DNA of 64,000 nt, from contig CAWACT010000003.1 in NCBI GenBank assembly GCA_963780745.1, positions 528,326 through 592,325 on the forward strand, read 5' to 3'. Shown here in pieces: positions 1-64,000 of the stretch. The translations under genes were made by a program, and so were the position numbers. This DNA comes from an uncultured Actinomycetes bacterium (GTDB lineage: Bacteria; Actinomycetota; Acidimicrobiia; Spongiisociales; DATADW01). The notes beneath the pieces were generated by a model. It was not told where the DNA came from, did no database searches, and saw nothing but the letters and a program-made list of their open reading frames with translations. The stretch's first letter is position 1. Every line of letters begins with the position of its first letter.

Positions 1-872
1 CGGGTCGTCGAAGGTCATGGGAGCGGGCCAGTCGGTGCCGAAGACCACCCGGTCGGCCCCGACCACGTCGATCAGGAAGCGCAGGTTGCGCGGTGTGTAC
101 ACCACCGTGTCGTAGAGAAAGCGCCTGACGTACGAGCTCGGCCGGTCCTGGGTGGCACCGCGCTCGCCGGGCCAGACATCCCACCCCTTGTCGAGCCGGT
201 CGAGGGCGTAGGGCACATAGCCGCCGCCGTGGCACAGGCAGATGGTGAGGCGCGGGTACCGGTCGAGCACCCCCCCGTAGATGAACGAGGCGAAGGTGAT
301 GGTCCTATCCACCAGGTTCCCGATCGAGTTGAGCAGGAAGAACCTTGTTGTCCGGTAGGCGACGACGGTGGGCTGGTACTGGTGCACCAAGAGGAAGACA
401 CCCAGCTCTTCGGCCGCTTCCCACACCGGGTCGAACATCGGTTCGTCGTAGGTGAGACCGTTGACGTGGTCGTCCACCATGAACCCGGTGAGCCCCAGCT
501 CGCCCATCCCGCGGGTCATCTCGGCTACCGCCCGCTCCGGGTCCTGCATGGGGAGGGTGCCAAGCCCCATGAACCGCCGGGGTGATCCCGCACCATCCCG
601 GCGATCTCTTCGTTCGCCTCTCGGGCGATCTGCTCGGTGACCTCTGGCTCTTGGTGGTACTGGTAGAAGACGTCCGTGGGCGAGACGAGTTGGACGTCGA
701 CACGCATCTGGTCCATCGCCTCGATCCGCCTCGCCACGTCCCAGCGGTTCCGCTCGTTGCCGAGCTCGCCATCGGCGCTGGTCATACCGTGCCAGTCGGT
801 GCCATCGACCAGCACCGCCTTCTGGAACCGCTGCAGCGTGCAGTGGCAGTGGACGTCGATGATCAGGCTCAT
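1..872 (-). CDS. amidohydrolase-2 family metal-dependent hydrolase/decarboxylase (ACMSD-like); 3' end runs off the window; one frameshift near 574-582
   Basis: N-terminus MSLIIDVHCH (HxH metal motif) in ORF 525..875. After RDHP the family-like reading continues in another frame to base 1 (RFMGLGTLPMQDPERAVAEM...LCHGGGYVPYALDRLD...VVFGTDWPAP). GGAG lies 6 nt upstream of the ATG at 872. Confidence 0.8.
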
Positions 873-884
873 CAAGGCTCCCGC

Positions 885-1580
885 TCAGTGCCCGTGCATC
901 ATGTGGGTGATACGGGCGGTCCACTCGTGCATGGTGGCCGCAGAGAGGACCCGCATCGCCTCCTGGTACTCCTCCCCCGCCATGAGTCTTTCCGCCACCT
1001 CGGCGTCCGCCAGTTGGACATCGAGGATCCAGTCGAAGTCGGTTCTGAGCGACCCCACCCCGGTCCCGACGGTCACCCGCTCCACTCCGGTGGCGTCCTC
1101 GAGTCGGCGCACCGCATCCATGGCGACGCCCTTCCCCTCCTCGGAAACCTCGTCCTTCCACAAGAACATGGCGGCGTGTCTTACTCGGCCAGGCGTGATC
1201 AGGGGGACATCGCCGTCATACCACCAATCGACCCGCGCCGTCAGCTCCCCCTGGGAGACCTCTGCGTTGTACACCGCGACCTCGTGGTGGACGTCGTCCT
1301 TGTTGTAAGCCTCGAGCCCTGCCTCGTCGGCAAAGTCGAGGTGGAGCGCTACATCGAAGTTGGACGGTGGGCCGGTGGTGGCCGACCGCCAGCGGGGGGT
1401 CCTGTCCCACGGTTTGGTGTCGTAGAGATGCAACGATCCCCCGAAGATGTCGGATCCGAAGTCGATGGCCACCGGCCCGGCGGCGGCGAACCGCATGTAG
1501 GCCGATCCCATCTGCATCCGCTTCATCTCCTCGGGCCCGTTGCCAGGCCTGAGCAAGAAAAGGGCGGAGTGTCTCAGCAC
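885..1580 (-). CDS. tandem Dabb (stress-responsive alpha/beta-barrel) domain protein
   Basis: Two Dabb-like halves (VLRHSALFLLRPG... and VRHAAMFLWKDEV...). GTG at 1580 is preceded by AGGAGGAGG; the longer ORF-track start at 1667 adds an Arg-rich, non-protein-like extension. Confidence 0.7.
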   Translation of the reverse strand: MLRHSALFLLRPGNGPEEMKRMQMGSAYMRFAAAGPVAIDFGSDIFGGSLHLYDTKPWDRTPRWRSATTGPPSNFDVALHLDFADEAGLEAYNKDDVHHEVAVYNAEVSQGELTARVDWWYDGDVPLITPGRVRHAAMFLWKDEVSEEGKGVAMDAVRRLEDATGVERVTVGTGVGSLRTDFDWILDVQLADAEVAERLMAGEEYQEAMRVLSAATMHEWTARITHMMHGH

Positions 1581-1623
1581 GTGGTTCCTCCTCCTGGGAT
1601 CGTTGGTTGTCGAAGAGGCGCGG

Positions 1624-2360
1624 TCACGCCTCGACCATCGGCGCTTCCATCTCCTCGAACAACTCAAGGATCTCCGCCTGCAGGATCGCCACCGCGTGGT
1701 CGGTCTGGAGCCGTGGGAAGGGGAGATCGATGGTCAGGTCGCGGAAGACGACACCTTGGCTGCTCATCATGATGACGCGGCTCGACAACAGGACCGCTTC
1801 CATCACGTCGTGGGTCACGAACAGGATGGTGGACTCGGTGGCGAGCCACAGCCGCTGCAACTCTGCCGTAGGTCGCGTGCCGTTATCGCATCCAGATGGC
1901 TGAACGGCTCGTCCATCAACAGCAGATCCGGCTCGATCGAAAGCGCCCTGGCGATACCCACCCGCTGCTGCATCCCACCCGATAGCTGGCCGGGGTACAT
2001 GCCGGCGCTTCCGTCGAGGTTGACCAGCGACAGGTAGCGCTTTCCGTGGTCGCTCCGCTCTTCGTTCGAGCCTTCGTCGAGCACATACTCCATGTTCTGG
2101 AGGACCGTCTTCCAGGGCAGCAAACGAGGATCCTGGAACACGTACCCAACGCGCGCCTCGCCCTCGTCGCGACCGATCACCTGAAGGGTGCCGCCGCTGG
2201 GCCGCTCGATCCCGGACACCATGTTGAGGAAGGTGGTCTTCCCGCACCCCGACGGCCCCACCAGGGTCACGAAGGTGTGCCCCTCGGCCTGGAAGCTGAT
2301 GTTGCGCAGGGCCACAACCGCTTCCTGGCCCGCCCGGGTGGGAGCGAAGACCTTTTTCAC
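1624..2360 (-). CDS. ABC transporter ATP-binding protein, NitT/TauT (nitrate/sulfonate/taurine) type; one frameshift near 1866
   Basis: Walker A GPSGCGKTT, signature LSGGMQQRV and Walker B LLLMDEP in ORF 1815..2801. The H-loop part (LWLATESTILFVTHD) is in ORF 1624..2391. The start is taken as the in-frame GTG at 2360 (MKKVFAPTRAGQEAVVALRNISF) and is uncertain. Confidence 0.8.
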
Positions 2361-2397
2361 CTCTTGGGCGATCAGCCGGGCCAAGCGCCACCTCCCG

Positions 2398-3231
2398 TCA
2401 TGCCGACCACTCTTGTCCTCCCACCCTCCAGGCGCGCGCCCGATGCACCACGCACGGTCCATCACCAGGCGGTCGAAGGCGAGGATGATGACCATCATCA
2501 CCACGCCCCAGGCCATCATCCCCTCGAAGCTGCGAGCGTCGTACCAGTAGTGGGCGCGGAACCCGACCCCCTGGTCGTTGCCGAACCACTCGGTGAGAAG
2601 CACGGCACCCCACGCTGCCAGCACCGCCGATCGGAACCCGGCAGCGATGTACTCCATCATCGACGGGATCACGAGCCAGCGGACCTGGCGCCTGAGTAGA
2701 CACCCGGTAGGCATCGGACATCGCGAGCAGCTTGCCGGGGGTGGCCGTCGCCCCTTGATAGGTGGAGACGATGAGCTGAGGAGTAGCCGAAATGATGGCA
2801 ACGAAGATCGGGCCGATGTTGCTGAATCCCCACCACATGACAGCGAGCAGCGCCCAGATGAACGCCGGCAGCGTGATCCCCACTAGGACCAGATCGGCGA
2901 GGAAGTAGCGGACCCGCCACCAGCGCGCCATTGCGACACCGGTTGCGGTCCCGAGCAACAGCACCACCGTAAGGGCGATCGTCACCCGGACCAAGCTGAT
3001 GCCGATATTGGGGAACACCTCGCCCCGTTGGAACTCTTCGATGAGGAAACCAAAGGTGGCCACCGGCGTCGGGATGTCGGCAAACACAGTTCCCGCCAGC
3101 TGCCACATCAAGACGAAGAGGATCCGGGCTGTCCAGCGAGCGGCACGATCCGAGGTGAGCCAGTGGTACCAGGGCCGAGGCTCGGGCTCGAGGGCGAGTT
3201 CGGGGTGGTCGGCGACCGCTGCGCTGGTCAC
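2398..3231 (-). CDS. ABC transporter permease, NitT/TauT type; frameshift near 2700 and probably a second near 2455
   Basis: The TM-rich N-terminal two thirds are in ORF 2398..3231. The C-terminal TM segments (WLVIPSMMEYIAAGFRSAVLAAWGAVLLTEWF...MMVIILAFDRLVMDR) lie in the frame of ORF 1815..2801. GTGA overlap with the upstream permease stop at 3228-3231. Confidence 0.75.
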   Translation of the reverse strand: MTSAAVADHPELALEPEPRPWYHWLTSDRAARWTARILFVLMWQLAGTVFADIPTPVATFGFLIEEFQRGEVFPNIGISLVRVTIALTVVLLLGTATGVAMARWWRVRYFLADLVLVGITLPAFIWALLAVMWWGFSNIGPIFVAIISATPQLIVSTYQGATATPGKLLAMSDAYRVSTQAPGPLARDPVDDGVHRCRVPIGGAGSVGCRASHRVVRQRPGGRVPRPLLVRRSQLRGDDGLGRGDDGHHPRLRPPGDGPCVVHRARAWRVGGQEWSA

Positions 3232-4074
3232 GTGCGGGCAGCCTTCGCCCCCACTGGGTCACGCCATGCGAAAACCCGGCGTTCGGCCGGGGCGATGAGA
3301 AAGCGCTCCACAGCGATCACGAAGATCACAAAGAAGAACATCCAGGCGAGGGCGTTGACCACCGAGAAGATCTGGAACGCCTTCTCCAACTGGTAACCGA
3401 CCCCCAGATACCCGCCGAAGGTCTCGGCCAGGGCGGCCAGCTTCCACGAGTTGGCGAACGAGACCCGGCCACTGGCGAAGAGGAAAGGGACGACTGAGGG
3501 GAAGACGATCGCCCGGGCTGTCTGCCGCGAGGTCCTCCGGAAGGACCGGCTCATGGCCAACAGCCCGCGGTCTACCGATTCCACGCCTGCGGCCACGTTG
3601 AGGGCGATCCCGGTGAAAGCCTCCAGGGCGACAACGAACGCCGGTCCCCAAGGGCTGATCCCAAAGACGATCAAGGCGATCACCGCGTAGACCAGCAGCG
3701 GCACGTTGGCGAACAGGTAGACGAAGTCGTGGAAGAAGGCGCGGGCGTAGCGGTAGCGGCCCATTGCCAGCCCGATTGGGATACCGATGGCCAGCGCCAT
3801 CGCCCACCCTGCCATCGTCTTGACGAAGCTCGCCCCGAAGTTGATGAACACTTCGCCGGTGATCACCAGGCTCCACATCTCGGCAGCCACCGCCCACGGC
3901 GAGGGGAGCACGTACGGCTCGAAGACGAATGCCGAGAAGAGCGCCCAGATCCCAATGAACGCGACCATCCCGAGGACCGACCAGAGCAGTCTGTCGCGCG
4001 GGGCGCCGGCCCGCCACGAGGGTGTCGATGGCCTCCTGCTCGATTTCCTCGAGGCTCTTCTCGACGGTTGTCAT
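3228..4074 (-). CDS. ABC transporter permease, NitT/TauT type; frameshift in the G4/C4 run at 4000-4003
   Basis: ORF 3228..3968 is an almost complete permease but lacks a start for its first TM helix. The ATG at 4074 (AGGAG upstream, MTTVEKSLEEIEQEAIDTLVAGR) joins it if one C is removed (..RRPRDRLLWSVLGMVAFIGIW). Confidence 0.8.
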
Positions 4075-4155
4075 GGACTCCTATTGGGTTCTCGCGTCGA
4101 GCTCCAACGACCTATTGACCGGACGCCCGGCCCGGCCAGACCCGGCGACTCCTGA

Positions 4156-5226
4156 TCAGGTGCCTTCGGGGCAGGGAGAGTCATCGGGGGGTTCCAGCGT
4201 TTCGTGGCGGGGAAACTCGGCGTCCTCGGGAACTATCCCGGCCTCCTGCACCAAGTCGAAGACGGGTTCCTCCCCCTCGATCCACTCCTCGGTCAGGTAG
4301 GGGCTCTCGACAAACCAGTCGAAGGTGTTGGCCATGTAGTCCTTGATGAACTGTGCCTGCGACTCGTCGTCCACTGCGAAATGTTGCGGGTAGGTGTCGA
4401 TGATCTCGTCGCGGTGCTCGGCCCACTGCACCATGGCACAGTCCCACACCTCGAGGAAGAAGGCGGCAGCCTCGGGGTTGGCGTCGAACCAGGCCGCCCT
4501 CGAGACGAAGGCGTTGGAGAGAACGCCCTCGTGGCCCGGGACGATGTTCTCCCCGTAGAGCTGGGACGCCGATTTCCCGTCATACATCACGGTCAGATCG
4601 CCCGACGCCATCGCAGGGATTACCTGGGTGGGATCGAGGATCCCGGCACACGCCTCGCCCTCCTGGAGGAGGGTGGGGATCACCTGGTAGTCGGCGGTGA
4701 CGATTCCGATGTCGTCGGAGCCCTCGGCCACCTCTCGACCGTCGAGCTCGTTGATCAGCGAGGCCCAGATGATGGTGTTGCCGGTGACCGACTCTGTGGC
4801 GATCCGGCACCCTTCCGGAAAGTCCGAGGCCGTCTGGTATGACGGGTCGGCGGTGACCAGCACGTCCTTGTTCATGTTGAACTGCCCGAACGTCGCCGTG
4901 TCGATCCCCTGCTCTTCCAGCAGCGGGGTCTCATATGTCCCTGTTGAGATGACGTCGGCGTGACCGCCGGCGAAGGTGGCGAACTCGTCCCAGGTGGCAA
5001 GTTGGAGGATCCGGAAACCGGACTCCTGCTCCATCGTCTCCAGTATCCCCTGATCCTTCATCCAGTCCCACGCCGGGTCGGGGGCGAAGGTGAACCGGAT
5101 GACGTCGGATTCCTCCCCTGCGGCCTCGCCGGACACGGTCGTTTCGGTTCCGCCGCTCTGGCCCCCGCAAGCCGCCGCCACCAGCGCCATTAGGGCGACC
5201 ATGGCCGTCAGAGTTCTCCGGGACAT
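4156..5226 (-). CDS. ABC transporter substrate-binding lipoprotein (SsuA/NMT1-like fold)
   Basis: Lipoprotein signal MSRRTLTAMVALMALVAAACGG at the internal ATG at 5226. The gene heads the permease/ATPase genes. Confidence 0.75.
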   Translation of the reverse strand: MSRRTLTAMVALMALVAAACGGQSGGTETTVSGEAAGEESDVIRFTFAPDPAWDWMKDQGILETMEQESGFRILQLATWDEFATFAGGHADVISTGTYETPLLEEQGIDTATFGQFNMNKDVLVTADPSYQTASDFPEGCRIATESVTGNTIIWASLINELDGREVAEGSDDIGIVTADYQVIPTLLQEGEACAGILDPTQVIPAMASGDLTVMYDGKSASQLYGENIVPGHEGVLSNAFVSRAAWFDANPEAAAFFLEVWDCAMVQWAEHRDEIIDTYPQHFAVDDESQAQFIKDYMANTFDWFVESPYLTEEWIEGEEPVFDLVQEAGIVPEDAEFPRHETLEPPDDSPCPEGT

Positions 5227-5260
5227 CCTGACCTCCCGTGGAAATTCGGTCCGATCCGGC

Positions 5261-5290
5261 ACTCTATAGGATGTCTGAATCGGCTTGCCA
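5261..5290 (-). promoter_or_regulatory. possible sigma-70 type promoter for the ABC importer operon
   Basis: Minus strand reads TGGCAA-N18-TAGAGT, ending about 35 nt upstream of the ATG at 5226. Confidence 0.25.
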
Positions 5291-5336
5291 CGGATGCGCA
5301 CCAATGTTTGCAGGCGTTGGTCTGCGCTGCACGGCA

Positions 5337-6107
5337 TCACCCGGCAGGAAGTGACTCCCGGAGGCTGCGCTCGATCTCGACCAACCCGTCGAGATAGTTG
5401 TCCAGGTCCTCACGGAGCACCTTGACCTGCTCGGAGGCCCGCTGCTCCGCTCCGCTCCCTGGTGCGCCCAGCGCCAGCCCGGCGGTCTTGACAGCAAGCG
5501 TGTCGATCCCGGTGATGGTCGACGCCACCTGGGCCAACGTCTCGTTGCGACGCCGCCGCACCGTCTCCACCACTTCCATTTGCTCGCGCAGCTCAGCGGC
5601 GACCGCCGACCCGGGGTCGATCGCCTCGAGACGCTGGTCGAGTCCCTGGGCGCCCACCGTGTCGAGGAACTCGTCAGCCTTCTGCGACCAGAGCACCGAG
5701 TCGTATAGCTGACGGCAGACGTCGTCGACGCGGACCTTCATCCCGGCGATACCGGTGTCGCCTGGGAGGTCGCTTGTGGCTTCTCCCAACCGGTCACGTG
5801 CCGCCAGCGCCGAGGCCATGTAGCGGAGGTGCTCCTCGTCGAGCACGGTGAGGTCACGGTCGAACTGCGGTGCCAGCAACGAGCCCACCAGCTTGGGGTC
5901 GCGCAGGTGGAGGATCACCGACGTGATCCAGGCCGCGATCCCGGCGCCGATTGCCCACGGCAGGGTCACGATGCCGGTCAGCAACCCCAGGGCAGCCAAC
6001 GCTCCCCCGGTGACGAGGCCGGCAGGTGAGACGGTGGCCTTGGCCAGGATCCGGCCCCGGCGAACCCGGGGGTCGTTGCGGAAGACGGTGGAGAATCGCT
6101 CGCTCAA
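5337..6107 (-). CDS. hypothetical membrane protein (two predicted TM helices, long helical C-terminal domain)
   Basis: The TTG at 6107 overlaps the stop of the upstream VWA gene (TTGA). Hydrophobic segments GLVTGGALAALGLLTGIVTL and WAIGAGIAAWITSVILHL are followed by a charged helical region. The ORF-track N-terminal extension overlaps the VWA gene. Confidence 0.55.
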   Translation of the reverse strand: MSERFSTVFRNDPRVRRGRILAKATVSPAGLVTGGALAALGLLTGIVTLPWAIGAGIAAWITSVILHLRDPKLVGSLLAPQFDRDLTVLDEEHLRYMASALAARDRLGEATSDLPGDTGIAGMKVRVDDVCRQLYDSVLWSQKADEFLDTVGAQGLDQRLEAIDPGSAVAAELREQMEVVETVRRRRNETLAQVASTITGIDTLAVKTAGLALGAPGSGAEQRASEQVKVLREDLDNYLDGLVEIERSLRESLPAG

Positions 6108-7886
6108 AAGTTCGAGATGACCGACTGGAAGACGCGCTCGATGGTGAGCGGGTCGGTGGCCAGGTAGAGGCGAGCCGACGTGGCATCGGCGATCGCCTGA
6201 AGTGCTTCCACATCGGCGTCCTCGCCGTATGCGACAGGAAAGACCCTCACCGTCTCGCGCTCGCTCGACCCGAGGAACTCGATAAGCGGATCGAGCTCGC
6301 AGCCGGGCGGGTCGTCCTCGCACATCCCGTCGCTGAGGAGGACCACGGCGTTGATCTTGCTCGGATCGAGCTCGTCACGCACTGCCTGCACGGTCGCCGC
6401 GGTGGAGTCGTACAGCCCCGTCCCGCCATCGGCAATGAGGCCCCGCACGGACTGCTCGATGGCTCCCCACGTGTCGCGCAGCGGTCCGGGTGGGACCAGT
6501 TCGATGTAGTCACGCTCCCCGTCAAGGAAGGTGGAGAAAACCCAGAGTCCCACCTCATCCTGCGGCTGGAACTCATCAAGGCTCCCGAGGACCGCTTCTT
6601 TTGCCAGGTCGAGCTTGGTGAACCCCTCACCCCCCAGGTCGCCCATCGAGCCGCTCACGTCGAGCAGCATGATGACCCTCGCCCTCTTGCGGTATTGCTC
6701 CCAGCTGTCGATCAGCCCGACCAGCACCTCAGGGGCGGGAAGCTCGAGCTCGGTCTCGGGCTGCGACGGGTTGAGACCGTTGGCGCTGTTGATCGGATCG
6801 CCCACGGGAACAGCGGGATTCCCTGGACGGAAGCCAAACTCGAGCACCTTCGCTTGGTTCTCCGGGTCCTCGACCACGGACTGGCGAAAGGCGAGAGCCG
6901 CCTCGCGCTGCACCTCGTCGACCCAGGGAGCGTCGAGCACATAGGCCGGGTTGTCCGAGAAGAGAGTCCCTTCCTTGGGATACACCGCCACCAACGGCAC
7001 ATTTGGCGGCTCGAGTCCCTCGTCGCCGGTGTCTGCTGGATCGCCGCGGTTGTAGGCGAGGATGCTGACTTCCTCGACGGCAACCGCCGACACATAGCTC
7101 AGGGGCCTCCCGGCCAGATCCTCGCGCAGCATGTTGTCGAGGAAAGTGAGAGTGGTGTCCCCGTAGTGGACAACCGACTCTTCGACCCCGGTGACGAACT
7201 CCCTCACCTGCGTCGACCCCACGTCGTCCAGTGTGAGCCCCGATGTCTTGCCGGTGGCGCCGTAGAAGGTGGCGACCGTGGCCGACAGACCCGATGTCGA
7301 GAAGTTCGGATTGGTCTTACCGAGACGGAACGGCCCCCACTCCGGGTGGCCGAACGCACCCCAGCCATCGGGGTCTCTAGACAGCTCGAGGACGTCTCCC
7401 CATCCAATCTCGGCCTCGGGCCAGCCGAGCGCCTCCGCCATCGGGCGGGGCATCCCAAGGACCAGCGGGGTGAGCATGATCCGCTCGAAATCGTTGGCGA
7501 TTGGTTCTTCGCCCGCCTCGCTCAGCCTCTGGTTGACGATCGAACCCCAACTCGAGGCGGCGGGGCTCCACAACACGGGGGGCGGTCCTTCGGGGATGCC
7601 CTCAGGCCACCCGGCCGACAGGAGGTTCGCCGCTACACCCGAGGAGACCCGGTAAACGGTGACGGACGCGCACTGCCCGTCGACCTCGAACCCTGTTGCG
7701 TTGAACTCGGCGGCGAGATCGGTGAGGAGGGTGAATTTCTCCGGTGAGGTGGCGACCGGCACCTCGACACACCCGGCGGCAACGGTCGGGACGCCCCCCG
7801 AGACGGTGGTGTCGCTGGAACCTGCGGTACAGGCGACCGACGAGCAGCAGCGCGACCAGGAACGATCGGTGGGCGAGTGACCTCAT
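6104..7886 (-). CDS. substrate-binding domain + von Willebrand factor A domain lipoprotein; frameshift near 7837
   Basis: MIDAS motif LLDVSGSM and a VWA C-terminal half; the N-terminal half resembles a periplasmic-binding fold. The signal/lipobox (MRSLAHRSFLVALLL..VACTAGSS) lies in ORF 7602..7886 and joins after a 1-nt correction. Confidence 0.8.
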
Positions 7887-7893
7887 TGCGGTG

Positions 7894-8843
7894 TCATTGT
7901 GTCAGGTCTTGCCAGCTGTCGAGAAGCGACTGCCTGGTGGCGTCGTCGAGCGGCGGCGACGGCTCGCCTGGCTGCCCGAGCCCCTCGGGTAGCTCACCAG
8001 GTTCGCCGCTGGGCGGTCGAAGCCCGGCTGGCCCTAGCAACGCGGCGATCTCGGGTTCGAGCAGACGCTCGGCGATTCGCCGGGCATCGGACCCTCCCCC
8101 AGGCGCCACCACGTAACTCACCCATGGGGCCGGGTCGGGGTAGGTGACCACCAACCGGCCACCACGGCCGGGTGCATTGGCCAATTGCGAGGCGATGGCC
8201 ACCTCGGTGGTGACCGCGGCATCGGCGCGGCTCGGCCCGAAGAGCACCATGTCGGCCATCAGCCGGCCATCGTCGGCAGCAACGAGGCGGAGGCTGTCCC
8301 CGAGCCCTTCGGGCGTCCCGTCCCCAGCCAAGGCGCTCCACCCAGCAAACCCGGCCTCGGTGAGCGTTGGATCGGCCAACCCGAGCTTGAAGATCCCCCA
8401 ACTGTCGCTCCCCCCAGCTCCGACCAGGTCTGTCCCAGTGCTCCTTCCACACAGGCGAGGTCGGGATCCCCTCCGCAACCCGAAGCGAGCACATTCGCCC
8501 GCTCCAGCCACACCGCCACTGCGATCGGGGATCTGGCGAGCTCACCCGAACTCACGAGCCCGTCGGGAAGGTCTTCGGGAGGTGCCACCAGCACCTCGTC
8601 CTCGGAGATCGGGTCGCCTGCGGTCCAGGTGCGCACCGCAGCATCAACCTCCCCGCCGAGCGAGTCGCACGCCGCCCGCAGAGCCAGCGGGCAAGCCAGG
8701 GTTACATCAGCTGCCGCCGGTGGCCCGGTAGCCGTGGTGGTCGTACCGTCATCTGGAGCAGTGATGCGTGGTATCGCCCATCCCACGACAAGGACCAGAC
8801 CGCCGACGATGGCGGCTACAAGGGCAGCCCGCCACCCGCTCAC
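7894..8843 (-). CDS. membrane-anchored hypothetical protein, periplasmic-binding-like; frameshift in the C6 run at 8410-8415
   Basis: N-terminal TM (WRAALVAAIVGGLVLVVGWAI) is in ORF 8259..8843. The reading continues (SDSWGIFKLGLADPTLTEAGFAGW...) in ORF 7894..8511. Confidence 0.6.
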
Positions 8844-8955
8844 CCGCCACCATCGATCCGCATTGAGCTAGCGATGGTACCGGGATCGGTGTGGCGACTC
8901 TCGTTGCCAAGCCCGGCGGTACGGGTACCGTCGGCCCAACCGTGGAGGCGGCGGC

Positions 8956-9591
8956 TTGTTCTCAGACCTGATCGGATGGATCGAATCGCTCGCCGCCGCG
9001 CCCTGGTTCCCGTTCCTGGTGCTGGCGATTGCGCTGCTCGATGCCATCTTCCCCATCGTCCCCAGCGAGACCGCAGTCATCACCGGTGGCGTGGCCGCCG
9101 GCTACGGCGAACAATCGCTGTGGGTCATCATCGCTGCCGGGGCGTTGGGAGCGTTCATCGGTGACAACCTCGCCTATCAGATCGGCCGGTCCGGCTCGTC
9201 GTGGGTGCGGAGACGTGCCTCCGGCCGGATGCATTCCAGAATCGACTGGGCGTCTGAACAGCTCCGCAAACGCGGCGGGCCACTGCTGGTGACGGCGCGG
9301 TTCATCCCCGGAGGCCGCAGTGCTGTCACCCTGGCCTCGGGGCTAACCCATCAGTCCCGGGGGCGGTTCGCAGCCTGGGTGGCGCTCGCCGGGCTGCTTT
9401 GGGCTGCGTATGGCGCCCTGCTCGGATATTTCTTCGGAGAGCGGTTCCAGGACAACCACACCGCTGCCTTCCTGTTGGCGTTCGGCGCCGCGCTGGCCGT
9501 GGCCCTGGTGATCGAGGTTGTTCGACGTGTGTTGGAGCGTCGCAACGAACCCGACGAGGCGGCCGATTCGGAGCCGATGAAGACCGATTGA
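8956..9591 (+). CDS. DedA/SNARE-associated family membrane protein
   Basis: Typical DedA features: LLDAIFPIVPSETAVITGG, GDNLAYQIGR, LLVTARFIPGGRS. TTG start, not verified. Confidence 0.8.
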   Translation: MFSDLIGWIESLAAAPWFPFLVLAIALLDAIFPIVPSETAVITGGVAAGYGEQSLWVIIAAGALGAFIGDNLAYQIGRSGSSWVRRRASGRMHSRIDWASEQLRKRGGPLLVTARFIPGGRSAVTLASGLTHQSRGRFAAWVALAGLLWAAYGALLGYFFGERFQDNHTAAFLLAFGAALAVALVIEVVRRVLERRNEPDEAADSEPMKTD

Positions 9592-9594
9592 GCG

Positions 9595-12500
9595 GTGGCG
9601 CTCCTCCGCCGACTTAAGCTTGTCCCGGCGACGGGAGAGTGGATGACAGTCGACCTCTCAGGCGAATCGTCTGGCGAGCTGCGTCTCGCCGACGCATTGG
9701 AAGCGGCAGCCCCTGGGGTTGTGGTGGTGCTCGCCTCATCGCCGATCGGCGCCGCCGGGTCCGTCCAAGATGCCGTCTTCGGGGCGGGTCTCAGCGGTTT
9801 CAAGAGGACCGCCGGCCGGGAGCCCGCCAGGTCCCGACCCGGAGCGGTGGCCGTTGAGCTGGGCATCGACGCCTCGGCTGCCGCCGCAAGCGGGAGACCG
9901 GAGGCGATCCTTCTCGAAGAGGCGCAGTGGGCCGACCCGACCTCGCTCGGGTTGCTTCGCCGGCTGATCACCCACCCCGATCGAGTCCGGCTGATGATCA
10001 TCGCCCACCGCCCCCCGGACGAACTCGACCGGTGGTGGCTCGAGTCGATTGCCGCAGCAGCAACGGACCACGGCGTCCTCATCGAGACGACGGGCGCCGA
10101 CGTCGCTCCGGACGGGTCGATCGAGCAGCTCGACGAGGCAGGGCGCGACCTGGTCGCGGCCGCATCGTTGGCCGGGGAGCCAATCACCGTGGCCGAGGCA
10201 GCCACCATTCTCGGAGTGGGCGAGGCAGAGGCTCTTCGGGCAGCTGAGACCGCTTCGTCCGCCGGATGGCTCCTCGAGCTTCGTGGTGGGTTCATCTACA
10301 GCCCCGCGGCCGGGCCGCTGGCTCTCGGTGAGAGCCGGCGGGGACATATCGCCGCCCGCCTTGCATCCGTTCTGGAGGCCTCCGGAGGCGACGCAGGGGT
10401 CATCGGCTACCACCACCTCGCCGCCGGCCACCCCGAGGCCGCCTTCCCCCGACTGGCCGCAGCCGCCATCGAGGCCGACCAGCATCGGGCGATCGGCGAG
10501 GCTTACCACCTTGCCGAGACTGCCCTCGGGGCCCAGCCCGGGGCCGCCGTGTCCGAACCGGAGACGGCGGGCAGATTGCACCTCATCTGCGGGCGGTTCC
10601 TCCACTGGGCAGGGTTGTCGGAGCGGGCGGCCGACCACCTCGTCGCGGCCACCCGACAGCTACAGGGAGTCGAGCGCATCGATGCACTCGGCTTCGAGAC
10701 GGCGGTCGCCGGCGACCGGCAGCGGCCCCAGGAAGCCGAGCGGATATCCGCCGTAGCTTGTTGGGAGGCGAGCCGCCAGGGTGAGATCGCCAAGCTCGGT
10801 TCGCTCTATACCCTGCGCGCCCACCAGGTGGACCGGATCGGCTTCGCCACCGAGGCCGAGATCATGCTCGACCGCGCCGACGTCCTTCTCGAGCAGGCGG
10901 CCACACCGGTACAGCGGTACTACGCCGCCGACAACCGAGGCTGGATCGCCCTCGATCATGGCGAGTTCGCCCATGCGGAACGCGAATTCGCCCGGCTCCG
11001 CGATGAGGCGATGGCGAGCGAGCCGGAGGCGTCGCAGGCGGACAAGGAGGCTTGCTGGGGACGGGCGCTACTAATGACAGGGCAGGTGGGCGAAGGTCTC
11101 GCCGCCCTGGAACGAGCCGAGGAGCTGGCCGGGGGCGCCAACGTCGAAGCACCGGTGTTCCTCGCCGAGATTGCCCGGGCCGAGGCGTCGATCGCCATGG
11201 GCCGGTATGAAGATGCGCTGGCGGCCGCCAACCGGGTCCTCGATCTGGTCGAACGCCGGCTGTCCGAATGGGAAAACGTTGCACGCGCCCTGCGCGCCCA
11301 AGCCCTGCATGGCCTGGGCCGGAATGAGGAGGCCTCTTCCGAGATCGCTGCGGCCATCGCCGCCTGCCCGCCCGGCGCCGACGGATGTCGCTGGCGTTCC
11401 CGCTGCAACGCCCTCCAGTTGGAGATCCAGACATCTTTGGGGAGTCCATGGCCGGCGCAGGAGGCAGCCGACCTCGCAGACCAGATGCTCCACTCCAAGC
11501 TGTATCACTGGGCCATTGACCTGATGTGCGCCCGCGCCGTCCACGAGAAGGACGACGAGATCGCCGCCGCCGCACTCGGGTTGGCCGTCGAGACAGGGAA
11601 CCCGATGGGTGCCGCCCGGGCGGCCACCGCGGGGCGCTTGTGGGGCAAGCCCGCCGCCGCGCCGGCGGTGCGCTCGGTGCAGCGCATGGCGGCATTGGTT
11701 CCCGCCGAGTGGCGCCCGCAATGGGAATCGCTCCCCCAGGTCGAACCTGCACTGTCCGCTCCCCCACCGGACGACGATGCCGTGGCGGATGCCGACCACC
11801 AGGAGGCGCTCGACCGGATCCTGGCCGCTTCGGGCCTGGCGGGTGTCGAGACCGTGCTCAGCCCGGCGCAGAGGCGGGCCAGAGGGTTGGTGGGACCCCG
11901 TCGCCGGACCCTCCGCCGCTGGCCTATCGTTGCCGCCGCCGCACTTGGTGTAGTCGTGGTGGCAGGCGCCGCCTCGCTGGCGGTTGACAGCCTCACCGAC
12001 CCGGGTCCCACGACCACGGTGGCCACCACCCCGACAACCGCCGTGCCACTCAGCTTGGAGGAGACCCTGCTTCCCGAAGTGACAGAACGGGGCTTCTTCA
12101 CCGGCACCGCGGAGCACAGGGCGGGGAACGACCGCACCGGGGCATTCGACGCTGAGCCGGTCCACGACGCCCAGGGCCACTTTTGGGTACGGGCCACGCA
12201 GCAACCGATCGACGGAGCGCCTGTGGCATACGGGGGCATGCTCCTCGTCGCCGGCAACGACGGCACCCTCTACGGTCTCGACCAGCGGACCGGCGGGGTC
12301 ATCTGGAGGCTGCTGGCGGAAGGGCCGATCCATACCGCGCCCGCAATCGGGACCATTGCGACCGCCGATGCAGCTTCTCCCGCGGTCGTGGTCGTTGGCG
12401 GTGACGACGGGATATTGCGCGCCCGCGAGGCGCTGCCCGACAGGGTCACCGAACGCTGGAGGGCCCTACTAGGCGAGCGGATCCGCTCGTCGCCCGCCGT

Positions 12501-13194
12501 CGCTGATGGTGTCGTCTACGCGGCGACGACAGACGGCACGGTCCACGCCCTTGATCTCGGGACCGGCGAAGAGCTGTGGCGGTTCCCGCGGAGGGGGACG
12601 GTGGGACCGATCACCGCCGATCTCACCCTCCACGATGGCGTGCTCTACGTGGCGACCAGCGACCCCACCGGCAATGTGATCCTGCTCGACGTCGCCAGCG
12701 GTGAGGAGATATGCCGCCGCGAGACCGACGCACCCATCGAGGTCAACCCGATCGTCTCCGATGAAGTTGCCTACGTCTCCAACACGGGCAGCCAGGTGTA
12801 CATGTTCCCCGCCGGGGTGTGCAACGGTCTGGTGGCCGGCAGACCTCCCTCGCTCCTTCGGGAGAGGCCGGTAATCGCTGCTCCCGCGATCCGCGACAAC
12901 GTGATGTACATCGGCGAGGGCACGTTCCTCTATGCGATCGATCTGGCCACTAACACGGGGATCTGGGACGAGGTGGTGCAGGCTGGGGAGCAGGTCCGCT
13001 CGGTGACGGTGGCCGGCGATGTCGTCTACGCCGGCTCGGACGACGGGAACCTGTACGCGGTAGATGCCGACACCGGTGAGACCTTGTGGACCTGGCAAAC
13101 GGGAGGTCCGGTGCGGGCGGCCGCCGCCGTCATTGACAACGTCGTCTATGCGGTGAGCCTCGACGGGATCGTCTACGCCATTGGAGGCGATTAG
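9595..13194 (+). CDS. large multidomain protein: degenerate STAND/LuxR-type NTPase-like region + TPR-like helical repeats + single TM + PQQ-like beta-propeller
   Basis: Uninterrupted 1199-aa ORF. Walker-B-like ILLEEAQWADPTSLGLLRRL; P-loop position reads LASSPIGAAGS (no Lys). TM WPIVAAAALGVVVVAGAASLAV. C-terminal repeats DGTLYGLDQRTGGVIWRL, DGTVHALDLGTGEELWRF, DGNLYAVDADTGETLWTW, DGIVYAIGG. Confidence 0.85.
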   Translation: MALLRRLKLVPATGEWMTVDLSGESSGELRLADALEAAAPGVVVVLASSPIGAAGSVQDAVFGAGLSGFKRTAGREPARSRPGAVAVELGIDASAAAASGRPEAILLEEAQWADPTSLGLLRRLITHPDRVRLMIIAHRPPDELDRWWLESIAAAATDHGVLIETTGADVAPDGSIEQLDEAGRDLVAAASLAGEPITVAEAATILGVGEAEALRAAETASSAGWLLELRGGFIYSPAAGPLALGESRRGHIAARLASVLEASGGDAGVIGYHHLAAGHPEAAFPRLAAAAIEADQHRAIGEAYHLAETALGAQPGAAVSEPETAGRLHLICGRFLHWAGLSERAADHLVAATRQLQGVERIDALGFETAVAGDRQRPQEAERISAVACWEASRQGEIAKLGSLYTLRAHQVDRIGFATEAEIMLDRADVLLEQAATPVQRYYAADNRGWIALDHGEFAHAEREFARLRDEAMASEPEASQADKEACWGRALLMTGQVGEGLAALERAEELAGGANVEAPVFLAEIARAEASIAMGRYEDALAAANRVLDLVERRLSEWENVARALRAQALHGLGRNEEASSEIAAAIAACPPGADGCRWRSRCNALQLEIQTSLGSPWPAQEAADLADQMLHSKLYHWAIDLMCARAVHEKDDEIAAAALGLAVETGNPMGAARAATAGRLWGKPAAAPAVRSVQRMAALVPAEWRPQWESLPQVEPALSAPPPDDDAVADADHQEALDRILAASGLAGVETVLSPAQRRARGLVGPRRRTLRRWPIVAAAALGVVVVAGAASLAVDSLTDPGPTTTVATTPTTAVPLSLEETLLPEVTERGFFTGTAEHRAGNDRTGAFDAEPVHDAQGHFWVRATQQPIDGAPVAYGGMLLVAGNDGTLYGLDQRTGGVIWRLLAEGPIHTAPAIGTIATADAASPAVVVVGGDDGILRAREALPDRVTERWRALLGERIRSSPAVADGVVYAATTDGTVHALDLGTGEELWRFPRRGTVGPITADLTLHDGVLYVATSDPTGNVILLDVASGEEICRRETDAPIEVNPIVSDEVAYVSNTGSQVYMFPAGVCNGLVAGRPPSLLRERPVIAAPAIRDNVMYIGEGTFLYAIDLATNTGIWDEVVQAGEQVRSVTVAGDVVYAGSDDGNLYAVDADTGETLWTWQTGGPVRAAAAVIDNVVYAVSLDGIVYAIGGD

Positions 13195-13207
13195 GCATTC
13201 GCCCACG

Positions 13208-13258
13208 CCAACCCAGGGTCGGGGAATACCAAATGGGTAGCTGCCAACCCAGGGTTGG
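13208..13258. repeat. two copies of a 15-bp palindrome (CCAACCCAGGGTCGG at 13208-13222, CCAACCCAGGGTTGG at 13244-13258), 36 bp apart
   Basis: Read directly. The segment GGTAGCTGCCAACCC is the reverse complement of GGGTTGGCAGCTACC in the array at 15334-15356. Confidence 0.9.
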
Positions 13259-13412
13259 AGCGCGCGGGGGCCTGATGCCGGACCCGGAAGGGGCCGGGAA
13301 GTGGGAGTCGACACGTGTGTGGCCCCGGCCGGGTCCGATCAGGCGACACGCCGTTGGTGCGGACGGCGACACCGCCTCTTGTCACGTTCATGCCTCCGGC
13401 CGGGCTGGCATG

Positions 13413-13814
13413 TCAGCGGTAATCGATCCCGGGAACCAGCCTGCTGGGCGTATCGACTCGATGCGGGTCACGGTGCCCGTCCACGAGGATTCCGGTCGGG
13501 GAGATGCTCCCGAGCTCTACCGGTCCTGCCGTATCGAGCGGCCAGGCGACGCCCTCCGATCTACCGACGCTGGTGTTCGTCGTCTCCGGCGCAGTCGCCA
13601 CAGTGGCGGCGCGCAACATCAGCGGCGCCGTTAGCACCAACAAGACGAGCAGGGCAGCAACCGGCGAGACCACCCCAAGCTGCCAGAGCCGCTTCTGCCT
13701 GGCAGCCCGGCGTGTCGGGCTGGCCGTTTCGACGACCGCCATCCTGAGCACCCCTTCGACCTCACTCAGGTAGCGGGGTGTTGTGGGGACTCGGGGTGGT
13801 TTCAGCTCAAGCAA
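13413..13814 (-). CDS. putative anti-sigma factor / single-pass membrane protein
   Basis: Lies directly downstream of the ECF sigma gene. The TTG at 13814 overlaps the sigma stop; ATG at 13742 is an alternative. TM LWQLGVVSPVAALLVLLVLTAPLML. Function is inferred from position only. Confidence 0.45.
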   Translation of the reverse strand: MLELKPPRVPTTPRYLSEVEGVLRMAVVETASPTRRAARQKRLWQLGVVSPVAALLVLLVLTAPLMLRAATVATAPETTNTSVGRSEGVAWPLDTAGPVELGSISPTGILVDGHRDPHRVDTPSRLVPGIDYR

Positions 13815-14404
13815 GCTCGGCCTCGATTCCAGACCAGTCCAAAGCCGTATGGCCGTCGATCATGGAGCGCATCCGCCTCCGTGCCCTACTCAGACGGAGC
13901 CGTGCTGCGTTGGCGCTCACATCGAGGGCTAGAGCCGCCTCCTGTGGGCTGAGACCATGAAGCGCCACCAGCTCGAGCACGTCACGCTCTCCACCGGAGA
14001 GCCGCTTCATGGCGGCCTCGATCTCGGGACGCTGACGGGCGGCATCGATCGCCGCCACGACGTCGTCTTCCTCGGCTGCCTCGAAGTGGGGCATCGACCC
14101 CCCCACCCGCAAGCGCAACCTGTGCAGTCGGTGATCGCGGCGCATTTGGCTCATCCACAGTCTTCTGGTGATACCGAGCAGCCATGGCAAGCGCAGTCGG
14201 CAGCTCCTCGCGGTAGCGCGGCGCCGCTTCGAGGGCGGTGAGGAAGGTGTCGCCGACCAGGTCGGCGGCCTCGTGCGCATTGCGAGCCCGGCGCAAGGCA
14301 AACCCGGTCACCGCGCCGACATGCCGATGGAACAGCGTGGCGTATGCGTCGGCATCGCCCTGCACCGTCGCCCTGAGCAGTTCCCCATCGGAGGGTCCGG
14401 TCAT
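13807..14404 (-). CDS. ECF (sigma-70 family, group 4) RNA polymerase sigma factor; frameshift near 14185
   Basis: Region 2 (AYATLFHRHVGAVTGFALRRARNAHEAADLVGDTFLTALEA) is in the frame of ORF 13982..15337. Region 4 (LSGGERDVLELVALHGLSPQEAALALDVSANAARLRLSRARRRM) is in ORF 13807..14301. The ATG at 14404 overlaps the patatin stop (ATGA). Confidence 0.85.
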
Positions 14405-15274
14405 TGCTCGACCCCGCTTCCCACCCATGTCATGTCGCCACCGAGCCCCGCATGTCGTCCAACTTCTCGGTCGAGATACGCTCCGCTTGCCTGGTATGCC
14501 TGTTGAAACCTGCGCTCGGCCAAATCGGCGTCCACTTGCCTGATCCGCTGTCCTAGGGGGTCGGAAGCCCCGGTGGGCAGCACATGGGCGGCGACGTCGC
14601 CGGGAAGCGATGCCATTTCGCCGAAGAAGCGGTGGCGCCGCGCCACCTCCAGTGCCACCAACGCCACCTCCCAGGGTCGGCGGGGGGCACTGAGCTTTCG
14701 CTCCACTCTTCCCACCTGCAGCACGTAGACGGTCGTCGCCCCCAATTCGACGGCGCGACGCACCGGGATGCTGTTGACGATCCCCCCGTCGATGTAGTGC
14801 TCCCCATCGATCTCCACCGGTGGGAACAGACCGGGTACGGACGACGAGGCAAGAATTGCCTCGACCAGAGCCCCGCTGCTGAACCATTGCTCGGCGGAGC
14901 GTTCGATCGAGGCGGCGACACACTGAAAGTCGATCGCCAGGTCCTCGAACCGTTCCGGCAGCCACTGGCTGAGCATGGCGCGTAACGGCTCGATCGAGTA
15001 GAGGTGGGTCCGGGAACGAAAGGCATTTAGGGCGGTGGCGAACAAGCCCGCCGCCGAACATGTCCTGCTCGTCGAGACTCAGCCACACCGATCGGAGCTT
15101 GGCCACCCCATCGAGGGTCGGGTCGGCGGCGATTCCTGCCCCGTTGATCGCCCCGATGGAGGTCCCCACTACCAGATCGGCGACGATGCCACGCTCGGTC
15201 AGCGCCTGGAGCATCCCCACCTCGTATGCACCCAGCGGCCCGCCCCCACCCAGGACGAAAGCGGTGCGACCCAT
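14401..15274 (-). CDS. patatin-like phospholipase; frameshift near 15040
   Basis: MGRTAFVLGGGGPLGAYEVG (Gly-rich oxyanion loop), GTSIGA (GxSxG) and IDGGIVNSIP (catalytic Asp motif). The two halves are in ORFs 13982..15337 and 14401..15045. Confidence 0.85.
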
Positions 15275-15299
15275 CACCGGAGGATACGGCAGGAACCCG

Positions 15300-15440
15300 C
15301 CAAGCCAGGGTTGGTGGCAACATCCCTTGTACTCCAACCCAGGGTTGGCAGCTACCTACCGGGTACTCCCCAACCCAGGGTTGGCAGCAACATTTCATGT
15401 ACTTGAGCAACATCTCATGTACTCCCCGACCCAGGGTTGG
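15300..15440. repeat. array of four 15-bp palindromes (CCAAGCCAGGGTTGG 15300-15314; CCAACCCAGGGTTGG 15334-15348 and 15370-15384; CCGACCCAGGGTTGG 15426-15440), each followed by a CAGCAACAT-N-TCATGTACTCC-like tail
   Basis: Read directly. Spacings are 34, 36 and 56 bp; the last spacing includes an internal duplication of GAGCAACATCTCATGTACT. The array fills the divergent intergenic region between the patatin gene and the kinase-LLM gene. Confidence 0.9.
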
Positions 15441-15445
15441 CAGAT

Positions 15446-16930
15446 ATGGACGAGGTCAGGATCCCGGTGCCGTCGCTCGTGGTCCTCGCCGGTCCGTCGG
15501 GCGCCGGGAAGTCGGCGTGGGCGGAGGAGTGGTTTCGCCCCGATCAGGTGGTGTCATCCGATCGGCTGCGGAGCCTCGTCGGGGAGGGCGAGCACGACCA
15601 GGCGGCAGGGGACGCCGCATTCGACCTGATGGAGCGGGTGCTCGACCACCGGTTGGCCAGAAAGCTGCTCACCGTTATCGACACGCTGGGGATGAGCGCC
15701 GAGCGGCGGTCCCTCTGGCGGGAACGGGCCAGGGCGGCAGGGATGCCGGCGCTTGTGGTTGCCTTCGACACCCCAGCAGCGGTGTGCCGGTCCCGCAACC
15801 GGAGCCGGTCCGAGCCCGTGCCCGACCGGGTCCTGGCATCGCAAGTCCGTCGCTGGCCCGGGGAACTCGAGGCCATCGGCTCGGAATCGTGGGACGGTGT
15901 ACTCACCCCCGGACCGGTACGGCTGGTGCTCCCTGGATTCGGCATGTCCGACGAAGCGGCGCGCCGCCAGGCGGACGATCCGCGGCCGCTTCGGTTTGGC
16001 CTCCAGATCTCACGCTTCGCCTGGGAGGGCGGTGCGGCCACACTCGCCGAACGGCTCGCCGCGCTGGCAGTCACCGCCGAGCAGGCCGGTTTCGACGGCC
16101 TGTGGCTCATGGACCACCTCTTGCAGATCCCTCAGGTAGGGAGGGTGTGGGAGGACCTGCCCGAGAGCACCACAACGCTCGGCTTCCTGGCGGCGGCCAC
16201 CACGCGCATAGGGCTGGGGACGCTGGTCACACCGGTGACCTTCCGCGCCCCGGCCCTCCTGGGCAAGACCATCGCCACTCTCGACGTCCTCTCCGGGGGT
16301 CGGGCACGGCTCGGGTTGGGGCTCGGTTGGTGGGAGCGCGAGCACCTCGCCTTCGGTCTGCCTTTCCCCTCAGTCCCCGACCGGTACCTGCTGCTCGAGG
16401 ACACCATCCGCCTGCTGCGCGCCCTCTGGTCGCCAGGGTCGCGCCCGTTCAACGGCAAGACGCTGTCGCTCTCCGAGACCGGGTGCTACCCCAGACCGCT
16501 GCAAGAGAGGCTGCCCATAATCGTCGGCGGGTCCGGTGAGAGGCGGACCCTGCGGGTGGTCGCAGAGCTAGCCGACGGTTGCAATCTGATGGGTGATCCC
16601 GAGAAGGTGGCGGCGAAGGTGAGCGCTCTCCGCCGTCATTGCGAGGACGTGGGCCGTCCTCCGGAGGAGGTGGAGGTGACTCACCTGTCGACCGCACTGG
16701 TGGGCAGGGGACGTTTGGAGGTGGATGGCCTGGTCGATCGGCTCCGCCCGCCACGCGGCTCGCCGCAGCGCTACGCGGCAGCAGTCAATGCAGGCACAGT
16801 CGATGACCATGTCGGGAGGTTTCGTCGTCTGGCGGAGAGCGGTGTGGGGACGGCGATCGTCGCCATGCCCGACCTGCCCGATGTCGGGGCGGTCGAGCGG
16901 TTCGCCCCGGTGATCGCCGCCTTCGCATGA
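15446..16930 (+). CDS. fusion protein: P-loop polynucleotide-kinase-like (AAA_33-type) domain + LLM-class (luciferase-like, probably F420-dependent) oxidoreductase
   Basis: N-terminus VVLAGPSGAGKSAWAEEWF..VVSSDRLR..TVIDTLGM. C-terminus FDGLWLMDHL, RIGLGTLVTPVTFRAPALL, GGRARLGLGLGWWEREH, IIVGGSGERRTLRVVAELADGCN. Start is taken at ATG 15446; the track's TTG at 15437 lies inside the palindrome. Confidence 0.8.
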   Translation: MDEVRIPVPSLVVLAGPSGAGKSAWAEEWFRPDQVVSSDRLRSLVGEGEHDQAAGDAAFDLMERVLDHRLARKLLTVIDTLGMSAERRSLWRERARAAGMPALVVAFDTPAAVCRSRNRSRSEPVPDRVLASQVRRWPGELEAIGSESWDGVLTPGPVRLVLPGFGMSDEAARRQADDPRPLRFGLQISRFAWEGGAATLAERLAALAVTAEQAGFDGLWLMDHLLQIPQVGRVWEDLPESTTTLGFLAAATTRIGLGTLVTPVTFRAPALLGKTIATLDVLSGGRARLGLGLGWWEREHLAFGLPFPSVPDRYLLLEDTIRLLRALWSPGSRPFNGKTLSLSETGCYPRPLQERLPIIVGGSGERRTLRVVAELADGCNLMGDPEKVAAKVSALRRHCEDVGRPPEEVEVTHLSTALVGRGRLEVDGLVDRLRPPRGSPQRYAAAVNAGTVDDHVGRFRRLAESGVGTAIVAMPDLPDVGAVERFAPVIAAFA

Positions 16931-16933
16931 CGC

Positions 16934-17650
16934 TCAGGCGAGCGAGTCGTCGAACAGGGTCCCCTGGGGGTCAGGACGGCGGTACCGACCGAGACCGTTC
17001 CACACCAGATGATCCATGAATACCCAGCTTCTGCGGTGGATCGCCGATGGTCCCCAGGCGTGCAGGGCCGACTTGTGGCGGGGACACGGATAGCCCTTGT
17101 TCTCGTCGAAGACGTACAGCGGGTAGTGCTCCGCCTCGGCGCGCATCATCCGATCTCGGGTGACCTTGGCCAGTATCGATGCCGCCGCGATCGACAGACA
17201 GGTCAGGTCTCCGCGGACGATCCGGCGAACCTGGTCGCCGCCGACGAAATCCCACTTCCCGTCGACGAGGACCGCATCCGGGGTCACACCGAGCGCGGTG
17301 ATGGCCCGGTCGGCGGCGAGACGTTGCGCCGCCGACATCCCCAGCGTGTCGCATTCCTCGGCGGTGGCGTGGCCGACCGCCCATGCTTGGCACCAACCGG
17401 CGATCCGGTCGAACAGGGCCTCGCGTTCGGTCTCAGTGAGCAGCTTCGAGTCGCGGCACCTTGTAAACGCGGCGGTCCTCTGGGATGACGGCGGCACCCA
17501 CGCTCAGCGGACCAGCCCAGGCCCCCGGCCCACCTCGTCGACACCGACGACCACGCTACGTCCCGCATCCCACAGCGCCCGCTCCAACCCGATCCCCGGT
17601 GCCCGGTGGACCAGCGCCCGGCGGAGGCGCGGAACTGTCGCCGTGATCAC
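16934..17650 (-). CDS. rnhB: ribonuclease HII; two frameshifts (near 17535 and 17465)
   Basis: VVVGVDEVGRG / AWAGPLSVGAAVIPEDRRVYKV / RDSKLLTETEREALF...LSIAAASILAKVTRD are read in three successive frames. GTG start at 17650. Confidence 0.8.
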
Positions 17651-17692
17651 CGTCCGAGCGTAGCCAGTGAGGCCGCCCGACCCGTGTCAGGC

Positions 17693-18253
17693 TCAGTTGA
17701 GCGTCGGGTCGGCCGGATACTCGGCGAAGATCGAGACCCTCGTCTGTTGCCGGCGCAGAACGCGCCGCCGAAGCCCTAGCGGATCATTGGTCAGGGCATC
17801 TTCTGCCTCGGTGGCGATGACGAACCACGCCCCCTCCTCGACTTCGCTCTCCAGTTGACCCGGCGACCACCCTGCGTATCCGGTGAACACCCGAAGCGGC
17901 CGGGCATCGGGGATCTCATCGGGTGAGAGGCTCAGATCGACCAGTGCCAACCCAACGGCGACCCGGACGAGCCCCTCGTCCTCGGCGTCGGCGGGCACCA
18001 GCACGTCGCTCCGGCAAAGACCTATGGCCATCTCCTGTTGGACTGGCCCGCCCACGAAGACCACCGCCGGCTCGACGAGTAGCGGCGCCCAGTCCGGGAG
18101 GAACTCGCCGGCGGGCGCCGCAGACGGCCGGTTGAGCACCAGTCCGAGGGCGCCGTCCTCGTCGTGCTGGCAGACCAGAAGGACCGTCCCGGCGAAGTTC
18201 GGGTCGAAGAGCGCCGGTGTCGCCACCAGTAGGCGCCCGGTGAGGCTGACCAC
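17693..18253 (-). CDS. YqgE/AlgH family protein (UPF0301)
   Basis: LTGRLLVATPALFDPNFAGTVLLVCQHDEDGALGLVLNRP...FTGYAGWSPGQLESEVEEGAWF. Start uncertain (GTG at 18253 or 18283). Confidence 0.75.
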   Translation of the reverse strand: MVSLTGRLLVATPALFDPNFAGTVLLVCQHDEDGALGLVLNRPSAAPAGEFLPDWAPLLVEPAVVFVGGPVQQEMAIGLCRSDVLVPADAEDEGLVRVAVGLALVDLSLSPDEIPDARPLRVFTGYAGWSPGQLESEVEEGAWFVIATEAEDALTNDPLGLRRRVLRRQQTRVSIFAEYPADPTLN

Positions 18254-18444
18254 GAGGTCGGCGATCAGCAGTCTCCGTTCCACGCCGCGGTTGCGCACCA
18301 CCAATCCGATCCTATCGACCGCCGCGGGGAGGGGAGGCTGCGCACCGAATGGAACCCGGCGCGGCGCCGCCCGGTCGTTTCGTTTTGGGCAGAGACGCGC
18401 CGCAACAGCACAATCCTCCTCCCCCACCCGGAGCCAGCCAACAC

Positions 18445-20507
18445 ATGACTCGACGGTCCTGGTCGATAGCTCTCGGTTCGGCCGCCGTCGTGCTTGCCGT
18501 CGCCGGCGCCATCCTCATCGCCGGCTCGTCAGACGGACCGGCGGACGACAACGGCCGCTGGCGCCGGCCCCACGGCTACACCATCCACGCCTCCTACGAC
18601 GGCCGAGCGCACCGCCACAGACCGCCCAACGGACATCGGAGACCGACTCGACCAGCCAGGTTCGAGGAGGCCGACTGCCGGTTCGCGGTCACGCTGGAGC
18701 GTGAAGTTCGATGCGGTTACCTGGTCGTGCCCTCGCGACCGCACCGATCCCACAGGCCCCGAGGTCCGGCTCCACGTCGCTGTCTTCGCTTCCGACGACC
18801 CGAGCCCCGAGCCCGATCCAGTCATCTACCTCGAAGGTGGCCCCGGTGGTGACGCCCTGGAGACGGTCCCCTACTCATTCGAGGATCGCTTTGGGCCCTA
18901 TCTGGCCGACCGCGATCTTGTGATGTTCGACCAGCGCGGGACCGGGTACTCCGAGCCATCGCTCGCCTGCCCCGAATCGAGACAGCTCGACTTCGAGCTG
19001 CTCGACGACGTGCTCGCCCCCGAGGAGTACGTGGCCCGCCAAATCGAGGCGATCGAAGGCATGCCGCGACCGACTCCAGGGCGAGGGCGTGGACCTGAGC
19101 CTGTTCGACTCAGCGGCGTCGGCGGCCGATGTCGCCGACCTGGGACGAGTCCTCGGCTTCGAGGAGTGGAACCTGTACGGCATCTCCTACGGCACCAGGC
19201 TGGCGCTCACCGTGCTGCGCGACCACCCAGAGAACGTCCGCAGCGTCATCCTCGACTCGACCTACCCACCTTCGGTCGATGCCCTCACCGAGTTCCCCGA
19301 CGAACGCCGAGCGCTCCTTTGATGAGCTGTTCGCCTCATGTGCGGCCGATAACCGCCTGCTATGCAACGTATCCCGACCTGGCCGGTCGATTTCGACGCC
19401 CTGGTGACGGCGCTCGACGCCGAGCCTCTGATGGTCCCGGTGAGCGATGTGTTCATCGGGTGACCCCTACGAGGCGGCTCTCGACGGGGCCGGGCTGATC
19501 GGCCTCACCTTCCAGGCGCTCTACTCGGCGGAGCTGATACCGCTGCTCCCCGGGCTGATCGCCGAGCTCGAGGCGAGAGAGACCCCAACGGCAGCCAGCC
19601 TCTTGACCAACTTCCTCGCCCAAGGCGAGTTCCTCTCGCTGGGCGCCCTCGCCTCGGTTCAATGCCGCGAGGAGATTGCCTTCGCCAACCCGGACGAGGT
19701 GGAGGCGGCGGCAAGGACGCGCTCCCGATCGGAGGGCGGCTGGCTCCACCTCGCTCAACACCGGCCCCCGGCCTTCGATATGTGCCGGGTATGGGGAGTG
19801 GGCGAGGCTGCACCGTTGGAGACGCGCTGCTGTCCGCAGCCGGGTCCCGACACTGGTCCTGGCGGGTGGCTTCGACCCGATAACCCCACCAAGCTGGGCG
19901 GCCGAGGCGGCGAGCACGCTGCGCAACGCCACCACCGTCGAGTTCGATCCGCTCAGCCACGGCGTGCAGTTCCGGGCACGGTTGCCCGGCGCAGATCGCA
20001 ACAGCCTTCCTCGACGACCCGGCGGCGCCGCCCGACGTCTCCTGCGCCGCCCCTGATCGGACCGCCCCAGTTCGTCGCCGAGGAGAGCGGCGAGGTCGTG
20101 ATGGAGCCATTCGACACGGTGCTTCTGGGCGTCCCGTTCTCCGGGCTTGCACCCAGGGGATGGGACGAGGTGGCGCCGGGGAGCTTCGCCCGGTTGGAGA
20201 CCCCGGTCGACCCAACCGCCCTCGTGCTCCAGGCTGGGCGAGGGCCTCAGCCCCGACCAGCTCCTCGGTCTGGTCGCCGGTCAGCTCGGTTTCGCCCTCC
20301 CCGACCAGCCCGACGACACCCACCAGGGGGGGGCCGCTCATGGCCCCTCTATGAGGTGTCGATCCAGGGAAGCCCGGCTTTGGTCACCGCCACCGAGCTG
20401 GGCGAGCTATGCCGCGGTCGGGATCATCATCGCCAGCGCCGACGAGTTGGACGACCCTCCGCGGTGACGTCTTCCTCCCTGCTCTCGACGCCTTCGAGGT
20501 CGGTTAA
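18445..20507 (+). pseudogene. secreted alpha/beta hydrolase of the tripeptidyl-aminopeptidase (TAP) type, broken by many frame changes
   Basis: Pieces in at least five ORF-track entries: signal MTRRSWSIALGSAAVVLAVAG; CGYLVVPS; VIYLEGGPGGDALE; MFDQRGTGYSEP; nucleophile WNLYGISYGTRLAL; TAP C-terminal VPTLVLAGGFDPITPPSWA; tail LRGDVFLPALDAFEVG. Confidence 0.7.
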
Positions 20508-20598
20508 CCGCATCAGGTCGAACCCCAACCGACGGCGAAGATTGATCCGAATGCTCGGTACCGTGCGTACACTTCACATCAACACCACCGGGAGAGCG

Positions 20599-21241
20599 AT
20601 GAGGATGCGGTCATACGACCCGGGCTCTGGCCGTCGGGGCTTTGCTCGCCATCTCACTCACCGCGTGCAGCCAGCCCGAGGCCGGGATCACCACCCACAC
20701 CGACCCCGACCGGCTGTCGTTGATCGAGGTGCCGTCCGAGTGGCACCTCTACGAGTCTGACGAGATGGCCGAGCTGGAGAGCCAGGTGTTCACCGCCGAC
20801 ATCGACGGACTCCCCATCGAGTACAGCATCGCCTTCGACGGGGCGCCGAGCCGGGACCCCGAGAACGTCAACACTCCGTTTCTCACCGCCGACTTCCCTG
20901 TGGGGGCTTCGATCATCCGCCGCGTCGATGAAGGGGTGCGGGACGCCATCTCACGCCGGCTGCTCAGCCAGGTCGCCGTCCCATACGAGGGTCTGGAGAT
21001 CACCCCCGAGCTTCAGGAGCCTTTCGAGTTCGCCGAGGGTTTCGACGGCGTGCGCCAGCTCGCCGTCTACACCGATCCGGCGAGCGGGGACGAGGCTGCG
21101 GTGTACCTGATCTCGGTGACCGACGATGAAGATGCCCGCATCTACTCGGTGGCTGTGGGCTGTTCGGTCGAGTGCTTCATGGAACACCAGGAGATGATCT
21201 CAGAGGTGGTGGATTCATGGCTAGTCAACGTGAGGGCATGA
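20599..21241 (+). CDS. putative lipoprotein; frameshift within the signal peptide (about 20612-20625)
   Basis: ATG at 20599 (MRMRS..) joins RALAVGALLAISLTACSQPE (lipobox LTAC) of ORF 20642..21241 after a 1-nt correction. The stop overlaps the next gene's ATG (ATGA). Confidence 0.6.
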
Positions 21242-23573
21242 CCACAAGACGCAAGAGCGACATGTGGGATCGGGTCAAGATCCTGCTCCTGCTCGTCCTC
21301 GTGGCGGTGGTCCTCGTCGGGAGCCGGGTCCAACCGCCGTTCATCCCGCTCGACGTCGCCCTACGCGAGTTCTTCTCCGAGCCCATCGGGTTGATCATCG
21401 GCGGTCTCTTTGTCCTGGAGATCATCCGTCAGATCCACTACCTGTTCAGCGAGCGGAGCGCCCGTTACAACACGTTCTGGGAGACCAGGGTTCTTGGCGG
21501 CTGGGAGAAGCTCGCTGGCCGGCTCAAGCCGTGGACCCGCTACCGGTTGCGGCGCTATTTCCGCTGGGCCATCATACCTCGCCATCTACGCCTACGCGGT
21601 GATGTGGTTGGTACCCGGCATCGAGACACCGGTCCAGGCGATAGGCGAGCTGCCCCGGCTGATCATCGGGGTCTTTACGAACCCGATGTTCTGGCAAATC
21701 ATCATGAGCTTCACCATCATCGTCGGCCAGTTCGTCTTCCTGTTCTGGTTCCTCTCCCGGGGCGGGACCGACGTCCTCTCCCCCGAAGAGGTCAAGACCC
21801 GGTTCAAGGACATCTGGGGTCAGGACCACGTCCTCAGTTCGATCAAGGAGAACATCGCCTTCCTGGAGCGCCCGGACGAGATCGAGGCCAAGGGCGGGTA
21901 CATCCCCGGTGGGATCCTGCTCTGGGGGCCTCCTGGCACCGGTAAAACGCTCATTGCCGAGGGGATCGCCGGCGAAACGGGTCGTCCATATGTGTTCGTG
22001 GACCCGGGCGCATTCATCCAGATGTTCATGGGTGTCGGGATCCTCAAGGTGAAGTCGCTCTATCGCAAGCTGCGCAAACTCTCGCTGAAGCACGGTGGGG
22101 TGATCGTGTTCTTCGACGAGGCCGACAGCCTCGGGTCGCGCGGTGCGATGGGGACTCCTGGAGGCGCCTTCGGGGCGTCGACCCTGGAGCGGTTCACCGC
22201 CGCCCAGGGGTGCAATGGGGTCCACTACCTGTCCAGCCCGGCGCAACGCACGCTGATCGGTGAGTTCCAGCTCGAGGAACCGGCCGCCGATCCGGAAGGG
22301 GCGCCACGGCGGTGGCGTGATCGGATCATTATGGGTGGGATGGGCGGCGGCGGCATGGGGACGCTCCAGGCCCTGCTCACCGAGATGAATGGGCTGACCA
22401 AGCCCCGCGGCATCTCCAACCGGATTCGCAAGATGCTGGGGATGCGACCGAAGCCACCACCCAAATACCGCATCCTCCACATCATGGCCACCAACATGCC
22501 AAATGCCCTCGACCAGGCGATGCTCCGCCCGGGCCGGATCGACCGCATCTACAAGGTGGGTTACCCCTCCAAGGAAGGGCCGCAAGGAGACGCTGGTGGG
22601 CTATCTCAATAAGGTGTCGCACACCTTGACCGACGAGGAGATCGAGAAGTTCGCCGTCCGCAGCCCCTACGCAACCGGCGCCACCATCAAGGACATGGTC
22701 AACGAGGCGCTGATCATCGCGATCCGCGACGGGCGCACCACCATCACTTGGGATGACCTGTGGCGGGCGAAGGCGCTCAAGGAGGTGGGCCCACCCGACG
22801 ACGCCGAGTACGTCGAGCGTGAGCGCCACGCTGTGGCCATCCACGAAGCCTCGCACGCCGTCGCCGCACATCTCCTCCGTGCACACGCTGCCATCGACAT
22901 CGCCACCATCGAGCGGCGCGGCGACGTTGGCGGTTTCGTTTCCAGCATCCCCGAGGAAGACCGCATGTTCGAGTGGCGGTCGGAGTACGAGGTCGACCTC
23001 ATGGTCTCGCTCGCCTCGCTGGCCGGGGAGCGGATGTTCTTCGAGGGCGACAACTCGGCCGGGGTGGGTGGCGACATGCGCTCGGCTACATCGCTGGCAG
23101 CCGCCATGGAGGGGACGATGGCGATGGGCGACACCATCACCTCGTTCGCCGGAACCACAGTCGGTCCGACCGGGATGCCGATGTCACCGGTTTCCGCCAT
23201 CCTCGGCAAGAAGGGCGAGGAAGTCGAGACCCGGCTGCAACGGCTGTACCAGGAGGTCTGGGAGCTGCTCGACAACCATCGGCCCCAGGTCCTGGCGGTC
23301 GCCGCCGCTCTCGAGGAGAAGCGACTGATCTCCGGTGACGACGTAGCCGAGATTGTCGGCATTCCGCACGGTTCGCTGGTCACCCGCCGCCCGGCGGGGT
23401 GGTCCAGTGTCGACCCTGAGGGCCGGAAGGCGCTCACCCTCCCCTTTGGAGACGAATCGCCCAACGGCGGCCCAAACCCAAACGGCAAGCCAGAAGATGA
23501 TGGAGAGCCCTCGAGCGAGACGCCAGGCGACGAAACGCCTGCAGACGACACCGAGCTAGACCCCGTCGACTGA
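21238..23573 (+). CDS. FtsH-like membrane AAA+ zinc metalloprotease paralog; frameshifts near 21572 and 22580
   Basis: Four N-terminal hydrophobic segments. Walker A GPPGTGKT, Walker B VIVFFDEADS, sensor IMATNMPNALDQAMLRPGRIDR, zinc motif HEASHA. The three pieces lie in ORFs 21172.., 21410.. and 22503... Confidence 0.8.
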
Positions 23574-23582
23574 GGGTTTTCA

Positions 23583-23610
23583 TTCCGCCTTCCGTCTTCC
23601 GTCTTCCGTC
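23583..23610. repeat. heptanucleotide tandem repeat TTCCGCC TTCCGTC TTCCGTC TTCCGTC
   Basis: Read directly. It fills the 37-nt gap between the convergent stops at 23573 and 23611. Confidence 0.9.
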
Positions 23611-24852
23611 TTAGGGAGCTGCCCACCCGGGATCGGCCACCTGGAGCTGGCACCCCTGGGTGAGCGGCTGTGCCTCCGACGTGCTATTCAGGTCGGCCAC
23701 CACGAGTTGCTCGGGGATCAGCATGAGGGCGTGCTGTCCATCTCCGACCGCCCAGGTCCGTAGGCTGCTGGCTGGATCGACCGAGGCGGCCTCGAGCGGA
23801 GTCAATTGCCCACCGACGGCATCGACGGTGATGATGTCGCCGGTCGGGACCCCTTCCGGTGACAAGGGCAAGGCGAGCACCGCTCTTTGATCCCACCAGC
23901 CGGCGATGAAGGCGCCCACCAGGTCTTCGCTGGGGATGGCGACGGCCCTCCCCTCGGTGTCGATGACCATCACCGCCGCGGTCACCGGCTCGTCGGCCGA
24001 CGGAGTAAGCACTACGAGCGCCGACGAGCCGTCGGGGTGGCGCAACGCGGTCAGCGGGGTCAGCCCGGCGAGGTCGCCTTCGGGAGACCAACGCCACGCG
24101 ACATCACCTCTCTCCGGTTCGATAGCGACAACCTCGGATTGCTCGCCCTCGTTGACCGCGGCCAGCGCCAAGTCACCAACACCACCGAGCAGGACAGGAT
24201 CGGTAAGACCATCGTCGGTAACCGGGACCGGGTCGCCGCCGTCGACCATCAATGCGACGTCCGCTCCCTCGACGAGCGAGACGACACGGCCGCCCAGCGA
24301 GATCCACTGGTCTTCCGGCTCCTCCATACCGAGCCTTTGCCAGCGGCGCTCGACCGGGTCGAGAGCGGCGATGCCTCCCTCGATCCCGACAACCCGCACC
24401 AGCGGGGAGTCCGCCAGCTCGGCGGAGTCGACCTCGACAAATGGCCTGGTGGCGTAGTCGGTCCTTGCGTTGACGCCGAGGATCGGGCTTCCCGGCTGAT
24501 CGGGGTTCTCGGCCAGCGACGTGGTGACCGAGACCTCCTCGTCCGCCCTGGTGAGACGGATGTCGACCTCGTCACCTGGCGCCCCCTCCTGGACTGCAGC
24601 GATCAGTTCCCCCACGTTCACCACCGGGCGGCCGGCCAGCTCGACGATTACGTCCCCTGCTTGCAGCACTTCGGCTGCCGCCACATCGGTGAGCACGCTC
24701 ACCAGAAAGGCTCCGCGGCCCTGCCCCACCGGGATCGAGCACTCCGAGGCGCCGATGGTGAGGTCGGGGAGAGTCCCACGCTGCGGCGAGGCTTGACCAC
24801 CGCAGGAAGCGACGGCGATGGCTAAAGCGAGGAGTGCAGCCGATCGCCGCAT
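23611..24852 (-). CDS. lipoprotein with an N-terminal PDZ domain and a large C-terminal domain of unknown function
   Basis: Signal/lipobox MRRSAALLALAIAVASCGG at the internal ATG at 24852. PDZ-like GAFLVSVLTDVAAAEVLQAGDVIVELAGRPVVNVGELIAAV. Confidence 0.7.
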   Translation of the reverse strand: MRRSAALLALAIAVASCGGQASPQRGTLPDLTIGASECSIPVGQGRGAFLVSVLTDVAAAEVLQAGDVIVELAGRPVVNVGELIAAVQEGAPGDEVDIRLTRADEEVSVTTSLAENPDQPGSPILGVNARTDYATRPFVEVDSAELADSPLVRVVGIEGGIAALDPVERRWQRLGMEEPEDQWISLGGRVVSLVEGADVALMVDGGDPVPVTDDGLTDPVLLGGVGDLALAAVNEGEQSEVVAIEPERGDVAWRWSPEGDLAGLTPLTALRHPDGSSALVVLTPSADEPVTAAVMVIDTEGRAVAIPSEDLVGAFIAGWWDQRAVLALPLSPEGVPTGDIITVDAVGGQLTPLEAASVDPASSLRTWAVGDGQHALMLIPEQLVVADLNSTSEAQPLTQGCQLQVADPGWAAP

Positions 24853-24963
24853 CGGAGCCAGGATAGGTCGTTCCTTCTCTCCCCTCGGCAGGGGTTGGTT
24901 TACTCCCAAAGGTGCCATAGATCCGGGTACGGCGAGCACCATTGGAGGTTCGGCAGCCCCCCT

Positions 24964-25094
24964 ACCCGCTGCTCCGCAGCGGGTCCCTTCCCCCCTGCGG
25001 GGGACGGAAAGAAGGGACAGAGAAGCCCTTCCCCCCTGCGGGGGACGGAAATGGAAGGGCGCAGCGGGTCACTACCGCTTGGGGTGGGACGGAA
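24964..25094 (-). other. structured intergenic element: hairpin ACCCGCTGC-TCC-GCAGCGGGT plus two copies, 41 bp apart, of a 26-nt unit CCCTTCCCCCCTGCGGGGGACGGAAA, each able to form nested stems
   Basis: Read directly: copies at 24985-25010 and 25026-25051. GACGGAA occurs three times (25003, 25044, 25088). The element lies between the lipase stop (25105) and the PDZ lipoprotein start (24852). Confidence 0.7.
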
Positions 25095-25104
25095 TCGGAC
25101 GCCG

Positions 25105-25968
25105 TCACCCGGTCGCGGTGCTCCCCTGCCTCTCGGTGAAGGTCCGTCGCAGCCAATCGACGACATCGGACAACACCGAGGCGCCTTCAGGCTCGTGAAA
25201 GGTCTCGTGACGAAGTGACGGGTAGAGCCGGCGCTCCACCGTCGGGATCCTGGCGAGCGCCAGGCTGTGCTGTGGCGGAACCACGGTGTCGGCGCCTCCA
25301 TGGAACACGAGCGTCGGGATGCGGAGCCGATCGAGCGAAGCGGCGTTGGCCCGCACCGCGCCGAACCCCGCCCGGCCCAGCCCCACGGTGCTCTTGGTGA
25401 GCACCATCGGATCGGCGTCGTACGCCGCGGCGATGTCCTTGTCGTGGGTGAGCTGCTCGCCTTCGATCTCATTCGGTATGGCCAGCTTGGGTGTCAGCCT
25501 CCCCAGCACCTTGGCCGCCCACTCCTTCCAAGGGGCCAGCCCGTGCCCGGTCACCGGCGGTGCACTGAGGATCAGGGCGTCGGGCTGCCGGCGGTCGGAG
25601 AGCGCGTAGCTGAGGGCGATGGCGCTCCCCATCGAGTGACCGTAGAGCGCAACCGGTGCCGTCTCGGCCTGAAGCCGCGCCAGCTCCTCGCCGACCGCGT
25701 CGACGAAGACCTCCCACGTCACGGCATGACCGCGCTTGCCCCCGGACCCGCCATGACCCTCGAGGTCAAAGGAGCGAACGTTGAGGCCGGCACTGGCGAA
25801 GGCGCTGGCAGTGCGGTCATGGCGGCCACAGTGCTCCCCGAGCCCGTGCACGATAAGAACCGCTCCCCATGGCTCGCCCGACGCCCTCCACACCCGGACC
25901 AGACGCGACGAGTCAGCCACCGGCACAACCTCTACAACGGACTCGACTCCGGGACCGGGTGCGGTCAC
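25105..25968 (-). CDS. alpha/beta hydrolase (lysophospholipase / monoacylglycerol lipase-like)
   Basis: HGLGEH, nucleophile elbow GHSMGS, late His in LRHETFHE. GTG at 25968 overlaps the gcvPB stop (GTGA); TTG at 25980 is an alternative. Confidence 0.75.
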   Translation of the reverse strand: MTAPGPGVESVVEVVPVADSSRLVRVWRASGEPWGAVLIVHGLGEHCGRHDRTASAFASAGLNVRSFDLEGHGGSGGKRGHAVTWEVFVDAVGEELARLQAETAPVALYGHSMGSAIALSYALSDRRQPDALILSAPPVTGHGLAPWKEWAAKVLGRLTPKLAIPNEIEGEQLTHDKDIAAAYDADPMVLTKSTVGLGRAGFGAVRANAASLDRLRIPTLVFHGGADTVVPPQHSLALARIPTVERRLYPSLRHETFHEPEGASVLSDVVDWLRRTFTERQGSTATG

Positions 25969-27446
25969 GCCGGATCCCAATTGATGTCCAGCGTCCGCGC
26001 CGCCCGACCCTCGTCCAGCCGACCCACCGGGGTTCGCACCGGGGATGCCCGGACCGCGTCGGGATCGTCGCCGGCGATGTCGAGCAACGCCGCCGCCAGC
26101 GCCTCGACCGTCTCCCGCGACTGGGTCTCGGTGGGTTCGACCATCAGAGCCTCATCGACGATGAGCGGGAAGTAGACGGTCGGGGAATGGAATCCCCGGT
26201 CGAGCAGAGCCTTGGCGACGTCCATGGCTCGAACCCCATTTCGCTGCTTGAGTCGACGCGCCGAAGCGACGAACTCGTGCATGCAGGGCCGGTCGTATGG
26301 GATGTCGAACTCGGGTCTCACCAATTCGGCCAGATAGCGCGCATTGAGAACGGCACGCTCCGCCACGCGGCGCATCCCGTCCCCGCCGAGTGCCCGCATG
26401 TAGGTGAGCGCCCTCAGCACCACCAGGAAGTTCCCGTGGTTGCCGTGGACCCGGCCGATGCTGTGCTCGGGCATCTCCCACTTCAGCTCGCCATCGTCGC
26501 CACGAGCCGGCAGTGGTCCGGGGAGGAAAGATGCGAGCGACTCCCTCACCGCCACCGGCCCGGCGCCGGGCCCTCCCCCACCGTGCGGTGTGGCGAAGGT
26601 CTTGTGGAGGTTCGAGTGGACGATGTCAAAGCCCATATCACCGGGTCGGGCGATACCGAGGATGGCGTTGAGATTGGCCCCGTCGTAGTACACCAGTCCC
26701 CCGACCGAGTGGACCGCCTCGGTGATCTCGTCGATATCTTCCTCGAACAATCCGAGCGTGTTCGGGTTGGTCAGCATGAGTCCGGCGACCTGATCGTCGA
26801 GGGCCGTGCGAAGCGCCGCCACGTCGACCATCCCCCGCTCGTCCGAGGGCACCTCGACCGTCTCGTAACCGGCCAGCGTCACCGAAGCGGGGTTGGTCCC
26901 GTGCGCCGAGTCCGGAATGAGGACCACCCGGCGTGGGTCGCCTTGGGACGAGTGCCACCCTCGCATGATGAGCAGCCCGGTTACCTCGCCCGCCGCTCCC
27001 GCCGGTGGCTGGAAGGTGGCGCGCTCCATCCCGGTCACCTCGCAGAGCACCGCCTCGGCCGCCAACAGCACCTCGAGCGCCCCTTGAGCCATTGCTGCCG
27101 GCGTCTCGGGGTGAAGGTCGCGGAACCCGGGGTGCTCCGCTGCCCAGTCGCACACCTTCGGGTTGTACTTCATGGTGCATGACCCGAGCGGGTACGCCCC
27201 GAGATCCACGGCGAAGTTGCGCTGCGCCAGCCGGGTGACGTGCATCACCAGGTCGTGCTCCGACACCTCGGGCAAATCGGGTGGCGCCTCAGCAAGCTCG
27301 GGGAGCCCGAGATCGGAGGAGGGGACATCCAACTCGGGGAGCGACCAGACCCGGCGTCCCTGCGACGAGAAGTCGCGCAGCGTCGGCTCGGCGTCCCCAC
27401 CGCTGAGTGGGGCCGACGATGCCCGCCCTGCTCCCACGTCACCCAC
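25965..27446 (-). CDS. gcvPB: glycine dehydrogenase (decarboxylating) subunit 2
   Basis: Intact 493-aa ORF with a PLP-enzyme pattern (..HSNLHKTFATPHGGGGPG..), directly downstream of and overlapping gcvPA. Confidence 0.9.
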   Translation of the reverse strand: MGDVGAGRASSAPLSGGDAEPTLRDFSSQGRRVWSLPELDVPSSDLGLPELAEAPPDLPEVSEHDLVMHVTRLAQRNFAVDLGAYPLGSCTMKYNPKVCDWAAEHPGFRDLHPETPAAMAQGALEVLLAAEAVLCEVTGMERATFQPPAGAAGEVTGLLIMRGWHSSQGDPRRVVLIPDSAHGTNPASVTLAGYETVEVPSDERGMVDVAALRTALDDQVAGLMLTNPNTLGLFEEDIDEITEAVHSVGGLVYYDGANLNAILGIARPGDMGFDIVHSNLHKTFATPHGGGGPGAGPVAVRESLASFLPGPLPARGDDGELKWEMPEHSIGRVHGNHGNFLVVLRALTYMRALGGDGMRRVAERAVLNARYLAELVRPEFDIPYDRPCMHEFVASARRLKQRNGVRAMDVAKALLDRGFHSPTVYFPLIVDEALMVEPTETQSRETVEALAAALLDIAGDDPDAVRASPVRTPVGRLDEGRAARTLDINWDPA

Positions 27447-28767
27447 CGGCGATCACGTCCTTCAGGGCATCAACATACGAGTCGAGTTGGTGCCGGGTGC
27501 GTCGCTCGGTGACGGCCACGAGGAGACCCCCGGACAACTCCGGATATTCGACGCCGAGCGGGATCCCGGCCAGGAAGCCGCGCTCCGCCATTGCGGCCAC
27601 TACCCCGTCGGGGTCGAGCGGAAGAAACACTGCGAACTCGCGTAGGAAGCCGCTCTTGTTGGCAAGACTCACCCCGGGGAGCTCCTCGAGGCGCCCGGCG
27701 AGGTAGCGGGCCTTGTGGGCTGAGAACTCGCCAACTCGCCGCAGACCGTGGGGGCCGAGCCAGGCGAGATGGATGGCGCTCCCGATGGCGTTGAGCGTCT
27801 GGTTGGTGCAGATATTCGAAGTGGCACGCTGGCGGCGGATGTCCTGCTCGCGTGCCCGCAGGGTGAGGACGAACCCGGGCCGCCCCTCACCATCGACGGT
27901 TCTCCCCACCAGACGACCTGGCAGTCGGCGCACATGGTCTCGGGTGGTGGCGAACAACCCCACCACGGGCCCTCCAAAAGACATCGGGTTGCCCAACGGC
28001 TGACCCTCGGCCACGGCAACGTCGCAGCCGGCGCTGCCTGGAGTGCGAAGCAGCCCGAGGGTCATCGGGTCGACCGAGGCAATTGCCAGGGCGCCCATCG
28101 GCTTGGCCAGGCTCACCATGTCGTCGTAGCTCTCCACCATCCCCAGATAATTGGGCTGGGCAAGCACGAGGGCTGCCGGGTCGGGGGTCTGCTCGCTCCA
28201 TCGTGTGCGCCCATCGACCAGCGGATGCTCGACTACTTCGATCGACTGGGCTGCGGCCATGGTCACCACGGCCTGGCGAATAGCGGGTGATAGCCCGCGC
28301 GACAACCAGACAGCTTGTCGGCCGGTGGCCGCCACCGCCATGTGAACCGCCTCCACCACGGCGGTGGCCCCGTCGTACAACGAGGCATTGGCCACGGGGA
28401 GCCCGGTGATCGAAGCCACCATCGACTGGAACTCGAAGAGCAGTTGCAGCACTCCCTGACTCACCTCGGGCTGATACGGGGTGTACGAGGTGACGAATTC
28501 GGGACGCATGGTCAGCGACCGCACCACCGGAGGTAAGAAGTGGTCGTAGATCCCACCCCCGGCGAAGCACACCAGCGGGGTGTTGTGCGAGGCGAACTGG
28601 TCGACCATCGCCATCACGTCGGGCTCCGCCAGCCCAGGATCGAGGTCGAGAGGGCGGTCGAGGACTACTTGTCCGGGGAGGTGTCGGTAGAGATCGGCGG
28701 TTGACCCCAAACCGAGCCTGCCCAACATCGTGGCGATGTCGTGTTCGGTGTGCGGGGTGAAGTCCAC
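27439..28767 (-). CDS. gcvPA: glycine dehydrogenase (decarboxylating) subunit 1
   Basis: Intact 442-aa ORF. N-terminus MDFTPHTEHDIATMLGRLG; AAAGGAGG lies upstream of the GTG at 28767. Confidence 0.9.
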   Translation of the reverse strand: MDFTPHTEHDIATMLGRLGLGSTADLYRHLPGQVVLDRPLDLDPGLAEPDVMAMVDQFASHNTPLVCFAGGGIYDHFLPPVVRSLTMRPEFVTSYTPYQPEVSQGVLQLLFEFQSMVASITGLPVANASLYDGATAVVEAVHMAVAATGRQAVWLSRGLSPAIRQAVVTMAAAQSIEVVEHPLVDGRTRWSEQTPDPAALVLAQPNYLGMVESYDDMVSLAKPMGALAIASVDPMTLGLLRTPGSAGCDVAVAEGQPLGNPMSFGGPVVGLFATTRDHVRRLPGRLVGRTVDGEGRPGFVLTLRAREQDIRRQRATSNICTNQTLNAIGSAIHLAWLGPHGLRRVGEFSAHKARYLAGRLEELPGVSLANKSGFLREFAVFLPLDPDGVVAAMAERGFLAGIPLGVEYPELSGGLLVAVTERRTRHQLDSYVDALKDVIAGG

Positions 28768-29822
28768 TCAGCCTCCTTTCACAAAGGGCGGCTTGACATA
28801 TCGCTGCCGGGTGCCACACCCCACGGACTTCGATCTCGACGGCCTCGCCCTCCGCCGGCGGCGACAGGAAAGCCAGCCCGATCCCACGGCCCAGCGTCGG
28901 GCTGAAGTTGCCGCTTGCCACCACCCCGCTTGCTTCCCCGGCACGCACCGGGTAGCCGTGCCGGGCTATGGCACGGTCCGCCATCTCGAACCCGGTCAAA
29001 GCGCGAGCTCAAACCCTCTCGTTGCTGCTTCTCCAACGCCTCCCGGCCGATGAAGTCGTGGTTCCACCCCACGACCCATCCCAAGTCGGCCTCGAGCGGG
29101 GTGGTGTCCGGATCGAGATCCTGTCCCCAGAGCGGGTACCCCATCTCGAGGCGAAGTGTGTCCCTGGCCCCCAAACCGCACGGGACGGCGCCACCGGCCA
29201 CCAGCGCCTGCCACAGCGCCGGAGCGTGTTCGCTGGCGACGGCGATCTCACCACCGCGCTCTCCGGTGTACCCGGTCCCGGCTGCCCAGCAGGTCCCCGA
29301 TGGACCTTTGGTCTCCACCAGGCGGAATCGTCCCGGCGCCGCCTCGAGGACGTCCGCCAGCAGGCCCGGTGCATCGGGGCCCTGGACCGCCAGCAGAGCA
29401 GTGCTCTCCCGCAACGGCTCGACAACGGTCCCCGCGGTCGCCTGGCTCCTCAGGAGCCCCACCACCTTGTCGTAGTTGGAGGCGTTGGGCAGGACCCAGG
29501 CGCGGTTCTCCGCCCAGCGCCACACGATCACATCGTCCTCGACCCCGCCGTGCTCGTTGAGGACCATCGAGTATTGCGCCCGGCCCGGGGCGACATCGGC
29601 GATGTCGTTGCAGAGCAGCCGGCGGAGCAACGGGGTGGTGTCGTCACCTTCGATCGACACCCGCCCCAGGTGGCTCACATCGAAGACCCCGACGCCTTGC
29701 CGCACCGCGTTGTGCTCGGCGAGCACCCCCTGGTACTGGAGCGGCATCTCCCAACCGCCGAAATCGGTGAAGCGCGCCCCGAGCGAGCTGTGCTCTTCGA
29801 ACAGGGGGGAGCGCGCCATCAC
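28768..29822 (-). CDS. gcvT: glycine cleavage system aminomethyltransferase T; two frameshifts (near 29000 and 28795)
   Basis: SPLFEEHSSLGARFTDFGGWEMPLQY, GVFDVSHLGR and GYTGERGGEI are in ORF 28779..29822. TGFEMADRAIARHGYPV...GRGIGLAF is in ORF 27887..28999. The terminal KPPFVKGG-stop is in the third frame. Confidence 0.85.
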
Positions 29823-29889
29823 AGGGAAAGAGGCGAGCCGGGCATCCGGGAGAGAATAGATGGCTCGGCAGGGTCCCGAGTTGGTTGGG

Positions 29890-30306
29890 TCAGCCGGCGG
29901 CTTCCTCCGCCTCGCCGAGACGGACCACCCGCGGCGGGCCAGGTAGCCGGGTCGGAGGAGGGACCGTCTCCATGTGGGCGGGCTCTTCGAGCCCGTACTT
30001 GATCACCAAATGGAGGTAGTCGCGCTGATAGAGCACGCGGCACCTCACATCGGGGTGGAGCTGGTGAAGGCGGCGCACCTTGGCGTTCTTCTTGGTCACC
30101 AGCTTCTGGTTCATCGTGGTGATCTCGATGTAGACGTCATCATCGGGCAGATAGAAGTCGGGGGTGAAGAACTGTGTCGGCTTCCCATGGCGGTCCCATC
30201 CGATGGGGAACGAGCGCGGCTCGTACTCCCAGGGAAGACCGTAGAAGTCGAGGAGCCTGGCGAACTGGCGTTCGCTGTTGTGGGCGAAGTTCACGAACTC
30301 AGCCAT
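29890..30306 (-). CDS. conserved hypothetical protein, possibly PD-(D/E)XK nuclease-like fold
   Basis: Intact 138-aa ORF. The motif spacing FTPDFYLP...DVYIEITT...K resembles restriction-endonuclease-like folds. This is a weak by-eye assignment. Confidence 0.5.
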   Translation of the reverse strand: MAEFVNFAHNSERQFARLLDFYGLPWEYEPRSFPIGWDRHGKPTQFFTPDFYLPDDDVYIEITTMNQKLVTKKNAKVRRLHQLHPDVRCRVLYQRDYLHLVIKYGLEEPAHMETVPPPTRLPGPPRVVRLGEAEEAAG

Positions 30307-30341
30307 CCCCCCCGGCTCCAGCTCCGGTTCAGGCGGCGTGG

Positions 30342-30911
30342 TCAGTGCGCCTCCGCTCTCCCCGTAGTCGACGGCGGGCTCTCGGGGAACAAGCGGTGCA
30401 GCTCACCCTCCAACTCCTGCTGCACCGGCCCGACGGCGATCCCGAACACACCCTGGCCCCGGCGGAAGACATCGACCACCTCTTCGGCGGAATGCGCCGC
30501 GTAGATGGTCTGGCCGTCGGAGAGGAGCGTGACATCCATGAGGGGCCGGTCGCTCGCCAGCGTCGATTGCAGGATCTGAACCGCTTGGCGGATCTTCTTG
30601 AGGCTCATCCCGGCATCGAGGAGGCGCTTGATCACCTTGAGTTGCACCACATCGGAGAAGCCATAGAGCCGTTGCGATCCCGAACCCCTCGCCTGTTGCA
30701 GCGACGGCTCGAGAAGACCGGTGCGTGCCCAATAGTCGAGCTGGCGGTACGTGATCCCCACCAGCTTGCAAACCTGGGGAGCCCTGTAGCCATGCTCCTC
30801 GGGGCCGGTTGCGGTGAGATCGGTGGGGCCGGCGGCAGCGGTGTCGAGGATCATGTCGCCCTTGGCCGTTCCCAGGTCGGGGTCACGCTGCTCAGCCTCC
30901 CGATGTGGCAA
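30342..30911 (-). CDS. MerR family transcriptional regulator
   Basis: HTH YRAPQVCKLVGITYRQLDYWARTGLL...SGSQRLYGFSDVVQLKVIKRLLDAGMSLKKI. Start uncertain (TTG at 30911 or ATG at 30854). Confidence 0.8.
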   Translation of the reverse strand: MPHREAEQRDPDLGTAKGDMILDTAAAGPTDLTATGPEEHGYRAPQVCKLVGITYRQLDYWARTGLLEPSLQQARGSGSQRLYGFSDVVQLKVIKRLLDAGMSLKKIRQAVQILQSTLASDRPLMDVTLLSDGQTIYAAHSAEEVVDVFRRGQGVFGIAVGPVQQELEGELHRLFPESPPSTTGRAEAH

Positions 30912-30936
30912 TCACATGCCCGTAATTTCAGGGTTC

Positions 30937-30966
30937 AACCTAGCGGGCGGTGTCGGAAGATGTCAA
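30937..30966 (-). promoter_or_regulatory. candidate housekeeping-sigma promoter of the MerR gene
   Basis: Minus strand reads TTGACA-N18-TAGGTT, about 25 nt upstream of the TTG at 30911. Confidence 0.4.
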
Positions 30967-31020
30967 CGGTCCCTGTGGAAAACTCGGTAGTGGGGAGAAC
31001 CGGCCGGGTAGCTGTCGGGC

Positions 31021-31528
31021 TCACTCCTCTGGGTCGAAGTCCTCGGGTCGCACGTCCTCGAGGAACTCGCGGAACCGCTCGATCTCCTCTTCCTCGTTCT
31101 CATCCTGGATCTCGATGCCGGCGTCCTCGAGAACCTCGGGCATGGCGAAGATCGGGGCGTCGGTCCGGGCGGCGAGTGCGATGGCGTCTGACGGCCGTGA
31201 TGAAACCCGTACCTGCTTCCCATCCTGGTCGAAGACCAGATCTGCGTAGAAAACTTGGTCACGTAGCTCGGTGACGACCACCCGGGACACCCGTGACCCG
31301 AGAGCCTCAGAGACGGTCTTGAGGAGGTCATGGGTCAGGGGGCGCTGCGGGACCATGTGCTCCAGGGCGAATGCGATGGCCGTTGCCTCGACCGCACCGA
31401 TCCAGATGGGCAGGTAACGGGTCCCCGAGCTCTCCACGCAGGAGCACGATCGGCTGGTTGCTGGGGAGTTCGACCCTCACCCCCACGAGCTCCATCGAGA
31501 TGCCGTCGTTGGGGTGGTCCCCGCTCAT
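31021..31528 (-). CDS. bifunctional nuclease family protein (DUF151-type); frameshift near 31430
   Basis: VELPSNQPIVLLR in ORF 31328..31528 and RYLPIWIGAVEATAIAFALE...VVVTELRDQVFYADLV...RPSDAIALAART in ORF 31021..31437. The ATG overlaps the hpt stop (ATGA). Confidence 0.75.
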
Positions 31529-32115
31529 TCGGGCAGGTTATCACCGGGTGGTCTGAACAGCCGCGAGGCGAACCGTTGCGGCTCGAACTGGAAGGTCACG
31601 AGATCGAGTACCGCCCACACCGACCTCAAGTTGCGGAAGCGGCCCTCCCAGTCGAGCCCGTACCCGAGGAGGAACTCGTCGCCCACCTCGAACCCGCGGT
31701 ACTCGAGCGGCACCTCGACGATGCGCCGCACTGCCTTGTCGAACAGGGTCACTGTGGCCAGCGAGGCCACATCGCGGGCGGCGATGAGCCGACGCAGCAC
31801 GGTCAGAGAGAGCCCGGTGTCAACAACGTCCTCGACAAGGAGGACATGGCGTCCCTCGAGAGAGGTCTCGGTATCCATGGCGATCCGCACCCGGCCACCC
31901 TCGCCAAACCGGGTGAGCGCCAGGAAGTCCACCTCGAGCTCGATGTCCATCGACCTGATCAGGTCGGCCACGAAGGGGAGCGCCCCTTGGAGCACAGCGA
32001 CGAGAACAGGGCTGCGGTCGGCGTAGTCGACGGCGAGCTGCGACCCGAGCTCTGCGATCCTGGAGCGAGCCACCGACTCCGGGATCACCTCGACCAGGGT
32101 GTCGTCAGTCGTCAC
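31525..32115 (-). CDS. hpt: hypoxanthine phosphoribosyltransferase
   Basis: PRPP-binding motif HVLLVEDVVDTGLSL; LVAVLQGALPFVADL; FLLGYGLDW. GTG at 32115 overlaps the upstream gene end. Confidence 0.85.
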   Translation of the reverse strand: MTTDDTLVEVIPESVARSRIAELGSQLAVDYADRSPVLVAVLQGALPFVADLIRSMDIELEVDFLALTRFGEGGRVRIAMDTETSLEGRHVLLVEDVVDTGLSLTVLRRLIAARDVASLATVTLFDKAVRRIVEVPLEYRGFEVGDEFLLGYGLDWEGRFRNLRSVWAVLDLVTFQFEPQRFASRLFRPPGDNLPE

Positions 32116-33145
32116 CGAAGAGGCGTCCCAGCCATCCCAGCGAGTCGAGCAGAGTAGGCAGGGCATCAGGGACCGGCGGCGGGGACGGCGTGTCGGTCGG
32201 GGCAGTTGACGTGGTTGGGGACGGGACCGTGGTGGCGACGGTGGTAGGAGCAGAGCCCCGGTTCTCGCCGGCTCCCCTGCGTCGTGGCGGGTCGAAGGCG
32301 TCGAACCCGTACTCGAGCAACGTCGCTGCATCAGCGAAATGGTCGGCCGACCCCATCACCACCGTATAGAGCCGACGACCGTTTCGCTCCGCTCCCGCTA
32401 CCAAAACCAGCCCTGCTGCCGGGGTGTCACCCGTCTTGAGACCGAATGCCCCGGGGACCTGTGACAACAGCTTGTTGGTCCCGGTCACCACCCGCAACGG
32501 CGAGCCGGGGAGCACCGCCGATTTGAGCCGCATCATCCTGGCGAGCTCGGGGTGGTCCATGACCGCCCTCCCGATATCGACCAGATCCTCGGCTGACGAG
32601 TAGTGGTCTTCGGCGTCGAGCCCGCTCGGGTTGACGAAGTGGGTGTTCTCCAATCCAAGGCGATCCGCCTTGCGGTTCATCAGAGCAACGAAGCGGTTCA
32701 CCGACCCGGCGACATGGATGGCAAGAAGATCGGCGAGGTCGTTCCCCGACTTCACCATCAGGCCGGTCAGCATCTCCTCGACGGTCCAGCGCTCGTCCCG
32801 CCCGACGCCGATCATCTGCCCGCCGATCGGGATGTAGTCGGCCGGCACCTCGACGATCTCGTCCATGTCGGCCCGCTCGGCGACGACCAGCGCGGTCATC
32901 AGCTTGGTGGTCGATGCCATCCTCCGCGCCACGTCGGGCTCATCGGCGGCCAGCACCACACCGTTGGTGTCGTCCCACAACATCCAGGTAGCCGAGTCGA
33001 CAGACGGTGGGCGCGGGGCGTTACGCACCCATGCCGGTGCTCGGTTGGACTCGCCGCTCCCCTCCTGTTGGGCGAGCGCGCCAACCGGGGCCAGGACCGA
33101 CAGGGCGGCGATGAGGGCTGCGAGGAGGCCGGCGAGGAGATGCAT
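32105..33145 (-). CDS. D-alanyl-D-alanine carboxypeptidase (serine peptidase S11 / low-MW PBP)
   Basis: Signal MHLLAGLLAALIAALSVLAPVGALA. Motifs STTK, SGN and KTG in the correct order. Pro/Thr-rich C-terminal tail. Confidence 0.8.
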   Translation of the reverse strand: MHLLAGLLAALIAALSVLAPVGALAQQEGSGESNRAPAWVRNAPRPPSVDSATWMLWDDTNGVVLAADEPDVARRMASTTKLMTALVVAERADMDEIVEVPADYIPIGGQMIGVGRDERWTVEEMLTGLMVKSGNDLADLLAIHVAGSVNRFVALMNRKADRLGLENTHFVNPSGLDAEDHYSSAEDLVDIGRAVMDHPELARMMRLKSAVLPGSPLRVVTGTNKLLSQVPGAFGLKTGDTPAAGLVLVAGAERNGRRLYTVVMGSADHFADAATLLEYGFDAFDPPRRRGAGENRGSAPTTVATTVPSPTTSTAPTDTPSPPPVPDALPTLLDSLGWLGRLFGDD

Positions 33146-33819
33146 CAACGATGAAGGATGGCTTGCGCCTCGATATCGAGCAAAGCGGCTTGGAGGCGCT
33201 GCAGGGCGTCCACCACCTCGCTCATGGTCTCGGTGAGGCGCCTTCGGCCCTCGGGGCTGTGGTTTCGCAGCAGCGGGGCGACCAGTTGCTCGAGCACATC
33301 GACGGCGCGATCGGTGCCTATGCCCACCGAGCGGAGATGGCGCGCCTCGAGACCCTGGGCGAACAGCCGCTCCGCCTGCACCGCCACATCGACCGCCTCC
33401 TCGGCGACCTGGCCTTCCTCGTCGGGGTCGAGCAGGCCATGATCGACCAGCTGTCCGAGTTGGTCCAGGGACAAGTCCGGAGCGTCGTGCCAGCTCCTCG
33501 AACCCGATCCGGATCGGCCGCTCGCCGTCTGCCGACTGCCGTCGGCCTGGTCCGGACCCTCGCGGTCCTCGCCCCGCTCCCACATGGTCAGCTTCGCCTT
33601 GATCACCTTCAGCGGGAGGTACTGGTCACGCTGCAGCTCGAGGATGTAGCGGAGCCTCTCCAGGTCCTCCTGGTGGTACTGGCGGTAGCCCGAGGCGCTC
33701 CGGGTGGGACGGAGCAGCCCTTGGCTCTCGAGGAACCTCACCTTGGACACCGAGATCTCGGGGAACTCCTCCTGGAGGAGGTTGATTGCCTCGCCGATGG
33801 TGAGCGCGCCGTCACTCAT
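33145..33819 (-). CDS. MerR family transcriptional regulator (second copy)
   Basis: LTIGEAINLLQEEFPEISVSKVRFLESQGLLRPTRSASGYRQYHQEDLERLRYILELQ. Confidence 0.8.
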   Translation of the reverse strand: MSDGALTIGEAINLLQEEFPEISVSKVRFLESQGLLRPTRSASGYRQYHQEDLERLRYILELQRDQYLPLKVIKAKLTMWERGEDREGPDQADGSRQTASGRSGSGSRSWHDAPDLSLDQLGQLVDHGLLDPDEEGQVAEEAVDVAVQAERLFAQGLEARHLRSVGIGTDRAVDVLEQLVAPLLRNHSPEGRRRLTETMSEVVDALQRLQAALLDIEAQAILHR

Positions 33820-34269
33820 CGCCCAACGCCACCAGCATGTGGAATCGCCCGATGATCACCTCATCACCCGGTTTGAGGGGGGCCCTGTCGACCCGGTCGC
33901 CGTTTACGTATGTGCCGTTGGTAGAGCCCAGGTCCTCAACCACTATTCCCTGCGTCTTCGACCGTGAACCGGCAATGGTCCCGGGATACGGTGACGTCGT
34001 CGAGGAAGATGTCGCGAGTCGGGCGCCCGGCCGGCGCTGGCCGTCCCCAACGGCAGCACCCAGGTCTGCCCGGCACGAGGGCCGCGCTCCGCCACCAAGG
34101 CGAACCCGCTGAACCCGGAGAGATGCGCCGCTTCGTCGGGGGTGAGCGGGGGCGCCGAGGGGTCCATCGGGACGTACGTGATGGTGGGCTCGCTGTCCAC
34201 GCTCGTGCCGCAACTCGGGCACACCGTGGCGCCTGGCGGCAACTGGGCGCGACAGTGGGGGCATTGCAT
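33812..34269 (-). CDS. FHA-domain protein with N-terminal zinc-ribbon; two frameshifts (near 34030 and 33955)
   Basis: MQCPHCRAQLPPGATVCPSCG; then GQTWVLPLGTASAGRAPDS / DIFLDDVTVSRDHCRFTVEDA / IVVEDLGSTNGTYVNGDRV, read across three frames. Confidence 0.75.
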
Positions 34270-34403
34270 GGCGCCATCGTAGTGAGGGGGTGGTCGGCCA
34301 CCTGGGAGCGGTCCGTCACAATGCGCCCCGTTCAACTACCGTTTTCAGGATGGGCCGGCGATGACACGACGGATCCCAAACCCACGAGCGGCGTGGGCTG
34401 CTG

Positions 34404-34886
34404 ATGCTGGCCATGGCCGCCATCGGCATCACCCTCGGGGTGATGGGTCTCTCTGCGGCCGTGCTCCCCCAGCCCCAGGATGTCGACGGGATCGTGATTC
34501 AGGGGTCGGTGGCCAAGCTCGTGGTCCGCGGAGACATCGACGGTGTGCTGGTGCTGCGCGATGCCGGGCTCAACAGCTTCGACCGCAACTCGCGTGAGTT
34601 CGAGTTGCTTTTCAACAGCGGCTACCGCCAGCGGGTCCGGCTCGCCGGTGTGGCGCCGGACGGCGCAGCTGCAGTCACCACGGGTGACGGAATGCAGGCC
34701 CAGTTCGCCATCTTCGAGCGGGATTTCCTCTCGTTCGAAGGCGAGTGCACCGTCGACTTCACGCGGGCCGACTTCGCCTGGCTCACCGGACGGGTTCGCT
34801 GCCCCGAGCTCCACTCGCTGCGAGGCGACGACGTCATCGTGCTCGATGCCGCCTTCCACAGCCCGATCTCGGAAGGGACGGGATAA
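34404..34886 (+). CDS. hypothetical membrane-anchored protein (GECTV motif family, see 47821..48507)
   Basis: N-terminal TM MLAMAAIGITLGVMGLSAAVL. The start could lie upstream at ATG 34361 if a frameshift is assumed. Confidence 0.5.
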   Translation: MLAMAAIGITLGVMGLSAAVLPQPQDVDGIVIQGSVAKLVVRGDIDGVLVLRDAGLNSFDRNSREFELLFNSGYRQRVRLAGVAPDGAAAVTTGDGMQAQFAIFERDFLSFEGECTVDFTRADFAWLTGRVRCPELHSLRGDDVIVLDAAFHSPISEGTG

Positions 34887-34893
34887 GGGGATC

Positions 34894-34921
34894 AGTACTT
34901 AGTACTTAGTACTTAGTACTC
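34894..34921. repeat. heptanucleotide tandem repeat AGTACTT x3 + AGTACTC (each unit contains the palindrome AGTACT)
   Basis: Read directly. It starts 7 nt after the stop at 34886 and overlaps the last codons (S-T-K-Y-stop) of the convergent permease gene. Confidence 0.95.
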
Positions 34922-35881
34922 AGACCACCCAGCTCCGCCACCTCGAAGGCGTCGCCGAACCGGGCTCGCGCAGCCAGTAGCTCTGGATCCACCGCTTCGC
35001 GTAGTCCGACACTGATCAGGTAGAAGGCACCGCAGAGCATGGTGATCCCGAGACCACCGGCGAGCAGTGCGTTCCAGGCATAGTCCCGGGGCACGAGACC
35101 CGGCGAAGGGAGCCCGCTGTAGATGAGGCTCCCGTAGCCGAACCAGTCACCACCGGCACCGGTGAACTCGAGGAACCCAAATGTGATCACGGCACCGGTG
35201 ACCGCAGCCATCATCTGCACTGCTGTCATGGGGAGCAGGTGGGGCAGCAGGTGGACGCGGATGAGCCACCATCCCGACCCTCCGGCAGTGCGGGCCGCTT
35301 CCATGAACGGCTTCGCCATGACGACGAGCGCCTGCGATCGCAGCACCAGTGCCGCGGTGCTCAGCCCGAAGAGCAACCCGTACAGCGCACCGAGGATCGG
35401 CGGCTGCAACCAGGGTGCGCTCACCCCGATGATGAACAGCGCTATCGGCGGAGGAAGGAGCACCAAGGCGTCGGCCAGGTGGGTGAGCGCTCCATCGATC
35501 GGACCCCTCCGGTAGGCAGAGATCGCCGCAAAGGCGGTGGAGACGATCCCGGCCACCAAAGCCGCGGAGAGGGCCACCTGAAGGGTCGGCCAAGTGGAGT
35601 GGGAGAACATGCTGAACACGTCGCGCCCGTAGCTGTCGGTGCCGAGAAGGTGGCGGACCGAGATCCCTGCGGGGTGGGTCACGGTCGAGTCCCACCCCGA
35701 TACAGGCTGATAGACCAGCCATTGCCCTCTCCACAGCGTGTGCGCCAGGATGGGCCGCGACACCGCCAGCACCAGGAACCCGGCGAGCATCGCCAGCCCG
35801 ATTCGAATCTTGGTATTGAGCGGCACCCGCGGCCGGGGGACGCTGCTGCACTGCCGCTTCCGGGGCAGCCACCGCGGTCAT
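34906..35881 (-). CDS. ABC transporter permease, Opp/Dpp C-type (orphan pair); frameshift in the G5/C5 run at 35835-35839
   Basis: Binding-protein-dependent transport signature region (MEAARTAGGSGWWLIRVHLLPHLLP). The ATG at 35881 overlaps the upstream stop (ATGA) and joins the ORF after removing one C. GTG at 35826 is an alternative. Confidence 0.75.
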
Positions 35882-37061
35882 GCCATCGCCGCCGTTCGCA
35901 CCCGGGGATCGAGCACCGCCACCAGGATGTCCATGATCAGCCGCAGCACCAGCCCGATGATCCCAACCACCATCACCACGCCGAGCACCACCGGTGTGTC
36001 GGCGGTTCCCACCGCTTCGAAGAAGGTCTGGGAGAGGCCCCCTACTTCGAGTTGTTGCTCGATGATGATGAGGGCGGTGAGGATGTACGGGATACCTACG
36101 AACAACCTGGTCAGTACCGGGAGCATGGCGTTGCGCGCCACGTGGCGGTCTCGCACCACCCGCCCCGGCAGGCCCTTGGCGAATGCTGTCTTGACGTAGT
36201 CCTCAGAGCCTCCTCGGCCATCCCGGTGCGCATCAGGATCGCCACCTCGCCGAACCCGAGGATGATGAAGGCGATCATGGCGAGGAAGGGGCTGCCGCGC
36301 CCGACGTTCACCCCGGCGGTGCCCCGGAACATGAGGTCGAGAGCCTCGGTCCCGGCGCCGGTGAGCCCCACGCCGATCAGCGCCGCGGTCACGGTCACCG
36401 GTAGGGCCAGCGCCGCCAGCAGCCGGAGGTCCCACCGTCGGGCGTAGGCGCGGAGGGCGAAGGCGGCGATCACCGCCCCGAGCACGGAGACCGCCACCAG
36501 CGTGAGCACCTGGAGTTGGGTGAGGTAGGTGCTGCGCCATACCTCAAGGCTGTCGGAGGGGAGCCCGAGAGCGAAACGCAGCTCGTAAAACGGCATGGTG
36601 AGGAAGTAGGTCATCACGAACACGAGCAGCGGTGGAAACATGGTCGAGAGGAGAACGCTGGCCGTGGTGGTGGCGGAGCCGACGGCACGGTTGCGATGCC
36701 AGGCAGCGACCCTCCCCAGCCACTCCCCCAGGACATAGGCGAGGATCCCGCCCACAGCGAACACAAGGAGGGTGAACGGGAGCGAGCGCCCGATGATCGC
36801 CGCGACCGGCTCACCGGTGTACGACATCCCCAGGTCGCCCTGAGCCAGCCCCAATACATAGAGCCCGACCCTGGCCAGCAGCGGTCGGTCCAGCCCGAGC
36901 GATTCCCGCATGGCGTAGTAGTCGTCGCCCCGACCGCCGAAAGCGAACTGGGTCGAGAAATCGAAGGGCAGCAGCAGCTGCAACCCGACGAAGACGACAG
37001 CGACAAAGATGAGCAGAGTGACCACCGCCCACCCCAGCCTGCGGAGGAGGTAGACGGTCAT
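35878..37061 (-). CDS. ABC transporter permease, Opp/Dpp B-type (orphan pair); frameshift near 36205
   Basis: MTVYLLRRLGWAVVTLLIFVAVVF in ORF 36111..37061. DYVKTAFAKGLPGRVVRDRHVARNAMLPVLT...LDPRVR in ORF 35878..36540. Confidence 0.8.
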
Positions 37062-37076
37062 GTTCCCCGGATGCGC

Positions 37077-37460
37077 TCAGTCATTCTCGGTGTGGGCCCG
37101 GTATGTCTCCGGCTCGAGCAGCCCCTCGTACTCGCCATCGTCGGTCGGCTCGAGGTCGACGAACCAGCCCTCGTCGTATGGGCTCTGGTTCACCAGTTCG
37201 GGGTGCTCCGCCAACTCCGCGTTCACCGCGGCCACGGTCCCGCTCAGCGGGGCGTATACCTCGGCCACCGACTTGGTCGATTCGACCTCGGCCAGGGTGT
37301 CTCCCTTGGTGACCGATCGGCCCTGCTCGGGGAGATCGACGAAGACGATGTCGCCCAGGGCGTCCTGGGCGTAGTCGGTTATTCCGACCCGGACCAGCCC
37401 GTTGGCGCGGTGCGCCCACTCGTGGTCTTCGGTGAACCGACGATCGTCGGGGACGTGCAT
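37077..37460 (-). CDS. gcvH: glycine cleavage system H protein
   Basis: RFTEDHEWA, GITDYAQDALGDIVFVDLP, and the lipoyl-lysine region LAEVESTKSVAEVYAP. Confidence 0.9.
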   Translation of the reverse strand: MHVPDDRRFTEDHEWAHRANGLVRVGITDYAQDALGDIVFVDLPEQGRSVTKGDTLAEVESTKSVAEVYAPLSGTVAAVNAELAEHPELVNQSPYDEGWFVDLEPTDDGEYEGLLEPETYRAHTEND

Positions 37461-37511
37461 CCGAGCGGCCTCCAATCTCGCTGGCGCACCGCAGGATACT
37501 GATGGTCGGCT

Positions 37512-38190
37512 CTACCGCGGCGAGCGGAGCCGGGCCCCGATCTCTCTCAGGTACTGGAACGCCACGATGTAGTAGAGCACGATCCCGATCACGCAGGTGA
37601 TCCACGCACCCACCTCGAAGAACGTGCGGAGTCCGCCGGGAACGATTCGACCGCAGCCAAGATAGAACGACGGGATGCCGCCGTAGAGCAGGAAGGTGGC
37701 CCATTTCCCCATGGGCCTCACCGCGACCCGCTCCCCGCGGCGCACGGTGAGCACCACCGTGGCCACCGCCATGACCAACTCCCGCAAGCACCAGCGCCGC
37801 GGCCAGCACCGGCGGTACCACGCCAACCATCCAGCCACCCACCACTGCGGCGAACACGGCGAGCCGGTCGGCCACCGGGTCGAGCGCCTTCCCCAGCTCG
37901 GAGACCTGACCCAGCCGCCGAGCCAGCCAACCATCGACCCAATCGGTCACCCCGATCACGAAGAGCAGCACCGCCGCCCACAGGAAGTTCTCTTCCCACA
38001 CGAGGAGCCAGACGAAAAACGGGACGGCAAGGAGTCGGAGGAAGGAGATGACGTTGGGGATGGTGAGGATGGCATGAGTCGAGCGGTATGGGTCATGGAG
38101 TACGGTAGAGTCATGGGTAGGCTGGGTAATGCGACGATCAGCCGCGGAGTCCCAGTGTCGTTCCGAGTTAAGTCGAGCGACATGCGGCAA
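37512..38190 (-). CDS. CDP-alcohol phosphatidyltransferase (PgsA-like); frameshift near 37775; start uncertain
   Basis: Signature DWVDGWLARRLGQVSELGKALDPVADR. The only in-frame start I see is TTG at 38190. The C-terminal TM part is in ORF 37512..37934. Confidence 0.7.
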
Positions 38191-38216
38191 GGCGCTGGTA
38201 TCAAGTGAGACGAACT

Positions 38217-38251
38217 GGTACTGGGTTCGACCCGACCCATCACCCAGTACC
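38217..38251 (-). terminator. stem-loop (10-bp perfect stem GGTACTGGGT / ACCCAGTACC, 15-nt loop) after the last ABC ATPase gene
   Basis: Read directly; there is no clear U-tract. Confidence 0.35.
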
Positions 38252-38260
38252 CTACTGGCT

Positions 38261-39297
38261 CTAGGCGGCGCCCTTGCTCCACCAGATAGCACGCCACGTA
38301 ATGCCCATTCCCCTTGTCTTCGAGTGGGGGGTGGTCGTTCTGCCGGCAGATCTCGGCCGCCCAGGGGCAGCGTTCGATGAAGCGGCACACCGGCGGCGGG
38401 TTGATCGCCTTGGAGATGCCTCCCTTGATCTCCACCGGGGTGCGTGTATACGAGGGGTCGGGGACCGGTACCGCCGAGAGCAGAGCCTTGGTGTACGGGT
38501 GGAGCGGGTTGGCAAGCAGCTCCTCGGTGCTCGCCAGCTCGACGATCTTCCCCAGGTACATCACCGCGATCCGGTCGCACATGTACCTGGCGACGGCGAG
38601 GTCATGGGTGATGTAGAGGTAGGAGACGTCGAACTCGCTGCCGAGCTTGAGCATCAGGTCCATGATCGAGATGCGGATGCTCACGTCCAGCATCGACGTC
38701 GGCTCGTCCGCCACCACGAAGGAGGGGTCGAGCACCAGCGCCCTGGCGATGGCCACCCGCTGGCGCTGGCCTCCGGAGAGCTCGTGCGGGTAGCGGAACA
38801 TGAAGGTCGCCGGCGGGGTGAGCCCCACCAGTTGGAGCAGCTCCATGACCCGCTCTTCCCGCTCGGGAGTGGTTCCGACGCCCTGCACCGCCAGCGGCTC
38901 GGAAACGGTGTCGAAGATGGTGCGGCGCGGGTTCATCGACTCGTATGGGTCCTGGAAGATCATCTGGACCCTGCGACGAAAGGCCTTCATGTCCTCGCGC
39001 TTGATGTGGGCGACGTCGATGGCCTCGCTGCCCTCGCCCAGCAGGATCCGGCCGCCGGTCGCCTCCATCAGCTTGACCAGCATCCTCCCGGTGGTGGTCT
39101 TGCCGCACCCCGACTCCCCCACCAGCCCGAGGCTCTCCCCGAGGGCGATGTCGAAGCTGACCCCGTCGACGGCGTGGACGAAATCGGTGGCGGCACGGAA
39201 CAGCCCCCGGGAGATGGGGAACTTCCTCTCCAGGTTCTCCACCTGGAGGAGCGGCGGGTTCACCGGGGTGAGCGGCGGAGTGGTGTCTCTGGGGCGG

Positions 39298-39301
<4 letters not shown>
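38261..39301 (-). CDS. oligopeptide/dipeptide ABC transporter ATP-binding protein (OppF-like); frameshift in the G4/C4 run at 39291-39294 and probably one near the 3' end
   Basis: Walker [30 protein letters not shown], and a C-terminal oligopeptide-type extension ([33 protein letters not shown]). The ATG at 39301 overlaps the OppD stop (ATGA). The 3' end is approximate. Confidence 0.75.
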
Positions 39302-40339
<1,038 letters not shown>

Positions 40340-40361
40340 CGAGGTCCTTTCGCCCTATCAG

Positions 40362-41423
40362 TCACCTGGCGCGGAGCCTGGGGTTGACCACCTCGTCCAT
40401 GCCCGCCCCACCAGGAAGAAGGCGAAAGCCAGCAGGGTCACCGCCAACCCGGCGGGGAGCAGCAGCCACCAGTAGTCGGTGCCACCGAGCAGATAGCCCT
40501 GGTTGGCCGCGGTGTTGATCATGATCCCCCAGCTCATCGGGACGTTGAGCAGCCCGAAGAAGGAGAGGGTCGCCTCGAGCGAGATCGCCTCGGTCACTCC
40601 GAACATCATGTAGAGGAAGCTGAGTGGGAGGACGTTGGGGACGATGTGGCGGAAGATGACGTGCCAGTCACCGCCACCCGCCACCCGTGCCGCGTCGATG
40701 AACGGCTTGACCCTCACCGATAGCGCCTGCGACTTGAGCACGATGGCGACGCCTCCGAACCCGGACAGGATCCCGATCAGCAATCCGAGAAGCGGCAGGC
40801 TGATCGTCGAAGAGGGCGCCAACCACGATCAGCAGCGGGATCAGCGGGATGGCCAGGATGAAGTCGGCGAGCCTCATCAGCGAGCTGTCGATCCAGCCCC
40901 CGAAGTGGGCGGCGACCGAACCGACGGTGGTGGCGATGATCACCGTGACCAAGGCGGCGACCGACCCGAGGAAGAATGCGGCCCTGGCGCCGTACATCAG
41001 CTGGGAGAGAATGTCGCGGCCCAGCGGGTCGGTCCCGAGGAAGTGGGGGTACTCACCGGTGAATGTGGGTGGCGCCGGCTGGGTCGGGATCCTCGATCAC
41101 CTCGCCGACCTCGACAAAAGGCGTGGTCTCCAGCCGGGCGGTGTTCAGGTCGATCTCCGTGGCCGGGTCGGTGACCTCCTCGACCACCGTGAACTCGGTG
41201 ACCACCGCGTCGTACCCGGTCTGGGGGTCGTAGATCCGCGGGTCCCAAACGGTTGCGATAAGGATGGGTTGCAGAATCGCCATCAGAGCGAAGACGGCGA
41301 TGATCGGCTCAACCCGACGAAGCCGATCTTGTTCTCGGCGAACAGCGCCCAGTTGCGCGAGAGGGTCCGCCGCATGAGCCGGAGACGGACCCTCCACAGT
41401 CGGGATAGCAGTGACCGGGGCAT
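40362..41423 (-). pseudogene. Opp/Dpp C-type ABC permease with several frame changes
   Basis: MPRSLLSRLWRVRLRLMRRTLSRNWALFAENKIGFVGLS / IIAVFALMAILQPILIA / LGTDPLGRDILSQLMYGARAAFFLG.. / FIDAARVAGGGDWHVIFRHIVPNVLP / GMDEVVNPRLRAR-stop, spread over at least four ORF-track pieces. Confidence 0.65.
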
Positions 41424-41527
41424 CGGCGGCGATGACGTCGGGCTCGACGTCGCCGAGTGGGAATCTCCTCTACCGGTCGGCCGCGGCGGCCGGGTCCTCC
41501 TTGGCCAGGTCGGTCACGGCCACCTCC

Positions 41528-42684
41528 TCATGCGACGCGGATCCTCGGGTCGAGCAGCATGTAGAGAATGTCGGCGACCAGATGCCCGACCAGGGCCAGC
41601 AGCCCAACGATGCTGAGGGCGCCATTGCTAGCGGGATGTCCTCGCGGAGCGATGACTCGAGAAGGAGGCTCCCAATCCCCGGCCAGGAGAAGATGTACTC
41701 GGTGACAATCCCGCCCCCGATCACGAAGGCGAGTGCGAGAACCAGCGACGTGGTCACCGGCAATAGTGCGTTTCGGGCGGCATGACGGTCACGGATTGCC
41801 GACTCGGACAGCCCCTTCGCCCGAGCGGTCAGTATGTAGTCCTCCCGCAGCGTCTCCAGCATCGAGCTCCTGGTGAGCAGCATGGTCCCCGCAAAGGTGA
41901 CGGCGGCCAGGGTGATCACCGGCAGAACCGTGTGATAGGCGATGTCTCGGGCGTATGTGGCCATGGGGGAGGTGAACCAGAAGAGGGCAAAACCGGCCAG
42001 TATCACAAAAAACCCGATCCGGCGGATGACTTTCTGACGGGCTGGATCCGGATTGATCTTGGTAGCCAGCCACGCAACCAATCCGTAGAGGACGCTGGCG
42101 ACCACCACCGAGAGGATCATGACGGTAAAGACGTTGTTGGCTTGGTATGGGGCGCCAGTCCACAAATCGGTTGTGATGAACCGGCCTATGGGGAACCATC
42201 CAAGGATGTATCCGAACAGCCACAGCATCATGATGGCGAACCACGGATAGAAAACCGTATAGAGAAACACCCCGCCCATTGTGATGGCAGTCTCGGTGCG
42301 TCGGCCGCGCCGCCAGGCCACGACCTTCCCCAGGGTGAAGCCGAGCATGTAGGCGACGATGACGGCGGTGAGAAAGAGGACGATGGTCCGGGGCAACGCC
42401 GCCCAGAGGAGATCTGAGACCTGTTGGGGGTATCGGGTGAAGCTGATACCGAGGTCACCCTGGAAGAAGTTGCCCAGATAGAACAGATATTGCTGCCAGA
42501 CGGGCTTGTCCAGTCCCAACCGGGCCGAAATCTCCGCCCGCACTTCGGGCGGGATGTCGGGGTTCCCGATGAACTGGGTGGACACATCGCCCGGCTGTGC
42601 TTGCAGAAGGAAAAAGATGGCAGTGAGGATCGCCAAGAAGATCAGCACGATTTGGATCAGTCGGCGGCCGACGAACTTCAGCAT
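41528..42684 (-). CDS. Opp/Dpp B-type ABC permease; frameshift near 41630
   Basis: MLKFVGRRLIQIVLIFLAILTAIFFLL...DYILTARAKGLSESAIRDRHAARNALLPV. The canonical tail GALSIVGLLALVGHLVADILYMLLDPRIRVA-stop is in the adjacent frame. Confidence 0.8.
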
Positions 42685-42786
42685 GGCGCCCTTGGCGATC
42701 CTTTCGCCAGACGGACCGGGATTCGGTCAGCGTAGTCGTGGGGCGCTTCCTCTGCCGACCCGAGCGCCCCCGAGATGGTGGGCGGA

Positions 42787-42808
42787 GGGGGGGCGTTGAC
42801 GCCCCCCC
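42787..42808 (-). terminator. perfect GC stem-loop GGGGGGGCG-TTGA-CGCCCCCCC between the binding-protein gene and the permease genes
   Basis: Read directly; 9-bp stem, no U-tract. The position is typical of intra-operon attenuating or stabilising hairpins after SBP genes. Confidence 0.45.
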
Positions 42809-42824
42809 AAACCAACCCGTGTCG

Positions 42825-44852
42825 TTACTGGGCGGCGGTCCGGACTGTGCCTTGCAGTCCGTTGAGGTTCTGTATACCGCTCAGTGTCGTGGTGAAGGGG
42901 TACAGCACCCGGTTGTTGTAGAACTCGAGGATCCCGGTGTCGAAGAGGATGATGTACGGCTTCTTCTCGGCGATGATTTGCTCCATCTCCCAGATGATGT
43001 CGTACGCCTCTTCTTCCGTCTGAGCAATCTTGAGCTCATCAACCAGGGCGTCGACGTCGGGATCGCTGAACCCGGTGTTGTTCTGCCCTCCGTTGGGAAC
43101 CGTCAGGCTGCTGGTGGCGAAGAACGATTCGTGGAACGTCGGCAACGCCGGGTTCCCGAGGCTCCACCCCAGGATGAACATGTCGTAGGTGAGCTGACCC
43201 TCATCGTCGACAGTTTCGTATACCTGCTCGATGATGGAGTTGAACTCCGTCGGCTGGTTGTCGATCGGGATACCCAGTTGAGTGGCGACGCTCTCGATGT
43301 AGTTGCCGTAGTTGGCCCGCAGTGGGTCATACGACGGTGTCGGCGAGATCAGCTCCAATGGGCGGACCGGGTTCCCGTTCGGGCTGGTCAACCCGACGCC
43401 GGGGGTGACAGCGAGGGTCTCGGGCTCTACCGAAGGCTCGGTCTCCCATGTGTAGCCAGCGTCCTTGAGGATCTGCACCGCCTCGTTGAGACGCTCGTCC
43501 GGGGTCTTGCCCTCATACTGCGAGGCAAGCTCGCCGGCGACCTCCTCGTTGTACCACTTGGTGTTCCCCTCGGGGACCTGCACATACAGCGGGAATGCCA
43601 CACCCTGTAGGACGCTTTCCGCCGCGTACTCCTTGTCGATCATCATGGCCAGCGCGTCGCGGAACGCCTGGTCGCTCATCGGCGGCTTGGTCAGGTTGAA
43701 GGCGAGGTACCGGTAGCCGTTCGTCGGGTTGATGACGGCGGCCAGTTCCTCGTTGTTCTCGACCTGCTCCTGGAGACCGCGCTGCATGCCGAGCGGATTT
43801 AGGAGATAGTCCACCTCACCATCGGCCAGTGCGAGCACGGCGGCGTCCTGGCTGCCATAGAACTGCAGCGTCGAGTCCGAAAGGTACGGGCCCTCGGTGT
43901 AGGTGGCATCACCGCTGGTGATTTCTTCACCCGCCCCGACGTAGGTCTCGTTGGCCACGTTGCGGGCGAAGGCGCCCTCCTGACGGGTGTCGTAGACGAC
44001 CGGACCGGAGGCCGGGTCGCCGGCGCCCGAGGCGGCCTCGAGCGTCGCCAACGGGTCGTCGCTGGCCGCGGCTTCGTCCACCACATCCTGCCAGTGGTGC
44101 TGCGCCATGATCGGCATGTTGGCCGGGCCGTTGCCCAGACCCCACACCGATAGGCCGGGTTGCTGGTTCCAGGTGAACCTGAGGGTGTGGTCGTCTACGG
44201 CCTCAACCTCGGTTACTCCAATCTGTGCCGACTCGTCGGTCTCGGTCTCGGGGTTGTCCTCTTGAGCCGCCCGGACATACTCGATCCAGCCGGCGCCCAA
44301 CGCGAAGTCGCGGGCAGTGGTCCAGGTGAATACGTAGTCTTCGGCGGTGATGGGTTCACCGTCGCTCCAAGTGGCGTCTTCCCTCATCGGGACCTCGACT
44401 ACCCAGGCGTCACCCTCCTGTGTCACCGGGGGGACCTCGTCGACGGCTGCTAGGTCGGGAATGATCTCGAGGCCGGGGAGCGCGATCCCGAACAGCCCGA
44501 CATGGGTGTCCTCGAGCAGGTAGGAGTTCCACACGGTGGTGCCGCCGAGGTCGAGCAGGTTCCAATAGTTGTCGGTTGTGACGTCGGCGAAGATCCCCAT
44601 CGTGTAGGAGAAACCCTCAGCCGACGGCGCTGCGGTGGTGTCCGTGCCGCCTGCCGCGGTGGTATCCGCGGCACCGGCGGTGGTTTCAGTCCCACCCGCA
44701 GCGGTGGTGTCAGTGCCGCCCGCGGCCGTCGTGGCGGCGCCGCCATCGGTGGTCGTGTCGGTAGTGCCACCTTGGCAGGCGGCAGCCACCAGCGCGAGCA
44801 CCGCGACTAGCGCCAACCAGCGCCAGGACGCGAGCTTTTCACGCATTCTCAT
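42825..44852 (-). CDS. ABC transporter substrate-binding lipoprotein, family 5 (peptide/nickel type)
   Basis: Intact ORF. Signal/lipobox WRWLALVAVLALVAAACQGG, then a Thr/Ala/Gly-rich linker (TDTTAAGG repeats) and a long SBP_bac_5-like body. Confidence 0.85.
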   Translation of the reverse strand: MRMREKLASWRWLALVAVLALVAAACQGGTTDTTTDGGAATTAAGGTDTTAAGGTETTAGAADTTAAGGTDTTAAPSAEGFSYTMGIFADVTTDNYWNLLDLGGTTVWNSYLLEDTHVGLFGIALPGLEIIPDLAAVDEVPPVTQEGDAWVVEVPMREDATWSDGEPITAEDYVFTWTTARDFALGAGWIEYVRAAQEDNPETETDESAQIGVTEVEAVDDHTLRFTWNQQPGLSVWGLGNGPANMPIMAQHHWQDVVDEAAASDDPLATLEAASGAGDPASGPVVYDTRQEGAFARNVANETYVGAGEEITSGDATYTEGPYLSDSTLQFYGSQDAAVLALADGEVDYLLNPLGMQRGLQEQVENNEELAAVINPTNGYRYLAFNLTKPPMSDQAFRDALAMMIDKEYAAESVLQGVAFPLYVQVPEGNTKWYNEEVAGELASQYEGKTPDERLNEAVQILKDAGYTWETEPSVEPETLAVTPGVGLTSPNGNPVRPLELISPTPSYDPLRANYGNYIESVATQLGIPIDNQPTEFNSIIEQVYETVDDEGQLTYDMFILGWSLGNPALPTFHESFFATSSLTVPNGGQNNTGFSDPDVDALVDELKIAQTEEEAYDIIWEMEQIIAEKKPYIILFDTGILEFYNNRVLYPFTTTLSGIQNLNGLQGTVRTAAQ

Positions 44853-44981
44853 CAGTCGAATCCTCCAATCGGTCCCACTTCCCATCCACTCTCCAAAACC
44901 CAGGTGGTCCGCGCCACCCAGGCGAGTATCTCCGACTTTACCGGAGCGGGCGTCGCTTGTGCAACGCGAAGCGGACTGTTG

Positions 44982-45055
44982 TCGGGCCGGCCGGATTTGA
45001 ACCGGCGACCCCCAGTCCCCCAGACTGGTGCGCTACCAAGCTGCGCCACGGCCCG
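44982..45055 (-). tRNA. tRNA-Pro (anticodon GGG)
   Basis: Hand-folded cloverleaf: acceptor CGGGCCG/CGGCCCG, D-arm GCGC-AGCTTGGTA-GCGC, anticodon arm CCAGT-CTGGGGG-ACTGG, T-arm GCCGG-TTCAAAT-CCGGC, discriminator A. CCA is not encoded. Confidence 0.9.
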
Positions 45056-45100
45056 CCGCGGCAATCGTAGACACGTGTCGGCCAGACCTCACCCCAGACG

Positions 45101-45259
45101 TCACCCCGCCAGCCAGTTGACCACCGCCTGGATGCCCTGGATCAACCGCCATCCCAGGTAGACGACCGCGGCCACAATGAGCAGCCAGAGGTGCCACGGC
45201 ATCCTGCCGTCATCCTCGGGCGGTCGCTGGTCGGGCTCGAGCGGGCTCCTAGGCGCCAT
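45101..45259 (-). CDS. small hypothetical membrane protein (52 aa)
   Basis: The ATG at 45259 overlaps the der stop. There is a single TM, WHLWLLIVAAVVYLGWRLI. No family recognised. Confidence 0.35.
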   Translation of the reverse strand: MAPRSPLEPDQRPPEDDGRMPWHLWLLIVAAVVYLGWRLIQGIQAVVNWLAG

Positions 45260-46592
45260 AGCGACCGTCCTCCCGCCTGGCGCTCCCAACCCTCCTCCGC
45301 CCCACCACCCGCACCGGCGTACCGGTGAGGTCGATCTCCCTGCGCAACCGGTTCTCCAGGAATCGGAGATAGTCGGTGGGGAGCTCGCCGCCCGAGACGA
45401 AGAGAAGCACCGTCGGTGGGCGGACCCCGGCCTGCGTGGCGTAGAGGATCTTTGCCCTTCTCCCCCGCCGCATCGGCGGAGGGTGCTCCTCCTGCCACGA
45501 CCGGACCATCCGATTGAGCGGGCCCGTCGGCACCCTGGTCTCCCGGTTGACCCGGGCCGTTTCCACGGCGGCGGGAAGACGGCGGAGCCGTGCCCCCGTT
45601 CGCGCCGAGCCGCGTAACAGCGGCGCCCACGAGACGAAGCCGAGCCGCTGCCCGACCCCTCTCTCGGTCAACTCTCGCTGCTCGGTGTCCGCCGCGTCCC
45701 ACTTGTTGAGGAGCACCACCAAACCAGCGCCGGCCTCCACCACCTCCTCGGCAACTCTCTGGTCCTGGGAGGTCACCCCTTCGACCGCATCGACGAGAAG
45801 CACGGCGACGTCCGATTCGGCCAGCGCCTTCCGTGCCCTGAGCACGGCGTAGTGGTCGGCGTCCTCTGCGATCCGTGCCTGGCGACGGATCCCTGCGGTG
45901 TCGACCACCCGGTACGAGACGCCGTCCAACTCGACGATGGCGTCGATCGGGTCTCTGGTCGTCCCCGGCGTGGGTGACACGAGAACCCGCTGCGTTCCGG
46001 TCAGCCGGTTGAGCAGGGTGGACTTCCCGACGTTGGGGCGTCCCACAATCGCCAGCGAAGGGGTTCCGTCCACCTCGACCGTTCCCGGTCCATCAGGAAG
46101 CGTCGCCACCAGGGCATCGAGCAGTTCGCCCGCCCCCCGCCCGTGGAGGGCGCTCACCGGGTAGGGCTGGCCAACCCCGAGGCTCCATAGGTGATGGACG
46201 TCGGCCTCCCTCGCCGCGTCGTCCACCTTGTTGGCCACCAATAGGATCGGGGTGCCGGAATCGTGCAAGAGCCGGGCGACCCCGGCATCGTCAGGGGAGA
46301 TCCCGGTGGTGGCATCTACCACAAAGAGAACGGCGTCCGCTGCTCGTACCGCAGCCTCCGCCTGCTCCCGGATCGCCGCCACCAGGTCCTCGCTCGGGTC
46401 GACCTCCCAACCACCGGTGTCCACCAGCAGAAAGCCGTGACCGGTCCAATCGGCGGCGAATTCCCGGCGATCGCGGGTGACGCCCGGCAACTCCTCGACC
46501 ACAGCAGAGCGCGACCCGATGATCCGATTGACCAGAGTCGACTTCCCCACGTTGGGCCGGCCGACCACCGCTACAACGGGCACCGAAGACAT
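45249..46592 (-). CDS. der: ribosome-associated GTPase Der (EngA)
   Basis: Two GTPase domains (GRPNVGKSTLVNR and GRPNVGKSTLLNR, DTGG/DTAG, NKVD/NKWD) plus a KH-like C-terminus. Start at ATG 46592 or GTG 46607. Confidence 0.9.
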   Translation of the reverse strand: MSSVPVVAVVGRPNVGKSTLVNRIIGSRSAVVEELPGVTRDRREFAADWTGHGFLLVDTGGWEVDPSEDLVAAIREQAEAAVRAADAVLFVVDATTGISPDDAGVARLLHDSGTPILLVANKVDDAAREADVHHLWSLGVGQPYPVSALHGRGAGELLDALVATLPDGPGTVEVDGTPSLAIVGRPNVGKSTLLNRLTGTQRVLVSPTPGTTRDPIDAIVELDGVSYRVVDTAGIRRQARIAEDADHYAVLRARKALAESDVAVLLVDAVEGVTSQDQRVAEEVVEAGAGLVVLLNKWDAADTEQRELTERGVGQRLGFVSWAPLLRGSARTGARLRRLPAAVETARVNRETRVPTGPLNRMVRSWQEEHPPPMRRGRRAKILYATQAGVRPPTVLLFVSGGELPTDYLRFLENRLRREIDLTGTPVRVVGRRRVGSARREDGRYGA

Positions 46593-46627
46593 GCGCACAG
46601 TCAACACAGCCGGGGGGCTTTCACACG

Positions 46628-46687
46628 AACCCGTTTTTGGCGCCAGGAAACGCGGTCATGGGACGCGGGGTGACGCCAAAACGGGTT
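46628..46687. other. long imperfect inverted repeat (AACCCGTTTTTGGCG ... CGCCAAAACGGGTT) in the der/ispH divergent region
   Basis: Read directly: 14-bp arms with one bulged T and a 31-nt spacer containing CGCG...CGCG. Confidence 0.6.
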
Positions 46688-46717
46688 TGGGCGCCGTTGT
46701 TCCTACCATTCGGGCGA

Positions 46718-47767
46718 ATGGTTGACCGTGTACTGCTAGCCGAGCCACGCGGGTTCTGCGCCGGTGTCGAAATGGCGATCAAGGCCCTCACCTGGATGGT
46801 GCGGGTCTTCGAGCCGCCCGTCTACTGCTTCCACCAGATCGTCCATAACCAGTGGGTGGTCGAGGCCTTCGAGCGGGCCGGTGTCGTCTTCGTCGACGAC
46901 ATCGACCAAGTGCCGAAGGGGGCGCCGGTGATGCTCTCGGCTCACGGGTCTGCCCCACAGGTGGTGGCGGGGGCCAAAGACCGGGCGGGGGTCGTGGTCG
47001 ATGCGGTGTGCCCGCTGGTCACCAAGGTGCACCACGAGGTGCGGCGGATGGCCGACCAGGGGTACGAGATCATCTACATCGGCCACGAGGGTCACGACGA
47101 GGCGGTGGGCACCATGGCTGAGGCGCCCAACGCCATGACGCTGGTCGACCCCGAGCGCGGCCTCGGCTCCTTCGATCCGGGCGACCCGTCGCGGGTGGCG
47201 CTGCTGGCGCAGACGACGCTCGGAGTCCACGAGTGGCGCTCGGTGATGGACCACGCCTCGGAGCGGTTCCCCGATCTCTGGACGGCCCGGCGCGGCGACC
47301 TTTGTTATGCCACCACCAACCGCCAAGAGGCGGTCCTCGAACTTGCGCAGCAGTGCGAACTCATCCTTGTTGTGGGCTCGGAGACATCTTCCAACACCCT
47401 GGCGCTGGTCAGGGTGGCGGATGAGCAGGGAGTGGCCGCCCGCCGCATCGACCACGCAGGACAGATCGAGGAATCCTGGCTCGACGGGGTTGGCACCGTG
47501 GGTGTTACCGCCGGCGCATCCGCGCCCGACCATCTCGTCGCCGAGGTCGTGGAGCGGGTTGACCCAAGCAAAGGGGTAGAGCTGCTCCACGTCACCGGAG
47601 AGGACGAGTACTTCCCGCTCCCACCTGCACTCCGATCGTTGATCTCGACAGTCCAGGCGCTGGTGGAGGCCGGGTACACGGCGCGCCGCCCCGGCGAAGC
47701 GGGCTTGTTGGAGAAAGACCGGACCTGGGGAGCTACAGAAGCCCTAGGGGTTGTGGGTAACAAGTAG
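46718..47767 (+). CDS. ispH: 4-hydroxy-3-methylbut-2-enyl diphosphate reductase
   Basis: LLAEPRGFCAGVEMAI, SAHGS, CPLVTKVH, IGHEGHDE, ICYATTNRQ, VVGSETSSNT. Start taken at ATG 46718. Confidence 0.9.
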   Translation: MVDRVLLAEPRGFCAGVEMAIKALTWMVRVFEPPVYCFHQIVHNQWVVEAFERAGVVFVDDIDQVPKGAPVMLSAHGSAPQVVAGAKDRAGVVVDAVCPLVTKVHHEVRRMADQGYEIIYIGHEGHDEAVGTMAEAPNAMTLVDPERGLGSFDPGDPSRVALLAQTTLGVHEWRSVMDHASERFPDLWTARRGDLCYATTNRQEAVLELAQQCELILVVGSETSSNTLALVRVADEQGVAARRIDHAGQIEESWLDGVGTVGVTAGASAPDHLVAEVVERVDPSKGVELLHVTGEDEYFPLPPALRSLISTVQALVEAGYTARRPGEAGLLEKDRTWGATEALGVVGNK

Positions 47768-47783
47768 TCAACTTGGGTTTCGG

Positions 47784-47818
47784 AACCCAGAACCCAAGAC
47801 CCAAAACCCACAACCCTT
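47784..47818. repeat. five degenerate heptads AACCCAG AACCCAA GACCCAA AACCCAC AACCCTT, preceded by a small hairpin (TTGGGTT-TCGG-AACCCAG, 47773-47790)
   Basis: Read directly. They lie in the 53-nt gap between the convergent stops at 47767 and 47821. Confidence 0.85.
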
Positions 47819-47820
47819 TC

Positions 47821-48507
47821 CTACTCCTCCCACACGGCAAGGTAAGCCGCGAACCGCCCGTCGATCGAAACCGGTTCGACCGGATCGCGTACCGCCTCGA
47901 TGGGCTCGCAGTCGATCCCGCCTTCGAGCGTCGCCAGAGCCACCACTGTCCGGGATACCCCGTCCACCGCCATGATCGTCGGCTCGATCTCGTTGACCTC
48001 CGTCTCCCGGGCGGTCACGGTGCACTCGCCCCGGCTGGCGATGAAGGTGGAGCGACCGAGCACGAACGTCGCCTCGGCGGGTCGCTGAAACTCCGGCTCA
48101 ACCTCGCGGCCTGCCCAGTTTCGAACCGTCATCAGCAACCTGTCGTCACCGGAGCGGAACTCCACCGATAGACCGCCGCCCTCGGGGGCATCCTTCATCT
48201 CGACGGTGTGGAGCACGAACTCCCCCTCCACGCCGCCGTGGGCGGTGAGCACCGCACCTGGGCTCTCGCCGAGCACGAAGGCGTCTGCTGTCGTCTCGGT
48301 CATGACGTGAGCGGTGGTTGCAGGTGCGGCGGAGACGGCGGTGGTCGGTGACGATGGCTCGAGGCCCGGTGCCGCGACTGGCGCCGGCTGCGGAGGGGCG
48401 AGGATCAATGCCCCCAGGCCAAGAACGCCGACGATGAGACCGATGAAGACGGCGCCGAGGATCACCAGGCCGCGCCGCCCCGGATCGAGCAGAGCACGGC
48501 CGGGCAT
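47821..48507 (-). CDS. hypothetical membrane-anchored protein (GECTV motif family)
   Basis: Intact ORF. N-terminal TM GLVILGAVFIGLIVGVLGLGALIL, a Pro/Ala/Thr linker, and a C-terminal domain with FIASRGECTVTA...GGIDCEPI. Confidence 0.55.
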   Translation of the reverse strand: MPGRALLDPGRRGLVILGAVFIGLIVGVLGLGALILAPPQPAPVAAPGLEPSSPTTAVSAAPATTAHVMTETTADAFVLGESPGAVLTAHGGVEGEFVLHTVEMKDAPEGGGLSVEFRSGDDRLLMTVRNWAGREVEPEFQRPAEATFVLGRSTFIASRGECTVTARETEVNEIEPTIMAVDGVSRTVVALATLEGGIDCEPIEAVRDPVEPVSIDGRFAAYLAVWEE

Positions 48508-48576
48508 GCTGGCGATGTTACCGCCGGTCGAGGTTCAGGGACGGTGCTGCCCGAGGCAATGGCTCCGCTGACAGTC

Positions 48577-49245
48577 TCATGTGGCCGGTTCCGCACCCGA
48601 CAACCGAACCATTTCCACTATCCGTTGGACCACTTGGGTGACGTCCATGTCGCTGGTGTCGATTTCGATGGCACTGGCGGCGGGCCGCAGGGGTGAGATC
48701 TCCCGGGTCGAGTCGAATCGATCGCGCCGCGCCAACTCGGCCGCCACGAGCGCCTCCTCTGCACCCTGGGGCTCTTCCGCTGAACGCCGGCGCGCTCTCA
48801 CGTCGGGCCGGGCGGTGAGGAAAACCTTGACCGGTGCGTTGGGGAACACCACGGTGCCGATGTCCCTCCCCTCGACCACCGCCGAACCGCCGTGGTCGGC
48901 AACCCAGGAACGCTGTCGATCCACCATGATCCGCCGGACCTCGGGGTTGGCCGACACCGTGCTAACTCCTGCCGTGACCCACTCGCCTCTTATCTCGTCG
49001 CTTACATCGTCTCCGTCGAGCACCGTCCTGCCGCTCTCGAACCGGATGTCGGCAGAGGCGAGCGCCGCCGCCAGGCCAGGTCCGTCCCCTGGGTCGATCC
49101 CACGCTCCAGGGCCAGCAGAGTCGCCGCCCGGTAGAAGGCACCCGTATCGAGGTGGGGAAGACCTAGTCGACGGCCGGTCTCGCGGCTCACCGTCGACTT
49201 TCCCGAGCCGCCCGGTCCGTCGATGGCGACGATCAAACGGTCCAC
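48577..49245 (-). CDS. cmk: cytidylate kinase
   Basis: IVAIDGPGGSGKSTVSRETGRRLGLPHLDTGAFYRA; VVEGRDIGTVVFP. The GTG at 49245 overlaps the aroA end. Confidence 0.9.
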   Translation of the reverse strand: MDRLIVAIDGPGGSGKSTVSRETGRRLGLPHLDTGAFYRAATLLALERGIDPGDGPGLAAALASADIRFESGRTVLDGDDVSDEIRGEWVTAGVSTVSANPEVRRIMVDRQRSWVADHGGSAVVEGRDIGTVVFPNAPVKVFLTARPDVRARRRSAEEPQGAEEALVAAELARRDRFDSTREISPLRPAASAIEIDTSDMDVTQVVQRIVEMVRLSGAEPAT

Positions 49246-50526
49246 CGTGCCACCTCGGCGAAGAAGCCCGGCCACGTCTTGGTCACACATCCCGGGTCGT
49301 CGATCACGACACCTGGGACCCTGAGCCCGGCGATGGTGAACGCCATGGCCATCCTGTGGTCGTCGTAGGTGCGAACCAACCCACCGCGTAGCGTTGCCGG
49401 TTCCACCGTCAGCATGTCTGGCCCGGCCGACGCTATGGCGCCGATCCGTCGCAGCTCGGTCTCGAGCGCCGCCAGCCGGTCGGTCTCCTTGATCCTGAGC
49501 GTGCTCGCTCCCCTAATCGTGCTCGGCCGGTCGGCGAAAGCGGCGACAACAGCAAGCGCCAGCACCGCGTCCGGCATCTCGGTCATATCGACATCCACCC
49601 CGCGCAAATCCCCCGGCGCCGGGCCGCTGACCTCGATCCGATCACCGGTGCGGCTGACCTCACACCCCATAGCCTCGAGCACATCGAGCAGACCCAGATC
49701 TGCTTGGGTCGAGCCCGACGGGATGCCATCCACCCGCACAACTCCTCCCGTGATGGCTGCGGCGGCGAAGGGGTAGGCGGCCGCAGAGGCGTCTGCCTCG
49801 ACCGCGTATGCGATGCCGCGGTATCCCCCCGGCTCGACCCGCACGCTCGTCTCCCCAGCCCATCGGGCTTTGGCGCCAAAGCTGGTCATCACCTCAAGAG
49901 TTGTGCCGATGTACGGCCTGGAGACGATCACATCGTCGACGAAGCCGAGGTGTCAGCCCTGTCCGCGAGTACGGGGCGACCATGAGGACCGCCGAGGCGA
50001 ACTGCGACGATCGTCGGGCGTCGATAGTCACCTCGCCCCCGTCGATTCCACCGCCATCGACCCGGACCGGTGGGAAGCCCTCGTTGAGCGGGGTCTCAAT
50101 GGCGCCGCCCATCGCCGTCAACGCCGTAACCAGATCGCCTATGGGCCGCTCCCTCATGCGAGGCGTGCCGTCGACGGTCGAGGGCCCGACGGCGAGGGTC
50201 GCCGCCGCGGTGACGAAGCGCGCCGTTGTGCCCGAGGCACCGGCATCGAGTGTGACCGCAGGCTCGGCCAGCGCTCCGTCCACCCCCTGCACCCGCCACG
50301 GGTCCTCCTCGTCGGATATCTCCACTCCCAGAGCCTGGAGGCAGCGGCGCATGGCGTCGGTGTCGTCGCTTCGCAGCGCTCCCGCCAGCTGGGAGGCCCC
50401 GGCGGCCAGTGCCGCCACGAGCAGCGCCCTGTTGGTGATGCTCTTCGAACCGGGTGGGCGGACCGTTGCGTCCAAGGCGCCGCGGAGCGGTTCGATCTCC
50501 AGCCGCGCCGGAAAGGAGTAGGTCAA
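49233..50526 (-). CDS. aroA: 3-phosphoshikimate 1-carboxyvinyltransferase; frameshift near 49910
   Basis: PGSKSITNRALLVAALA, DAGASGTTARF and RMRERPIGDLV are in ORF 49894..50607. SRPYIGTTLEVM...LRIKETDRLAALETEL...DDHRMAMAF is in ORF 49233..49931. The TTG at 50526 overlaps the rluB stop (TTGA). Confidence 0.85.
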
Positions 50527-51314
50527 GGTGCTCGTCGGTGTAGCAGACCCGGGCGGTGGGCCGTCTCGTAGAGCTGCCGGACCTCCCCGGGGCTCAGCGG
50601 CCGCCACTCGCCACGGCGCAGCCCGGGGTCGGAGATGGGCCCGACGGCAGTGCGGAAAAGAGAGAGCACCGGGTACCCGACCGCGTCGAGCATGCGGCGG
50701 ACCTCGCGCTTGCGGCCCTCCCCCATCTTCAACTCGAGATGAGAGCGTCCGCCGCTCGAGCCGAGAAGGCGGACCGAGATCGCCGCCGCCGGCCCGTCGT
50801 CGAGTTCGACGCCTTGCTCCAGCCGGTGGAGAGTTGCGGCGTCGGGGCGGCCTGCCACCATGAGGTTGTAGGTCTTGGTGATCCCGTAACGCGGATGGGT
50901 GACCAGGTTGGCCAGCTCACCGTCGTTGGTGAGTAGCAGCAGGCCTTCGGAATCGGCGTCGAGCCTCCCCACCGGGAACACCTTGGGCTCTGGGGGAACG
51001 AGGCCGACCACGGTTGGTCGGCCCTGGGGATCGACGCTTGTGCTGACGACTCCGGCCGGCTTGTTCAGCAAGTAGGTGACCAGCCCGGGCCGCACCGGCA
51101 GGGGCACCCCATCGACTGTGACCACCGCCGTCTCCGGGTCGGCACGATCACCAAGCCGGGCGGTGCGGCCGCCCACCTGGACCCTCCCCTCTCTGATCCA
51201 CTCCTCGGCGGCCCTGCGAGAGGCGATGCCCGAGGCGGCAATGACCTTCTGCAGCCGGAGCGCCTCGGGTACGTCCTGGAACCCGGACCGCTCAGGCTCT
51301 GTGGGCACGCTCAT
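50523..51314 (-). CDS. rluB: 23S rRNA pseudouridine synthase, RsuA/RluB family
   Basis: S4 domain (LQKVIAASGIASRRAAEEWIREGRVQVGG) and catalytic motif GRLDADSEGLLLLTNDG. Confidence 0.85.
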   Translation of the reverse strand: MSVPTEPERSGFQDVPEALRLQKVIAASGIASRRAAEEWIREGRVQVGGRTARLGDRADPETAVVTVDGVPLPVRPGLVTYLLNKPAGVVSTSVDPQGRPTVVGLVPPEPKVFPVGRLDADSEGLLLLTNDGELANLVTHPRYGITKTYNLMVAGRPDAATLHRLEQGVELDDGPAAAISVRLLGSSGGRSHLELKMGEGRKREVRRMLDAVGYPVLSLFRTAVGPISDPGLRRGEWRPLSPGEVRQLYETAHRPGLLHRRAP

Positions 51315-51886
51315 ACCTCGGAGCGGAACGTCTCCTCGAGCCGATCGACCACATCGGCCGGGGGAACATGGTCCGCCAGGGGAGGAAGCTCGTCGAGCGA
51401 GCGCATGCCGAGCTTCTCGAGAAAGGTGGGAGTGGTCCGGTATACCGCCGGGTTCCCTGGCAGAGGCAGGCGTCCCGCCTCGTCGATGAGCCCGTGACGT
51501 TCCAAGGTCCGCACCGCCGACTCGGAGTCCACCCCCCGGACGTGGGTGATCTGGGCACGCGTCACCGGCTGCCGGTAGGCGACCACTGCCAGGACCTCGA
51601 GCGCGGCCGGCGACAATCGGGCAGCTGAAGCACGCGAAAAACGCTCCAGGTGAGGAGCGGCTCCGGGCTTGGTGTAGATCCGCCAGCCCCGACCCACCTG
51701 GCGCAGCTCGATGCCGTGGCCGTCGAGCCTGCGATCGAGCAATTCCAGGTCCTCCTCCACCCTGTGCCGGGGGATCTCGAGCACCTCGGCCAGCTCCTCC
51801 ACCGTCAGCGGCTCTTCGGCGACGAACAAGATCGCCTCTACCTGGGCCGCGGTATCGAGGCTCTCCTCACCAACCAGCCTGTTCAC
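51311..51886 (-). CDS. scpB: segregation and condensation protein B
   Basis: VEAILFVAEEPLTVEELAEVL, LSPAALEVLAVVAYRQPVTRAQI..VRGVDS. The GTG at 51886 overlaps the scpA stop (GTGA). Confidence 0.85.
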   Translation of the reverse strand: MNRLVGEESLDTAAQVEAILFVAEEPLTVEELAEVLEIPRHRVEEDLELLDRRLDGHGIELRQVGRGWRIYTKPGAAPHLERFSRASAARLSPAALEVLAVVAYRQPVTRAQITHVRGVDSESAVRTLERHGLIDEAGRLPLPGNPAVYRTTPTFLEKLGMRSLDELPPLADHVPPADVVDRLEETFRSEV

Positions 51887-52618
51887 GATTCCGCCCCCAC
51901 GGCGCGCAGCCGGATCTCGGTCAGCCAGTCGGGCTGCTCGATGGCGACGATGCCCCAACGCGCCAACTCGAGCATGGCGAGGAAATAGGCGATCACCTCC
52001 ACGGGCCGCGTGCAATGGGCAACGAGATCGTCGAAACCGGACTCGGCGATCGGTGCCAGCCGGGCCCGGAGGTCGTCGATGGCATCGGCCACCGAGGGGA
52101 GCTCGAGGTCGAGGTGATCGATCGAGAGCTCCTCGTCCGCTGTCGCCAAGACCGAGCTTGCAATGACTGCGAGCCCGGGGGCGTTGACCGGGACCGTGAC
52201 CTCCAATGCCGGTGGAGGGGGAAGGTCGCCGGGCGCAGGGATCCGCGGGTGCCAGCGTGACCCCTCCTCGAGCCTGCTTCCCAACACCGCGGCGACGTCC
52301 TTGAAAGTGACGCATGCCAGCAGTCGAGAGAGCAACTGATCGCGCTCTTCGAGCAATGCCAGCTCATCGTCCAGGTCAACGTCATCCGGGCCCAGGCAGG
52401 AGCCGTCTTGCCTTGAGCTCGATGAGTGTCGCCGCCACGAGGACGAACTCGCTGGTCACCTCGAGGTCGAGCCGGCGCATCTGTTCGAGATGAAAGAGGT
52501 ATTCGGCGACCAGGTCGGAGAGCCGCACCGCGGTGACGTCGATCTGGTGGCGGTTGCAGAGCTGGAGCAGCAGGTCGAGCGGGCCCTCGAAAACCGCTGT
52601 CCGCACCGTGTACGTCAT
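51883..52618 (-). CDS. scpA: segregation and condensation protein A; frameshift near 52386
   Basis: VFEGPLDLLLQLCNRHQIDVTAVRLSDLVAEYL..LVAATLIELKARRLLP is in ORF 52382..52618. The remainder (ALLEERDQLLSRLL...AYFLAMLELAR) is in ORF 51883..52356. Confidence 0.85.
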
Positions 52619-52695
52619 TCTGAGTAGATCATGCTGGGCAGCTCATCGGAGGTCGCATGGTGCCCGGGTGGATCACAGAGGTCAACGATCGAGGT

Positions 52696-53256
52696 CTACT
52701 CGGCGAACCTGCCACCAGTGGCATGATCGGCCGCCACAAGTAGCGCCCAGTCATCGGACTGGATCGTCCCGGGGCGGTCGCCGTGGTGATGGAGGGCGAA
52801 CTCGATGACCAGTCGGTCGGATCCAGCCTCCTCCAACTCGACGCCGCCTATCGCCGGATGGTCGAGGTAACGGGCAATCCGGCCGGACCCACTCAACCCG
52901 ACCTGGCGGAGGAGAGAAGCGAGGACCCGACCGAAAATGCCGAGCTGCGCATGGCGCTTACCCACGTCGTGCAACAGCGCCGCCCGGGCGAGATCGACCC
53001 GGTCCCGGGCTCGTCCCTCAACGACCCGAGCAGCCCGGTATGCGTGGCGTTGATCGGCAGGAGGCTGCTCCCAGAAGAGCACCGCCTCGGAGCCGCCGAG
53101 CAGCCCATCGACGAAGACGGTCTCGCCCTCATCCAGCGGGTCGGCCGACGCCACGTCGAAGAAGCGTCTGACGAGATGGGCCCACGGGTCGCGGTGCTTG
53201 TCGATCCTCGACCCCGGGGACGAGCTCAGCCCTGGCGCGCCTTGCACTCCAGGCAT
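52696..53256 (-). CDS. HD-domain phosphohydrolase-like protein
   Basis: H..HD pattern: QRHAYRAARV...ALLHDVGK. Start uncertain; the ATG at 53256 overlaps the upstream gene by 31 nt. Confidence 0.6.
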   Translation of the reverse strand: MPGVQGAPGLSSSPGSRIDKHRDPWAHLVRRFFDVASADPLDEGETVFVDGLLGGSEAVLFWEQPPADQRHAYRAARVVEGRARDRVDLARAALLHDVGKRHAQLGIFGRVLASLLRQVGLSGSGRIARYLDHPAIGGVELEEAGSDRLVIEFALHHHGDRPGTIQSDDWALLVAADHATGGRFAE

Positions 53257-53582
53257 AGCACCGAAGACGGCCGGGCCTCTAGCCGGGCGGCGGAGATCTC
53301 ACCGCCACACCGGTCACACACTCCGTAGGTGCCTTCCTCGATCTTCTGAAGCGCCCGATCGATCCCCTCGACCTGGTTCTTGAGCGACTCGACCACACCA
53401 AGCAACTCGGTCCGCTCGGCGGTGGCGGCACCGGCATCGGCGAACCCATCGCCGAACTCGAGGTCAGAGCGAAGGTCGCCTGTCTCGGTGGCGCCCAGCT
53501 CGCTGAGCTGGTGCACCAGACGAGCGCGCTCCTCGTCGAGGGTGTGACGAGCGGTATCGAGATCGTATGAGGACGTGGTCAT
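53226..53582 (-). CDS. TraR/DksA family C4 zinc-finger protein
   Basis: Coiled-coil N-terminus and C-terminal YGVCDRCGGEISAARLEARPSSVLCLEC. Confidence 0.8.
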   Translation of the reverse strand: MTTSSYDLDTARHTLDEERARLVHQLSELGATETGDLRSDLEFGDGFADAGAATAERTELLGVVESLKNQVEGIDRALQKIEEGTYGVCDRCGGEISAARLEARPSSVLCLECKARQG

Positions 53583-54499
53583 CTGGCTCTGGGGTGAGAG
53601 GAGACGTACACCTCGTGCAGGTGCCCAGCGGACACCTTGGTGTAAACCTGAGTTGTGCTGATGTTAGCGTGGCCGAGCAGCTCCTGGACGGTCCTCAAAT
53701 CGGCCCCCGCCTCGACCATGTGTGTCGCCATCGAGTGCCGAAGCACGTGTGGAGAAGCCTTTGCAGGGTCGAGCCCGGCTCGAACCGCGGCGTGTCGAAC
53801 CACTGCGAATACCCCTTGGCGAGTCAGCCGGCCGCCGCGGAAGTTGAGGAAGAGCGCACCGGGGTCTTGCCCGGGTCGGCGCAGGCTCAATCGGTCCGGC
53901 AGGTAGGTGTTGATGGCGTCCACCGCAGCCGCACCCAGTGGCACCAGGCGCTGCTTTGAGCCCTTCCCGGTGACCAGGGCGTTTCGCTCCTCCAATTCGA
54001 GATCGGCGAGGTCGAGCCCGACTGCTTCCGCTACCCGGGCGCCGGTGGCGTAGAGGAACTCGAGCAGCGCCCGGTCGCGTCTGCCCAGAGCTGTCGCCGC
54101 TTCGGGTGCTTCAACCAGCCGGATGGTCTCGTCGACCGTCAGCGCCTTGGGGAGCGCAGTCCGCCGAGCCGGTCGATCGAGCAGCACCGTCGGGTCGTCC
54201 GACGCCATTCCCTCAGTCACAAGAAAGCGGTGCAGCCCGCGCACCGCCGCCGTCTTCCTTGCCACCGTCGATGGAGCTAGACGGGCGGTGGAGAGCCGGT
54301 TGACAAACGTGTCCACCAATTCCCGGTTTGGTGCCGCCCCGTCGAGATGGTCCAGGTAGCCCGCCAGGTCACGCCGGTAGGCGGCGACGGTGTTGCCCGA
54401 CAGGCCCCTCTCGGCGGAAAGGTGTCCCAGGTATTCGGTCACCGCAGCCGTCAGATCGTGGCTGCGCCCCCCGCCGGCGCTCACACTGCCGGCGCTCAC
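53579..54499 (-). CDS. xerD: site-specific tyrosine recombinase XerD
   Basis: SAM-like N-domain (YLGHLSAERGLSGNTVAAYRRDL). Catalytic residues in ATGARVAE, LRHSMATHM, LLGHANISTTQVYTKV. Synteny with pyrG-NUDIX and scpAB. The GTG at 54499 overlaps the ald stop (GTGA). Confidence 0.8.
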   Translation of the reverse strand: MSAGSVSAGGGRSHDLTAAVTEYLGHLSAERGLSGNTVAAYRRDLAGYLDHLDGAAPNRELVDTFVNRLSTARLAPSTVARKTAAVRGLHRFLVTEGMASDDPTVLLDRPARRTALPKALTVDETIRLVEAPEAATALGRRDRALLEFLYATGARVAEAVGLDLADLELEERNALVTGKGSKQRLVPLGAAAVDAINTYLPDRLSLRRPGQDPGALFLNFRGGRLTRQGVFAVVRHAAVRAGLDPAKASPHVLRHSMATHMVEAGADLRTVQELLGHANISTTQVYTKVSAGHLHEVYVSSHPRAR

Positions 54500-54500
54500 A
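54471..54500. repeat. 15-bp tandem duplication (CCGCCGGCGCTCACA / CTGCCGGCGCTCACA) spanning the ald stop and xerD start
   Basis: Read directly. It duplicates the GTGA junction and gives xerD an N-terminal VSAGS-VSAGG repeat. Confidence 0.85.
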
Positions 54501-55626
54501 CCGGGGCGACGCCCGCCAGCGCCTCCTCCGGCGCCACCCAGCTCGTGCCCAGGCTCTCGGCCACGGCCCGGTTGGCGAAGGAGCCGTTGGCGACATTGAG
54601 CCCGGGGACAAGCTCGGGATAGCGTCGGAACGCCTCGCGCACGCCGAGGTCGGCCAGCGCCAACACGTAAGGGATGGTGGCGTTGGTCAGGGCGTAGGTG
54701 GAGGTGTTGGGCACGGCTCCGGGGATGTTGCCCACCGCATAGTGGACGACGTCGTGCACCGAGTAGACCGGGTCCTCGTGGGTGGTCTCGCGGCTGGTCT
54801 CGAAGCAACCGCCCTGGTCGATGGCGATGTCGACGAGGACCGCACCCCGCTTCATGCTCGCCACCATCGGTTCGGTGACGAGCCGAGGCGCCGACGCACC
54901 CGGAACCAGCACCGACCCGATCACCAAGTCGGCGTCCTCCACCTGTTGCTCCAGGGTGAGTTGGTTGGAGGCGAGGGTCACGATCCGGCCCCGGTAGAGG
55001 GAGTCGATGGCCCGCAGCCGCGACAGGTCACGGTCGAGCGCGACGACCTGGGCTTGCATACCCACCGCGATCACCGCGGCGTTGGTCCCGGCGATCCCGG
55101 CGCCGATCACGACCACCTTGCCCGGCGCCACACCGGGGACCCCGCCGAGGAGGATCCCGCGTCCTCCTTGGGCCCGTTCCAGGAAGTAGGCGCCCGCCTG
55201 GGTCGCCATCCGACCGGCGATCTCCGACATGGGGGCGAGAAGCGGGAGCGACCGATCGGCGAGTTGAACTGTCTCGTAGGCGATCCCCACCACACCGCTC
55301 TCCGCCAGCCCCTTCGCCAGCGTCGGGTAGGCGGCGAGGTGGAGATAGGTGAAAACGATCTGCCCAGGGCGGAAGCGCTCGACCTCGACCGGCTGCGGTT
55401 CCTTGACCTTGAGTATCAGGTCGGCTCCGTCGAAGACATCCTCGGCGCTGGGGACTATCTCGGCGCCCTGGGTGGCGTACTCGGCATCGTGGATGGTTGA
55501 TCCCTCCCCCGCCTGGGACTCGACCAGAACCCGGTGCCCGCGGCTGACCAACTCGCGCACCCCCGTAGGGGTGATGGCCACCCTCCCCTCAGACGCCTTT
55601 ATCTCGGTGGGAACGCCGACGATCAC
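54496..55626 (-). CDS. ald: alanine dehydrogenase
   Basis: MIVGVPTEIKASEGRVAITP and the NAD fold VVVIGAGIAGTNAA; intact 376 aa. Confidence 0.9.
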   Translation of the reverse strand: MIVGVPTEIKASEGRVAITPTGVRELVSRGHRVLVESQAGEGSTIHDAEYATQGAEIVPSAEDVFDGADLILKVKEPQPVEVERFRPGQIVFTYLHLAAYPTLAKGLAESGVVGIAYETVQLADRSLPLLAPMSEIAGRMATQAGAYFLERAQGGRGILLGGVPGVAPGKVVVIGAGIAGTNAAVIAVGMQAQVVALDRDLSRLRAIDSLYRGRIVTLASNQLTLEQQVEDADLVIGSVLVPGASAPRLVTEPMVASMKRGAVLVDIAIDQGGCFETSRETTHEDPVYSVHDVVHYAVGNIPGAVPNTSTYALTNATIPYVLALADLGVREAFRRYPELVPGLNVANGSFANRAVAESLGTSWVAPEEALAGVAPV

Positions 55627-56169
55627 CTTCGACCCCTGACCATGAGCAAGCCAATCTGCGTCTTGGCATCCACGATCTCACCTTCCCCAATCATCTCGAT
55701 TGCCCGGACGAGCGGCAGCCGCACGATTTCGCTGATCTCCTCCTCGGCGCCGACCGGGCTGGCCTCGACCGGCAGCCGGATCCTCGGCGAGGAAGAGGGC
55801 GATTCGCTCATCGGTGAACCCGGGCGCGGTGAAGAACTCGCACAGTGGCTCCAGCGTTCCCGGCCGCAAACCCACCTCCTCGATGCATTCCCGCCGCGCT
55901 GCCTCCTCGGGGTCCTCGCCTCGAATATCGAGTTTTCCGGCGGGGATCTCCAACAAGAAGCTACGCACCGCGCTGCGATGCTGGCGGATGAGGACTACCT
56001 CATCACCCAGGAGTGGCACGACGGCGACCGCACCCGGGTGCCGAATCACGTCTCGCGCTACCGACCGCCCGTCCGGCGCCAGGAGATGGTGCCTGCTCAG
56101 CTCGAGGAACACCCCGCTCGCCAAGACCCGCTCCCCGAGCAACTTGAATCGTGGGTCATCGACGGGCAC
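55623..56169 (-). CDS. NUDIX hydrolase (ADP-ribose pyrophosphatase-like); frameshift near 55790
   Basis: Nudix box LEIPAGKLDIRGEDPEEAARRECIEEVG is in ORF 55678..56169. The C-terminus (EISEIVRLPLVRAIEMIGEGEIVDAKT) is in ORF 55623..55811. Confidence 0.8.
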
Positions 56170-57816
56170 TCAGCCCAACTCGACCAGTGGTGCCTCGACC
56201 GGCCGATCCCCGCTGGTGGCACGCCGCTTCTCAAGGGCGGCGGCGATGAAACCGGCGAACAGCGGATGAGCGTGGTCGGGCCGCGACTTGAACTCGGGGT
56301 GGAACTGGCTGGCGATGAAGAAGGGATGCCCGGGGAGCTCGATGATCTCCACCAGCGAATCGTCGGGCGCCAAGCCGGATAGGCGCATCCCGGCCTGTTC
56401 GAGGTCGGCGCGGTAGCGGTTGTTCACCTCGAACCGATGGCGGTGCCGCTCGTAGATCAGCTCCTTGCCGTAGAGCCTGCGGGCGAGCGATCCCTCCTCG
56501 AGCGCGGCCGGGTAGAGACCGAGCCGCATCGTCCCCCCCATCTCGTCCACCGACTGCTGGCTCTCCATGAGATCGATCACCGGGTGGGCCGTGGTCGGGT
56601 CGAACTCGGAGCTGTTGGCATCCGGTAGGTGGAGCAGGGACCGGGCGAACTCGATGACGGCGCATTGGAGCCCGAGGCACAAACCGAGGAATGGGATGCC
56701 CTGCTCCCGAGCGAACCTCACCGCCTGGACCTTGCCCTCGATCCCCCGCACCCCAAACCCGCCGGGGACGAGGATCCCGTCGAGGTCATCGAGATTGGTC
56801 ATGGCCAGCAGCCCGACGGTGTCGTCGGATGGCACCCAGCGCAGATCGAGTCTCACGTCGTTGGCAGTGGCGCCGTGGCGCAGCGCCTCGACGACGGAAA
56901 GGTAGGCGTCGGGAAGGTCAACGTACTTGCCCACCACCCCGACGGTGACGACGTCACCGGCAACGGCGGAGCGATGGACCATGCGCTCCCAGTCGTCCAG
57001 GTCCGGCTCGGGCGTCGACAGCTCCAGCGTCTCGCATACCACCCGGTCGAGACCGCCGCGGTTGAGCACCAGAGGGACCTCGTAGATGTCCTCGACGTCG
57101 GTGGCGTTGATGACGGCGCCCGACTCGACGTCGCAGAAGAGGCTGATCTTGCGGCGGACCCCCTCATCGATCGGTCGATCCGAGCGGACGACGATCACAT
57201 CGGGCTGGATCCCGCGGCTGCGCAGTTCGGCGACCGAGTGCTGGGTCGGCTTGGTCTTGAGCTCTTCGGACGAGCCGATGTACGGAACCAGCGTGACGTG
57301 GATGTAGACGGTGTTCGCCTTGCCCAGGTCCTTGTGCAGTTGTCGGATCGCCTCGAGGAAGGGGAGGCTCTCGATGTCTCCTACCGTCCCCCCCACCTCG
57401 GTGATGACCACGTCCACCTCTGGGTCGCCCAGCCGGCGTATCCGGGTCTTGATCTCGTTGGTCACGTGCGGGATCACCTGCACGGTGTCGCCCAGGTAGT
57501 CGCCACGCCGCTCCTTCTGGATCACCGCCTGGTACACCGAACCCGTGGTCACGTTCGACGTGCGACGGAGGTTCTCCCCGGTGAACCGCTCGTAGTGCCC
57601 CAAGTCGAGGTCGGTCTCACCACCGTCATCGGTGACGAATACCTCCCCGTGCTGGAACGGGTTCATGGTCCCGGGGTCGACGTTGATGTACGGGTCGAGC
57701 TTCTGGTTGACCACCCGCAGGCCACGCGCTTTGAGCAGCCTGCCGAGCGAGGCGGCGGTTATCCCCTTGCCAAGGCTGGAGACCACACCGCCGGTGACAA
57801 AGACGTGCTTGCTCAT
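56170..57816 (-). CDS. pyrG: CTP synthase
   Basis: [18 protein letters not shown]; glutaminase motif [10 protein letters not shown]; HRHRFEVN. Start at the internal ATG at 57816. Confidence 0.95.
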
Positions 57817-57964
57817 CGTTCCTCCTCGGGCCGGTGGGTGCGCCAAGGAGGGCGGAAATCCCGGGAGCGCAGCGGGCGGCTCATCACGGGAGGCCAGAGT
57901 AGCACCGGCGGGTCCCCCCTCCCAGGACCGGCCCGACGGGGTGAGAGCCGGTTACCGTGGCGGC

Positions 57965-60205
57965 ATGGCGGGAGCTTCACCGCAGCGACGCCGGGTGCGT
58001 CCCGACCTGTGGGCGGGGTGGAAGCCAAACGGGGTCGGTGAGGTCAAACCCAACCACTACGGCGAGATCTTCCGGACCGTGTGGGAGAACCGCGACTCGC
58101 TCCCCCGCGCCTGGGCGATCCTGACCAAGGGGGTGTGCGACGGTTGTGCCCTTGGCACCGCCGGTCTCCACGACTGGACGATCGACGGGGTCCACCTGTG
58201 CACCATAAGGCTCAACCTCCTCCGGCTCAACACGATGGGGGCACTCGACCCAGGTGTGCTCGGTGACGTGTCGGCGCTCCGCGCCAAGTCGGGCAAGGAA
58301 CTGCGCGCTCTGGGACGGCTGGCTCACCCCATGGTCCGCCGACGTGGTGAGGCCGGGTTCCGCCGAGCCACCTGGGGAGAGGCCCTCGATCTCGTCGCCG
58401 ACCGGATACGACGGTCCGACCCAGCAAGGTTCGCCCTCTACCTCACGTCTAGGGGTCTGACCAACGAGACCTACTACGTGGCGCAGAAGCTGGTCCGCTT
58501 CCTCGGTTCGCCCAACATCGACAACGCGGCGAGGGTCTGCCACGCCCCCTCCACCATGGCGCTGAAAGGGGCGATCGGGTTTGGGGCAACCACCGTCTCG
58601 TACACCGACCTGTTCGCCGCCGACCTCGTCGTCCTGTTCGGCAGTCACGTCGCCAACGCCCAACCAGTGATGATGAAATACCTGTTTCTGGCGCGCAAAC
58701 AGGGCCTGCGGGTGGTCGTGGTCAATCCCTTCCGCGAGCCGGCACTGGAGCGTTATTGGGTCCCTTCCAACCCGGAGAGCGCCATCTTCGGCACCCGCAT
58801 CACCGACGAGTTCTTCCCGATCCACATCGGAGGGGACATCGGGTTTATCCTCGGCGTCATCAAGGCCATGGTGGCGGAGGGGCCAACGTCCACCAGCACC
58901 GTCGACCCCGACTTCATCGCGGCGCACACCGAGGGCTGGCCCGAGCTTCGAGCCGAGGTGGAGGCCGCCGCGTGGAGTGACCTCGAGCTGGCCTCGGGTT
59001 CGACTCGGGCCGATATGGAGCGCTTCGCTCGGATGTACGGCGAGGCGCGCTCCGCAATCCTCATCTGGTCGATGGGCGTGACCCAGCACGTCTTCGGATC
59101 GGACAACGTGCGCGCCATAGCCAACCTCGCATTGGCGCGGGGCAACGTCGGGCGACCAGGTGCCGGGCTGATGCCGATCCGGGGCCACTCCGGTGTCCAG
59201 GGCGGCGCCGAGATGGGCGCCTACGCCACGTCGCTCCCCGGCGGTATCGCCCTCGACGGCGAGTCGGCGGCGCGGTTGTCAGCCGAATATGGCTTCACCG
59301 TCCCGGCCAGCCGTGGGCTGAGCGCCGCCGAGATGGTGGAGGCGGCCCACCGAGGCGAGCTAGACGTCCTCTATTCCTGCGGTGGGAACTTCCTCGAGGT
59401 CCTCCCCGATCCCCACCAGGTACGAGAGGCCTTGGAGCGGGTCCCGTTGCGGGTTTACCAGGATGTCGTCGTCACCACCCAGATGCTCATCGATCCTGGT
59501 GAGGATGTCGTGCTGCTTCCCGCCGCCACCCGCTACGAGCAGCGGGACGGCGGCACCGAGACGACAACCGAGCGACGCGTCGTGTTCGGCCCTCAGGTGG
59601 TGACGCCCGTGGGCGCGGCGCGCACCGAATGGGAGATATTCCTCGATCTTGCCCGACGGGTCGACCCCAACCGCTCCCACCTGATCGAGTTCGCCTCAGG
59701 TGAGGACATCCGCGCCGAGATCGCACGCGTGGTGCCCATTTACCAAGGCGTCGAGTCCTTCTCGGAACTGGGCGACAACCTGCAATGGGGTGGGGAGCGG
59801 CTTTGCGAGGGATGGCGATTCCCCACGCCCGACGGCAAGGCGCACTTCGCCGTCGTCAGGCCACCGCCTCCACCGGAACCGGGGCGATTCCGGCTTTCCA
59901 CGAGGCGGGGTAAGCAGTTCAACACCATGGTGTTCTCCGATCGGGACCCGCTGACCGGAATGGGTCGTCATGACGTGCTGATGGCCGCAACAGATCTGGA
60001 GGCTCTGGGGTTGGCCGACGGCGCCTCGGTGACCGTTCGCTCCGCACACGGCGAGATGGCTGCGGTCGCCAGGAGCGGGCGCATCAGGCCGGGCAACCTC
60101 CAGGCCTTCTGGCCAGAGGCCAACGTTCTGATCACTCCCGGGGTGCGCGATCCTGAGGCTCTGATCCCCGAGTACAACGCGGTGGTCGAGGTGATCCCGG
60201 GCTGA
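57965..60205 (+). CDS. molybdopterin oxidoreductase, FdhF/YdeP family
   Basis: N-terminal Cys cluster CDGCALG..LC and a long MopB-type body. Start at ATG 57965; the upstream part of the ORF-track entry overlaps pyrG antisense. Confidence 0.75.
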   Translation: MAGASPQRRRVRPDLWAGWKPNGVGEVKPNHYGEIFRTVWENRDSLPRAWAILTKGVCDGCALGTAGLHDWTIDGVHLCTIRLNLLRLNTMGALDPGVLGDVSALRAKSGKELRALGRLAHPMVRRRGEAGFRRATWGEALDLVADRIRRSDPARFALYLTSRGLTNETYYVAQKLVRFLGSPNIDNAARVCHAPSTMALKGAIGFGATTVSYTDLFAADLVVLFGSHVANAQPVMMKYLFLARKQGLRVVVVNPFREPALERYWVPSNPESAIFGTRITDEFFPIHIGGDIGFILGVIKAMVAEGPTSTSTVDPDFIAAHTEGWPELRAEVEAAAWSDLELASGSTRADMERFARMYGEARSAILIWSMGVTQHVFGSDNVRAIANLALARGNVGRPGAGLMPIRGHSGVQGGAEMGAYATSLPGGIALDGESAARLSAEYGFTVPASRGLSAAEMVEAAHRGELDVLYSCGGNFLEVLPDPHQVREALERVPLRVYQDVVVTTQMLIDPGEDVVLLPAATRYEQRDGGTETTTERRVVFGPQVVTPVGAARTEWEIFLDLARRVDPNRSHLIEFASGEDIRAEIARVVPIYQGVESFSELGDNLQWGGERLCEGWRFPTPDGKAHFAVVRPPPPPEPGRFRLSTRRGKQFNTMVFSDRDPLTGMGRHDVLMAATDLEALGLADGASVTVRSAHGEMAAVARSGRIRPGNLQAFWPEANVLITPGVRDPEALIPEYNAVVEVIPG

Positions 60206-60212
60206 ACGCAGC

Positions 60213-61103
60213 TCAGGCGATCGGCTCGGCCGAGAAGACAGGCGGGCGGGAAGGGTGCGCGGCCCGGCAAGTGAGCACCGACTCTCCGGCGGCGCTCTCG
60301 TAGGCGATCCTGACCGTGATGTTCTCCCCACCAGGGCCATGCGCCGATACCTCGGCTGCACCCGGCGCCAAGCGCTTCAAGCCGACCACCTCCACGTCAT
60401 CGACTCCCGTCCATCCAAAGCGGATCCGGATGAAATGATCGGCGGCCTGGGCGATGCGGTGCATCGAGCTCCGACCCCTGTAGCGGTCCAGCTCCAAGCG
60501 ACCGAGCTCGAACGAGCCGATGACACGGGGGGCTTCGTCCGGCTCGACCCGCCCGAAGTAGGCCCCGTGAGGCAGGACGAGAATGTTGCCGGCGAAACGA
60601 TCGCCTCCTATGTGCGATGTCTCCCACACCCTCTCCGGGAGCAGCGCGGACGCTGCCCGGTACAGCGGCCTCCCCCGATCGGCGCAACAGATGTCGTGTC
60701 GTCCGTGGGTGCACACCAGGTATACGGGTCGGGTTTCCCGGGGGCCCAAGGCTTCTCCGGCGGCGAGCGCGGCAAGATCGACATCGAGCACGTCCTCGGG
60801 TCGACTGAGCGTCTGGCGGACCAACACAGGTTCCCGACCGGCACTGTGGGCGAGGAGAATCATCCGCTCGCCCGGGGAATGGCGGCCGCGCCGGATCAAC
60901 AAAGCCCGCACTCCGTGGGCCGCGGCACGCCGCTCGAGCTCGGCGGCCACAGCGATGGGAAACCGGCTCTCCAGCATTGCCTCGGGACCCCATGGCCCGG
61001 GCTGCTCGATGGCGAGCCAAGCGACGACCGTTGACGCCGTGGCGAACAGTGTCTCTTCCCGGTGCCGCGCCTCGGTCGAGCAGCGGAACCGGTCGGCGGT
61101 CAA
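60213..61103 (-). CDS. sucrase/ferredoxin-like (thioredoxin-like [2Fe-2S]) family protein
   Basis: VCTHGRHDICCADRGRP and SHIGGDRFAGNILVLPHG match the Suc_Fer-like pattern by eye. The ATG at 61103 overlaps the upstream stop (ATGA). Confidence 0.65.
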   Translation of the reverse strand: MTADRFRCSTEARHREETLFATASTVVAWLAIEQPGPWGPEAMLESRFPIAVAAELERRAAAHGVRALLIRRGRHSPGERMILLAHSAGREPVLVRQTLSRPEDVLDVDLAALAAGEALGPRETRPVYLVCTHGRHDICCADRGRPLYRAASALLPERVWETSHIGGDRFAGNILVLPHGAYFGRVEPDEAPRVIGSFELGRLELDRYRGRSSMHRIAQAADHFIRIRFGWTGVDDVEVVGLKRLAPGAAEVSAHGPGGENITVRIAYESAAGESVLTCRAAHPSRPPVFSAEPIA

Positions 61104-62251
61104 CCGACCACCTCGAGCAAGCCCTCCTTGATCAGCCTCCGCACCAGGACCATTTGGCTCTCTGCATCCAGGCCCAGCTCGCCGACCCTGATCCGGCCGC
61201 GCTCGAGCAACTGGGCCATCACCGGCGCCACGAATGCCGGCATTCTCAGCTCTCGGTCTCCGAGCAACACCGCCAGGTCATCGCCCTCTGGCTGCAAGAG
61301 GCAGAGCGCACCGGTCCTCACCTCCACCCACGATTGGTCGGACAACTGGTCCAGATCGAGCATGCGGCGCATCTGGCCGGAGAGCAATGGTTGGCGGGTG
61401 GTGAAGAACCTCCGCTGCAGCCGACCACCGACCGCATCCCGGTCGACCTTGGTCATCAGCAGCTCGCCGATTCGATCGAGACGCTGGTCGACCGTCGCAC
61501 TCAATGCCTGCTGGTCGTCGGCGAACCGGAGTGGCAAGGGCTCGTCCAACTCTCCATCCGTCTCGAGCAGCCAAAGCGCCGCCTCGAGCACCTCCTTCGT
61601 CCCGATCGACAGGATCCCGATGGTGAGATGCACCGAAGCCGAAGTCTGGGTGGCGGCGGCGTGCGGGAAGTTGCTCGGGATGTACAGACTGTCGCCCGGT
61701 CCGAGGTCGATTTCGATCAGCGCAGCCCGGGTCGGCGGCAGGTCATTCCTATCGTGGACAACCCAGCGCTTGCTCCCGTGGCTCTGCAGCACGAAGACGT
61801 CGTGGTCGTCCTGGTGGAGATCGAAGCCCTGCGACCCGGGTGGAGTCACATAGGCGTTGACTTGCACCGGGTGGCCGAGGGCCACTTCCAAGCTGCGGGC
61901 GAAGCCGGCCACCGGGGACCAGTAGCGGTGCATGCCCTGGAGCACGATGGTCGCCCCGGCGTCGAAGTGGGCGAACACCGCGGCAGCGTCGGCGACCCCG
62001 GTCGCCGCTTGGGACCCGGTTCTCGTCGACTTCGTATAACCGCTCGGGGAGAGGATCTTCCCCTGTTGAACCAGCCTGAAGGCGGGCAGCCTGAGGCCGG
62101 CAGAGGAGATCAGGTGGTCGACATCGTCGAGCGAGAGCAGGTCGCTGAAGCCATCGGGAGAACGATGCAGCAGCGGACGCTTTCCCCACACCTCGGTGGC
62201 GAAGGAGGCGGGGTCGCCGACGCAGCGCTCCAGGCCGGTATCGGACGTCAT
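61100..62251 (-). CDS. JmjC/cupin-4 family Fe(II)/2-oxoglutarate oxygenase (YcfD/RoxA-like)
   Basis: NAYVTPPGSQGFDLHQDDHDVFVLQSHGSKRW (HxD) and GDSLYIPSNFPHAA (distal His). Size (383 aa) and the C-terminal helical domain fit ribosomal-oxygenase-type proteins. Confidence 0.7.
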   Translation of the reverse strand: MTSDTGLERCVGDPASFATEVWGKRPLLHRSPDGFSDLLSLDDVDHLISSAGLRLPAFRLVQQGKILSPSGYTKSTRTGSQAATGVADAAAVFAHFDAGATIVLQGMHRYWSPVAGFARSLEVALGHPVQVNAYVTPPGSQGFDLHQDDHDVFVLQSHGSKRWVVHDRNDLPPTRAALIEIDLGPGDSLYIPSNFPHAAATQTSASVHLTIGILSIGTKEVLEAALWLLETDGELDEPLPLRFADDQQALSATVDQRLDRIGELLMTKVDRDAVGGRLQRRFFTTRQPLLSGQMRRMLDLDQLSDQSWVEVRTGALCLLQPEGDDLAVLLGDRELRMPAFVAPVMAQLLERGRIRVGELGLDAESQMVLVRRLIKEGLLEVVG

Positions 62252-62283
62252 CGAGCCCTCATCGGCCTCGCGATGTAGTCCTC

Positions 62284-62563
62284 CTAGCGCTCGCCGTCGG
62301 TCCCGTCCACGCCGTCGCTGTCGGTCCCGTCAACACCGTCGGCATCGGTTCCGTCCACGCCGTCGGCGTCCGTGCCATCAACACCGTCGACACCGTTGGC
62401 GTCGGTCCCGTCCACGCCGTCAACACCGTCGGCATCGGTTCCGTCCACGCCGTCGGTATCGGTGCCATCCACCGCCGTCGGCATCGTCCTTCTGGGACGA
62501 GGGAACCCCGCCTATCACGGTCCGGATGTCCTCATCGCGCAGCGACGGATGGTCATTGCTCAT
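62284..62563 (-). CDS. small acidic repeat protein (about 92 aa): 28-aa N-terminal region followed by seven DGVDGTDx octapeptide repeats; one frameshift near 62472-62476
   Basis: GAGGAGGG lies 5 nt upstream of the ATG at 62563 (MSNDHPSLRDEDIRTVIGGVPSSQKDDADG). Removing one G joins it to ORF 62284..62484 (VDGTDTDGVDGTDADGVDG...DGER-stop). The nucleotide-level periodicity is 24 nt. Confidence 0.6.
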
Positions 62564-62595
62564 TTCGCCCTCCTCGTCAGGTCTCGTCGATGAGG

Positions 62596-64000
62596 CTAAC
62601 GCTGCGCCACGAGATCCGGTCGCTGGTCCAACTCGACCAGCCGGCAAAGCGCATCCACCGCACGATCGACATCGTCGATCGTGTTGTAGAGAGCGAAGCT
62701 GAGCCGGCAGGTGGCCTGAGGGGCGAGGCCCAACCACCGGTGGGCCAGCGAGGCACAGTGACACCCGGCGCGGGCTTCGACACCCTGGCGGTCGAGTCCG
62801 TCGGCCAGGTCGTACGGGCTCCACCCTTCCACGTTGAAGGCGACGAGCGGGGATCGGTCCTCGCCAGCCGGTGGGCCATAGAGCGTGATCCCGCCGACCT
62901 CGGACAAGCGCTCCATTGCGTGGGAAGTGAGCATCTTGCGTGTGGTCCCGAACCGCACTCATCACCTCGCTCACGACAGAGCGAGGCACGGACCTCTCGG
63001 TGCGGAAATACGGCTCGGCACCCGGCCCGCTCACCATATCGACCAGAAGTCGGAGCGCCTGGCCCGACACGATCACCTCGAGGACGGCAGGGGTGCCCGC
63101 CGCCGATCGCCAAGGGAGGTCGGCGTACTCGATGCGGTCATCCCAGACCCCACCGTCGGCGATCATGTCGCCGCCATAGAGGAACGGGCGCGTGCCGGCG
63201 ATGAGGTCCTCCTTCCCATAGAGGACACCGACTCCGAACGGCGCCAGGATCTTGTGGAAGGAGAAGGACAACCAGTCCACGTCGAGAGCCGCCACGTCCA
63301 CCGGATTGCTCGGCACCAATTGAGCCCCATCCACCAGTAGCAGCGACCGGAGGCGGCCATCGGGCTGCTCGTATCCGCTGCCATCAGCGATCGCCCGGAC
63401 GTCGGCGAGTGGCGGTTTGCTGCCGAGGAAGTTCGATGCGCCGGTGCAGCAAATCAGCTTGGTTCTGTTGTCGACGAGGTGCGCCATGTGGTCGAGGTCG
63501 AGCTCTCCGGTTGCGCGGTCGAAGTCGACCAGCCGATACTCGACGTGCCGCCCCAGGGGTTGGAGGATCTCTTTCGTCATCCCATACCAAGGGACGTAGT
63601 TGGAGTTGTGCTCCATCCTGGTGGTGACCACGTTGTCCCCGTCGCGGAACTCGGTCAGCATCGAGTACATCACCGCGTTGTGCGCCTCGGTGGTGTTGCG
63701 GTAGATGGCGATGTTGCGCCTGCTCGGCGCGTTGATCCATTGGGCGATGGTGTCGTATGCGCTCTCGAAGAGGTCGGTCATCAACCGCGCCGCGGTTGAC
63801 CTGCCGCGGTGGACGCTCTCATAGCCGGGCACGAGCTCGGCCAGCAGTTCGACGAGCTCGCGCGGGTGACTGGGTGGTGGCGGCGTTGTTGGTCACAATC
63901 CGGCCCCGCCCGACAAAGTCGAAGTGGTCCCTGATCCGCTCGACGTCGAACCGTGGTTTGCTCTCGGCGGCCGCGGTCTCGCCCGGATCAGTGCCGACAT
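62596..64000 (-). CDS. class V aminotransferase-fold PLP enzyme, cysteine desulfurase (SufS/CsdA)-like; 5' end beyond the window; frameshifts near 62950 and 63860
   Basis: PLP-lysine region LSFSFHKILAPFGVGVLYG and active-site Cys region ARAGCHCA. The N-terminal KPRFDVERIRDHFDF reading continues past base 64000. Confidence 0.75.

Follow-up and report, generated by a model that had tools for sequence, protein, structure and literature searches.

Gene organization and frameshifts at the locus

The window, meaning the whole 64,000-nt stretch of DNA analysed here, carries four co-oriented and tightly packed genes between positions 60213 and 64000, an arrangement that the original prediction had recognized and that lies on the minus strand. 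Along that strand, these are a SufS-like class-V aminotransferase gene (62596–64000 (−), its 5′ end lying beyond the window), a gene encoding a small acidic repeat protein (62284–62563 (−)), a JmjC oxygenase gene (61100–62251 (−), 383 amino acids (aa), Pfam JmjC_2) and a Suc_Fer-like gene with a TTG start (60213–61103 (−), 296 aa, Pfam PF06999). The small gene is flanked by gaps of exactly the 32 nt proposed (62252–62283 and 62564–62595). The proposed Shine–Dalgarno sequences are likewise present, with a strong site, GAGGAGGG (62568–62575 (−)), located 4 nt upstream of the small-ORF ATG at 62563, and GAGGG preceding the JmjC ATG. The overlap between the oxygenase and Suc_Fer-like genes, previously given as ATGA, is instead a 4-nt TTGA, through which the Suc_Fer-like gene is predicted to be translationally coupled to the JmjC gene.

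Frameshifts in the small ORF and in the SufS-like gene had been overlooked. Counted from its ATG (62563) through the stop that ends at 62284, the small ORF spans 280 nt, a length not divisible by three; the leader frame (frame A) runs into a stop in the window, and the ORF listing gives only a 66-aa ORF at 62284–62484. An extra G in GACGGCGGTGGAT (62467–62479 (−); expected GACGGCGTGGAT) breaks the frame, and its removal yields a 92-aa protein with the leader MSNDHPSLRDEDIRTV... followed by DGVDGTDx repeats. The ~92-aa repeat protein described originally is thus recovered once this base is removed, whereas the frame as it stands in the window is broken. The SufS-like gene contains at least two frameshifts, one caused by an extra C in TCACCCGCGCGAG (63857–63869) and a further one near 62932–62947. 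Intact orthologues of the small ORF are found in related loci L002 (82 aa) and L020 (99 aa). Most simply, the frameshifts in the window are small homopolymer-type assembly errors, because at two of the three sites a single nt is inserted into a short run, relatives from long-read MAG projects have frameshifts elsewhere in the same genes, and L020 is intact, including its SufS-like gene (470 aa). Local pseudogenization in the source organism is a possible reading, as the three frameshifts cluster within 1.7 kb and the genes around them are intact.

A three-gene cassette conserved across Actinomycetota

We compared the window with 82 related loci (83 in total); 80 genome loci carry JmjC relatives at 36–83% identity. 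The cassette occurs in Acidimicrobiia, Nitriliruptoria and Actinomycetes, with Mycobacterium, Nocardioides, Aeromicrobium, Halosaccharopolyspora and Actinokineospora among the genera represented. An Asp-rich small ORF lies directly upstream of the JmjC gene in all 79 loci having upstream sequence: an automated search identified it in 71 loci, manual inspection added the window, L001, L020, L029, L061, L071, L010 and L077, and in the four loci without it the available upstream sequence is shorter than 125 nt. Directly downstream of the JmjC gene, a Suc_Fer-like gene is found in 81 of the 82 loci having downstream sequence; L041 is the exception, and locus L034 is truncated. Reciprocally, three matches to the peptide profile (P0270, P0281 and P0307) all precede JmjC_2 and Suc_Fer genes (3/3), in contexts that are otherwise unrelated.

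All-against-all ORF clustering revealed no other gene family in more than 13 of the 83 loci. The linked leader protease or exporter typical of a RiPP pathway was not found: no recurrent family is a cassette-specific protease or transporter, and neither the 83 loci nor three further contexts contain a conserved protease, transporter or receptor gene near the cassette. Upstream of the cassette, no IdeR, Zur or Fur-like boxes were detected in 70 loci. The cassette is a real unit of three co-oriented and almost invariably linked genes conserved in Actinomycetota, and we found no paper on the peptide–JmjC–Suc_Fer-like trio in the literature. Co-occurrence across genomes, a check put forward with the original prediction, was strongly positive for three of the four families, the SufS-like one being left out.

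The SufS-like gene adjoins the cassette only in the window, L001–L003 and L020, where it shares the strand of the peptide gene, stops 32 nt short of it and comes after an overlapping AMP-binding gene. It is absent from the other 78 loci and also from L083–L088, and the AMP-binding gene, too, is found beside the cassette in the closest relatives only. The encoded protein matches Pfam Aminotran_5 (1.7e-79) and scores 286.5 bits against TIGR01979, below the cut-off of 475, with the caveat that the query was frame-repaired approximately (~62932–62947) and lacks the N-terminus cut off by the window, both of which may depress the score. We classify it from these matches as a putative class-V aminotransferase/cysteine-desulfurase paralogue, encoded by a lineage-specific neighbour outside the conserved cassette. 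The four-gene cluster initially proposed consequently reduces to the linked small ORF, JmjC and Suc_Fer-like genes, its fourth member being confined to the window and four relatives.

The small protein is an acidic repeat peptide with a conserved leader motif

The repeat array claimed for the small gene is real, with Tandem Repeats Finder (TRF) reporting a period of 24 and 8.1 copies at 62297–62486. Across the related loci, the small ORFs encode 53–114 aa with a net charge of about −21. The most conserved part is an N-terminal motif with the family consensus L-x-D-[E/D]-D-I-x-T, whose positions are occupied as L in 57, D in 65, E/D in 62, D in 59, I in 58 and T in 64 of 67 non-redundant leaders. 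The corresponding D-E-D-I-R-T codons in the window lie at 62524–62541 (−), as derived from the ATG at 62563. This cysteine-free and presumably disordered protein continues with Asp-rich repeats composed of D, G, T, S, A and V; its Asp content is extreme, with an Asp spacing of 2–3 residues. Repeat number and type vary freely among loci. Between the repeat units there is no obvious cleavage motif, and no Pfam or NCBIfam family matched the peptide. As in RiPP precursors, a short gene with a conserved leader region adjoins the gene of a predicted modifying enzyme (67 non-redundant peptides).

Several features indicate that this ORF is coding. In the window, 23 of 29 differences between repeat units fall at codon position 3, and the codon changes comprise 23 synonymous versus 3 non-synonymous ones. 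A GAGGAGG-type Shine–Dalgarno sequence precedes the peptide start in most related loci. Reading frame, leader motif, Shine–Dalgarno sequence and position recur in ~80 independent loci, despite very different DNA repeats.

The oxygenase resembles ribosomal oxygenases in structure

The JmjC protein matches PF08007 (JmjC_2) with 76.2 bits (cut-off 22, E 2.2e-21), and profile searches against the PDB retrieved NO66 (4e-23), MINA53 (3e-20) and YcfD (8e-10). Its AF2 model (pLDDT 92.7) aligns over the full length with NO66, MINA53 and YcfD; the top Foldseek match is NO66, with a TM score of 0.72 over all domains (E 1e-25). The model comprises a catalytic barrel, a helical domain and a C-terminal domain of beta strands followed by helices, which is the three-domain architecture of ribosomal oxygenases (ROX); this C-terminal domain has no Pfam match, even at E 10. 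The HxD...H triad noted originally corresponds to H146, D148 and H197. In the alignment with NO66, these residues coincide with the iron ligands and K161 with the 2-oxoglutarate (2OG)-binding Lys, and all four are invariant among 48 sequences. Of 84 ORFs from the loci, 75 contain the motif; among the loci of the other 9, some are known to carry frameshifted or truncated JmjC genes. The alignments show that the protein retains every residue predicted to be required for Fe(II) and 2OG binding, and sequence and model together identify it as a predicted Fe(II)/2OG JmjC enzyme of the ROX type (NO66/MINA53/YcfD).

NO66, MINA53 and YcfD are all protein C3-hydroxylases. The ROX enzymes NO66, MINA53 and E. 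coli YcfD/RoxA share the JmjC_2 family, the three domains and the aligned HxD...H and 2OG Lys residues with the cassette enzyme. They act on His or Arg of ribosomal proteins without a dedicated small substrate or a ferredoxin-like partner, whereas the cassette enzyme has two obligatory neighbours, the small acidic ORF and the Suc_Fer-like gene, and shares 17–23% identity with YcfD and NO66. The original prediction was to be abandoned if the enzyme clustered tightly with ribosomal-protein hydroxylases lacking such a small ORF; the comparison revealed a shared structural family, but the conserved small-ORF neighbour and the low identity to YcfD and NO66 speak against such a clustering. The gene context points to the co-encoded peptide, rather than a ribosomal protein, as the likely substrate. 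The JmjC proteins are themselves acidic (median pI 5.7, net charge about −10).

The Suc_Fer-like protein carries a variant of the Apd1/Aim32 motif

The Suc_Fer-like protein, a member of the thioredoxin-like-ferredoxin family, matches PF06999 with 73.7 bits (gathering cut-off 34.9, E 2.8e-20). In Aim32/Apd1, the [2Fe-2S] site has the motif CX8C...HX3H with bis-His coordination (PMC8482512). The cassette protein shares with Apd1/Aim32 the Pfam Suc_Fer-like family and the CX8C...HX3 ligand spacing (PMC8482512), in the form of C131-x8-C140 (with C139) and H164-x3-D168. It retains CX8C and the first His. It differs from Apd1/Aim32 in the second His, which becomes Asp in 75 of 76 loci and Glu in one, in an adjacent extra Cys (CC), in the additional invariant C8 and C279, and in a C-terminal domain of ~90 aa that matched no family; it is also bacterial and coupled to a JmjC gene. 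Among 37 homologues, C8, C131, C139, C140, H133, H136, H164 and D168 are invariant. The structural model is of moderate confidence (pLDDT 76), low around C8, D168 and C279, and had no significant fold match in the PDB; searches by sequence and by fold turned up no solved structure for the family. The protein is presumed to be a [2Fe-2S] protein with a variant CX8C...HX3D motif, the Asp in place of the second His making cluster binding less certain.

Relation to peptide-modifying and Asp-hydroxylating oxygenases

JmjC enzymes acting on co-encoded peptides include BipG, the ornithine hydroxylase of the biphenomycin pathway (PMC12707348), and CzlI, the Phe hydroxylase of the curacozole pathway (PMC11575548). 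In both systems a JmjC Fe/2OG oxygenase modifies a ribosomal peptide encoded alongside it, which carries a recognition region separate from the residues that are modified (PMC12707348, PMC11575548); the function proposed here for the cassette follows the same pattern. The BipG and CzlI clusters, however, include numerous additional enzymes as well as proteases and transporters, and yield short secreted antibiotics, whereas the cassette has three genes only, a long polyanionic repeat peptide and no linked processing or export genes. JmjC_2 (PF08007) proteins with fused RRE-like domains are also reported from RiPP-like contexts (PMC12710340).

The JmjC enzyme FIH, AspH, CinX (the Asp hydroxylase of cinnamycin; PMC11575548) and the Asp hydroxylases of NRPS siderophores carry out the Fe/2OG-dependent C3 hydroxylation of Asp that we propose for the cassette. 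The known homology of Asp/Asn beta-hydroxylases to the cassette enzyme extends no further than the cupin/JmjC fold, and Asp hydroxylation by the cassette enzyme is a proposed assignment.

Proposed function and alternative explanations

Our best explanation, to which as a whole we give about even credence, is a three-gene cassette in which the JmjC enzyme hydroxylates the peptide, the Suc_Fer-like protein serves as redox partner and the product is intracellular. The oxygenase would recognize the peptide encoded with it through the conserved N-terminal motif; the peptide would then be hydroxylated, most likely at C3 (beta) of the repeat Asp residues. Asp C3 is our best guess for the modified position: no other residue occurs in every repeat type, and JmjC hydroxylases usually act at C3. 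As redox partner, the presumed [2Fe-2S] protein may keep the catalytic iron reduced or act on product-bound metal. Since no protease or exporter is linked, the modified polyanion would probably remain intracellular, as a small protein that binds cations (Fe/Ca) or responds to O2/Fe; hydroxy-Asp serves as a Ca/Fe ligand. Multiple beta-hydroxy-Asp formation, metal chelation and ferredoxin-like redox support, all part of the original prediction, may be retained as conjecture. Two points weigh against parts of this proposal: an acidic JmjC enzyme is unexpected for a peptide of charge −21, unless binding occurs through the leader or a bridging metal, and 2OG oxygenases normally need no ferredoxin. 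The N-terminal motif could also be a single modification site instead of a docking site.

The JmjC enzyme might instead hydroxylate ribosomal or other housekeeping proteins, with the peptide as an accessory factor such as a competitive regulator or inhibitor, a chaperone, or a protein mimicking an acidic partner. That ribosomal oxygenases account for all of the nearest sequences and solved structures would agree with this, as would the acidity of the enzyme and the freely varying repeats, which fit a tail with bulk properties rather than a precise substrate. We nevertheless consider it unlikely: identity to YcfD and NO66 is low, we know of no need of YcfD-type enzymes for a co-encoded small ORF, and the almost invariable linkage, together with the conserved leader motif, argues that the peptide is recognized directly. 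That motif, which resembles an enzyme recognition element, likewise speaks against the peptide being a metal helper, that is, an Fe(II)/Ca(II) buffer or a metallochaperone for the JmjC iron or the Suc_Fer-like cluster, and against the Suc_Fer-like protein being the substrate of the JmjC enzyme. We also know of no mononuclear Fe(II) oxygenase that has a chaperone of its own. The Asp content and spacing and the TTGA coupling of the two enzyme genes favour this pair of ideas, and the low-confidence segments around C8, D168 and C279 would fit an unfilled cofactor site; even so, we regard it as rather improbable.

A true RiPP pathway, with a multi-core precursor hydroxylated, cut by an unlinked protease and exported as hydroxy-Asp peptides acting as a metallophore, is suggested by the leader-plus-repeats architecture and by the known JmjC enzymes of RiPP tailoring (PMC12707348, PMC11575548). 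The lack of conserved protease or exporter genes weakens this version, including the secreted chelator originally envisaged, and the missing receptor gene, IdeR, Zur or Fur-like boxes and cleavage motifs between repeat units make it quite improbable, although siderophores classically use beta-hydroxy-Asp to bind Fe(III). Still harder to sustain is a four-gene system in which the SufS-like desulfurase supplies sulfur to the [2Fe-2S] protein. Where present, the SufS-like and peptide genes are probably co-transcribed, given their 32-nt spacing, shared strand and the overlapping AMP-binding gene, but the distribution of the SufS-like gene over the other loci and its score below the SufS cut-off leave this reading with little likelihood. 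The idea that the small ORF is no gene, but a frame left open by chance in repetitive GC-rich DNA, is effectively refuted: the frame is broken in the window and nine of ten exact peptide look-ups were absent from the protein collection, yet its features are shared by ~80 loci, synonymous changes dominate and intact orthologues exist.

We return to the reading in which the JmjC enzyme modifies its neighbouring peptide. Because a previously undescribed trio of peptide, JmjC and Suc_Fer-like genes recurs across Actinomycetota, the acidic peptide is probably the co-encoded oxygenase's own substrate, with hydroxylation as the most likely modification.

Gene order and reading frames

A Suc_Fer-like gene (60213–61103; 296 aa; Pfam PF06999, E = 2.8e-20), a JmjC oxygenase gene (61100–62251; 383 aa; PF08007 JmjC_2, E = 2.2e-21), a small acidic repeat open reading frame (ORF; 62284–62563; 280 nt from ATG to stop) and a SufS-like class-V aminotransferase gene (62596 to past the window end; PF00266, E = 1.7e-79) lie together on the minus strand. 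The SufS-like protein scores 286 bits against TIGR01979, under the 475-bit cut-off. The 32-nt gaps described on either side of the small ORF are exact (62252–62283 and 62564–62595), and the Shine-Dalgarno sequence reported for it is present as GAGGAGGG, 4 nt ahead of the ATG. The overlap between the JmjC and Suc_Fer-like genes, previously read as ATGA, is TTGA, and the Suc_Fer-like start codon is TTG. On the far side, a convergent molybdopterin oxidoreductase (formate-dehydrogenase-like, FDH-like) gene ends at 60205, leaving only 7 nt before the Suc_Fer-like stop (60213), and no terminator-like hairpin was found between the two. A sigma-70 promoter and intrinsic-terminator scan of 59900–64000, of a kind poorly suited to Actinomycetota, returned nothing.

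Tandem Repeats Finder placed 8.1 copies of a 24-nt unit at 62297–62486, in agreement with the DG-rich repeat of the original prediction. The 92-aa protein predicted there is obtained once one extra G is removed; as the sequence stands, leader and repeats are out of frame, owing to that G in GACGGCGGTGGAT (62467–62479), and the only ORF called there is one of 66 aa. The SufS-like gene carries at least two frameshifts, one an extra C in TCACCCGCGCGAG (63857–63869) and the other near 62932–62947, and is further truncated by the window end. Three small indels thus fall inside 1.7 kb, two of them single-nucleotide insertions within short runs of G or C, and the JmjC, Suc_Fer-like, FDH-like, pyrG, NUDIX and ald genes of the window are intact.

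The closest relatives of the window have identical gene order, and all are metagenome-assembled (MAG) contigs hundreds of kilobases long. Among the related loci from other genomes (numbered with L), L002 and L003 have an intact peptide of 82 aa, and L020 has an intact peptide (99 aa) and SufS-like gene (470 aa) together with split JmjC and Suc_Fer-like genes. The peptide frame is shifted in L029, and in L001 it is shifted at another place than in the window, with recN and molybdopterin genes split as well. Because the frameshifts of L001, L020 and L029 sit at other positions, the simplest reading is that those in the window are long-read assembly errors, not biology. Local decay of the small ORF and SufS-like region in the window organism alone is possible, because the adjacent 8 kb appears intact. 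We rejected programmed frameshifting within the small ORF, which is in frame in L002, L003 and L020 and shifted elsewhere in L001.

Conservation of the cassette

A scan with the JmjC alignment, keeping one genome per species, gave 80 loci (36–83% identity) out of at least 581 matches. The loci are drawn from Acidimicrobiia, Nitriliruptoria and Actinomycetes; among the carriers are Halosaccharopolyspora lacisalsi, Nocardioides sp. SR21, Aeromicrobium sp. 9AM, Actinokineospora spheciospongiae, Mycobacterium gordonae and M. asiaticum. By tblastn, the Suc_Fer-like gene lies directly 3' of JmjC in all loci bar L041 and the truncated L034. In L087 the source gene finder had missed this gene (7528–8388), making an overlapping convergent MMPL call; tblastn found it present and intact.

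A small acidic ORF was located just 5' of JmjC in 71 loci by automated search. Inspection added the window, L001, L020, L029, L061 and L071, and partial copies at the contig edges of L010 and L077. The four loci lacking the ORF each have <125 nt of upstream sequence and were counted as uninformative, so that the ORF precedes JmjC in 79 of 79 informative loci. Co-occurrence of peptide, oxygenase and ferredoxin-like protein, as originally proposed, is thereby borne out for three genes. A reciprocal search with a 20-peptide profile recovered 70 small proteins (57–140 aa), all hypothetical or unnamed and all devoid of Pfam domains. All three that were traced to contigs directly precede JmjC_2 and Suc_Fer-like genes, in neighbourhoods otherwise unrelated.

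The fourth proposed member fared differently. A four-gene system including SufS is a rival reading; SufS-like and AMP-binding genes adjoin the cassette only in the window, L001–L003 and L020. All-against-all clustering of ORFs of at least 100 aa found only the JmjC and Suc_Fer-like families shared; the most widespread family after these is confined to 13 loci, all of one clade. In L001 (4593–7641), L002 (4656–7693), L003 and L020, a 533-aa AMP-binding (adenylate-forming) gene overlaps the start of the SufS-like gene, a paralogue of 470–488 aa under the SufS family cut-off, and the two may form a separate unit of their own. The corresponding AMP-binding gene of the window would fall past position 64000. 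Synteny of FDH-like, pyrG, NUDIX, ald and xerD-like genes is common to the window, L001 and L002.

Some neighbours are confined to particular lineages. An FtsH-like protease found 3' in nine loci was rejected as a cassette protease, these loci forming one closely related clade with apparent shared synteny. TetR regulator and hemerythrin genes stand immediately 5' of the peptide gene, and co-directional with it, in L083 (4593–5914) and L084 (351–1672); hemerythrin binds O2 and iron, and the arrangement, seen in this single lineage, might point to a response to O2 or iron. Six MAGs labelled 'uncultured Acidobacteriota bacterium' (L004, L006, L009, L012, L019 and L026) carry cassettes near-identical to Acidimicrobiia ones; L009, for instance, shares its peptide sequence exactly with L005. 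The Acidobacteriota label on these six is probably wrong.

Structure of the oxygenase

A profile of the JmjC clade matched the ribosomal oxygenases (ROX) NO66 (4e-23), MINA53 (3e-20) and YcfD (8e-10) in the PDB. The AF2 model (pLDDT 92.7) superposes with NO66 across three domains (TM 0.72, 23% identity), followed by MINA53 and YcfD (YcfD identity 17–19%). The facial triad of the original prediction is upheld: H146, D148 and H197 align to the iron ligands and K161 to the 2OG-binding lysine, and all four residues are invariant in 48 sequences. The profile matches, the superposition, the ligand alignment and residue invariance mark the protein as a genuine ROX-type Fe(II)/2OG oxygenase, of a separate clade. 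A Pfam scan of its C-terminal domain at E 10 returned nothing. JmjC proteins of the cassette are acidic overall (median pI 5.7).

The acidic repeat peptide

That the small ORF is coding is strongly indicated at the level of sequence. When the window repeat units are compared, the third codon position accounts for 23 of 29 nucleotide differences, and the changes comprise 23 synonymous and 3 non-synonymous ones. Good Shine-Dalgarno sites precede the peptide start codons in related loci. The peptides are 53–114 aa long (median 79), with a median net charge of -21; they are rich in D (27%), T (17%), G (14%), S (9%) and A (9%), with Cys and Tyr absent. At the N-terminus the motif L-x-D-[E/D]-D-I-x-T hardly varies: across 67 non-redundant leaders, L is found in 57, the two fixed D positions in 65 and 59, I in 58 and T in 64.

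The repeat unit is swapped wholesale between lineages, the N-terminal motif being unchanged throughout. It is DGVDGTDA in the window clade, DGVDSTDS in most Acidimicrobiia, DADGTD or DGDxTD in many Actinomycetes, and DGGA or GEGTADGGSNPEGHDGGADGTA in Mycobacterium and relatives. Asp is the sole residue shared by every repeat type, at a spacing of mostly 2–3 residues. Copy number differs fast between close relatives (L007 versus L017, L005 versus L008 and L047), giving peptides of 60 to at least 114 aa; the Actinokineospora peptide (L071) reaches ~150 aa, and that of L081 carries ~20 DGGA units.

Six intact peptides taken from different lineages matched no family in Pfam or NCBIfam, and a scan for IdeR, Zur, Fur and NrdR boxes in the 260 nt ahead of 70 peptide genes found none. 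An exact look-up in a 15-billion-protein collection found 1 of 10 peptides; those of cultured Actinomycetes (L035, L048, L065, L073, L075 and L082) had no exact match there. This suggests that such small ORFs are poorly annotated in public genomes, and differing start-codon choice could be an alternative cause.

The Suc_Fer-like partner

The Suc_Fer-like protein keeps CX8C spacing (C131...C140, with C139 preceding C140). Aim32/Apd1 proteins have the ligand motif CX8C...HX3H (PMC8482512), whereas here the equivalent place reads H164-x3-D168, and the second-ligand position is Asp in 75 of 76 loci. C8, H133 and H136 are also invariant, and C279 is kept in at least 90%. From this sequence pattern, a putative [2Fe-2S] cluster is plausible. 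The C-terminal domain (~90 aa) had no Pfam family match at E 10, a sequence search against the PDB gave no meaningful match, and Foldseek of the model, which is of moderate quality (pLDDT 76), gave no match at E <0.09.

Discussion

As read from the genomes, the three-gene cassette is phylum-wide, tightly linked and translationally coupled, and its JmjC protein is predicted, from sequence and model, to be a catalytically competent protein-hydroxylase-type enzyme. We propose that the co-encoded peptide would be its substrate, recognised via the conserved N-terminal motif. The likely modification would be C3 hydroxylation of Asp, because Asp alone recurs in every repeat type and C3 is the position that JmjC hydroxylases typically target. 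The motif could instead be the modification site itself. Precedents exist in BipG, a JmjC enzyme acting on a co-encoded peptide (PMC12707348), in CzlI, a JmjC enzyme with a co-encoded peptide as target (PMC11575548), and in the RRE-like domains noted for PF08007 proteins from RiPP-like contexts (PMC12710340).

Three other readings bear on the same genes. The oxygenase, with its closest structural matches among ROX enzymes, may be a ribosomal-protein hydroxylase to which the peptide is accessory; set beside this is the presence of the peptide ORF at every informative locus. The cassette may encode a secreted metallophore RiPP, but no protease or exporter is linked to it, and for this reason we favour an intracellular modified small protein as the product. 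The peptide may also be a metallochaperone, a rival account of these acidic, Asp-rich sequences. Counting against the substrate proposal or leaving it open are the acidity of the enzyme, the role of the motif and that of the ferredoxin-like partner. The most far-reaching form of the proposal strikes us as unlikely: that Actinomycetota produce a hitherto unannotated class of ribosomal, poly-hydroxylated Asp-rich small proteins, in which many Asp residues are turned into beta-hydroxy-Asp to form an intracellular polymer for Fe(III)/Ca(II), with redox control of its metal loading or release falling to a new Cys2-His-Asp thioredoxin-like [2Fe-2S] protein. If true, the peptide product would be a genetically encoded siderophore-like polymer made by a ROX-type JmjC enzyme.

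Peptide and protein hydroxylases with a co-encoded substrate are known already, and the cassette would fall within such systems. Its product has a real chance of being novel, in the form of a poly-hydroxy-Asp polyanion encoded ribosomally. Full-text literature searches turned up JmjC enzymes in other RiPP pathways and no description of the peptide–JmjC–Suc_Fer trio, of the peptide family or of a Suc_Fer-like protein paired with a JmjC enzyme in bacteria. On bacterial members of the Suc_Fer-like family in general, the searchable literature has next to nothing. To our knowledge, very few substrates of bacterial JmjC/ROX hydroxylases have been described. The analysis flags a largely unnamed small-ORF family that may often go unannotated in genomes, and provides a ready-made candidate enzyme–substrate–partner trio in >80 species-level genomes. 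With culturable carriers in Aeromicrobium, Nocardioides, Halosaccharopolyspora, Actinokineospora, M. gordonae and M. asiaticum, direct tests become feasible of what a bacterial ROX enzyme acts on, of what a thioredoxin-like ferredoxin does next to a 2OG oxygenase, and of whether a ribosomally made hydroxy-Asp polyanion exists.
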